Assembly (NCBI GenBank): GCA_964035545.1
Contig: OZ037768.1
Span: forward strand, 10,386,741 to 10,450,740
DNA: 64,000 bases
Source: Bugula neritina
Taxonomy: Eukaryota > Animalia > Bryozoa
Direction of reading: 5' to 3'
The first letter of the stretch is position 1. Each line of letters starts with the position of its first letter. The position numbers were made by a program, and so were the translations under genes. Below are positions 1 to 64,000 of the stretch, in pieces. A model generated the notes under the pieces. It had not been told where the DNA came from. It ran no database searches and worked only from the letters and a program-made list of their open reading frames with translations.

Positions 1-654
1 TGCTACTTCATAGATGTGTGTGTATCCCATATTAGCACAGCTTCATGGATATTTGGGTGGTGAAGGTCATCTAGCTATGCTCTTTCAATGCTCTTTCTAT
101 TTAATCTCGAATAAATTATAGAGGCGTCAAAACCAGGTGTTCCGTGAGTAAGTTCCACTGCCTAAGTAATAAAAGTTTCTCCTCTCAAGTACTAGTATTG
201 GAAATATAAATGGAAGTTGTACAAGCGTACGCCACTTATAAGAAGGCCAAAGGATGCAATATTAAATAATGTTTCGTTGTTAATTATCTATTATAAAGTT
301 TCATAGTCAATGTTAAATAATTTATTCTTTGCTTGCTTTATTTTGCTAAGTTATTAACGCAGTCAATGTAGAAATAAATCTCAAGTTTGAAATTTTAATA
401 ATGGCACAGTGCTTTTATTTCAAAATGTTGCTATAAAGAGTATATGTAAAACAGAAAAAAAACCTGATACTTATATTATTCAAGATAAGAAATTAACCTT
501 GGAAACTGGTAGACACATAATATAAATAAAAATACCACCAGTCTCCTTTCTAGTCAATATCAATAAAAAACAAAAGTAAATTGAATTACTTTTAGTGTTC
601 TGAATTTCTGTGTGATGTCAAAAAAACAAGAAATATTTTTATTCTCACTTTTAG

Positions 655-1607
655 AGCAAGAATTACAAGTACAATGTAATTGGGTTGATGCTCCAAAAAG
701 CTGGTGCAAATGGAATGAGCAAAAGTGTTCTCCCTGACAGACTGGCTCAGTATTCCTCTATAATGCAACTCCATGTTGATTCTGGAGTACCAATGGAAGA
801 ACTTGTGAGAGGAAACACGTCTATTGGAGGGCTGATGGAACCAGACTTTCTCATGTTGCCTGCACCTGGGAAGAAGTTTGTGGGAGATGAGAAATTCTCT
901 AGCGGTGGTTATAGTTTACATCGGTGAGCTGACATCAATTTATTTTTAAACACTTAATTGTAGTAGATAATTTTGTATTGCTAACTTGTATCAATATGTA
1001 CATGCAGTTCTAGAATCAAAATACCATATTCAAGTGCTTTATTTCTACAAAACTGTTGAAAAAAATTAAAACATTTTGCAGTATTCCAAATTTCTATATT
1101 ATATACTCAAAAATTCATAGAAAATTTTATTTCTATTAATTCATATTAATTTCAGATTGCGATAATTAAAATGAATATAAATATAAAAATTGCATTACAT
1201 AAGTTGCTTTATTGTGTTATCTATTCATATTGACTTATTATAAGTATGTAAAACAGCCTTAAATAACAATCCAACAGATCTTTAAGAAGACAGAGTTATT
1301 GAATAAGAGATCATTAAATATTAAAAAGTATCATCTATGTTTTAAGTTGACCTTGCATACAAAACCCATAAAAATTATGCTACGACAGCTATATACAAGG
1401 TAGTGTGGCAAGCAAAGCTGTAACAGAATGATTGACTCTGATTTGTAATATTGTTTCAGACACATTGGCTTTCAAATCAGTGGATTTCAACTGATGCTAA
1501 CTTATGGCGTGACAGAAGATGACGTACTAAGGAAAGCATTTGCTGAGAAAATGGCCGAAGCTATTGTATACTGGGTAGACAACTACTTGCCTGCTAATTT
1601 CAACTGA
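655..1607 (+). CDS. Last two coding exons (655-923, 1460-1607) of an N-formylglutamate amidohydrolase-like protein; 5' exons not resolved
   Basis: AG/GT sites join in phase 2 to give ...EELVRGNTSIGGLM...FSSGGYSLHR-HIGFQISGFQLMLTYG...RKAFAEKMAEAIVYWVDNYLPANFN*. Resembles the C-terminal half of FGase-like proteins (RGxxSxG, FxGGY, terminal helix). Family call from memory. Confidence 0.55.
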
Positions 1608-2296
1608 GGCTGACATATAATACTTTCCTTTGGGTGGAAGATATACAAGCACATGCATGTTTAGATGTTATAATTAAATTCTATATTATTTGTTTTTAGC
1701 TCATGGTTTGTTGTTTCAAGTCCACTACCTGTGTTTTTAACAATTCTAGGCAAATGATTATTCAACTATTTATTTTAGTAGTTGGCGTTGCTAAATATTT
1801 AAGGGCTAGGTATTGTCTTGATAGTTTCTAAGCTGTATTGTTCATCTCATAAACCAATGTTTTCATTTATATATAAGTTTAGTTTCTATAACACAATTAT
1901 GTATTTTCTTAAGTTCAATTGTTTTATTCAATGTTTGTTGTTGTGCAACTCAAATAAATGCATCATAAATATTGCTATATATGGTAGTTTCCTTATCGCT
2001 GATTGGTAGTTGTGTCCTCCTATGACAGCTATTCATGAACATTATATCCGTAATTACTCATTTGTTTGTTCTTGACAGTTTATAATAATAACTGAATACA
2101 TATAAAACTATTGGCACAATTACCCCAAGATAGTAATCAAGAAAATAAATGAACATGGAGAGTTTCAGAGTATAATTTCTCATTAATAATACAAATTTAT
2201 ATCATTAAAGCAAATATTAATTTTACTGCAGATATCTAAGTCAATGCCTTGAATTGATTTCAGCTCAGAAATAGAGAGATGCACCTTGAAAATAGT

Positions 2297-5200
2297 TTAA
2301 GTTTCAATATTTCGATAATTCTCATAACCAGAGCGCTTTACATAAGATATCCAATAAATCATCAAAAACAACATAAATGAGCAGGGGAACACAACTCTTG
2401 AGACAAGATCCACTCTTGTGGCCATTCCCAATGTGCACCATTTCCTCCACCATTGTTGTATTCTTCCTGCCAACTGTTCATACCACTTTTTACTCTCATT
2501 ATTCTATAATATATTTGTTAATCGTAAGAAATAAATGCATGTAAATATAGTTGCATTTGCAGTGCAAATAGTATGTGTGTAATATGCACATGCTGTTATA
2601 TACAGCATCTATAATTAATAATATATTATGTTCTGTTGACAACAAAACATATGCATATAATGCCTGCATAAGCACATATTAACCGATTTTATGCAAATTC
2701 AATTTCACACTGACATGTTGAATAGATAGGCCCTACATGGCTTTCATATCATTCATTTAAAAACCAGATATTCTTACTATATAAATTATATAAATTGTTT
2801 CCTAAATTGTTCTCAAATAAATGTAAATATTATAATTAGTTGTACTGCTATAAAGTCTTTACAGCAAAACTAAATTATAAAGTATAACTAGATCAAGGAA
2901 TAGCAAAACTTTGAACTTTGGTAAAACTGAATTACATTTTCTTCACATCTTTCTCTGGTAGAAGATTGACTCATATCTTCCATCTCAAATGTATTGTTAT
3001 CTTCACCCTCAGGCAATGGCCTTATATTCTGTGCTAGACAATAATAAAACAACACCCGGCAATTGAAAATGGATAATACATTGCATCATATATCTTTACT
3101 AAAATTAATTCTAGAAGTTTTGTAACTAAATTATCACCTTTAATAAAGTTATTGAAATAATGGAAAGAGAGACAGTGAAATTCTGTGCGGTACCATTATT
3201 TGTTGCACTCCTCTGAGTCTCAACACGAGCATCATGTTGCTAAGATACTAAGTTTCTAATCACTACACATACATAAACATTGTAGAGTCTATATATCAGT
3301 GATAACACAAGATATAGTGAGATACCTAAAGCTGACACATGTATGCTATCATAAAGGAAGTTAGATTCACTTGAGAGAACAAAAGAAGTTGCTAAAATTG
3401 TATAGTGACTAGTGTGTACACTGTCACAAATATTCGATTAGTCACAGGGTAGTTCAAATGAAGTAGAATTTAACAGCAGAATAACTATCAGTAAGAAAAC
3501 ACAAGGGCATGAGCTTTTTTCTGGTTTATATTTATAAGTCAATCATTTTATTTATAACATTACAGGTAACAAAAAATAGTTTTATTGTATAATTTAATGC
3601 CCTGAGTTAGTTTTCATTTCGATTATTCACACTTCAGTCATAGTAAGTAGCAACAAAAAAAGTTGCCATAATTGTATATAGAATAATTTTGTGGCTTACA
3701 AACCATCAACGTCAACTTGTTGTAGTCTTTTTTTCTTTACATCTCTTCTAGAGAAATAGTTGACAACTCCAAATTCTAAGAAAGCTCCGAGCACATAGAT
3801 TTGGCAAACCCAAAGCCACACATCAGCAGCTATAAAATGTTAAATAATTTTGCATTTCATGTATGTAAACAATCACCAGCTTTTTAGCATAGTAATAATA
3901 ACAGTTAGTTTACCTGTTGGCTTCAATCATTTGCAACTTTAATATTTTCCATTTTGATATTAAGCTGCCATGTTTCATTACAAACTTAAAAGACAGTTTT
4001 ATTTATAACTTATATTTTTATCAAGTATATACGCAAAGCAGACATGAAACATAGTAGTCTTACCTTTGATTTGAGCTGTTGATGGTAAGACACCTTTGAC
4101 AGCATTTATTTGGTTGCTAATAGCAACCATTGTAAGAGCTCCAAGAGCACACCGAGCTTGTATCACCTTCTTGTCTATCCAGAAAGACATCCAAGTTACT
4201 ATGACCATTAGGAGTGACGGTAAATATATGTCCCATATATAGAACGACACATTCCTGTATGTATACAAACTTATACTATATTCATGTATGTGTGTACGTG
4301 TGTGTACGTGTGTGTGCGTGTGTGTGCGTGTGTGTGCGTGTGTGTGCGTGTGTGTGCGTGTGTGCGCGTGTGTGCGCGTGTGTGCGCGTGTGTGCGCGTG
4401 TGTGCGCGTGTGTGCGCGTGTGTGCGCGTGTGTGCGCGTGTGTGCGAGTGCGAGTGCGAGTGCGTGTGCGTGTGCGTGTGCGTGTGCGTGTGCGTGTGCG
4501 TGTGCGTGTGCGTGTGCGTGTGCGTGTGCGTGTGCGTGTGCGCGTGCGTGTGTGTGTGTGTGTGTGTGTGTATGCTCACAAGCAACTTACCAACTGATAA
4601 CAGACAATTAGAGTTTCAACCATTCTCAAATTTTAAAATAATTCATTTTTGAACACAAATAGCTTATTTATTACCGATATATAACACTAAAAATGAAATA
4701 ATTTCTTTGTCTATTCTAAGCTTAATATAATTGTTTTTCTAAATAGACTTTTCTCATATGTACCTGTAAAAAGTGATGTGATAAGTGAGACTAGAGAACT
4801 TTCCTCTATGTTGGTCTGTGGTGACAGAACCCTGACAGGTTACATACCAAGTATCCACTCCTAGAGAGGGGAGGGCAGCACTTAGTCGTTTATCAATATT
4901 TATGTTTTCAACCCGATTTCCACTCAAACTTTCATTCAGCCATGACAGCTTCATAATATCGACATCATATTTCCCTGAAAATGTTTTTATCTGTTTTTAT
5001 TAAAGGCTATCTGGGAATTTTAACGAAAAAACTTTGTAAACTTTTTGGAGCTAACAGATTTAATGCAAAAACACCAATTTCAATGATAAAATAAAGGTGA
5101 TATCATGATAACTTGATAACATATTACGTATTATAGAGCTCGTAGTGTAATCGTAATAAAAGCAAGGCAAGGCTTAGCTGGTTAGAAGGTGTAGCTTACA

Positions 5201-7038
5201 GCTTTCCAATTTTACAGAACAGTTTTGATGGTCAAAAGGAAAATTCTCTAAATTCATGGTACAAGAAAGCTGTGCCTGTACTCTGCAATGAAACCAGAAA
5301 TTTATCAAGTTATAGGCATTCATAATTTAATTGAATATTTATATGCATTTTCAAGCAACTGTTAACTGCAGATTAAGTGATATAAGCTAACATTCTACAT
5401 AGAAATTTTCATTTTCTCAAACCTTAGAGTAGTCAAAGTATTCTGATATATTAATAAATTTATTAATCAAGTTATATAAATAAGTTTTAGAATGGGTATT
5501 ATATTATAATGTATTATACTATATTATATTACTTTATATGATATCATATTATATTATATCATATTATATTATATTATATTCTATTATATTATATTGTACT
5601 ATGTTAGGTTATGCTATATTATATTATATTATATTATATTATCTTGCACTACGTTATGTTATGCTATATTATATAATATTATGTTATTTCTTTAGATTGT
5701 CTATTATATTTGATTGGAAAAGTATCGGAAAACTCCAAAAAATTTTACTTCAAAAGATCGAAATAAAATGGATGCATGTTGTACCTTTGAGAAAGAAGCA
5801 AATTTCCATTGTAAGGGTTTAACTTAAGAACTCTACTTTGATCTGTTATAGAATGAACTCTGCCTTGCTTAGCTCGCGTTAGAAACAGATCCGGCACCCA
5901 GAGTTTGTTTATAAATCTGTCTGGCAATGAAACATAGGTATTTCTTGCTAGTATATTTTTAAATTGCAGTCTTTTATCAACCCAATGTTGGGTGAGAAAG
6001 AAGTCAATCTGAAAAGAACAGTCAAATATATGTATTTGTGTTCGTACATTGTATATAAGATGCATGACTGTTTAGCTGTATATTGGTATAGCTGTATAAA
6101 CTAGTATGTATGTTTTTATAACTGGATGCAAATATTTTCATGTTATATTACAAGCTAATACAAACAATTAGGCACTATACAGTGTTTAAATATAAAACCA
6201 TAATGTTTCCTTATATATGAATTTACAGACAACATAAACCAATTTCCCTTTAAAAAAAAACAAAATAAACTATACATTCTGAAAGCCTACTATAAAACTG
6301 CTAGATTGCTGCATGATAAATATATCATGTAAGAGCTTTTATCAGATAACATATAGACTAGAAACCTACACAATATTCATTAAAAACCTACCAATTTCTT
6401 GTGAATGCCCCACTCAACCTCTGCAACCGGCTGACATTTTAATTGTTGACAATTCAGAAACTATATGACAGAAATCCACACAATACATACCCAATAGTCC
6501 ATAGTCACGGGCTGCACATTGGAAATGCTGTTGGGAAAGAAGACTACACCAACTTCTGTTGCAGTGTCATTATCTGCTGGTGGAGGAATGTCATCATAGT
6601 CCAACTCTTTTAGTTCTCTAAACAACGCTGAGCTAAACTCGTTTCTATGTGACAAAAGTCAATAAACTGCATATTCATTTACATCACAAATTTAGAGCAC
6701 CCTGTCCTAAGCAATGATATTAACCATATATAGTTTATACATTCATACTACAATTAAAATAACTAGTTATTGAACACTTTATATAATTCGATCATTCAAG
6801 CAATCTTTAATTTAGTTACAATTGCCGCACTTTAACATTATTTATAAATATTGATCTATTGACAGACATATATGTGCATTTTAGTAACGAATACAATTTT
6901 GATTTTAAAAAAATTGCAAAATAAAGGAATGCATTTAATAGTTTTTAAAATAAAATTTCTTACTTACATTGCTGGCTCAACCGTAGCTACCAAGAAGAGT
7001 GCTGACAGTAAAACAGCGTAGTATGTATTACTAAACAT
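2297..7038 (-). CDS. Cys-loop ligand-gated ion channel subunit A, anion-channel branch (GlyR/GluCl/GABA-like), 9 exons, 454 aa
   Basis: Exons 7038-6968, 6644-6491, 6008-5785, 5282-5200, 4974-4764, 4254-4064, 3829-3704, 3033-2936, 2503-2297 total 1365 nt, all GT-AG. Signal peptide [36 protein letters not shown], Cys-loop [16 protein letters not shown]1 [19 protein letters not shown]3 ADVWLWVC...LEFGVVNY, M4 [10 protein letters not shown]. Confidence 0.93.
4283..4572. repeat. Compound GT/GC microsatellite in an intron
   Basis: (GTGTGTGTGC)n, then (GTGTGTGCGC)n, (GAGTGC)3, (GTGTGC)n and (GT)n. Source of several spurious ORFs. Confidence 0.97.
5498..5712. repeat. Degenerate (TATTA)n microsatellite in an intron
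   Basis: 5-bp periodic ATATT/ATGTT units. Confidence 0.9.
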
Positions 7039-7318
7039 TGCTAAAGGAAATCTTTTGAATTTCATGCAGTTATCATTCAAGATGTTTAGCATCTAAAGTG
7101 CAAGTTACAGTCAGGCTTTAACACTCACTGTCATGTTTTCTTATCTCGTGAGAAGTTATTCTGCTATTGTTCTGATAAGATAAGCAGTGTGATAAAAGTT
7201 TGTTTAAAGTTATATTGTTTTTAAACAATGTAGATAACTAATATGAAGTTGGATTAGAAGTTGGTAAGAAGTTCCGTGATTTTGTCTATATGGAAGAAAG
7301 TATTGATGTGTGCGTTGT
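7039..7318. promoter_or_regulatory. Putative bidirectional promoter with six WGATAA sites
   Basis: 280 bp between divergent ATGs at 7038 (-) and 7319 (+). GATA motifs at 7070, 7141, 7173, 7178, 7190, 7232. Confidence 0.6.
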
Positions 7319-10300
7319 ATGATGAGGATAATGTTCAGCAGCATCATGACCTGGTGTCTACTTGTGTTGGCAGCTCAGCCTCTCCAAGCTCAAACTTTGT
7401 ATGTATAATTATAATTCTATATAATTGTTTATAATAGTTACACAATAGCATTTCTATCAGTTATTAAGTAGGCTATCAGTTATTAATTAGGCCTACGGTT
7501 TATGGCTTTTAGGTCAAATAAACTAATTGCTGATTGGTAAATACTCATTAGTTAATTGTTGACATCAACTAGTTGCACATATTTTTGCAAAATTATGCTT
7601 GTTGCTACAATAGATAGTTGTTATAGTCAATCTAAGTTTCTAAGTCTAAGCTTAAAACAGGTAAATTGCAAAACATCTTTAAAATAATTTTAAGGTAACA
7701 AAAATAAAGTATAAAAAATGCTTGAACAAATGTATTTCTAAGAGCAACCATGCATTTGGATTTAGAACAGACATTTGTACACGTTTGGCGGTTCCTAACT
7801 TGTACAACGTCTGTTGTGTACAACAAGTCGGCAGGGATGTAGTGGTACCCATACGGTCCCATACGCCGTATGGTCTAGAAGAAAATAGACTGTTCTAGGC
7901 CATACGCCCGTATGGGCATAATATTTTTGAAAGATGATTAGTGCACAGGATAGTTTGGGCATCATCACTGAGAATATCATAAATTTCGCTCACAATCTAG
8001 TTTAAGTTCTTGTCATGTTGATGCTATGTGGGTGGCATGCGTGTTGCCTACTTGTGATTGTTTAGCCTGAGATTACTCTATGAATAATAAGAGCTATCAA
8101 CATTGCGTCTTCTCATCTTTACGTGTTCACTGAAGCGCGAAGTGCTGTGCATTGGTGATTGCCAAGGAAAAAATATTTCATTTCAGTGTGTAAATCACTA
8201 ATTTGTAGAAAATCTATGAAGGCTATTGGAAAGATCAAAAAATTTGCCATGCATAAATTTCTCAGGTTTCCGACAGTGTTTGTTCTATTCCAATACCATA
8301 CTTTCCTGCTGAGATATTTGGCAGATTTTGAAAAATAAACTTTCAAATAAAATTGGCCAAAATGAGTAGTTTTTTGTCTATAACTTTGCAAAAAAATATT
8401 GAAAACTCGCAAAAAGTAGGTGCTCTGAGGAACAGGAAGATCTACAACATAGTTTTTAAATTTTAATTCTAGCACAACTAGGCAGTGACAGCTAGAAGGT
8501 TGCCCTTATCTATCTTGTGTGGACTTGTATTTTGTCAATAAGCAATGGAATTTTAAAAAACCAACATGAAATCCAGAAATAAAATCAAAATGTCTTCAAG
8601 AAACAGTACCAGTTGTGTAGGAGAGGTTAACGAAAATTTATCACTGAGGTCTACAGGTACTATGTCCACATTTTGCTCAAAAACCTAGCGTTATTGCATG
8701 TTAATTATCAATGCAATGAGGTTTTGCAAACTATACACCACCATAAGTAACCGTTTATGTTTGATTGTACTAACTAACATCTGGCTTTATATTTAATCAT
8801 CTTCTAGGTTAACACATATTAAACCTGTCAATTTTTTTCATTTGGGGTATGTTTCCTTGATTTGTCTAGTGAAAGTTCAGGGGTTTTATTTTAAAACCAA
8901 GTCAACATACTCTTCTTGGGTGTGCTTTATTGTGTGTTAGAAGGTGTGGTGGTATCTCCTTATGGATTAGACTAGTACTCCAATAAAATCCAATTAGGTT
9001 TTTAACCAATTTCTGCTTGCCAATGAGTTATCAATCCAAATTGCTCTTTATAAATAACAAACACACATTTTCTGATTTGCAATCTGCCTCTCTTCTGATC
9101 TATAATTCTTTTTCTGTGCACGGCAGTCTATTAGTTATTAATAAAATAATCAGGTTGCATTTGGAGAGCACTTGTTACCTGCCTTTATCCTTCCATCTTT
9201 TTGAGATCTTCAGCAATTTTTCTGTACAGTTTGGACTTGGTGCATGTCAGAACAAACCTAACTGCAGTTGAGTAAGACTTTACATTTAAAATTACAGTCA
9301 ACAGGTATGGGACAAGACTGAATATTTATATAGTTTGCAGCAATGCCCAGTCGTCATGTAGCTGGTATGGTATGAAAATAATAGTGAGGTGCACATTTCA
9401 ACACAGATTTTTTCAGAAGAATTAGAATTCACAATGGCTTTAAATTGCATAAATTTGCATCAGAAGAGCTCTGAGAGCTTCGGCAGCCGGGCGCTGCCCC
9501 GGGCCTCGCTGGGGGCCTGGGCGGCCCCCTGGACCCCCGGCCTGAGAGTATGGCCTAGAATATTTTTGCCACTACATCCCTGCAAGTCGGTAACTCTCAT
9601 TAGGCTTAAACTGCTTTAGAGTATTAAAGACAAAACCTAGAATCAACCAACAATATAATTTCTGACTCACTACAATGAATTTTCAAAATTTTCTGGAGCA
9701 TTTCCTATGTTTATATTTATGTAAACTTCATTAACAACATGTCATAAATGTAAGAGTTGTAAACTTATCTACTTGGTTACTTTAATCTTATTTTTTAGAA
9801 AAGGAAATCTCACTCAACCTGAAAGCAAAATATCTGGTTACAGGTCTATGGTTATAGCTTTGAGAGATTTGCTAGAGTATGATAACTTTGAAGATGTGCG
9901 TCCCTATGAGAGTAAGTTAACCACTATCTTTTCTGATTACATAATAAGGAGTTCTAACATAATCTCTGATGATTTAATTTAAGTTATGCTCAACTTATTT
10001 CATTTTTAGTTTATTTTTAATTAGCCTGGTGTTAGGTCAAACTGACCACTTCAAGCTGGTTTGCAGGTTTGAACTGCTAGCAACATTTGATTCTGATCAT
10101 GAACAGTAGCAATGATGTCTAGGTTCTTACATTGTTATGTTGCTATAGTAACAGAGGTAGAGTGTTCCGTTCTCATCAACAACATAACTTCTGTGTCTGA
10201 AAACACGCAGACATTCTCTCTGGATGTTTATCTGAACAGTTATTGGAAAGACTACCGCCTCAACAGCACATGGTTTACAGATGATCTTATTATACCAGAT

Positions 10301-13089
10301 AAGTATAGGCATTCTACTCATTGTATATTTGTATGTTAGTATGGTAAATATAAGGTAAAATATGGAATATATAGCATAATTTTTATCTTCCATATACAAC
10401 CAATTTGCACTTTAAGTTATGTATTCTATTTTCACATAGGTATTTTGCCAAGCTTTGGTTGCCTGACATTGGATTTAGCAATGCTAGGGGAGGAGCAATA
10501 CACACAGTGACGGAGCGAAACATTGGTGTCATGCTCAAACCCGGTGGTCAACTTCAAATGACCTCTAGGTTGGTTTGATAAGTATCATAGTATATGCTGC
10601 ATATCATAATTGTAAATATTGCCAGAGTCTACAGCACACTTATATGAATATAAGTTATATTTCAAAATCTGAGATATTGTAGGGTGGTGACAACATGCAA
10701 TTCAGTTAATACAGTTTACTTATTCATAAACCAGTTTCACATGCCTTGAAACCAAATAGCTGTATACAATGAAGGGCATGCGTTCATGTGTGTGTGCTTG
10801 CGTGCGTGTGTGCGTGCAAGAGTGCATGTGATAATATATTTCTGTTTATGGTTTTGACAGAGTTGCAGTTGATCTCTCATGTGAAATGGACTTCACTTTC
10901 TATCCTTTAGATACTCAGCTGTGTGAGCTTCAACTGCAAAGCTGTAAGTGCTGGTCACTAATTTTTCTTTCAACTATGTGCAATATGTTGAAATAAACTG
11001 GAATAATGCTTGCATTGTGCTATATGTATTGACACATATTATATTTTTCCTATATTCTATTATAGAAATCTATAAATTATGTTTATATTTATATATTTAT
11101 ATTTTTAACTAAGCTTTTAAAATTTTGACTTAAGAAGTTGAGTCAAAGTTTGATGTTTATTTTCTATAAAATTTTAGCTCAATTAGATAATTTCAAACAG
11201 ATCACATTATATTTAAAACATGGCAAAGTGTATATTTTATGTTTAGATTATTTTGTAATGAGAAAGTCCTATAAAATAAACTATGTTATTTGTACCATGA
11301 CGGTATTTAGGGAGATACAGCAAAGAAGAGCTGAGTATATCATGGGACAACAAAGCACCCTTCACCATAAAAGACGGGGCCACAATAAGCCTCCCTCAAT
11401 ATAATGTGAATTTGAATTTAACTGGAAACCTTTACAGACTTCTTGAAATTGGCAATGCACCCGAATGTGTCGAGACATATAAAAGTAATCCCACTGACAC
11501 TATTATTGCAGCTGCAATTATTATTTATTAAATATTATATCTATCCTCAATTTACAATTTTACACATTTGACAAGGCTCTAGATTGATGCACTTCTAAAC
11601 AAATCTAAATACTATGCTATGCAGCTAACAAGTAGTGAATTCTTTATAGTTTGAATACATTTTTGAATGAAATTGTAGCTTTATTTAGAGTTGTCTTTAC
11701 ATGTTTATAATTATCTGATACTGGCTAAAGCATCATAATTTTTATTATAGTAAAACAATTATTATTTATTTTAATCTCTCAATTAATTAAGATTTTTGTA
11801 GTGTTTAACTTTCAGTTGAAGAAATTTGTTTGAACAATTAAGATATTTATAGAGCCTTATTTAGATATTATATATTATGGTTCTAATGCAACTAAAAATT
11901 AACTGTCAATGAGTAATATTTGTGGCAGTAAAATAATTAATCAATAATGATTATTTTGTTTATTATATTTTATGAAATTTAATCTATATTGATCACCATT
12001 GTGTGTTACATTTTAGCACCAAGTTTTGGCTATGGGAGTTATGACTGCCTGGAGTTGAAATTCATTTTCCAACGAAAGCTTAGCTTCTATGCTCTAGATC
12101 TGTATGTCCCCTCTGCGCTAATAGTATTAGTATCTTTTGTGGCTCTCTTTATTGACTACAATATTTTACCAGCAAGGTATGTGAAGTAACACTAGGTTAG
12201 ATCTAAAACAGAAAAAAGTGCAAATTTCATATATAATTATAATAATTTGAAAATAATGGTGTGTGAGTATAAATTGCTCTGTCAGCAAAGCATGATCAAC
12301 TTTTTATCACAGTTGCTTCTTTTGCTGTTTGCTTATTGCAGCCCGTCTGTATGCCTATTTTATCATTTTTTTCAAATGATATTCCACTTGGGGTTTTTTT
12401 CTCATGCGTTTAAATATCATTTTGCATTGATTATAGCTAAAGTTCTTCATTGTAGAATAGTTACAGGGTCGCTATCAATAACAGCCACAACCAACATATT
12501 ACGCTCATTGAAGAGACTCACTCCGCCTGTCTCCTACGCCAAGGCGGCTGATGTCTGGATATGGACGTGTCAATTTTTTGTCTTTGCCGTCTTATTAGAG
12601 CTCGGAGTTGTCAATGTGGTCAACAGAAAAGTCAAAAAGTTCCATAAAGAAGAACACAAAGTGAGTCTTGCTGTTTAATCAATTTGGAAGCTTTTATTTT
12701 GAGTTATTATGCATACTTGTAGTTTAATTTTAAAAGATAAATAAGTTACATAATAAACTTGTTTACAAGAATTTTAGTGAAGCAATTAAAACTATATGAT
12801 TTTTTTAAAACTTAGTTCAAGTGTATCTATTTATTTTTCCTCACCTACCTGTATTTACCTATAACCCGTAGTTACTTACTCATCATTTTATCTTTCAACA
12901 TTATTTCTCTAGGGGAAAGGGTTTTTCCTCAAAAGTCACCCAGCAAAGGTTGTGGACAAAGTTTCAAGAGTTTTCTTTCCAGTTAGTTTTATACTGTTTA
13001 ACATTGTGTACTGGAGCTACTTCTACTCGAGATCAATGTATAATCATGAATATACAGATATAATTCGGGATAAATTATTGCATCTCTAA
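7319..13089 (+). CDS. Cys-loop ligand-gated ion channel subunit B, anion-channel branch, 9 exons, 424 aa
   Basis: Exons 7319-7398, 9799-9911, 10149-10302, 10440-10568, 10861-10943, 11311-11484, 12017-12176, 12456-12660, 12913-13089 total 1275 nt. Signal peptide MMRIMFSSIMTWCLLVLAAQPLQA, WKDYRL, LWLPDI, Cys-loop CEMDFTFYPLDTQLC, loop-C Cys pair, PAR motif, PPVSYAKAADVW, VDKVSRVFFP. Confidence 0.92.
7832..9582. mobile_element. Non-autonomous hAT DNA transposon (1751 bp) in intron 1 of subunit B
   Basis: Perfect 14-bp TIR CAGGGATGTAGTGG / CCACTACATCCCTG; perfect 8-bp TSD CAAGTCGG (7824-7831, 9583-9590); repeated subterminal GTATGGYCTAGAA motifs; GC-rich subterminal hairpin 9478-9545; no transposase ORF. 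Confidence 0.93.
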
Positions 13090-14127
13090 AACAATGGTTT
13101 AGCTTAAAAAATGATGAGTTTGAAGAAAATAATTAACTTATTATTCTAACATATACGTTTTATTTAAAAATAAATTTTTTTTTGATTTATATATCAAACA
13201 CACTTTGCAAATGCTGCAATAAAAGTTTTAAGAATGATGCGCATCCAGAGTAGTTTTTAGTTGTAAAAAGTAAGTTGCTTTGCCAACAGTAATGCCATTC
13301 TTTTAATAAGCAGTCCAATTGAAAAGTTTGCTACAGTTTATTCTAATAGACTACTGCACATAACTAAATTTGACTGTAAATAGAATTTATATAAAGTAAT
13401 ACAGAGGTTATAGTAATTTTTGTACGTTTGCTGTAAAAATTTTGCAAACTAAAGCTATTTATTGGTATAGGCTGCATCTTAAAAATACATTAGACAACTT
13501 CCATATGTCATACATTTTCAGAATTAATTATTGGAGTTACTTTTTCTATGGGAAAGTGCACAATGTTGCTGCTAATGGAAAATAATTAATATTTTCTATT
13601 TAATAATGTTAAAAACTTTGTATAGACAATTACATAAAAAATTAAACAAAAATGTCAATTAGCAATTGTTAGAGTGATTTTGACAAAATAAACTTTGAGC
13701 GACAGCTTTTTTTCCTAAAAGTATTTATGATTATATTTGTAACATTTAAGCTATAGATTGAAATTTCCTATTTCTATCAACTCTATGATTAGTTATATTA
13801 TAGAAAATATGTTTCATTAAAATTCTTGCATGTAACACTTTCCCTCAAAAAAATGGAGACATCTCTAAATAATTTAGTAAAAATAAAACTTGAAAGTTAC
13901 GTAGTAGAAACTTGGCACATTTCCTGTATGGTTACTAGCTGTAGCTTTTAGGAGTTACTATTCCTGCGACATACACAAATAGATTGCAAATCTTAAGAAT
14001 TGTAAAAAACTGCATCAGCAAAGGTATATTAAAGTTATAAATAGAATGCATCAATGCAGCTAAATTGTAATTCAATAAGTTGGAGTATGAGGGTAAATAA
14101 CTTTTGATAAGGATTCGAAAATGGAAA

Positions 14128-14335
14128 TAACTCACAAAAGTTTATAGTCATTATCCCTGTGAGAACCCCTGATGGAAAGAAGTTTTTAAAGGGGGCTAGA
14201 AACTTTTTCATATGTGGCACAGGAGCAATTATGACTAGATGCTCTTCCTAACATCACCAATGGCCTTTACCGGGTTTGAGCCCATGACTTCGTGTTTACT
14301 AAGGCAACGCTCTAACTCCTAGACCACAGCTGCTC
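14128..14335 (-). mobile_element. tRNA-derived SINE, family A
   Basis: Minus strand begins GAGCAGCTGTGGTCTAGGAG (A box) ... GGGCTCAAACCC (B box); collinear with 18695-18906. Confidence 0.75.
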
Positions 14336-16964
14336 ATTGTTTTGAAAATGGAACTAGTTTAGTTGCTTAGTGCAGTATAGAAACATCATATAACTGTGAT
14401 TGCAGTATATTGTCAAATCATGGTTATATACCCAACTGCACTCTCTTTAACATTCTATCATACTACTATTGTAAGAATATTTACATGGCTAAAAGAATTA
14501 CAGCAAAGATATGTTAAAGTCTGCATTTTAGAAATATGTATAGTTTCACTCAACTCCATTAATTATTGCCTAAAGAATTTTGTTTATGCTGTCTACTACT
14601 AATCTGTCAATGACTCTACTCTTTCAAGCAAAAACTGCATCAAATTTATAAAAAATCAAGGTTAAAGATTTGTAAACTATCACGTTTCTACTGCGTGTCT
14701 CCTGAAATGTTGAGTAACAAATGAGAGCTCAAAGGGTGAGCAGCTGCTTTGTCAACGTCACAACTTAGCAGCGTTTGCTCATTGTTGTTGACACCACTCT
14801 CTCACATGTTGCCGTGTGTCACCAGCAGACGCAAGGCATCTTCACTTATAGGATGCAGACAAGTCAAAACAATCTGGTTATTGACTTGTTGCTAAAAACA
14901 GTTATTTCGAAAACTGTAATAGTTTGTTTGAAGCTACTTTATGAATCAAACTAGAAACAATAAGGATAACTCTAAACAAACTTAATTAAATAATTTGAAT
15001 ATAAAATAGCTTATGAGCAATACGATAATATGTGTAGGGACTAGTATGTAATCCTTGTATTTGGCAAAACTAATAAAAATAGAATTTTGATAATTTACTT
15101 TGCAAAAACTATGAGATCTTGAATTACAATAACCTCCCTTACTCCAAATTCAATGCAACTTATGGCCCACAAATTGACCTAATGAAAGTATATTAATTAT
15201 GCATAAATTTTTAGTAAGGCGATATGATTGATATTAAAGTGCAATTTTTCTCTTTAAATGTAGATATCCTATACATGCATGTAAAGTGTATAAGACAAAT
15301 ACCCCATTATTTATTGTATCCATAATTACTACATGAAAATCACCCTATTTGCACCTGAAAAAGTGTCTTTATATTTACTTTCCAATTTACCATCTAGCTT
15401 TTTGCAAATAAGATTAATTGAAAAATGTCTTAAGCTCAATTAACAGTTACATGAAAAGTTATCATTTCTAAAGTAAACTGAAATGTGGCAATGCTTGCTT
15501 AAAATTTAAGTTAATATAATCTTCACCTTAATTTAAGTTGATATTTACATTTAAATCAAATTTGGTTCAAAAGGTATAAGCATGGGCATTTGTATTTTGA
15601 TTTGTTGCATAATATCTGATATTTCCAAAAGGAAGATTTTGGTTATTTATTTTTCATGTGCAGCACTTTTATTTGCAGGTAGAATTAAGCAATATCTTTG
15701 CACTTGTTTTTTGTATAAGATTGTACCTATATTCACTCAGATCAAAACAGGTCACACACAGCTTACAGGTCATTAGAGAGAATCAATTTTTCATAAGAGC
15801 TTCAACAGCACTTCTCAGTATAAGTACATGTGTAGTTTATCAGCTATGAAAGTCTTTCTGTGGTTGAGTGGCACGGGATCTAAATTATTCTATCAAATCT
15901 TGGCCAACCATGCTCATTTTTCTTGTAGCAACAACAGCTTGTTTGTTATCAATATACTTGAGTTTGAATGACATTGGTTGACAAAATACTTGATTGTAAT
16001 TTCTGACACCTGTAACAACTTGTCCTTGCAAGTCTCTAGACACTCTCCATGAGACTTTTAAAAAGATGACAAATGAAAAACATAGGACTTTTCTGAAAAG
16101 GTCGGGTTTGGCAACTAAAAGTAAAGAAATAATTTATGCAAAATGCAGTGTAACTTTTATTTAAACTATGAGGTTTTGCATTGCTTAAAAATTCCTACAA
16201 ACCATTGCGATGCGCATTACAAAAAATAGATGTATATCAGTATAGCATACATGTTATTTAACGATATGCAAAACTATTATGCTAACTTTTTGTTTGCATG
16301 TTCAGCCTTATAAAAGCTTTGCATAAATAACATTTTCCAAATTTCGAAATTACAAAGACACAAATAAAATCTCATGAGCTAAATTATTAAATAATAAAAT
16401 AATAAAATAATATGGGGGGAGCTATTAAAGTGTAAAGTTTGAAATTGAGAAGCGGACACATCAAGTTTGTATACCAGTTAGCTATTTCCAACAACTACAT
16501 TTACTATGTGTATGTGAGTCTGTGTTGGGGTTTGTCTGTGGGTTGGCATTTTTATGTGACATGAAGTCTTTAGGCAGCCTTATAAGTTATTTTTAGTACT
16601 AGCCCTAAACACTCATTGCTTAGTGATAGTTCATAAAAGTACTCTTAAACCACGTTCTAACGTCCCATTTATACAAAATTGTGGTCACTTTTTTATTGCT
16701 AGCTATATCACAAGCTCTCAGTGGTTCTTATCCACTTATAACAGTACATGGCTGAAAATAAAATGTAAATTTTCAGCTGTGGCCATATATTAATCAATTA
16801 ATTATTCATTATTATGTGCGGTACCCCCAAAAGTGTGAGTAAAATTCTGTAATGGCCTTTAAGTTATATCTTTCAGATGTTATGCTACATGTGGGAAGTT
16901 CTTTATAGCTCCCTGTAATTCCTTCATTTCATCCAAAGTGTTGAGAACAGTCAGCAATATGTAT

Positions 16965-17275
16965 TTATAATATATATAATGTGTTGTATATTACTGTGAA
17001 TATTATATATTATAGATTATATATCGTGATACATATATTATATGAATTATATATAGCATATGCTATATATATTGCAAATTGTATAACAGATGTTATGTAA
17101 TATATACTATAATGTGTTATATTTTACATACTTATTTTATTTCATATTACATTATATATATTATATATTGAAAATATTACATAATAGCTATTATATAATT
17201 TATATTATAGGTTTAATGTTATATAATATATTAAGTTAAATATTATATGAGATGTGATATATATTATATATTGAA
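16965..17275. repeat. AT-rich low-complexity (TATAT/TATTA) tract
   Basis: Near-pure A/T with about 5-bp periodicity. Confidence 0.8.
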
Positions 17276-18694
17276 TTTTGTGCAGTAGGCAAATTACCCG
17301 GTACTTCTAATTGCAAACATTCCGCTGATAAAGTCATAAGTATGCAAAAACTTTCTTTGTGCTAAACAGTGTAATCTCTTGTCCACTCATGTCAGGAAGT
17401 TTGATTTTAATTGAACTGTCAATATATTCTCATCAAAAAATCAATTCATGTGGATTCTACATATTTTTTATGAACGAACTGTGTAATCATAAGTAAGGCT
17501 TTAATGATAATCTTTTTTTTCTATTTTTAGCTATATTTCTGAGCTGCAGAATAGTATTTTTTCACAGTTTACAAATCACTATCTATAAATGTTTATAAAT
17601 CTCTATAAAAAAATAACTGGTAATATGTAACTGCATGTTGAAGAAAACCATGTATCTGCTTATGTTTTGTGGTAGTTACAGCATAAATCAAATAAATTTG
17701 TATTTCTATAACATAAAATAAAATATTTCAAGTCCCAGTGTTTTAAGTAGAAAGCATAGACAATATCACGTTTGGCTTTGGAAAGGTTATTTTTATCCAA
17801 TTTACAGAATTTTTATGAATAAGCAGTAGTTGAAGGCACTTATAAATTCCAATCGTTCCAACCTAAAGTTTTCACACACACAGTCCAAAATAATATATTG
17901 CTAACGGATGTTTATATATAGTTTAACTTCCCGTAAAAGCAACAATAAAAGAAACTTTTTACGCAGCTCTCACAAGCGGGTTTAAATTTGGGTAAAATAA
18001 ATGCCCAAGAGCTTATAAGTAAAATTTCTACGGCTTTACAGCTTACTACTAAACTTATTTATAATGACAGCTAAAGCTTCTAAACTCTGTTGAGTTAAAA
18101 GTTTTAAGACAGATAAAATTTTATTCCTGCAACAAACGCGACGTACAAGAACGGATTTATTGCAAGTTGTTTCTCGGAACTAGTTGTGTGAATGAACAAG
18201 CCGGATTTGTTTGGTCAACCACAGAGACAAGCCAGTGAGTGTATCTAGCTGTCATCAACTCTCACACAAGTACAAATGGATTATGCATCCCAGACATAAC
18301 AGATCCATTTTCTGAGAACCATAACCGAGTCTCGAATACATGCTCAGGATATAATTCTAAACCAACGGAAACAAAAATGAAAAGTTGTTGAAAAGTAGTC
18401 AATCATTTGCTGGCATGTCCAAGTGATGATAGCCATCTTTAAACGTTATTAAATTTTGGCGCCAGCGTTCCGAACTGCAAATTTTGCAAAGCTACAGCGT
18501 GACTTTTAAACTATCAAAGAAAAACAGGTTTTTGGCTGTGTAATTGATAAGCTTTTTGAACATTTCATTAATCAACCAGCCACTAATTATCCAATATTAA
18601 CTAATGCATTATTGAATCTGTTTTGAGTCTATATCACCCAAGTACACTAATAAAATCTTTTACAGTTCAACTAATACTACATTGAACCAAAAAC

Positions 18695-18906
18695 AAACTC
18701 ACGAAAGTTTATAATCATATCTCCGTGAGAAAATCTTTGATGGAAGGGTTTTTGTCAAATCGGGCTAAGCATTTATTTAGATGGGGCACAAGAGCAATTG
18801 TGGATGTTCCTCCTAACATCACCTCAATGGCCTTTGTTAGGTCTGGAACCCACGACTTCGTTAGTGCTTACTAAGCTAGCCTTTAACCCCTAGACCATGG
18901 CTGCTC
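18695..18906 (-). mobile_element. tRNA-derived SINE, family A (second copy)
   Basis: Shares AACTCAC..AAGTTTATA..GTGAGAA..GATGGAA..GGGCTA..TCCTAACATCACC..AATGGCCTTT..CTAGACCA..GCTGCTC with 14128-14335. A head-only relic lies at about 24470-24545. Confidence 0.75.
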
Positions 18907-19402
18907 CCTCTACATAAGACCAAGGAAATTCAAAAAGTTTAAGAAACGGCAGAGGTGACCCATCACAGTGTCAAATACATGCTAATAAAACATTTATATA
19001 ACTCTTTTAGCCAAAAGCTGAAGAGATTGTTATTGTTTACACAGCTGTAGGTGTTAGGACCTCTATACCTTTACACCTTCATTTACTAGAAACCAAAATA
19101 ATTTCAATTTTACTATCAGAAATGTTTTAAAGTTGTGAAAAGCTAGGTTAATTAGTTTTTAATTTTATCAAAATACATATCTTTTTATAAATCATAATCT
19201 GTTAGCCAAAATAATACTGATTTTGCCTGCTTTGTTAGCTTAGTGTATTCCAAGTCTGTTTCATTTCATTATTATTATAGGCTGAAAACCTTCATGGCAT
19301 TTTCTGTCTTACAATCGCTTATAAAATAAATAATTTTTAGTGTATTTCCAGATACTTCATGGAATCACCAGAGGCTAATTGACAAAGATTATTGATATTC
19401 TG

Positions 19403-19550
19403 TAGTGTTGAGATTACCCAGCAGCTCCTGTGGTGTAACGCTTATCATGCCAGCTTGTAAGTCGAATCTGCGGTTCAAATCTCAGTAAGTGCGGATTTTG
19501 GCCTTCATATTGTGATGTAGTAGTAGTACTCAGAGAGAGCTGAAATAGTT
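19403..19550 (+). mobile_element. Repeat family B with tRNA-like segment
   Basis: TAGTGTTGA.ATTACCCAG.AGC..GTGTAACG..GGTTCAAATC..GTAGTAGTACTC.GAGAGAGCTGAAA shared with 23598-23756. Confidence 0.65.
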
Positions 19551-20118
19551 GTTCTATAGGTAACTCTGAGTTGGGGTGACTGAGTGCAATAGTTTGAGAT
19601 TCTAGAGTCACCGTAGGGCCACACGAAGCGTTTTAGCCGTTTAGCCCAAAAATGGGGCGTTACTTTCGAGATTTTCATGCGTCTAACATGCTGAGCGAGA
19701 AGTGCGGGAAGCTTGTGGGTGTTTGATCTAATCGGCTTATTATCATTTAGCGAGCACACTTTTTTATTTCAATTCACGTTTTAGCTTTTAGCGAACTGAA
19801 TTAAAACAGTTTCATATAGTTTGCATTTCTGCTATTAAAATGTTTACTTTGACAATGACGTAGTTTTAAAAACAAACGTCTGTAGGTGAGCAGTAAAGTT
19901 TAACACTAACATCATTAGCTAATAAATTTCCTCACTCGCAACACACGCATTGTGTGTGACATGTCTAAACGGGTTTTTTCGCATGTCACACGCATGTAAA
20001 ACGCTTCGTGTGGCCCTACGCTTAGTCATTCCAAGTTTCAATTTAAACCCCAATACCAATCTCGAGAATCTCAAACTATTGCACTCAATTACCCCTAACT
20101 CAGCGCTTCCTATAGAAC
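19551..20118. mobile_element. Foldback/MITE with two tiers of inverted repeats
   Basis: Outer imperfect IR 19551-19607 / 20061-20118; inner perfect 24-bp IR CGTAGGGCCACACGAAGCGTTTTA 19612-19635 / 19997-20020. TSD not resolved. Confidence 0.8.
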
Positions 20119-21412
20119 GCTTCGATTTGAGATTAGGGGAGCCTAAGAACTGATTGAATTGTAAGGGGGGGGGGCAGAAGAGTTCTAGAGAACTGGGTAG
20201 AATGTAGTGTTTAGATCACCCTTAGCCCTTGTTGCATAACGGAACACAACAGGGCAAAAAGTTGGCCTTAGTAGACTGTGTATAGGAGACCCAAAAGCAC
20301 TCTTATTTGCTATCAATAAATTATCATCCCATAATGTTTCCTCAAATATACCTGTCAGGTTTTGTGGTGAATATTGTTATAAAACTATTTTATTATGCCA
20401 AGATTAAAACAAAGGTTACCACTTGCATGATAGATAATAAGGGTTGGTATATGAAATTAATGTTAAATGACTTGCGCAACACTTTTTCCTACAAACTATT
20501 GCTTATAGCTTCAGAAAAAATCCTACTTTCTGTACTCCACAAAGCTATCAACATTGGTACAATACTGGTGAGCTTAAAGTAAAAATTTTCTTGAAACTGC
20601 AACTAAATTTGCAAAGGGGATCCAACACCAAAACTACTATCTGACTCAAAAGTTATTAACTTGGGTTAAATTAAAATAAGTGAATGGCTCAAAAAATATA
20701 TACTGTAGAGTTTATACTGTAGAGTTTTAGATCAACAGCTTCAACTTATGGACTAATGAGTCCCTGTACTGCAACACCAATACAGCTGTCTGCTGTCATT
20801 ATAGTAACATGTATTACAAGTATAAGAATCTCAGGTAAACTACATTAAAACTTAGAAAAACTTAAACTCAAAAGTAATTCTGATATTGTAAAATATATTT
20901 GGTATTTTGTACAAAAATAAATGAATATATTACCAGTTTTATAACAAAAATATATATTGAGATTCACAAAAATAGTAAATATAAAATATACAATGAAAAG
21001 AGGCTAGTGTTTTAGATTTAACATCATTTGATTGTAGCATGATATTGAATCCAGATTGTACTACCAAATCATAGACAAACAAGAAAAATGAAACATAATT
21101 GATGCCCGTGACTTGAGAAAAGTTATGTACATATATTACTTGTAAATAGACACCTAGTATACAAAATTTATATTCAAATGTATTAAAGATTTTATTATTT
21201 CATCTTTAGTGCTATACATATTAACAAAATGAAATATCAAAGTCTTTAATATATTCTAATATATAAAATTTTATAAGCAGAACCTAAAAAACAATTCAAA
21301 TTCATAGATTTATTATGCATATTTGTATACTTGTAGTATATATGTTGTTATATGCACATACAACATATATACTACAAACATACGTAATAAATTTGTGAAC
21401 TTGACTTGCCAT

Positions 21413-24400
21413 TTAGGTTCTACATATAAAATTGCTGTTTGTAAATCGACCCGTACACTGTGTGTGCCTCATGTAATGGAAGTAAAAGCACGTCCTATGC
21501 CGCTCCATGTATTTGATTGGCAAATGCCTAGTACTAATGCCAGTCAAATCTACAACACATAAACATTTTAGTTTTTACTTACAAAAAAAATAGTTTTAGA
21601 TTTTTGTAAAAAAAAATACAAACATATATTTATTATTGTTGCTATAGAAGTTATCATGGTTAGAATAAAAAGTCATTCATTGGATATACCTTGCTGTCGG
21701 ATCTCTTCATACGTCATGACACCATGTACGCACATGTGTCTATTTCGTTCCAGCTCTAAAAATAGTAAAATATGTTACACATAGTTGTTTGCTTATTGCT
21801 ATTTATTACTCAGCATACTCCAATAAAAAAATATGTAATGAATTGATGGTGACCTTGAGCTAAGCTGGTTTATATGCAACATTACCTCATGAAGCAAGCA
21901 TGCTAATTGCTTTTCAAGTTACAAAGGAAGTTATTGTTTGACAACAAAATCATTTTCTAAAAGAAATTGTGAACTTGTATATTTTAAATTATTTTTTTTA
22001 ATTTCTATATTTCATACAAAGTTGCTGAAGCAGTGAAAAAAGAATAATCAACATGTAAATACTAACGGAGTCCACTCGCAGTAGGTGCAGTAGTGGTAGT
22101 GGTGGTGGTAGTGGTGGTAGCAGTGGTAGTTGTCGATGGCAGGTATAAGGAAAGCTGTAATATTATATGTCACTGTTATCTACATTCAAGCAAAGCTAAT
22201 CTTTTACACAGTCCACAGCTATTAGGTATACAAGACAAAAAATAATAATTAGGAAATTTCGGTTAATTTACTCATGCTTGTCCCCTGAACATTTCTGTGT
22301 CTTTCAGGAAGTAATTTAATCAGATTTAGAGTAGATCAGACTGCATGATAGGCAAGAGAATCATTTATGGAAATGGTAATGTGTTTGACTTTGACCATTC
22401 ATTAGTATTAATGATATACAAGGAGTAGTAGATTCATGTTTGTATCTCAACTTGTCAACACCACTGTGTGTGACATAAACGCTTTGCAAATCAAACTCAA
22501 CTATTTCTGATGAATAAATTTGTATCTATTTTGAGGTTACAACATGCTAGTTTAGTAATAATCAAGCAAATTATGGAGTACTACTAAAACACTGCATAAC
22601 AATACCAACTACACTACTCTATCAACCATCAATTCTCTTGTCTTTCAAAGTAGATAGCTTTCTTGGAAGAGGTATAGCTGCAGTAATACGTAAATTTGAA
22701 AAATACATGTGCTTTAAATGAGAAGTATAACAAAAGAAGTTAGGTTTTTAAGATAATTTTAACTTGTGCCCCAAAAAAAGATAAAAACCGTTAAAAAAAA
22801 TGAGGCTATTAAAAATTTACTTGGTACAGCTTTAAAATGTCCTGAAATATTAGTCCAGTCAAGAGCAACTAAGATGCCAAGGACTTGTAGGATAAAGCAG
22901 CACATAGAGCTCTACTTGAACGTTTTATTATGTAAACTCATATACAGATGTTTAATCATATTTTGCTACTAATTAGAATAGAATTGTAAGCAAATCTTTT
23001 TATCAATGACAAATGTGATTCTTTTGGCAAGCCCAGGCAGGTTATTTTAGCATTTTTTGTGACAATTTAATTGATTGACCACTGGAGAATCTTACTAAGA
23101 GCTACTAGTAAGTTTATTTTTGATGCCTCAGAGACAAACTAAACATCCCAGTATAAAATATTAAAAGCAGTTTTCAATTGTCTCAACATTTTGTTTGTAC
23201 CAGTTTCTCAATGACTAGCACACAATGCACCTTTTTCTTTCTATTTGCAAGAAACTGTACGATTATCGGCATTGAAAAGAAAAATGTGATAATGAAGAAA
23301 TTTGAACAGTTTAAGTTAGTTTACTTTTTTATATAGTTCGGTTTGGGGTAAGGGTTAAAATTTTCATGAAGACATAATTTTTTTAGCTAAATTTTTACCA
23401 AGAACCCAGGCCTTTCTCAACTACTTCACCAACCTCATGGGGATGAATAGAAAAAGGAATTAATAGACTACTGTGAATTATCATAATAATTGTTAGCTAA
23501 AAAGCCACGCATCAAATAAATGTTTCAAAATATTTCAATTAGTTGATATTATTTAATACTTGTTGAAACCGTAGTATAAAATAAAGTTTTTGTGTTTAGT
23601 GTTGACATTACCCAGTAGCCCCTGGTGTGTAACGTTAGTTTGCCAGTTTGCAGGCCGGTGGTTTTGGGTTCGAATCCCAATGGGAGCAAATATTTTACAA
23701 ACTATTTCAGCTTTTGGTAAAGAGTAACGGTAGTAGTACTCTGAGAGAGCTGAAACTCTGAAGCCTGAAGAGGTAGTAGAGGGGCCAGAGGAGCTCTAGA
23801 TTGTGTGCTGTATCCATGCGACATAGACATGCAGAAAACATGCTCACCTGTTGGTTGAGCGTGTGAACCATTTGCTCCAAGGCACTGACCCGAGCCTCTA
23901 GGTCAATGATACTTGGCACTGGATCTACAAAATTGAACTAAAATGCTTGAGCACAACTTACTACATTTAAAGAGAGAAAATTTCAGTAACGCAATAAATA
24001 CGAATTCCATTAATGAGTATACAGCTTTACTCAATCACTAACAAGAAATGTGTGCATGTAGAAAGCTCCCATTTCAAGTGTTGTGCAGAAACTATTTAGC
24101 AAAACCGAAGTCTGTAACAACCAGATAATGACAAATGTAAATAACTATAGTCAGCAAAGGTGATGCTGCTGCCACTGTGGGAGGTGTGTACAAGTTTAGC
24201 TATTTTAAAAGATGTAGAACTTTTAGATACATGTTCAATGCAGTTTGCACCTCGAACCAAGAGATCCAAATTCAATGAAGCAGTTATAAGCTTACATTAA
24301 TATTTCCAAAGTAAGAGGTGTGAGCAAAACAAATGAAAACAAACTTCCTTATGTTTTTCAAGTCTTCATTCGGCATTCCTATTAGAATGGTTTTTCTAAG

Positions 24401-25303
24401 CAGGCTAAGAATATTTTGCTTACTATTGTCACGTTTAAGAAGTAATTACAACTAAATGCATTTTCAAACATCCCATTTATTGGAGATCGAACCATTGACT
24501 CCGTGTATAACTAAGCCAATGCTCGAACTGCTAGACCACGGTAACAGAGCTGTAAATTTGAGCTCAAAAAAGCTCCAGTTTTCAGTTTCAGTTTTTTCAA
24601 ACTGAAATTAATTAAGCTCCTGGGTGGTAGATGATACCAATTTAGTAATACTATGAATAAGTTCTTTGAGCATAGCAAGGAAATGTAGAACTAGAATATC
24701 AAACTAAAAAGTTCTTTTAGTCTATTTCATTGGAATAGTAAATTTCTTAAAAGGCGTGTGCCCATTAAAAAGCTTATTACAGGAAGTTACTTGCAAACTA
24801 TCACTGCGAAACATTTAAAAGATAATTTTTTAAAAAGTATATAATTTATGCCATTTATTTTCATTTTGTTTAGGATTACCATATCTTTTATTTCTCAATA
24901 GATGTTAGTCCTGAAATGTGTTTTATATGCCAAATGCTCACTGAAAGTGAATACTTATAGTATTAGTGTGGTATTATACTTATATTGTAGCTTTGAGAAT
25001 AATGAAAAGTTAAGACAAATTATATAATTAAATCTTTGAGAGTACAGACGCCAGTTGGTCTCAAACCACACAAAGCCTCACACTAGATACATACTTAATC
25101 TTATAAGGTGCAAGTATAAGCTCTAGGTTAGCCTAGTAACCTCTTAATCTTAATATATAACCTGCTATATTAAATATTATACCCTTTTATTATTAATAAG
25201 CTATGGTGTTTTTTAGAGAGGAATAATTAAAATAGTAATACTTACGTGATGACGTTTTAAAACACAGCCCCATCATTATTATTACCAAGTGTAAAATCTC
25301 CAT
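21413..25303 (-). CDS. Orphan secreted protein, 141 aa: signal peptide, coiled coil, poly-Thr stalk, C-terminal 4-Cys domain
   Basis: Exons 25303-25246, 23924-23848, 22154-22067, 21755-21690, 21549-21413 total 426 nt, all GT-AG and phase-compatible. TATA (CCTATATAAG) about 30 bp upstream of the ATG. Confidence 0.8.
23598..23756 (+). mobile_element. Repeat family B with tRNA-like segment (second copy, intronic)
   Basis: B box GGTTCGAATCCC; collinear with 19403-19550. Confidence 0.65.
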
Positions 25304-26689
25304 TTTGCTTATTAGTGCTAGAGCGATTAGCTTATATAGGCCTACTACTGCTGTAAATATTATAAGTGTGCTGGATGAACTCTACTCTATTATATTATAT
25401 AGACAGGTCACATATGCCATGTGCATTTATTATTATATATACACACATGTGCTAAATATCACAACAAAGTCACTAATCCAATAGTTGCGCTCATCATGTA
25501 AACATCTGCACATGTTTTGCAGTGATGCGTAGCTCTGTGACTTTATTTTGAAGTAAATGACAATTATCTTGTCAAGCATAGATCAAATTATTTTATCTTT
25601 AATTAGAGGTATCTGAAATTGTTGCAAAGTTTTGTGTGCAGGCTATAGTTGAGTTTTAACTAAACATAACCTAATTAGGTTCTTACATAATACATGTTTT
25701 GAACTTACAGTAACAAGTTGAATCTTGAGTACTCCCACAGATTATTAAGAGCACTTTCGGTTTCCAGTTTAGGGGATCCGAAAACACTCTGAGTTAGAGA
25801 TTATTTTGTTGTAATGATCATCAATAAATGCCTTCATCAGCTTTATATTACAACCAAATTTTATTTTTGTTTTTTCTTAAATCACCTACTTGAGTAATAT
25901 TTAAATGTAATTGAGCAACTTACCCAGTTTATGAGCGTTACACACATTTTGTATTTTGGAAACGCGTGAAAATGAAAGAAAAATGTGTACAGACAGATTT
26001 TAAAATTGATAAATTGTTTCATGCACATACTGATCAATTTAAAAAAGAAGCAGAAGGCAGTTGCAACAGTAAAGCATGGGAATGTGATATTTATTTAAAG
26101 GTATTTTTATGTTATAACTTTCTAACATTTCTAACATTTGTATAATATTGTTTACTGGTATGTACAAATAACAAGTGTTGAGGCCACAAGCTAAATTGAA
26201 AGCCAAAGTAAGGAGTAGGGGTAAGGGGGGGGGCACAACGGTCATAGGGGTACAAAGAGCTGGCCAAATTGTGAAAGAACTTATTGACTTAGAGTTGCAA
26301 TTTTTTTTCATAAAAAGATATTGACATAATTATTCAGCCTTTGTAGTTTCAACACTTGCGGAATATACGTGTTGAAAAGGCGAGTAAAAAACTGTTTTTA
26401 CCTACTTTATGTAAAATTTTTAAGACGTCGTTAAAGCTTTATAACTTTTTACACTCAAAGGCAACAAGCATAGATTTTACTGATATTGTTGCCATTGCTT
26501 GTCTCTACATTGCTTAACTAGTATAACAGCAAACTCTGAAATAAATTTTTCTTGAGGCCCATTTATGTTAAATTTGGCCATCCGGAGCACAATGGGCCAC
26601 CTGATTATTGTACCCTGATCACTGTTATTAGTTTGTTTGCCCAAAAAGTTGGTTGAAATGTTACTAAAATCTATAGATATAGCCATCTC

Positions 26690-27620
<931 letters not shown>

Positions 27621-30600
27621 CATGGTAAGACTACCAAACTACAAGGTGAAGCTCCCCTAATATATACATCTGGTGAGGTTAAAGCTTTGCCATTTTATAC
27701 ATAATACAAAGCACTCTGCTGTTGCCACTAGCAGATAGTCATGATATTTATTGTACATTATATCATTGAGGGAATATACATGTATTTGACTAAAATAAAT
27801 AGTGATTTGCTCATTCGCTCCCCCCTCTCCCTTCCATACTCCAGCCACAAACCGAAGCCATGCACCTTATAAGCTACAGTTCATAGAAAAAAGTCCACTC
27901 AGACTTTTGTAGTACATGTTACTAAAGGTTTTTTCTGATAAAAGTTTCTCTGAAGTGAAAATAAAAAAAGCATTTTTAGTTCTAAACAGTAATGATAATG
28001 GCACCGTAGAATCGAGTGATGTGCATTTGATTTTGCCTTCCTCTGCTATCCGTGGTGGCACAAACTGTACAGCTAAAACAAGAATTTTGCTTTAGATCTG
28101 AAAGAATATTTTTATTTGTTTGTAATATTAAATAAATAAAGATTAGATGTAACAAAATCAGCAAAGTTTCAATATATTTGTTGTGTCTCACCCAGTGGCC
28201 CATTGTACCCTGGTACCGGGGCACAATGGGCCGATTTTTTTGTCACGAAAATTTCATTATTCTGAAAGTTGTGAGGAAAATAGAAACAACAAACTGGTAC
28301 ATGTAATAGACAACAGATGCAGCATTAAAACCAGAGATTATTGAACTTGTAACTTGAAAAACAGACGAATGAGAGCAAAGAATGCAAAATCCGGCCCGTT
28401 GTCCCCCCCCCCCCCCCCCCGTTACTCCTACACTGTGCAGTGTGTATATATAATTAGTCATGCGACAGACATTTTAATTGCCAAACTCAAGGTTGATCAA
28501 ACAAGATTTTGGCAGTTTTTGCAATGAGAAGGCTTTTCTATATGAATCGATTTCATGTAACAACCTTATAAGATTTATATCTAGCAATAAACTTATTGGA
28601 GGCTTTTGCACTCAAGATCTCTAAACATAATGAATAATGCATAAATATTATAAAATCAAAATCTAGTTTTTGAGTTGTAGCACATCATTTCCGGAATACT
28701 GACCAGCATAATATAGATTAAATATTTGCCCTTTTAGAAATTATGTTTGAGAATAGACAGCTTGTAAATAAATAGATCAGAAATGAGCATCTTTTAGTGG
28801 AGTCTGAGATAGTGTGTTGCAAAAGTACTTAACATTTTAAATGTAAAATTTATCCAAAAGGCTGTGTTAATTTACAATGTATATTACAAAGGAATTGTTT
28901 TCAAGTTGCTGCATAGCATTTTCACTCGACCAGTTTTTAGTATTTAAGCTATAAAATTGCTCAGTTTCTTGAAGAGTCACTATATTATATCAGTAGAAGT
29001 ATAGGTGCTACATACAATAGGAGTAGTTGAAAGTATTTGTGAGCAATGGCCAATTGAAGTTGAGGTACACTGTTGTTTTTATGTATATCATTTTAGTCTT
29101 TTTGAGCTAGGTTATTTGCTTTTAGAAACTCCAAAATTGGCTTATAGTTACATAAAATTTTGCCTAATAATTTTTTTCCTATTAAAAATATATGCTATAT
29201 GATTGAAGTTTGTTTTATTCTTATATAAAACTTTCAAAACAATGAAAGATATAAGCTAATTATTGTAAAAAAAGCATCATCAGGATGACCAATATCTATA
29301 ATGTAATTAACAACTTTTTATGGAAAATATCAACGTGATATATTATATAATATTATAGACACTTTATTATGGCATGTGCTGAGTTGAAAGCCACAAAGAC
29401 CAAAGAAATTAATGTCAAGCTATCCTATGGGCCAAATGGTTGACTTGCACCAGCACTACAATATGTTTGTCACCCAAGAATGTGTCAGTGTGCTCTGTAC
29501 TGAATTGAACTCGTGTTCCTCTCATAACTGGTAACCTAATAATATAAAAGTTATGATTATTACCTTTGTTACGAACTAATAAAAACTTCAATTTTATTGA
29601 CAGCCATTAGTCTCAATCGATTAGACAGACTTCGGAATATCGCTCAAACCCGTGTAGCAGGTGTGACAGCAATTAATAAATAAATAATAAACCAAAAATT
29701 ATGTCTGCATATTTAATTAGTAAAAGTCCAACCAAATAGCTCTTGGGTTGAATAACAATTTTAGATTATCAATGCTAATAAACAGGAAAGGCACTGTTTT
29801 CAATAATCATGACAGTTACCAATAAAATATGAGTGGCTTGCTTGAAAAACAATATGAGTGGAAACTGTAGTGTCATACATTACTCTAAAGATACTACAGG
29901 TAAATTCAATTCCATGCCTATCCCAAAGATATGAGCTCAAGTACAGTGTTAAAAATAAACAACTCACAATAAGGGGCAGTAGAGGAGCAATTTTTATAGT
30001 TCAAGCTCTTTGATTTTCCTAATAAGCTTTGGATTGGGATGGGGGGGTTGAAATTGTAAAGGGAACATAACTTCTTTTGCGATATTTGCAACCTCAAACA
30101 CAGGCTTTTCTCAATTTCTCTATTACTGCATCCACTTTACAACTCAGCACAATGAGAATAAAAATAGTTGAAAGAGGAAAAATATACACAACAGCACCAA
30201 CATTCAAAATCAGCAACAGGGAAAATTCAATATTCCAAGTCTTTAAATTGTTTTCATAAATTTTAATTTAGGGCACAGCTGTTGAAGCTCGAGTAAAAAT
30301 ATAACTTCTTTTACTATATTTCACATCCAGTACACAGGTTTCTCTTTATTTTAACGCCCGCCTTGTTATAAGTTGGTGTAGACATGCATTAGTTGTTCAA
30401 AATGTTTGAAAAAATAAACCCAAGACGTCTAATGGTGACTCATATATTAACATGTAGAACCTGAATGCTCAAGAGACCATTGGAAGTCTTAGGAGTGCAA
30501 CTCAAGGAAGTTTGCTTCTTATCAATACCACCTGCTTGTTCACAGCTTCCATCTATAGAATAGTTGGAAAAGTAATGGATATTTCTCAATATTGAATTAG

Positions 30601-30689
30601 CTTTTCTCCTGTATATATAAAACGCTTATATGCCCTGTTGTTGATCATTCAATCTTTGAACGAGCTTTACAGACATCTCAATATTCAGT

Positions 30690-31517
30690 ATGTTTAGACT
30701 TAATCTTCTCTGTGCTACTGTAGCAGTGGTCCTGCTTGCCATGATCATCACAAGAGCTGAGGGACAAAAAGGTAATATTTATTAATTGGAGTTGTTGTGA
30801 AGTGTTCACTGTATTGCTTGATGCAATGCAATGATTCAACAAGAGAATGCAATTCTAACAAAGAGCAAATGCTTCATATAATTATTATGTTCAACATGTA
30901 GCTGTTTGCATACGTACAATATAATTATACAGCTACAATATGTTATGCATTCATATATTACAACAATGAACTGTAAATGTGGAAATTATCAACTCCAGAG
31001 CCAAACTCTGAATATAAACAGACTGATTGAATAAATATTTTCTGGTATTTAGAATTAATATTTACGAGGCAAAGCCGCACAATCGATTTTGTTGCAAAAA
31101 GAAGAGTAGCTGTTAACTGAACTGCATGGTTTGCCTGTTTAAAGATAAAGATGTCAATTGGCTATAATTCATAAGGATACTGTTATAATACTCAAAAATA
31201 TAACTCAAATTGATCAATTTGGTTCTATACCGTTTTATTTTGCCATTATTACGTCTTCAGCTGATCAATAATGTATTTAGTCACAATCCTATCTAAATCT
31301 AATTCACTTTGTTTTCGATCCAGGTTATGATTGTGAAGCGACAGGCAACTTCTATACCATAGTTAAAGGGACGAACTGTAGAAAGTTCCTGCATGGTACA
31401 GCCAGTCTTCCAGCAAAAGAGCTAACATGTCCAGAAGATTTGGCCTTCGATAAGAGCGTCTGCGTTTGCAACAGAATTACAGCATTCAAATGTGATGATC
31501 TCAATGTTGTTGGCTAA
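30690..31517 (+). CDS. Secreted 91-aa protein with one variant chitin-binding type-2 (CBM14/peritrophin-A-like) domain
   Basis: TATA at 30612. Exons 30690-30771 (signal peptide) and 31324-31517: GYDCEATGNFYTIVKGTNCRKFLHGTASLPAKELTCPEDLAFDKSVCVCNRITAFKCDDLNVVG*. Confidence 0.85.
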
Positions 31518-33246
31518 TTGCAGTTATTGGCTTATGGAATTTTCAAAATAAAATAATATATATTTAACCATTTGTTTATATTTTTGCAAATTTTATTTAA
31601 ATTTGGCTGTGACGGGAGTTGATACTGTATGCAGTGGATAGTAGTCAGCTATACAGTGCAAACAATGGCGCAGCCCTAATGCACTATGCCATTAAACTTC
31701 CAGAAACAAAGCCGTATTAAAATAATATCAACATTGTATTATAAGAATAAACACTGCGTGAATATTTTTCACAAATAGCTGCACTTATGAAAACTTTACA
31801 GAAATTAAGTTACTTTAATACCTTTCAGTATATGCATGATGCTGTTCTATCATGCAATATTTTTATTAAACAACAAAACTGTCAGCAATTATTGCTGGTA
31901 AAACCTTGGCAGCTTAAATTCAAACATTCATATAAGGTGCATATTGAAGTACAATAATTATTAAGATACAACTTGCATATGCAGCATCATAAACAATCTC
32001 AGATGAAGGTGGGTACAAAATATTGGGAATAAATGATGAACTCCTACCACCATTAAAACTCAAGTGTCAAATAAAATTATTATATGCATATTGAAATTTT
32101 ATATTTACAAGAGCACTAAATTTTAATTAAAACCCTTGAACTAATTTCAGATAGCTAAAACTACCTAATACCTACTTACCTTGCACATTAACATGACCAA
32201 ATTAATCAGTTTCGTTTTCAATACATATTTTATTGTTATTTGAAAAAATAAAATATAAATTTTATAATAACAAACAAAAATATTATTATGACAGTATGGT
32301 GATTGTGAGGCATACGTAACAAACAAGATATTATATATAGCTCATAGTTTTGAAGTTCACACAAAGTACAAAAAAAAACGTTACAATAAATTGAGAAACA
32401 TAAGTGCTGCTCATTAAGAGAGGGGACCCAAGAACCCATTTGAAGAATTACATGTTGGAAATTGCTTACCCCTGTATCTAAAAATACCTCCGACATGAAT
32501 CTTAAAGAAGAATTATAATTCATTCGAAATGAAAAAGTGTAAAGAAAAAGTGTTTAAAAAAAAACAAAACATTGGCCATTTCTTGAATTTAAACTGTAAT
32601 ATTCAACAGAGTGTAGATGAAGCTGGTCTCAAGGTACAACAAATGTTCAGCACTACTACTTCACACTGCTGACTGATTGTTATATTACAGCTCAATATAA
32701 GTAGAGGTTATATTAGCAAATAAAACCAAGTGTTAAAAATAGCTGATCGATATAGTAAAATGTTATTATAATTTTCTCAATATGTTAGAACCTATTGTTT
32801 TATACCCCCATAATATATTATAAAGATGTGAATTGTTGAAAATGTCACAAATATACTCATATAATCACTCTCACTTAAGTTAGTGCAAGCTGCATTATAT
32901 TATACATGAATATAATGTTATAGCCCTCTGAAAGAGGCTTTTGAAAAATAAATCTAACCTACGGTGGCCTGGGCTAGCATACATTTAGAATCTTCATTGT
33001 AAACAAGTCAATTAACAAAGTATTATTGAAACTTTTAGGGATGAGTCTTAATCAAGAAAGTTTATCAACAGCACCTGCCTGTTCACAATGGAACAGAGCT
33101 TTTTGCTTTATAATATATGGAAGAGTTAAGTGACACTTCTTAAAATATTATTAAATTATCTTTTGCAAAATATAAACAGTCCATGCGCATAGTTACTGAT
33201 TATTAAGCCTCCGAAAGAGCAGCACATATACATTTTAATAGCCAGT

Positions 33247-35277
33247 ATGTTCAGCTGCCATGTTTTCTGCGCTACTATAGCAGTGGTGCTGGTTGCTATG
33301 ACGACCACCAGAGCTGAGGGACAAACAGGTAATATTCATTAATTGGAGGTGTTACGAAATATAAATAATCAACTATGTGATATTTTAATAAATAAATGTA
33401 ACTTGACAAAAAGAAAGAGACTTTAGAAAAATTCATGTTTAACCGTAACTATGACGACAGTGACTACAACAGTTATGTATAGTTCAGCATGTGATTCTAT
33501 TAGTAACCTGCAAAATTGCAATATGCATATGTTTAAATATAGTTGTGCTGTATCTACTGTTGAGTGCTCAATCATATGTTAGTATTAGAGCAGGATGAAA
33601 TGTTAAATATTAAAAGTGAATCACAAATTAGAGAGTAAATTTACATAAACCACTTTTAAAATTCAGCCAAATTATGTCCATTCCCACATACATGTGCAGT
33701 TAACACACGCAATGCGACATTGAATTTGACCAGTGTATAGAGTCAATAGCACATTCTCAAATGTGTTCTTTTATGCAGCAATCATAGGACATGATAATAC
33801 ACATTACATTTCTATCAAATACGCAGCAAATTGAGCTCATGTTGAACTATTGGTATTGTAGGTGGTAACTACTTTTGTGAAGAGGCAGGCAACATGTATA
33901 CAGTAGTGATTGGTTCAAAATGTCGCAATTTCACTGTTTCAACAGACACACTACCTGCAGTGGAGAAAATTTGCCCCCCAGGAACGGCATTCGATACGAC
34001 ATTGTGCACTTGCAATTATGAAACAGCTTTTATATGCAAAGGTAATGCCACAAGCTGTTAATATTGTGTGGTATGACGATATTTTGCATGTCTTATAGCA
34101 ACAAAATAGTTGATGAAATAGCCAGTTGAATTTCTTTAACTTTTGATAAGGCTCATTTGTCAACCTTTTATAAGTATAAAAAGTACAATTAAGGCAATAT
34201 TAGTCAGGCTTAGTCATATATTGATTATTTGATTATTGGTTATATCTGATGATTATTGCATTGATCACTGCGGTACTAAAATATTTAATAAGTTTTATAA
34301 AGGGATAAAATTGCACTTGGCTATGATTCAGTTATAATATAAAAACACATATTACCTTTAGCTACTTGCAAGTTACTCATAACAACTAAAATAGGATTTT
34401 TTCATAACTTAAATATTTTGGGATCAAAACCCTATGCTTCTTACTGAAACTCAGAATAATGAGATTATGAGTTAGCAACCCGCACCTCGTTATACATTAT
34501 TATACATAAACTTGGTTAACAGTATGAAGTGAGTCCACCAGACTATCAGGTTAGCCCCAAATAATAGAAGGGTGGATATGAGAGTATACTAAAAGGCTAC
34601 TCCATACTACATCTGCACCCCTAAGCTTATACAGTACATAGTAGAAACTTATTGTAGAGTTGTGTAGTTTATGTAAGTAATAATGTCATTCGGCTACATG
34701 TAATATCTTGAGTCTCAGCATCCTCTTCATGGAGGGAACAGGATTGGAGATCTTTCCTGATTTTGTCCTTTCATCTTTGCTTTGGGTGTGCAAATCATAG
34801 ATGAAAGGACAAGGTAAGGTAAGATCTTCAATCTTGTCACCTCAAAGAAGAAAATGCTCGAGACAGGGTTAGGTGGAGAAGCCTAATTGAGCTAGACCTC
34901 TGACAGCCACCCACTACCCAAACAGGACAGAGTGGAGATAGGTAAGGATGTAATATCTTGAGTGAATTGTGTGGTTGGTCTGGCAGTGTAGGGTAGGTGC
35001 TCACTCCACATTGCTAAGCTAATCTGTTAAGATTCAACCTTCCCCTCATCTTAACATGTTATTCTATAGTTTCTTGCATGCAGATTTCGACTGTGAATTC
35101 AGTGGCAGTTTCTATGGCATAGTTAAAGGGACAAAATGTAAAAAGTTCGTCCAGGGGGCGGCACAAATCAGAGTGAGTGAGCTATCATGTCCAGATGGAA
35201 CGGCCTTTGATAAAAATCTGTGTGTTTGCAACAAGGAGGCAGACTTTACCTGTGACAATGACAATGTTTTTGGATAA
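33247..35277 (+). CDS. Secreted 151-aa paralog with two variant CBM14-like domains
   Basis: TATA at 33171. Exons 33247-33328, 33862-34041, 35084-35277 (phase 1-1; 456 nt). Domains ...CPPGTAFDTTLCTCNYETAFIC and ...CPDGTAFDKNLCVCNKEADFTC. Confidence 0.85.
34714..34947 (+). mobile_element. 234-bp insertion with a long hairpin and 16-bp TSD
   Basis: ATGTAATATCTTGAGT repeated at 34698-34713 and 34948-34963; foldback over about 34713-34863. Confidence 0.8.
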
Positions 35278-35282
35278 ATATA

Positions 35283-35353
35283 AAACTCACCCAAGTTTAT
35301 AGTGAGAAAAGCCCTGATGGAAGTGGTTTCGTTGTTAAATCGGGCTAAGGACA
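35283..35353 (-). mobile_element. 71-bp 3' fragment of SINE family A with 15-bp TSD
   Basis: TTTTGGATAAATATA at 35268-35282 and 35354-35368; insert matches 18695-18770. Confidence 0.75.
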
Positions 35354-36353
35354 TTTTGGATAAATATAGATTTGCCTAATTATAAAAAATAAATTCAACA
35401 TGCCTTAGCAATGACAAATATTATGTGTTCAATTACTCACCTATATGAATCTTAAAAGTTTGAATAACTTGATAAGGCATGCAGTAGATGGCCTCATAAC
35501 ACAAGTATGTATCGTGCACAAGTGAACTAGCAGGTGATTGGTGAGCAGAGTTTAGATAATAAATTACAATACCATAACAAGCACGAGTTCACACACCTGT
35601 ACATTAACATTCAGTTTCAGCAAACTCTAGGAGCTACTAAGCATGACTGTACAAGAATTAATTTTACAGATTGTACTAAGTTGACATGCATTAGCATGAC
35701 AGTGCATACAGCTGCATCAGCATAGAGTAAAAGTAAATAAATTTAAATAAATGCACCCATTAGCAGACAGCTATCATCAGATTCTCAGCAATAAATTAAA
35801 TGACCAAATAAAATTGAACTTTTTTGTTCTAAGAAAAAAGTTGCACATAATTATTTTCAAAGCATATATGCTTCACTTTTCTTAATATTATTATCTAGCA
35901 CTTTTTTAAAACTTTATTATATACATGTACATGTTATTTATTAAACCGATAGTTTCATATAAAACCCATTAAAACATTCAGCCATTTTTAACAGAGATAC
36001 ATATAACTATATACAGTTTATATCAAACCAGCTTTAGCATATTAATATTCAAAACAAACTGTTCCATGGGGTTTAAAAACAAACTATGAAGTATTGGCTG
36101 CAAAGAGAACAAAGGTAGGTAAAAAAGTATAATAACCGCATTACATGCCAAATACTCTTTATAATTCGAATGCAAGTATAATACAGAGAAGGTTCAAATT
36201 TCAAGATAATAAACATCACTAGATCTAATCATACAAGTATATAAACAAAATTTTCATCAACGAAAATCAATTTATAATGTTCTTATTTATTTAAAGTCAA
36301 CGCATATAGCTGAGATGAAATAATGTTGTTATAACGGATCGAGAAATCACAAT

Positions 36354-39300
36354 TCACTGAGAGTAACCAAAGAACCCAGTTGTAGAATTGTATGTTAAGG
36401 GAAGTTGTCGGTCCCTGCCTCTACAAAACGTAACGTATAAGAATTATTTCACTGAATAGTAGCCGCTGTGTTATATCCTGCATATCTCATACTTCATAAA
36501 ACACACTGCCACAAAATAGTATAATCAACTAACTTCATTATAATGCATGCGTTGCAAAAAACACTGTGTCACTGTACACACATTTTGTATCAATAGAAAG
36601 CTTTGAAATTTACTTACGGTCTCTACAGAAAATTTTAAACGCATAAAATTGTGAACACAAAAGAAGATCATCGACTAAAAAGCTTTCATTGCAAAAATTA
36701 GGAAGCTAGGAGTATATCTTGCAGTTTGGTTAATAAAATGGAACTGAATCATCAAAACTAAGTTACTAAACTTTGAAATAAAACACCATTTCACAACAAC
36801 ATATAATATAAATGCATCAACCTTTCATACTAGTCAAGGGTTGTTTTCAGTTTAAAAACTTGATAAAAATTATCAAACCTCCATCAGTAACAAAGTCACC
36901 ACATCATAGAAATACAGTGTAATAAGTAATGTTCACTGACCAGTACTTCAAAATCAAAGCTTAGAATTTAAATCATTGGCACTTAAACAAGAGTTTCTTA
37001 AAATTAAATGTTATTCTGGAAAAACCTCTTCATTTTAACAGTTGTTGCTTGACGAGAAAATGCGACAAATAAGCATCTTCACCAACAAAAAATAGTTAGA
37101 ATCTATAATTGAAATATTAAATAAGAAAGATTAGTAAATTTTATTTTACAAACTACAGACTTCTAGGTATTTTCACTTCTATAAAAAAAACGCAAAACAG
37201 AATGAAAATTATAAACAGAATTAGGAACTTAATACATGACACAATAACTGGGTATTACCTGCGGCAGTGAGGCACAAACTTGACATGAAGAGAAGCGTGA
37301 GGAGAGCCTGTCTCATGAGTGTTGACTGCCATCAGCACATCACAGCACCAGGCCAGTCTGACTAGCTGCAGATTCAGCTGGTTAACTATACTCTCAGTCT
37401 CCTCAGTCTTACCCAGGTTGATCTCTCTTTCAATGCACTGCCATAGCACAACAGTAAACACTTAGTATAGCTAGTTTACTGAATGACATAGGGGAGGGGT
37501 TTACAAATGTATAAACTATGCATAGGCAAGGTTAAGGTTTCTAGACAGAAAATTAAATTTGAAAAGACAAATCTTAATAACTTGAAAGTGATGATTATTC
37601 TTTTGAGATTTTCAACTGAAGCAATTGAAATACATTTCAACGTGTCACATTGCCAAATTTTATACAAGTAGTCGACAAAAGCCAAACCCGTTGGCACACA
37701 CATGGGCATGGTATACAAGTTCCAATAAACCTCATCAGATGTCTGCTTCAATTTATTTATAACCAACAGCAAGAATTCCGAGAGAAATAGAATCTCCTCA
37801 TACAAGGTAGTGTGAGTAGGACAGATAATTGAATAAATTAGTTAATATATTAAGATATAAAAACAAAACTACAAATAATATCCCTCATAGTTTTATGTAA
37901 ATACTCAAGAACCTAGTTACAATACCATTCATATTACAATCATAAGTTGTAGTACCGACTCAGAGTTAATATAGTTTGCACTACAAAAACTACTAGCCAA
38001 ATATTTACTAGCATGGCATATGTTTCCATGTAGGGACAAGTAACTCTTACCCTGATAGCATTGCTGTTATTCCTCGTCAGACATTCTCCTGGCTGACGAT
38101 CTTCAATCTTGAGTAAAACTATGGGGCGGGTACTTGGGTAGTTCCCACTAATAGAGACATGAGCCAAAACTTTAACTAAAACATGAATAAATATCTGACA
38201 GGTCAGCTTATTGAGACAATTACCATACAGAAATTGAAAAAATATATACTAAATGAAACAATAATATAATCCAATGCCGTATAGACCAATCAACTGCAGT
38301 TAGTAATAAAGAATAGCATGCATACCATGGAAACATGTTAGCTTAGCCAAGTAGATTATGCATTCGGGAGTTATGGCTCCTGATTTAACATACTCGTCAG
38401 CATGAGCCAGTTCAGTGAAATCCTCAAATGTGCATCTGGACCAGTGGTATAGTTTGGTCTGAGGAAGTTGACGTGGTAAGAGCTCGCCGCTGTTGGACGG
38501 AACTGCGAGATTACATTTCTCTGAAATAACAAGTGTATAGAAACTGTAATTTCTGAATTCATTTGAGTTGTCAACTCAACATATGTAATAAAGTAACCAC
38601 CTAAGTCAGCCAGCTGGTGCACTAGTTCTACGCGGTTCAGCACTAGAGTCCTGAGTTTCTTCACAACTACACTAACACTGGAGAGTTTAGGCTCTGTCAC
38701 CTCCATACTCAACACACTTAGACCAGCAAGACGCTGAGCCCAGCGAAATGGTGTTCCTATTTTAGCTCTCAAGTGAGACAGAGTAGATGGCCTGAAAAAT
38801 ACAGGAACAAGAAATAGAAGATTAGATGAGAGTATTGGATATTTAAGATAATAAATATATATTGAGGGCGGAAGCTTATAAACACACAGACTGAGTAAGT
38901 AACAATGCATTGTCTTTACAACAGAGAATTACTGTACAGCAAACTTACGCTAATTTATCAAGCTGTGATTGGCTGAATGACGAGGGGCATGTTGTACCTT
39001 GGTCATCGGGAAATATGCTGCTCAGTATAGAGTTTGCTTCAAGTAGATCACTGCCAATATACAATCATAAACATATTCCTTCTGCACCGAGATTTATAAA
39101 GACGCATGGACAAAATTGAGAAAGCAACTCTTGTTGTAAAACAGGAAATGGAGAGGTGTATCATATGGTCTATTGTATAGCCAGTATTTAATGACTGGCT
39201 CCAATTAACTTGCTAATCCACTACACAACTGCAAACCTACACAACTACCATTACACGACTACACAACTGTGCCAACTACACAACTACAACTACACAACTC

Positions 39301-42300
39301 TGTAACTCGGTTGATGAAAAAGAGAATAAAACCACCTACTCTGCCGTCACACTGCAGGCAGCGGATGAACCGTCTACAAGCTCTGACTTGACGGTAACCA
39401 TATTCATGTTGACCATGTAGTAGATGTAGAGTTGAACTTTCACCCCTTGCTCGGCAGCAGGTAGCTGGTGAGAGCTGCGACATTGCAAGAGTAAGTTAAT
39501 ATAGAGAGGGTGTTGTTTCAGCACCCGGGACTCTAGATTCTCCTCCTGGACACTGGCCATACGTCTTCTGTGTTTCTATAATCACACATACATGTGGTCA
39601 ACTCATGAGTAATCAGCATACCTACCTTATTTAGCCTTTGACAAGACACCTCACTGCACATAACATGACCCTGACTAGTGTAATATGTGATGTGTAACAT
39701 AATGATAATTTATAATATAGCATATTGTAAGTTTTATGATGATTAGAAATATACCAAAGATAAGATTAGGTTAATAAATGTTTTGTCAGAAAAGTGATTA
39801 GTTGATAGACACATAGTACTCTGATTGTCCAACCCCTGACATCACTTTTACTAATAAAAGCAAAAAAAAATTTGCCCCTTTTAGGTGTAAGGTGAGAGCA
39901 GTGATTAAAAGAATGAATACTAAAGTCTAGTAGAAGTAGTCCTTACAGATACTTTGTGTGTTTCTTCTTCTTGATCACTGTCACTATCTTCATCTGAAAC
40001 ATATAAACATTCCTTTGAAACCAGTACTACAACAATCAGCAGGTATACGTAGACTTGATAGGGCAGCAAGAGGGTACAAAATGACTTTATTATTTAGTGT
40101 GGCACATGCTTGGGTACTGTCATTATTTAACATCTCGATCTAGAAGACAGACGGGGCAATTGATGTAATTTGATTTGTAACACATAAGAATGGTGTACTA
40201 AGTAAGCTTAGACGTTATGCTAAAAATTATACAATTATATTAAGACACAGGGCACTTCACAAGTACATTTCATACACCGGGGATGCTACACACTACACAT
40301 AATGATGCAATGAGTCGCATATTACACCAACATTCATAATAATTACATAGACATTTACCTTTAGTAGTTGTATTTGAAACAAAACTGCGTGCAGCGTCCA
40401 TATCTCCTTCAATGGCGGCTGTCAAATTTCCTGTTGATTACAAACAAGTCACAGTTGAACACTTAAACACCATGTTGAGTAAGTAATGAAATAGTTTATA
40501 AATTTGCAGAATAATTCTCTGCTGTTATAACAATCTTTGATAGCATTAACTCAGCCCCTACCATCAAACTAATCAACTATCAGTTTAAAAACTATATACG
40601 CTTATTCTTACAAATGTTCACACAAGCTAAAACTTTCATTTTATTAGAAGATATCTAGACTACCTTTGCCATCATGATACTGCAATGCATTCAAATTCTT
40701 GAAGAGAACAAAGAGAGGTTGGGGGAGATACTTGGCCAGCTGTGACTGCAGACGATCTTGTTCAAAGGGCATTCCGAGGTATTCCTGCACTGGTCTGGTG
40801 GACTGAAACATGGTAACTTATAGTCTTACAACATTTCCTTGCATATCATGGCTGCAGATCAAATCTAAGGGGGGGGGGGGATCACCTCTAATGAGTTAAG
40901 CACTATCAGCATAAGAACCGGAATTTAATTATTTTTTGCATCTGAATTCTCTTAATAGCACAGCAGGCCTAATATTTAACTCTTATCCATATTTGTATAG
41001 CTTCTAAAGTGTCAATGTAGGTTTACCTCCAGTATTTTAGTGAGTTTCGGCGCTAAAGATTCCAGCTTTGCTTCTCTCAATTGAATATCATTTTGAGACT
41101 CTTCTATTGCTTTCTTTGTCTCAGAAAGTTTGTTGGCTAAGCTGCAATAGTAATGGCGGACATCTTTACATAGGAGTAGCACAACTCTCGTATACTGCAA
41201 TGATGTCTAACAATCAAGAGTAGTAGTATTATACTAGATACACTTACATCTTCCTCTGCTCCAGCTCCCACTGCAGTCTTGCTTTCCGCAGCTCATGTTC
41301 ACTAGCCTTGGTCACCTCCTGTGTGAAGACAAACTGTATTTAAGTAAACCTTTCCTCAATATTTTTCTTATAACAATAATATTAGAAAATAAACTCAATA
41401 AAGAATAATAAACCTCTATAAACCCTGCAATTAATAAGGGCCAAGCAACTTGTCTTTATTTTAAAGCTTCAGGCCTCAATTCTTACTATTTGGGATGAAC
41501 AAACCAAATAAAACCAAGAGAAAATTTTAAAGGTAAAAAAATGAACAATGGTAAATAATCACTCACTTCTCTGGATATTTCTGGGGGAGCTTCAGCATAG
41601 AATTCCTCAACAGACACCAAATTCAGTTCCTCATCCTTAGATCTGTATACAGTGAATGACAACATGAGTTGCTATGATTTTACATTATTTTTATTGTATT
41701 AGTTAATTTTATTAAACTCCACAAAATGTACTAATTTATAAATAAATTCGGCATTGTGGTTAACAAGCAAAGATTTTGCTTTAAAAATAAGCATATGACC
41801 TGCTAGAAATTAAAAACATACATATTTATAAATTAAAATTATATCATAAACTACGACAATACGAAATTTAAAATTAAAGTGAAAAAGTTTGAAAATAACT
41901 ATAGATATGTTGACACTTAGAATATTAAACATTGTAGATGTGTGGTAAAATCCATTTAATAAGTATCATATGGACAAGCATATAATATATAGTCCAACAC
42001 AAATTAATATTTTAACATAACACACTTGAATTTTTTTAAAAACATATACGTAATGCTAAATAAAACTAATTTAGCATTATTTAGAAATAACAAATACAAA
42101 TCCAAGACATTGCCCAGCTTCTAGAGAAAGTAAACATTTCATAAGTTACCTAAACTCAAGGCATTTGTTGATTTCCTTCTGCAAATGGCCAACTTCGTAG
42201 AGAAGATTTTGAAGTTTCAAGTGATACTGATCGCTCTTAACACGTTTCTACAGAACAATCACTTCATACAATGCGACAACCTGCTTAGAATTTGAAGAAT

Positions 42301-44119
42301 ACATTTGATTTCACTATAAAAATTAATGAAGGTTATTTTGCACAAAAATAAACATAAGGCTACACAAATGTGGTTTGAAACAAAAATATTTTGTCATCAT
42401 TTTCAGCAAACTGGTGAATTTTCAACACAATAGGCTTTGCATATTGAAGCATTTCTGGATAATTAGAAGTACTCTAACTGGCTGAGTAGCTTAAAAATAA
42501 CATAGTTAGGAGTAAAAAAGTACATTTCTCTACAAGATTCACTGTCCAAATAATTTAACAAAACCCCGCATAATAAGTCTTTCAGTTTTAATTGAACAGG
42601 CAAACTTTTCGAAGTAGGAAAAAATGCACATTTCTTTAGGCGAATGATTGTGCAAGGGCCATGTAAAACGTTTATTTCTATTGAATATACAAACTTATAT
42701 TAATTCTATTTAAAAATTCAATTATGAAAATTTTAGGAAGTTATTTTAAAAAATTTCTTCATCAATAATTTATAACTATTTATGTAACATAGTTATATTG
42801 AATTTTAGGATTTTATATTTTACAAAAGCAGTCTGTGTTAGTAAAAATTATATGGAAAAATTTTCTAGTTATACAACTTTGAGATACAGTAAGAATTCCT
42901 AATGATGACAGATTTAACCAGACACTGTAACAGTTAACTAACCTCACTAGTAGTGTCTTTGGCTCGAAAGGAACCAAGGTGAGACAATCTGTTCAACTTC
43001 CGCAGTTTAGCTATTGCTAGAGATGTAAATATTCTTTGCTCACATATCTCAGCAGGCTATGTTAATACAAAACAGCAATATTTGGTAAACTATATAAAAT
43101 AAGGATAGTACGGTGTTTATTATCAGTATAGTATTGTTCATATTCAGCAACTTGGGCCTAATGGCAAACCTACTGGATACAGAATTATTGTATAAAAATA
43201 TTGTATAAAATATAAATATTCTAAAGTAACCTTCAATAAGAAAAACACAAATGTGACTAAAATACATACTGCTGTGGGGTCATTGCCCATCTTCAAATCA
43301 TGAATGACACCCAGTGATTCTTTAATGGCAGCCACAGTGCTCTTAAATGTGGAAAGGTCAGCCATCTTATCACGGCTTTTGCTCTCCTCAACTTCCATAT
43401 TAAATAGTTCATGGTCAGTAATCTAAAGTGAATATATTGAAAACATCAAAATGAACACTCTAAAAAATTACAAGTTGATAAATAAGACGAATAAACTTTG
43501 TTCAAGTTATTTCTTATTGAACTTTATTTGACAGCTAATACTAGAAAATACATTGTTTAAAAAATGCTCAAAACTTTCATTAGACATTAGAATGCAATGT
43601 ATTCACAGCCTCTTCAACTTTAAATAATGTCTAAGCTTATTAGCAGGTAAACACTACATTACAATATGCAGATGTATCAAAAAATAGTACAATTCAACTG
43701 TTCATGTTACAAATACAATAATAAATTCTGAGCAATTTTGACTGCCAATTGTATATTTATCTGAATGTTACAAGTAGGCTTACCAAATTGATACAAGGCA
43801 ACAATCAGCTGAAATTAAACCTTCAAAGTAAAAAAGCATTATTAGTTGGAGGTGAAAGCTTTTTTCATTTGCCTTAATGAAAAACTCAACAAACTCTTAC
43901 AAAAAATGTATTAAATGCTATAAAGTGTTTAACATGTTTGAGAGTTTTATCTATACAAACTGATAAAAAAAATTTATTGATGCAAACAGAACATCATAAT
44001 AAAAAGCTGACCTTTAACTTTGATTCATCACTTTGAATTTTAACTTTCTTAATCTCTGACTTTTTAGAGGGGGATGCATCTACATTTGAGCGCTTTCTAT
44101 CTTTATCTTTACTAGACAT
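36354..44119 (-). CDS. THOC5: THO complex subunit 5 (FMIP), about 17 coding exons
   Basis: [10 protein letters not shown]...[51 protein letters not shown]...[11 protein letters not shown]...STRPVQEYL...LPQPLFVL...HPLY...[11 protein letters not shown]...[22 protein letters not shown]. Confidence 0.96.
39220..39298. repeat. Degenerate (ACAACTAC)n repeat in a THOC5 intron
   Basis: Repeated CTACACAA/CTACAA units. Confidence 0.75.
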
Positions 44120-46575
44120 GATGCTAGCTATAAAAACCATTATTACAATACAATTATATAGGTCATTATAGCTTCAAAATAATTTTTAAATCATTCACTA
44201 AATAAACTTGATAATTGAAAACACCTACAATACTTTTACTTAGACTACATCTAAAATATTATATCAACTTCATATATTAGAGAGTATTAGAAAAATGGCA
44301 AAAGCAGTTGAGAGAAAAGTAATTTTTTAGAAAAAAATGCTTTAACTATACTGTATGCACTAATGCATTTTTGTATAGCTTTTGTGATAAATTTTTGATA
44401 ACTACAATATTTCGATTATCAGACAGTTTAATGCACATCAGAATTGTCATCATTTTATTTTAATGAACAATTTTGATAGTTTTGACATTGCATTAGCTTT
44501 AAGAATAAATAGCATAGATTAAAAATTTTCAGTTATTACACAAAAACTACTCTTCATTACAATAGAATATCTCACTATCAGTTTGATTACTGAAAACCAA
44601 CAGTTTCTTTAAAAAGTCACTAGTTCTAAATTAGTAATCAAGCAATGCATTGGAATCATTTTACTAATTATAGCTGCTTATATTTAAAAAAATCAAGACA
44701 TAATTAATAGTGCTAATATTGCTACTGGATGCATATTTAAAATATTAAATTACTACTAGTATTAGTATTACAGTATTACAAATAAGTATAAGTAGAAATA
44801 CAAATAGATATACATAAACTTAAATATTATATTTATTACTTATAGTTATTAGACGCCAGACGGTACCCATGGCTATTACTACTAATTACTACATTTGCTT
44901 ATTACTTATTAGTCATTACGATTATTAATTCTTAGTAATCTTAGCTATAATCAAAGGCAAAGGCTAAAGTAGAGCTACATTTTCCTACAAACCAGGTTTT
45001 AATAATAAACTAAAACAATAAATATTACAATTAACAAAATGATAACCACAATGATGATGATATTGACAGCCATAATGATAATGATAAGCATGATAGCTAT
45101 TTACGATAATTTAGTTTTAAATTACTTTAAATAGCCTACTAACTCTTACTCTAAGCTACTTAAAAATAAAAGTTAAAACATAGCAATTTAAAGTTAACAT
45201 TCACCATCATCAAATCTAACCACATTTATATAATCATTACTTTATGACAATCATTTTCTTCAATATTATATTTAATATACTATTAATGCTATTACTCATG
45301 GCTAGTGCTTCAGAGTCAAGTTCAACACTCCGACTGGCGCGAGTGCAAACTCAAACTGAAACTGCAAGGGCACAACCTGAACCTACAAAGTGAGACACTA
45401 TGACGGTAAGTACAAACATGAATCACAATTTATATTAAACATTCATCAAGTAAAGCGTTATTTTAACTATCCTCTTAATTTAATTTAGTGCTGTTTTGAA
45501 AATTTTTGTAAATATAATTTTATTATAATTAAATGAAGACGAGAATAATCGCCAGAATGGATCTTTTTTCGCACAAGTGATAAATAAAGGTTATAAAGCT
45601 ATTCGCTGTGTTAGACTGCTAGACTATCGCTGAGTTATATAGTTCAATAAATGGTTTGAACACTTTGAATGAGAGAACACAATTCTAAATAAAAACAACT
45701 TTGGAGGCATGGAGGATGAGATAGGCATAAATGGTCTGGTTAGAAATAATAGATCTGTTCAACGAGATATTTTTGGATAAAATATGAGAATGCATGTGTT
45801 TGTTGGCATTAGAAATGTTTATTGTTTATGTAATCATTGTTTAGGGAAGATTTATGACAAACGGTTGGGTTTTCAAATATACTAGTAGATGGCAATTTAT
45901 TATTTATAATATAGCAGGTGCAGTATATAAATTATATGAGCCAGTTTAATAAACTCAACATAGTTTATTTAATAATATTTTTGAAATAAAAACACACAGT
46001 GAAGACATTTAAATCCTTAGTAGAAATGTGTTTACAGCACAATTCAAATTTATTCATACTATGGAATAAGTCATTAATTTATAAGGCTGTCTGTTAAAGA
46101 ATGGCAACTATCGACTATAACTGTAAACGATTCAGAAAACAAAAAAAAGAAAGATAATTCTCAGTTTACACAGAAAAGATTCCAAGATAAATGCACTTCA
46201 ATAAAGTGTACAAAAAGGCATGCCTATGTGCATGTTTTGGTCTCTGAGCAGTCTAACACTGGAATAGAGAAAGAGACAAAGAGGATTCTATTAAACTATC
46301 ATAGAGAGGTTTCCAGAAGTTAAGTCATGAGCATCTGTTGACTGAGCAGTTCATCTACACATCAGATAGTATTAGCTGTAGTATGGAATGGTTTGTGTAG
46401 AATATCTAGATAATAAACAGAAATATATTAAAGAACGACAAGAATGAAAGAAGGCAGGATTGCAATGGTGACTGTTGTAAAAGTATGATATGAGATATAA
46501 CTATAAAATATAAAGGAGGATCTAAGGATGAATAAATTGAAACTTCCTAGAATCTATCTAAATTAAGCTCCAACC

Positions 46576-49456
46576 TCAATCGTTGTTCTGGACACAGCAA
46601 CAGAAAAACTTCAGAAATTTATTTCTTCGACTCCGGGGTGTGACCGGTTCTTGAACTGATTCAAACTCTACAAAATATAGCATCTCTTTTGACATATAAT
46701 AATAATAATTGTATTTCTATACAGGTTTTTCATTGGTTATATTTGATTGGCTGTTTCGTGCAAATCTGCGGTGAATAATATTGAGCAAATAAGGAAAAAT
46801 ATCGTTGGCCTAATTTGCTAAATCATGTTAGGGAAGTTATTTAAAGTTTTGCCAAGGTATAATTTCACTTGCATCATTTCATACTATCGAGGAAATTTAC
46901 ATATACATTTGGGTAGAGAGCTTTTTCTTGACTCATAATAATGCTTAAAAATAATAAACTCTTGTATGAATCAAAAATACTTACCATTACGGGCCTCAAT
47001 TGGTGCTTCAACACAAGTTGATACTTTTGTCTCCTTGATTGCTTGTCTGACAATATTAAGAGAGGGAGGAGTGTTGAGTGAGCTTCCATCAGCTACCAAA
47101 GTTTTTGTTACAAAATATGTGAAATGTGTTGCAGTTTAAATTGTTAGTTCAAGACTAATATATTGGTTACCAGTTGGCTAATGGCTTGTTTGTAATAGAC
47201 AAACATGTTTCTTCATTATAAACTCGCAAAATTGGAACTATTCTGCTTTTGTGGATGAAAATAATTAATGAGCTTGATAGAAATTCACACACAAATCAAA
47301 ATTTTGGTAGTAATTTTTTAGATATTGTCTCAAATATGACAGACCCCTCCCTATATATTCTTTATTGATATCTTTGAGTGACACAAGTTTTATTTTTACA
47401 ACTATTTTCTGAGCTTCAATATTTACCAGACAAAGTGGAAAGTGCTGGGAGCTGTTCCTTATCACTTTCTTTCTTCTCCTCTTCCACTGATTCGCTATTC
47501 TTATTGCCATTTTCTCTCTTTTGTTCACCAGGCTGCAGTACACCTTCTCTTACCATCTCCTCTATTAAAATAATTTTGTTTTAATTCAAAAACATATTTC
47601 TATATTAAAAACAGCTTTTTACAAAATTATATAATGCTGGCCTTATCATATTTTATATGAAAATATATCATATAAAGTATTGTGGAATGTTGATGAATTT
47701 TACTGATTAGCTTTTGGTTTGCTTAGAATTCACTCATTCACTAAATTCTTCCCAGAGGCAATGCTTTCATTCAATTGCTGAATTATTCAAACAAGAATTA
47801 ATTATATCTTTAAATGCAAGTTAACAACTGAATACTTGACTAAGGGCAAATAGAAAAAAGAGGTTTTGCAAGATAATTATTAAAAAACGCAAATGCACCA
47901 AGAAATATGTAAAAAAAAACAATTAACAAAATGTAGATGAATAAAGTAGCACTTTGATGCTTTTAATTTTGCTATACAAAAATATTGAAGTAATATTATA
48001 CCAGGCAAATGGTGGAGCTTAGCAGAAGTTTCATTGTTGGTCTCTTGTTTTCCCAGGGGGACTTCTTTTATTTGTTCAACAGCCTTTCGTATCATATCAT
48101 CACCGTCTGTCTTTTTGACTTTCAACTCCTTGATATCCCTTTTGAAAGAACTTAAATCTTCGGCCAACTCACCTAAAGAAATAAAACCAATTTATTTAAA
48201 AATTGGACCTTTTCTAATATTACTGTAAATGTCAAGTAATATCTTGTTTGTTTGACATTTTAGAACGTCAGATGTGAGGCTTCTAAAGAGGTTCAAGCTC
48301 AGCTTCATTTGTCTTCTCAACTCATACTGATGCTCAGTAATAATAAAATTTTGCTATATCAAATATACTAACCACTATGTCCTTCATTAGGTGATTCAAT
48401 AGACTTTTGTAGTTGTCTCTCCCTGACTGCTTGTCTGACACTGTTGAGAGAAGGAGGGTCTCCACCAGCCAGTAAAGTTTCTGGTACAAAATATATTAAA
48501 TGTGTTGCAGTTTATAGCTGTTAATTTATAAATATCGATTATCAGTTGGCTAATGGCTTGTTTTTAATGGAAAAACTTGTCTCTTCCTTATAAACTCGCA
48601 ATATTAGAACTAATTCAAGCTTTTGGATGTAAATAATTATGAGCGATCAATAGAAATTCACACACAAATCAAAATTTTGGTGGTAATATTTTAGATAATG
48701 TCTCAAATATGACAGAACTATTCTTTAACAATATCTTTAAGTAATATAAATTTTATTTTGCTACCTCTATTTTCTTAGTTTTAATATTTACCAGACAATG
48801 TGGAAAGTGTTGGGAGCGTATCTTCATACACCTGAATTTTGGTCGATTTCCCGATAGCGGTAAAGGTTTTTGGTATGTTGTTGCAAGAATACAATTCCGT
48901 ATGCGTTGAAAGCAGCTCTGCTTTCTTTAAACCATTCTCGTTTTTATCCTTGCTGCTACCAAACAAACATTCACTAAGTCAAACCACTATTTAAAAATGT
49001 ATGATGTCACATTATGTTGTACTATGCTGCACTCATCATGTAGAAAGTTTTAATATCCCACAACATAATTGAACTAACAACATCTCAGTACTAGTAGATT
49101 CACAGGAAATATGTCTGTATGAAACTCATTCTCACCTTTTAATCCTGCGTTGATCACCTGGGGCTTTTCTTTTCAACCGGTAATACTCATAAAAGAGTAT
49201 TCCAAGAACAAAAACATTGTAAAAAGTCGCCTTCCCTTTACTGTAATAAACAAATAATTATCCTACTCTAAATTACTGTTTTCCAAAATATCAAAAAACT
49301 AAAGCAAAACCTTTTATGTATGAAAGTGTCAAATGATAAAAATAACAAAAACATTGACGATAAATAAAGAAGAAATATAACTTACTAAAACAACTTTACT
49401 GCCAGAATGGCGGACACCAGCAATAAAATTACAGAGAGTAGTAGCAGCAAAATCAT
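46576..49456 (-). CDS. Orphan membrane protein, 8 exons, 323 aa; N-terminal hydrophobic segments, low-complexity middle with internal duplication, C-terminal basic/FFCCC tail
   Basis: Exons 49456-49386, 49240-49136, 48973-48792, 48480-48373, 48172-48002, 47561-47427, 47092-46985, 46667-46576 total 972 nt, all GT-AG and in frame. MILLLLLSVILLLVSAILAVKLFY...PRSRRNKFLKFFCCCVQNND*. Confidence 0.75.
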
Positions 49457-50407
49457 ATTTCAATTTATATGATCAATCGTTGCATAAAAAGCATTAAACG
49501 TTTATATTCAATAGCAGCAATAAACTGTACATTTGTGAACTCAGTAAACGTGCAATTAAGGCATCATTATGTCACTCGTTATGTCATCATTCATTATTGA
49601 ACATTTTTTGAATATCTCATTTTGATATTTTAACAACATAAAAATATCATTGTAATAGAAGAATAAAATGTCTAGATTTAAATACAGTCAGAAGTTGTGT
49701 TACACTGATTTCTTTTCAAAATATCATTATTTGAAATAATTTTCTAACACTTTATATGTATGCAGTATATTACTCACATACATCTTGGCTAAAGATAACG
49801 TGCATGCAGTGTGCATAAATGAAGAACAAGCAAGAATCGAGTTAAAGGGAGTGTGTGAATGTATGAATTAATAATTCCCCAGAATGTAGGAGTGAACCCT
49901 CAACCCAGAAGTCAAGACAACTGAGAACTACCAGACAGACACCCTAACCAGAAAGTTTCACTACCCCTAAAGTCCAAAAGAGAAACAGGAGTCAATATCA
50001 CAGCCAAACCACATGTATTAATACACCAGTTGGATCAAAAGATAGTTTTAGACAATAACTGAATAAGCTGATAACTTTAATAAAAACTACCAACTCCTGA
50101 TGTAACAAGTATAAGAGAGAACAACAGCAGTAAACAGAGTTATTATTGTAACCAAGATTCAAACTGAACTAGAGCATAAATCAGCACATAAAAAGAGTAC
50201 ATTTTTAAATTTTGCACTTGAAAATTATTTAAACTTTTTGTAAAAACTCTCTTTTACAAGAATATCATATTTCAGCACGCTTCTTATACAGTCTAATCTA
50301 AAATTTGAAAGAAAGATTCTGTTAGGAATGACATTATAGCACCTATACCTGCTAGGATATGAGTTACAATGAGTAAGTTACTTGACTTAAATAATTGTTT
50401 ATGCAGG

Positions 50408-53400
50408 TTATTGAGCTGAACTTCCGATGCTCTCTTCAACCTTCTTCAGCCAAAGTTCATAGGTTTGATGATACTCTCTCATCCGCTCGCTGTCTATTGG
50501 CTGGCCGGCTTTACTGTCTACATCTTGCTCCTATCATATACAAATAAACAAATAATTCCTAACTTTCAGATACGACAGCCAACCGTGAAGGTGTTGGGAC
50601 CGAATTGCTAACATAAATTTCAATGACAGCCTTCTGTATAAGTAAATAACTTAAAAATCCTTGTCATAAAATCATAAGATAAAACTATGAAAAGTACAAT
50701 TTATTATAATGAGCCATTATTAGGTCAAATGAAGGTATAATAATACTAAACAAGACTCGGCTAAAGCAAATATCCATTGAAACTATGGTGACTAATGAAA
50801 ATGAAAATATATTGGAAGAAAAGCATATCAAGCAAGACAAGTGAATAGCAAACACTGCTGTATGAATAAAATCTGTCAACTTAGCAAGCATAGCCAATAA
50901 CAATAAATCTCCTCTCTTGACTCTATTGTTCGCGATTTGCATCAAAACCTAAAACTGTACCCTATTTCAATATTTCAAAACTTGTTTGGAAATGTCTCAC
51001 TTAACTTTGGCTTTATTTTTTAAATCACAATACAAATTTTCGAAAAAAACAAAATAATTACCTGTTTGACAAGTTTCCGCTTGCTTTTTCGAAACTTTGA
51101 TTTGATAATTGACAAGAATTCCTCATCGGGAAGTACAGAGCTCTTCTCCATCTCTTCTAGTACAATTGTTAAATGGTCAAAGTGTGTACTTGTGGCTCTG
51201 ATAAGTAAGCTCTTTAGTATCAATAAGTTCGGCTGTACATTTTGGTTCTACAATATCATTCGACCAAGTAGTAATATTTTGAAGTTATCTGCTCATAATA
51301 CGAGTTCAAAGAAGAGGAAGGTCCCACTAGTACTTTCAAATAATAACATAATATAAGTAGATCGATATTTTTAATATATTAACCCCACTGTATAAAGGCA
51401 TAACAATCAAGACATAAAACTCAAAATGAGAAGCTGCCAAATTAGCTTTTGTAGCCAACAATGACATCTTGAAAAAATTCGTCAGCCACACGTAGACTAA
51501 AGATCATTCACTTGAAACAAGAACGCAGAGAACCATCAACCAATAACAAAGAAGTTGTCTTCACATCAAAGAGGTACTGCTACACCAACCTTCATGTCGA
51601 TGAGAAGCTGCAAGCATTTTGTGCGAGTTGTACACGTTGAAGAGAGAACAGTGTAGGTCTGGAGATCAGGCTGCATATGCAGGTTCTTGATCTCTTGAAA
51701 GAGAGACCACATTTGAGAGTGATGATTTCTGTGAGACATTCGGATTAGGATGTAATTGTAAAAAGGAACATCTGGAGCAACATTGTATTCCTGTGAACAT
51801 GGAAATAATAAATATGGCGTAACCAAAGTTAGATAGTTCAGATTAATATATAATGAAATGAATGATATAAAGGGTCTTGAAGAATGATGTCCTTATACAA
51901 CATAATCAGAATAACAATATAAGTAGCAAAGTCAGAGTGTGCTGGCATTACCTTCATAACAGTGAGTAATTCTTGCTCATTTTTTTCATCTAAAGAAAGA
52001 GCTCTCAACAAATAAAAGAAGGTTTTAATGTCTGGTTTACATTTGTGGGTATCCATTCGAGCAAGCACTCCTCTCACACCACCTACATAATAAAATAACA
52101 ATACTAAAAATCTTTCAACAACTTAGAGATGCAATGAACTAATCTTTTTGATAACGAAAATTTTTACCAATCAACATGAGTCGATGTGCTGATGATTTCA
52201 GATCAGTTATTTTGATCTCAGCTGGTATTTTTCTCTTAGGATGAAGTATGTCAGGAATAGTCTCAAATAGTGCTTCCTGTTTAGCAGCAGACGAATCGGT
52301 CAGCTCGCAAGTACTTGGTACCAAAACTACATTCGAACTGTTATCTTCTGATGCATTCAACTCATTGCTTTCACTTTCAGTCAAAGATTCCTTAATCAAA
52401 CCCTCTGAGTCAGTATTAATGTTTAAAGACATCAGCAGAGGGGGTTTAGGTTCTTCAACGTCACTTGATGTATTCAACTGTTTGACTTCCTTTGTTATTT
52501 TGCGCTGAATCAGTTCTTTAAATGAGTCCTCATCACCAGCACCAGTTGCTAGTGACCTCAACAGCAAGTTGTACTGGTACGTTGTTAAGTCTATCATTGT
52601 TTTCTTTCTCATCATTCGCCATGCCTGAAAATATCAGTTCTTTTCAGTCTCACAAAAATTTGGACAACAAAAAAGGGAGAAAATGTAATAGAAGTTTTAA
52701 GTTTTCAAACAGAAGAAGTGTTAATTTTACTAACTCCAACAGCTAACTGAAAGCCAGCATCTTTGTGAGAATTGCAAGCAATAAGAAGAGAGCTTAGCAT
52801 GTAGGCATCATATCTCCCATCACTTGGACACTCGTCTGCTAGCTGGAAAGCTGTCTCTATGTCTCCAAGAACTCCAAAAGCCTTCGCAGCAGACTACGAC
52901 AGACAATTCACAAACATATAGTTGGTGCACCTTTTCACAGAACAAAGAGAGGATAACTATTTCACATCAGAGCAATATTCTTTAATCTAATCTGTAGATT
53001 AGACAGTAGAAGCGTGGTATCAAATTTTTAGGACTATTTTTTTTCTCAAATTCAAATTATCTACAAGATTTCTGAAGAACTTTAGTTATTGCTTTTATTG
53101 CTTAAAACTTTGCAAAACTGGTGACTTTGAGAATTGGGCAAATTGTATTTGATGCGGACCTTGTAAGTAATTGGGTGAAGCTCAACTCCATTGTGACGTA
53201 AAATGCCGAGGAGATTGGTTGCACTCTCTAGAGCCACACCCTTGTCCCCTGTGTAGTTAGCGCACGCATGAAACAGAGATGTGTAAAAGTGATTAGTAAC
53301 CTTTAGCCCTCTCTTTTTGGTCTAGAACAAAAGTAAGACGAAGATATTATATTATTCAAATCTCGAATAGATCAATAAACGGTATACTAACTGAACTTAA

Positions 53401-55607
53401 TATAGGACTAAAACATTAGCAGTGCCACCATAATTTTCACAGGTAGTTATAATAAACAAATTCAACATATGAAGCTTAAACATAGCACATCTATACTTCA
53501 AACTTACAGTAGAATTGAGCTGCTTTTCTGAGTTAAAATACAAATAAAGAACACATATTTTTCAGATTTCTAAACACTTTTTAGCTATCAATTTTTTTTA
53601 AATATGTTGATTTAAAAGCATTAAACTGGCAAACGAAGATGTGTAGTTAGAAACATAATCAATAGCTAGCTTCAGTACTGACCTGGTTGTATAACTTGAA
53701 GCACTTGTCCATATTTCCAGTAGATGCATAACCTCGTATTAGATTACTGTACATGAAAGATGTAGGCTTTACTCTGTATTCATTAACTATTTTATCAAAT
53801 AGATCTTGGGCTTCTACCATCTAAATTTAGGTTAAAAACTACTTTACTAAAATTGGAAACCAAACTAAAATAAATAAAAAGACTTATTTCATGTGAACCT
53901 AAACTCTAGAGGAGCCAGAATTAAATAGCAGGAGTTAATTGCTAGTTGCTGGCTTACAAATTTGTTCAGAACCAAATATTAACACATATAATTGAAAAAC
54001 TGTGAATTAAGGAGATAGTGTGGTGTACTTATAGAATGGGCATAACCTGTGTTTGCATTAGTCAGCCATGCTGTTAAGTTTACCCGGATATATTCCACTC
54101 ACCCTTGCTCGAGCACATAGTCGTTCTATCTTGATCTCATAGGTAAGTAAGCATCTAGGACCATTTGTAGCATTTAATCTTATAAAATTATCATCTGGCT
54201 CATCACTAGCAAAGTATAAACCCATTGCTTATTGAAATGAAAAAATATATAGAAAAATCAATACAGTTACGGCACAGCAAAGATAAATATTGAAACAGGA
54301 TGCAATAAGAACGGAAAGTAGATTGTAGGCCAAGATAATAAAAATAAGGTTTTAAATAACTATTAATATTTTTATTTCAACATAAGAAATTATGCTGGCG
54401 CTATATACGCAAACAGTACAATGGCAACTCTGGGCCAATGAGGCAGGTAATTCAACTAAAGCAGTTTTTTAACACTCTGCTATCAAAATATTTGATTAAA
54501 AACAATACAATAAATCTCAATAACATTAATCCAATTGGCTACGAATTAATAAAAAAAACTGGATGTATTAATTTGATAGTCAACTCTTTTAGATTTTAAC
54601 TAAGAAAAATATTTTCGTAACAGAAAAATTCAAAGGAACAAAAATTTCATCTTGCGCCTGCAAAATTGTTGAAAACTATAACTTTAAAACCCCATTGACC
54701 AGGGTTGGGAGTCCTTCGCAAGTAGCAAGATGTTGAGAATGTCTCACTCACTTTTCAATTGATCCTGTGCCTACTAATTCAGCCATTCTCTGTTTTGACT
54801 CACTGGAAAATTGGCCAAACGTCTCAGCATCCCTGGAATCTACTTCATGGTCCTCAATCACACTAGGATGCCTAGCTGTGACATCATCTTCAAAATCATC
54901 AAAACTGGCATCATCATAACTTTGGCTCATCATCTGATGAGCTAGAGATTTCTTCTTTTGATGGCGACTGACAGGTTGCCGAAGTTCATCATAATACCGG
55001 TCACGGGTCAAGGATGAATCATCTTGCCAATCAGAATCATTATAGTAACTGCTGTTTCTTTTTCTGAAGTTTCTATCTCTTTTAGAGTAGTCATCATACC
55101 GATTCCTTTCCATTCTGTTATAATGGTTATTATACTGATCATTGTCATGTCTGAAATGATTGTACCGATTTTCATAGCTGTCGTTTATTGTGGAAACTTG
55201 TTCATTGTCATAACGTCCCACAGCAAACCTGACAAAAAGTAAACAATTATATAAAGATAAATGATTCTATGAATAAAAAAATCAAAATGAATAAAACACT
55301 ATGAAATAATCAGAGCTACAGATGCATACATCACCATACACACTGACTACATATTATATAATTGTAGTATATATTACCTATCAAAATTAATAATGTGAAT
55401 GTGATCGTGAAAACTTTGGTTGGATCGTCTCCCTGAGAAGAATTCAGGGCGTCTTTTCAATCGTACAGGATTTCGATGTTCAAGTTCTCTTAATTTAGCA
55501 GGCCACTTGTCTTTATATGCAGAGTTGCTGCTACATAGCCTAATAGTCAACGGTGACCAATTGCATAATGGTGCAGCTAATCTCGTGAGTTCTAAATATC
55601 TCTGCAT
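50408..55607 (-). CDS. PTCD1: Mitochondrial pentatricopeptide repeat protein PTCD1
   Basis: Presequence-like MQRYLELTRLAAPL...; ETFGQFS; PPR repeats (MYSNLIRGYASTGNMDKCFKLYNQTKKRGL, FYTSLFHACAN, YNLLLRSL, KPDIKTFFYLL, PDVPFYNYILI, PDLQTYTVL); RLMLIGGVRGVL; YHQTYELWL near the stop. Some internal exon ends not individually checked. Confidence 0.9.
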
Positions 55608-56924
55608 AATTGTCACTACAAAAACATAGCAATAAGTAATCTGACACTGTGTATAATATCCACAACAGTTATATAATAAATAAAATGTTATGACCAATAG
55701 TTGTATAAAAAGCTAGGCAAGTTTGCTTTGCTTAGTGTATTTTATATAATGTAACTAGCATTTCTCTATGAAATTAAAACATCTTAAATTTACAGTTTAT
55801 ACCTAACATAATGGTGTGTGCACTAGAAAAATAATTTCTATAATAAAAGTTTAAATAACGATTAATAAACAATAATAATTAAATAAAGTTTAAATAACAT
55901 ATTGTTAAAACCGTCTATTTTTCTACATAGTAAAATATATTGTTAAGTCTATGTAGATTAGAATACGTAAGCCCCAAATTTTCCAACATAAAGTTATAAT
56001 TAGTAGGAGATATTTAGAAACTAATGTAAAATTGTATTTGAAAAATTGAAAGCACAAAGGGGCAATGATGGATAAAACTTTATTGCAAAAATTACAAACA
56101 TAGCAAGTGCAGTGATAGACCATCAGCTGGATTGAAAACTAAAGTCATTTGCATAAAATCTATGATTGAGACTGATAACTGACAGGATTATAAAAATTTA
56201 AAGCCTTTACTTGAATCACTAATCGTGCTTTAATTAAGTCATCAAATTGACAATGTAATAATTAAATAGCAAAATCTAAAATCACTCATCTTGCTGTATT
56301 CGAAAATTATGCTGAGAAAGTCATCAGAAGACTATCATTGTGAGCGTGTACTAAACAATGCGAAGCAACTAAGTAAAATTTTCAACTCAACTAAATTGAA
56401 TTTTGGACTAAAAATTGTGAAGGTATAACCACACCTTTAGTCAAGGCTTACAGCTACTGGCCTTTGTATGAATGCGAGTAACAATTGTTTAATTAAAAAT
56501 TTTCAGTTAAAAGCCATTTAGTTTGTGGGTCAATCTCGGGGTTTCATAGCAACTAATTTTAGTTATTGCTAGAATTACAATCATTTAATATTAGTACACC
56601 ATTTAAATTTAGGCAGTTGAGTTTTGGAAACTTGGAATGAAACTGAACATGTAATATTTTCACATTGTGCTAAATGCCTACGTCAGCTTGTAACCATAAG
56701 TTAAGAACTTATGATCAAATGTCATAATTACAAAGACAATTATTAACTTTATCTTTGAAAATAAACATTATTATCATTTCCAAAACCACTGTGAGTGGCT
56801 GCATTTACTTATTTTGACTTGAACTACAATTTACAATTTTTAATAGTGTTTTGCTGACTTTGACTAATTTCATTTGTATCGTGATGACAATTGTCATTAT
56901 GACAATTTACTTTTAGGCCGAGGC

Positions 56925-57691
56925 GGGCTACTGTCGTTTCGTACACAAGTCATTTCGTACACCGGCCGTTTCGTATTTAAAATGGTCGTTTTGTATACAA
57001 ACTGCTTTCTATTTCGTACACAAAATGAATAATAAATTAATCTACTGGATAACCACTTTAATGATTGTTGTTTACCCATTAGTTATTTATTGCATCCCAG
57101 CTTTCTCTCCCAGCATTATTTTGAAACAAAAAATTATATTCATCAATTATGTGCTGCCATCTACTGATAACAATGATTAAACCAAAAGAGCAGTTCCCCC
57201 CTAACATCTACATATCACAATAATAAACATGTCGCGAAAAGAAATGTGTAAGTTACTTGTGTCTGTGAGCAGTACTGTATGACTCATACATCAAATAATA
57301 AATATCAAAAAGTATGTGCGAGGGTGGTTCAAAAAGTAATGCCTGTTGTGTAGGTTTTGTCACCAGTGATAATCCTTTGCAAAAATGTCTGATCTTCTGC
57401 ATGCATGCTGAGAAGCTCACAACCATCCTCCTTTTACGAGGCAGGAATACATGCTCTCATAAAACGATGGACAGCAGCTGTGGGCAATGGAGGAGACTAT
57501 ATTGAGAAATAAAGTGTGTTCCTAAGTTGTTGCTGATCATTTTGATATATAGTTTAAGTATTCAGAAAATAAAAATTCTCTGATCTTACACAACAGGCGT
57601 TACTTTTTGAACCACCCTCGTATTTTAGTTAATTTATTTTGATGTGTACGAAACGACCTGAAAAAGCTTGTGTGCAAAATGACCTGTAACC
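56925..57691. mobile_element. MITE with GTCGTTTCGTACAC subterminal repeats
   Basis: Multiple TTTCGTACAC repeats at the left, inverted GTGTACGAAACGACC at the right; flanking direct repeat GGCCGAGGC / GGCTGAGGC (9 bp, 1 mismatch). Confidence 0.7.
57319..57620 (+). mobile_element. Internally deleted mariner element nested in the MITE
   Basis: 34-bp TIR CGAGGGTGGTTCAAAAAGTAAYGCCTGTTGTGTA (1 mismatch), TG/TA flanks, and residual transposase C-terminus KRWTAAVGNGGDYIEK*. Confidence 0.9.
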
Positions 57692-57699
57692 GGCTGAGG

Positions 57700-58500
57700 C
57701 ATGGTAACCATGCATATTATTAATTAATTATGATTATCCAACATGAGCACCATTATTATTATACTTAATTATCTTCATAGTATAATTATAAGTATAAGTA
57801 TTACTGAACAGTAAATTTAGTAGATGTAATACCAAGGGAAAGTCTAATACTAATAGTAATACTAATACTAATAGTAATAGTGATGCTCATAGTCATACAA
57901 TTACATTCATAAGTCACACTCATATTTATATTATGCTACACTTTGACTTACGAATATATGGGCTATATTAATAATATTATCATTATGATTATGACACTGG
58001 TCTCTTAATATTACTATACTTAGTCTTACAAGTTACAAGTGTCGTCACACTGACACTCTGATGACTGATAGTGATACTCATTAACTCAATCTCATGACTG
58101 AATTCCCTGATCATAGTGTTAGTGCAGTACCACTGGCACTACTAGTAGTACTTGTACTGCTGCTACTAGTACTAGTACTACTGCTAATAACAATCACAAT
58201 GAGACATGAGTGATGAGAGTGACTGTGAGTATCACAATCTGAATCAATATGAATATTACTATCATACTACTAGTACTATCACTATCAGTATCAGATCACT
58301 ATGACCATCGGTATCACTATCACTATCAGTATCAGATCACTATGAGTATGACTATGACCATCAGTATCACTAGCACTGTATCAGTATCACCATCAGTATG
58401 ATAGTGTAACTGTATGAGTATGACTATGAGACTCAAAGTCAATGAGTCATAGAGAGTGTGAGTATCACTTTAAGTTTACAATTATCATTATGAGTACCAC
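57700..58500. repeat. Low-complexity tract of 3/6-bp micro-repeats (TATCAC, TATGAC, TAGTAC)
   Basis: Dense short tandem duplications, e.g. TATCACTATCAGTATCAGATCACTATGA twice within 58277-58345. Confidence 0.75.
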
Positions 58501-59555
58501 TTCATGTTTATGGCCAACATTCATATTGTAACAATGATTGTTAATGATTGTAATTGTGCTCCTCCGGTCTCCCCGGTTGAAATTGCGACCATGCTTGATC
58601 AGCGCTTGCATCCAATGTTGGCTAATACTACATTATCATTATGATTATCATTGGAAATTTCTATATGCAGTCATCTGGCTCGACATTCAGTTGATGGATA
58701 TTTTCTGATTCGCTGATTAGGTAGCGTCTCTGATTGGCTTATTAATTTAAACCGCACGATATTATTTCAATGCCCTCAACTGTTATGGCGTACACGTGCT
58801 CTCCAACTCCAATAACCATTATGATAGAGTTATTATGACAACGCCATTACAACTTCTACAAGATCTTACTATGACTCAATTGAAGATGCTCTTAAAGCAA
58901 TAGACAATTTTGAAATCAAAAGTAAAACTAAGTATGGTTGCACTGATGGTCACTTTAGGCGTATGCAGCGATTAGCTCAAAGTCAAAGTCAATCATTAAA
59001 TTGAAATTCATTATAATTATGATTATCAATATCATTATGATTATAATTACCAGCTCCAAGTCTCACTCAAATTGGAAGTGAGCCTGGTATTGGTACTGAT
59101 GATGGTATGTAAAACTAAATTTATTTTTGAATTTAAGTTCGACTATACATATGACTATCACTATGAGTATGTACATCATCATCATGATCATTTTTAAGCT
59201 GTCTCATGACTCAGCTGTTTAATATTTATACATTTACTTTTAGTTTTTAGCCTATATTTTAATTTTATAATTATTGTGCCCATCTCTTTTAATTGTAAAT
59301 TTATGCTAAGGAGGCTATACTTTCTTATCAATCAATCCTTCAACTACATGTCTTAGTATTGCTATTCTGTATTCAGTCTACCTTACACTTGTAGTGGAAT
59401 TATGGACTTTAGATTTATTCAATTCTGATTCTCATTCCACATTCTCATCTCCTAACCCCCAGCTCTACCCCACATAAATTAACTTTCCATTGGTATGCAG
59501 ACTAGAGACAATTAATGTCATCACAATAGCCAAGCTGTCTCCTACGGCTACTGTC

Positions 59556-60026
59556 TGTAACATTTACTTATTTCGTTACAATTACAATTACATTTTCGCT
59601 TTGAAGTCAGTTCCCATACGTCAAACACCCTGATCCTGCAGCTACGTGGCTTTATCCTTATATGGAGATGCAGCCACCCTTGTGAATGTGGTAACCTATC
59701 CTGAGCTAGCTGACGTGGACCCAACTGGCAGGAAGTCCTAGGTATTACAGCCACCCTTGTAATACTGCAACCTATCCTGAACTAGCTGACGTGGGCCTAA
59801 CCGGCAAGAAGTATCTTGCTACACCCAACAGCTATCTGAAGTCACTTCTCTGTAAGACCCAGCTTCAGGTAGACGTACCCAGAACGAGAGGAGTTATCTA
59901 CAATCTACAAAGTAATTACCATAAATTATATGCATATAATACTGTTATAGTAAATCACTAAAGCATAGCCATATTAGTAACAGCTATACAGTAAGTTGTA
60001 GCGGGATACCACAAGATCCCGTTACA
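59556..60026 (+). repeat. 5' LTR of the retroelement
   Basis: TGTAAC...GTTACA termini, internal about 77-bp tandem repeat, followed by PBS-like TGATGGAGGTGCC. The 3' LTR is outside the window. Confidence 0.75.
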
Positions 60027-61192
60027 ACATTTGATGGAGGTGCCATTTCGGTTTCCAACTCTTGCATTGCCAAGCATTTACTTGCTGATCACTGAGGTTA
60101 ACCACCCAGTTCTACTTGGCCTAGGTAGCTTTTACTGCCAGGCTATTGTATTGAGGGCTCCCATAAGCTTGAGGACAAGCAATTTTTAACTTGAGGTGGA
60201 GTTGAGAGATCATTGAGTGTATTAAAAAAAATCACTTTGGAATAATCACAAAAAGTAGACCTAAATAATAAAGAAACATATTACATACAGTACTGGTCCC
60301 ACGCTACATAAATTTACGGCAATACCTAATTAAGCGTTATATAAATACAATTAAAATTTTAGTGGTTGACCTGGAGTCCTGGTATTAAATACCAAATAAT
60401 ATATTAGTACTGTCAATTTTTAATTCCAAGATCTAACTTCTTTTTATAAACCTTATTACTACCTGTTAGCTGTGTTATTAACACTACTTTCACTGTTACA
60501 GATAATATTACTGTAAAACAATTAATTATATTGCCAACATAAACTCTGCCGAGGGAACAATCGCACTCCCAAAGAGACTGGTGAGTGCTAACCTCCAACC
60601 CACAACCTAACCAGTTAAAGTAAGTTTACATATACAATATAGAACTACCCCTAAGGCTAACACACGTCCTACATCTAGAGCTTTCATTTAAAAATTAAGT
60701 CTAAATATAGTTGCTATAATAATTTACAACTCTAGATGAATAAGCTAAGATATAAAACCTAGACTACATTATTCAGTTAGAAATAAATATTAAGAAACTT
60801 GGACAGCAGCTGCAATCATGTACCTAACATTTGAATTCTAATAATCAATTTGGATAAAAAACAGGGGATTTATCTTAGAATTAATCTAATTAAGTAGAAG
60901 AATTGTCTAATTAGGAAAAGAAACACGAACTGGCATAATTTAATCTAATTTCTACATTCACAGGGTAATTACAAATTACCTAAGATAGTCATAGTGGGGT
61001 TAATTACATCATTCTACTGGAACAGAAAACTCACTCTGCTCCAACTTATTGTTCAACAACTAATTAAGTATATTATTAATTAAAACAGTGACTCTGATTA
61101 GAAAACAATTAAATACACAAACTTGAAGTATACCTGCACTAATAATTCATAAGAAAAAAAATTAGCCATTATTAAACAAGCACACGCATTGC

Positions 61193-62651
61193 ATGAGTAG
61201 CAACAGGCCAGTAACACGGAGCATAACCAGACAAAGACAAATGGCTACCTCAGGAGAACCAACCTCATTTGCCCCTACCACAACTAGCTCCCCTGACATT
61301 ATGACACAACCTCTCATAACAACCACCTTAACTTCAACTACCCTATCTGACCATACTGACACTCCACGAACCGCAACAACCACTATGTCCAACTTGACCA
61401 CAACATCCTACGAGACGGGCACGAGACCCAAAACCCCAATACATACGCTCACCTCGAAAGAAAATATAGTGAAGTTCTGGAACTCACTATCACCGGAACT
61501 ACGACAGGACTGTATTAATAGCAATACTTCGACAGGCCCTACACCCAGCCTTACGACAACACCACCATGGCTTGACAACTCAAGCACACATGACACCCAC
61601 ACTACAAGTCTCTTCAAATCAACCACGACCTTCCCGCAGCATACTTAATACCAACATACCCACTACGAACCTATTCCAAACCCAGATAATAGCAAGCGTG
61701 GCTCCCAACGTAGGTAGCCTGCCATCCTTTTTCGGCGACTCTACTGCACTCTACTGAGTCCTGGGAAAACTTCATAGAGAAATGGGAAATCCTGATGGCC
61801 CTTCATCAGTATGATAATGAACAGCTGGCCCTCGCCATACCTGCCAAGCTTACTAGTTCAGCTTGGCAAACATATCGAAAGGTAGTAAAGCAGGCGCCCG
61901 GCAGTGCCACAAACTATGCTGTGCTTAAACCCAAACTGGCGGCAATGTTCCAAAGGAGCAACCCACTCCTAGAGAAGAGCCTCTGGAAATTGTCGCAGGG
62001 GAAGCAGACGGTTGGAGAATTTTTCACAGAGGTAGTTTCACAAGGCCAGTCGGCATTCCTGGATATGCCGGAGGAATACAGAAATAAGGTACTGACGAAC
62101 GTCTTCATAGCAGGGTTGAACGAAGCCCATCAGAGGGATATCCTTCTGAAGGGTGAGCTCACCCTGCAGCAAACCTTAGAGGAAGCAAAAAAGCTGGAGG
62201 CAGTAGACGGGGCATTCAAGACACAAAAAATAAATTTGATAGAGTCAGAAATAGTTGCTGAAGTGAATAACACCCGGAGCCAAGCAGAACTCATAGCTCC
62301 TCTGCAAAAACAAATAGATGGACTGGCTGAGCTAATAAAAGCTCAGTCAGTAAGATCCAAAGAGCAAGCGGAGAGAAATTACAGAAATAATAACTACCAG
62401 CCCAACAGATACCGCGGTAGAGGACGCAGTAGTAACCGGGGTAACAGTAGAGGTGGCTATAGCCAAACACAGCGCTACCATAACCAAAGCGCCCACAACC
62501 AGCATCAGGCCCCTTTTAACCAACACGGAGGACCATATAACCACCAATCACTACACAGATACAATAATGATCGAACAGGTCAAAACTACGGCAATGGGCG
62601 TGGGCAAAACTCTTGGCCCTGCAAGTCTTGCGGGAACCAGCACTATGGGAG
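61193..62651 (+). pseudogene. gag: gag with two frameshifts (Thr-rich N-terminus, capsid domain, coiled coil, N/R/G/Q-rich linker, split zinc knuckle)
   Basis: LPSFFGDS[T]ESWENFIEKWE...LTSSAWQTY...LSQGKQTVGEF...FIAGLN...TLQQTLEEAKKLE is a retrotransposon capsid signature; CKSCGNQH knuckle start. Confidence 0.88.
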
Positions 62652-63172
62652 TGTCACAAATTCTGAGTGTACATATACTGGGTTTTTCCTAATGATTATA
62701 TACGAATGTTCATAAATATTCTAGACTGATCAAAGAGATGGGTCATTGTTCATTGTTATTGTTTTCATTAGTCATGTTAACTACTGCCCAGCAATGTAAA
62801 CAAGGTGTTGCGCAATAATTGCGAAATAACCATGGAAATTCCAATGTTTTGTTTTGTTTTGATTTTCTATAAATAGTATTGGCATGTGGGGAATGTTTTC
62901 TACTAGAATCTTCTGTACTGGAATGCTTGAGAATATTCTAGAGCTTTTTGTTTACTATAAATACTGAGGCAGTTGTGTTTACAGTTCAGTTCATTCTCGG
63001 AGTTCATTTTTATACATTCATCTGTGCATATCTTACTAGAGAAATAAAGTCTACTTATATCCACAACTCTATTACTCACAACTGGATTAGCAAGCTGTAT
63101 GCTACTTGTCTATACACTTCTGACTACCAGACTTTTCGAACTCGTCACACTGCTACCAACAGTTTTGTGACA
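62652..63172 (+). mobile_element. Solo LTR (521 bp) of an unrelated LTR element
   Basis: TGTCACAAA...TTTGTGACA termini; 5-bp TSD GGGAG at 62647-62651 and 63173-63177; TATAAATA at 62868 and 62956; AATAAA at about 63043; AT-rich relative to flanks. Confidence 0.93.
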
Positions 63173-64000
63173 GGGAGCAAATGCTCTAATGTGAATGTCG
63201 TCAGCGACCTCGGTCCTGACCAGTTTGCATTCCAGTTCCTAAATCAAGATCCAGGCCAGGAACATGTTGATGCCGTAGAACTGACTCCCAAAGCAAAAAG
63301 ACCGAAGGCCAAAAGTAGAAGAGGTGGCAAGAAATTCTCAGTCATAAATGCAGTACAACTGGCCATGTTATGCTTGCTAAGCTGCTTCATTGGCTGTGGA
63401 GCGACCCCGGTAGAAGCAAAAAACCCCATGGTATGCGGCTCTCACCATACTGACCAACCCCACTTGTTCCGACTGAGCACTAACTACACCTGCCCCGGAC
63501 ATGACAAGACTGACCCTAAACGACAACCCCAGCAGACTAAAATCATGGTGTACAAACCTAACACGATAGAGTGGGAATCGCTAGCATATCAATGCAAGAA
63601 GTTTAAATCGGTAGTCACCACGTTGGTGTCTTTCTTCTCCGATGTGAAGGTCCGTGATGCTCACATAGAGAACCGGCCTATCATGCAGAGAGAGTGCACC
63701 GACATGGTTGCCTCTAAACACTGTGACGCGGGTGAGCTTAAGGGTGGAAATGGTGTCTTCACTACGCGCAACAAGGTCGAAGCAGAGTACAAGCATTGCT
63801 GCAAGAAGCGATTCTTCTCAAAGTATCAGTGCAGCATAGTTAGAGCGACCGTGTACAAAAGGCACGAGAATAAGGAATTTGAGTCCACTGCAGGTGATGT
63901 CCGTCATTGCAAATATGACGATGGAAGCTGCAGATTGGACGACGGTTCCATTCTCATATGGGAACCACGGAAGTAGACCTACTGCAAGCACACGGAGTGC
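63173..64000 (+). pseudogene. End of gag, internal signal peptide and env-like glycoprotein ectodomain (class III fusion protein-like); TAG at 63974-63976 probably premature
   Basis: Basic run then AVQLAMLCLLSCFIGCGATPVEA; sequon NYT; AYQCKK...TTLVSFFSD...ECTDMV...C...CKYDDGSCRLDDGSILIW; frame continues TYCKHTEC after the stop. Confidence 0.72.

Follow-up and report, generated by a model that had tools for sequence, protein, structure and literature searches.

A decayed env-bearing LTR element in Bugula neritina with relatives that carry Gag and a predicted class III Env in a single protein

Introduction

The end of a 64,000-nucleotide stretch of the Bugula neritina genome (contig OZ037768.1; hereafter the window) raises the question of whether an LTR element can carry Gag and an envelope glycoprotein in a single reading frame with no pol between them, or whether such an arrangement was left by damage to a gag-pol-env element. 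A sequence-only reading of the window had favoured the former and had taken the locus for a new lineage with a new gene order. Comparison with relatives, structural models and the contigs of sister copies leads us to a reading that we hold with good confidence, namely that the window contains a decayed 5′ half of an env-bearing, likely Ty3/gypsy element of the GAG-ENV-POL type, whose intact relatives encode Gag-Env as one protein and whose pol would lie downstream.

Structure of the element in the window

The last 4.4 kb of the window correspond to the 5′ half of an LTR element, set in AT-rich genome. A candidate left target-site duplication, CTGTC (59551-59555, no strand assigned), whose partner would fall past the window end, precedes a 471-bp 5′ LTR on the + strand (59556-60026), recognized in the sequence by its TG..CA ends, a 6-bp terminal inverted repeat and an internal 66-bp repeat. 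Contig depth over this LTR was above that over the element interior in run X1, and no second LTR copy matching 59556-60026 was found within the window. The LTR is followed by an AT-rich leader of 1.17 kb (60027-61192, +; GC 0.32), delimited from the ORF listing and containing no + strand ORF of 70 aa. Within the leader, a primer-binding-site-like stretch (60035-60044, +) has 9/10 bases complementary to the 3′ end of tRNA-Ala, by hand comparison with the tRNA-Ala ends listed in PMC13524379 (supplementary file 1).

Other features were seen upstream of the element. Neurotransmitter-gated ion-channel exons (PF02932) from two genes on opposite strands are located at 4002-4226 (-) and 12196-12675 (+), and a 152-aa frame at 26731-27189 (+) resembled by eye the C-terminal end of a LINE reverse transcriptase, with no Pfam match. 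Local duplications at 30673-35156 and 46970-48817, with blocks 75-96% identical and spacings of ~2.6-3.8 kb and 1.37 kb, are probably duplicated exons.

The coding region of the element is interrupted by a 521-bp secondary insertion (62652-63172, no strand assigned), probably a solo LTR left by an unrelated high-copy element, judging from its ends, empty sites and depth. The insertion has TG..CA ends, a perfect 9-bp inverted repeat, two TATAAA boxes and one AATAAA, and a GC content of 0.34 vs 0.48-0.49 on either side. It is flanked on both sides by GGGAG (62647-62651 and 63173-63177), a 5-bp duplication, and splits the zinc knuckle of Gag between the His and the last Cys. It is a member of a very high-copy repeat family, present at hundreds of times the single-copy depth (summed contigs in run X1 gave 23,000-65,000 vs ~109 on single-copy pieces, depth being a rough guide).

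Sister-copy contigs joining 62646 directly to 63173 without the insertion were found in 5/7 different runs (X2, X3, X4, X5 and X9). Run X1 had a loose end of the same kind at the insertion site, and run X8 had no 62646-63173 joint. Three of the runs, X4, X8 and X9, may be RNA. In addition, the Bugula neritina gene model P0005 was colinear across the insertion, with residues 130-262 aligning to 62227-62652 and residues 261-531 to 63173-63997. The empty sites in sister copies together with the colinearity of P0005 therefore indicate a nested insertion within one continuous gene, and the proposal that its removal restores a single gag-env frame was borne out. A further joint, in runs X4 and X8 (one sample), skipped 849 bases (62647-63497), its short side being only 30 letters; this would be a sister copy without the linker and signal anchor. 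Among the joints shown, none skipped the entire capsid region.

Gag

In the window copy, gag is spread over three frames by two frame changes between ~61,530 and 61,760. The first frame holds a Thr/Ser-rich N-terminal piece (61193-61648, +), identified from the ORF listing and from a match to P0005 in which 61406-61531 and residues 43-86 show 45% identity. The middle piece, in the second frame (61649-61757, +; from the ORF listing, with frame changes on both sides and limits that are approximate), resembles by eye the pre-capsid motif of P0007 and P0014. The third frame (61758-62651, +) encodes the capsid domain, a coiled coil, an Arg/Gly/Asn-rich nucleocapsid region and the first part of the zinc knuckle.

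The capsid piece was 34-40% identical to P0007, P0014, P0018 and P0019. It was matched by PF03732 at E 9.3e-05, just under the cut-off, and the same family was over the cut-off in P0007. The capsid model had a pLDDT of 87, and its top Foldseek rows were the PEG10, PNMA2, Arc and Ty3 capsids at E ~0.01, with none at E<=0.001. No match was obtained when longer proteins were searched with the capsid piece, although this search is insensitive, as P0007, P0014, P0018 and P0019 match locally. The CX2CX3HX4C spacing of the knuckle, as earlier described, is common to P0004 and P0005, and six other relatives have CX2CX4HX4C.

The Bugula neritina gene models P0004 and P0005, which may contain introns, were both found to be without the capsid block, ~190 residues being absent at the same junction around residue 120. 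This gap may reflect a falsely called intron, a deletion common to both or a genuine spliced form without the capsid.

Linker, signal anchor and Env

Past the insertion, the frame resumes with the knuckle end and a linker of ~50 residues containing two V-[ND]-[AV]-V motifs, followed by a basic run (63179-63334 in all, +; basic run 63290-63334), a hydrophobic segment and a Cys-rich domain from 63419, in the order given by the sequence-only reading. The hydrophobic segment (63341-63397) has a mean hydropathy of 2.12, in line with its description as signal-like. Together with a predicted cleavage region it forms a putative internal signal anchor (63341-63418, +), which lies at the same position in relatives. 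The segment had been described as ending in VEA, and alignment with relatives suggests that cleavage may instead occur after 'CGA'.

The remainder of the window (63419-64000, +) encodes the N-terminal third of a predicted class III (gB-type) Env ectodomain, assigned from 91% identity to P0001 and from the P0001 fold, and runs off the window end. A premature TAG is present at 63974-63976, and homology continues to 63997. Judged from its sequence, with two gag frame changes, the nested insertion and the env stop, the window copy is dead.

No protease or RT was found between the knuckle and Env in the window, and tblastn of the whole window with five pol-bearing relatives gave gag and env matches only. 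This agrees with the earlier statement that protease, RT and integrase are absent between the two genes. The window Env piece (185 residues) had no informative Pfam, PDB-sequence or Atlas match. A sub-threshold scorpion-toxin Pfam row (E 0.18-0.47) was rejected as a chance match of a Cys-rich sequence.

The Env fold was judged on P0001, the relative 91% identical to the window ectodomain piece, using an AlphaFold2 model built with 12 sequences. The model was of modest quality overall (pLDDT 56.6, pTM 0.32), with pLDDT >70 over most of residues 61-270. Its top PDB match in Foldseek was HSV-1 gB (E 1.9e-17), and its BFVD matches were nyamivirus-, chuvirus- and rhabdovirus-like glycoproteins (best E 9.8e-27), headed by those of Beihai rhabdo-like virus 3 and Midway nyavirus. 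In VIA, the top 14 rows were all class III fusogens or domains of them (best Z 10.6, rmsd 27.5, 345 aligned). Global TM-scores were 0.2-0.28, low because the domain arrangement is poorly predicted.

By prediction, the Env of the window's family is a class III, gB-type fusogen. The proposed likeness to rhabdovirus and chuvirus G was thus correct as to class and not as to the nearest group: VSV-type G was rejected as the nearest match, since herpes gB and nyamivirus-like glycoproteins rank ahead of it. The stretch TTLVSFFS had been suggested as fusion-loop-like, and in the model 'SFFS' is placed at the tip of a long hairpin (model strands 75-95 and 102-111), where a fusion loop would be expected. 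PF24664 matched P0012, P0013 and P0021, below or above its cut-off.

Relatives encoding Gag and Env in one protein

The part of Env lying beyond the window can be followed in P0001, where the ectodomain leads into a transmembrane helix and a 90-residue tail that closes the protein; the expected transmembrane anchor is present in relatives. In seven relatives (P0005, P0007, P0012, P0014, P0018, P0019 and P0021), a single protein comprises the knuckle, linker, signal anchor, Env and transmembrane helix, with 55-93 residues from the knuckle end to the ectodomain and no protease or RT motif in any of the seven. The short linker is kept and the linker motifs are conserved at 35-56% Env identity. 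The layout read from the window, Gag, signal anchor and Env in one frame without intervening pol, therefore recurs in all seven of these relatives.

A wider search gave 233 representatives, the listing being confined to the best 150. Of all 163 fetched proteins with this Env domain, 50 had a knuckle upstream of Env in the same protein. It was located within 501 residues of the Env start in 47 of these 50 and at 1,360-2,373 residues in the other three, two of which are BEL/Pao gag-pol-env proteins by Pfam. A protease motif followed Env in 11/47. P0165 is a complete gag-env-PR-RT-RH-IN protein whose Pol has its best match to Ty3 (E 2e-113). Two proteins, P0036 and P0047, each contain aspartyl-protease domains on both sides of Env. 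P0015 and P0006, which cluster with P0014, were called as separate Gag and Env proteins, the Gag ending in the linker. These separate calls, the missing capsid block of P0004 and P0005 and the protease domains upstream of Env in P0036 and P0047 weigh against a uniform one-protein layout; we read the separate calls as probably reflecting a damaged copy.

Several additional observations were made among the relatives. P0132, a BEL/Pao protein, and P0137 carry Env plus NADAR and nucleotidyltransferase-like (MTPAP central) domains. P0028 and P0071 are deposited under bacterial MAG names and are likely animal contigs in bins. Scans of metagenome contigs, viral contigs and prokaryote genomes found no related locus. 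An assignment of the window element to BEL/Pao was rejected, as no Pao peptidase, RT or integrase lies between the knuckle and Env and the BEL-like matches fall outside the window's clade. A domesticated host gene was likewise rejected because the element is multi-copy, LTR-flanked and decayed.

Clade, tails and conserved motifs

An Env tree of 57 rows was made by a quick method without bootstrap from the rows covering profile positions 30-415, leaving out rows that do not cover them and the near-duplicates P0005, P0006 and P0073. The window's family was placed within an 11-row clade (SH-aLRT 100) comprising nine proteins with a tail and then a stop, one truncated at the transmembrane helix and one that ends within the ectodomain. 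All 18 rows with an in-frame protease fell outside this clade, as did two other tail-then-stop rows. In the 10 full-tailed clade proteins, all relatives rather than the window copy, the ORF stops 73-136 residues past the transmembrane helix. In the relatives with a protease in frame, the protease motif occurs 75-227 residues past the transmembrane end, close to the clade tail lengths, and is often preceded by a W-P..Q and V-N-A-like stretch resembling by eye the clade tail ends.

Late motifs ([LVI]YPxL, P[TS]AP or PPxY) were present in 9/10 clade tails, the exception being P0021, with a shuffle chance of 0.03-0.08 for each tail; here as for the terminal Gln and V-N-A-V sets, the features were noticed before counting and the proteins are related, so that chance figures overstate the case. 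Among the tails fetched after the late motif was noticed, 2/3 carry one. YPxL, PTAP and PPxY are established late-domain types (PMC7995964). A C-terminal Gln was found in 7/10 clade tails vs 6/150 other fetched proteins; it is present in all four sub-branches of the clade, and the remaining three have Arg, His or Asn as the last residue. The pattern V-[NDS]-[AVSH]-[VI] had 10 matches in 373 linker residues vs 3 in 3,570 ectodomain residues. Its narrower form V-[ND]-[AV]-V is found behind the capsid, at two places in the linker and past the transmembrane helix. By pattern, the linker motif is absent from P0012 and P0021.

Comparison with known elements

The gene order has already been published, including for Bryozoa. 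Elements of Nematoda, Bryozoa and Platyhelminthes with a gB-type ENV in GAG-ENV-POL order have been described, and ten such bryozoan elements were catalogued (Chary and Hayashi, eLife 2026, PMC13524379). Three of these, Cpal_errantivirus_4, _5 and _6 from Cryptosula pallasiana (HSV/gB-type ENV, cysteine configuration C2b, PMC13524379), have env between gag and pol and a gB-type class III Env, as we infer here, and share with the window element LTRs and a tRNA primer site. By hand count, the Env of Cpal_errantivirus_6 is identical to window positions 63530-63961 at 76/144 residues (53%) with no gaps and 8/8 Cys, and those of Cpal_4 and Cpal_5 look as close by eye. Unlike the Cryptosula elements, the window copy is decayed and read only as far as env. 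The novelty claimed for the lineage and its gene order mostly fails. The main text of PMC13524379 makes no statement on gag and env sharing a frame and mentions no late domains, tails or read-through; its figures and ORF files may show a fusion.

Several features of the GAG-ENV-POL errantiviruses (Metaviridae) are found in the window itself: an LTR with TG..CA ends and a tRNA site (one LTR in the window), a Gag capsid and knuckle, and env directly after gag. A predicted gB-type Env with signal and transmembrane segments was found on P0001. A Ty3/gypsy PR-RT-RH-IN region after env was seen in distant relatives such as P0165 only, the window ending within env. The assignment to Ty3/gypsy, based on the relatives and the capsid model, is likely.

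The planarian Burro/GYPSM1 is a gypsy element with env in frame after gag and before pol and with matches to mononegavirus glycoproteins (Arkhipova and Yushenova 2019, PMC6431247). Its single ORF of ~4,900-5,100 aa includes cargo domains and an in-frame Pol (PMC6431247), whereas the window's clade has a linker of <100 residues and a stop after the Env tail. Nematode endogenous retroviruses (NERV) have env and pol flipped, as cited in PMC13524379. An in-frame protease after the Env tail, of the Burro/NERV type, was found in none of the 10 full-tailed clade proteins. NERV, as Sacco and colleagues reportedly described them in 2022, are restricted to nematodes and have a continuous gag-env-pro-pol ORF with a nyamivirus-like glycoprotein and Pol in the same frame. 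A glycoprotein of that kind fits the BFVD matches of the P0001 model.

In the structural polyproteins of flaviviruses and alphaviruses, a capsid, an internal signal sequence and a glycoprotein of fusogen class II lie in one chain. The echo of these viruses in the window element is one of topology and goes no further than analogy: their capsid is unrelated, their fusogens are of class II and they have no reverse transcription. No description of a Gag-Env-stop layout was found in the literature covered, subscription papers and bioRxiv supplements being outside that coverage. The stop after the tail in the clade, the late motifs in the tails and the Gln ends may be new points.

Discussion

The layout of the window could in principle have been produced by an in-frame deletion in a gag-pol-env element, and the matches do include BEL/Pao elements in which gag-pol is followed by a related Env (P0129 and P0132). 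We consider this origin hardly credible. The relatives share the layout with no pol between the knuckle and the signal segment, the short knuckle-to-Env linker, with conserved motifs, is common to seven proteins at 35-56% Env identity, and 47/50 proteins in the census have the knuckle near Env. Even one old deletion common to all relatives would make the layout ancestral for the clade.

The one-protein reading suggests how such a product might be assembled. Gag would be made in the cytoplasm. The basic run, together with the hydrophobic segment, would act as an internal signal anchor sending the ectodomain into the ER, where host signal peptidase would free the Env N-terminus. The second hydrophobic segment would stop transfer and return the tail to the cytoplasm. 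The chain would thereby cross the membrane twice, with Gag and the tail cytoplasmic and the ectodomain lumenal. Cleavage by the element protease may take place at the V-[ND]-[AV]-V motifs that follow the capsid, the knuckle and the transmembrane helix and that precede the anchor, so that Gag would come free of the membrane, and the YPxL and P[TS]AP motifs of the tail may recruit ESCRT for budding. Recoding where the Gag-Env frame ends, through read-through or frameshift, could yield Pol in smaller amounts; Pol would then be carried into particles by its link to the Env tail, with no direct link to Gag. The sequence features of the tails suggest such Env-tail-driven budding and recoded Pol. The window copy itself would be unable to follow this route because of its two frame changes, nested insertion and stop.

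How pol is expressed is the least certain part of this scheme, with the chances of recoding rather than separate expression about even. A Gln codon before a stop favours read-through. Pol of MLV is made by read-through of the gag stop (PMC4132726). We propose, tentatively and as an outcome that is on balance unlikely in its entirety, that the clade moved the Gag/Gag-Pol switch to the end of Env. Gag-Env would then be abundant and Gag-Env-Pol, made by read-through of the Gln-stop, rarer; Pol would be packaged on the fusogen tail, and the tail rather than Gag would carry the late domains for budding.

It is also a real possibility, though short of an even chance, that the same Gag-Env protein is made and pol is expressed alone from a spliced or internally initiated RNA with its own start codon, the terminal Gln being incidental. 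Every full-length clade protein ends after the tail, 3/10 tails have no Gln end, and PMC13524379 accepts as much as 2,000 nt between ENV and POL and refers to three ORFs; however, the in-frame protease of distant relatives lies at about the distance where clade tails end, and the Gln ends extend across all four sub-branches. An improbable alternative is that the family is non-autonomous, encoding Gag-Env only and borrowing Pol from a helper. This would be consistent with the lack of any pol seen for the family, with the capsid block missing even in two Bugula gene models and, weakly, with the empty capsid-piece search among longer proteins. Against non-autonomy, full RT and integrase were required for inclusion of the Cryptosula elements with ~53% identical Env, whose LTR ends lie 11.3-12.4 kb apart (PMC13524379).

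The literature covered gives no worked-out account of how an LTR element assembles when a membrane protein sits mid-way along its polyprotein. The clade of relatives that encode Gag-Env as one protein offers handles on this problem in its short conserved linker with candidate protease sites, its stop where relatives read into protease, and the late motifs on its Env tail. If the roles proposed here are true, the clade would add a third mode of controlling Gag:Env:Pol ratios and of packaging Pol, and would provide indirect evidence that these invertebrate elements budded as enveloped particles.
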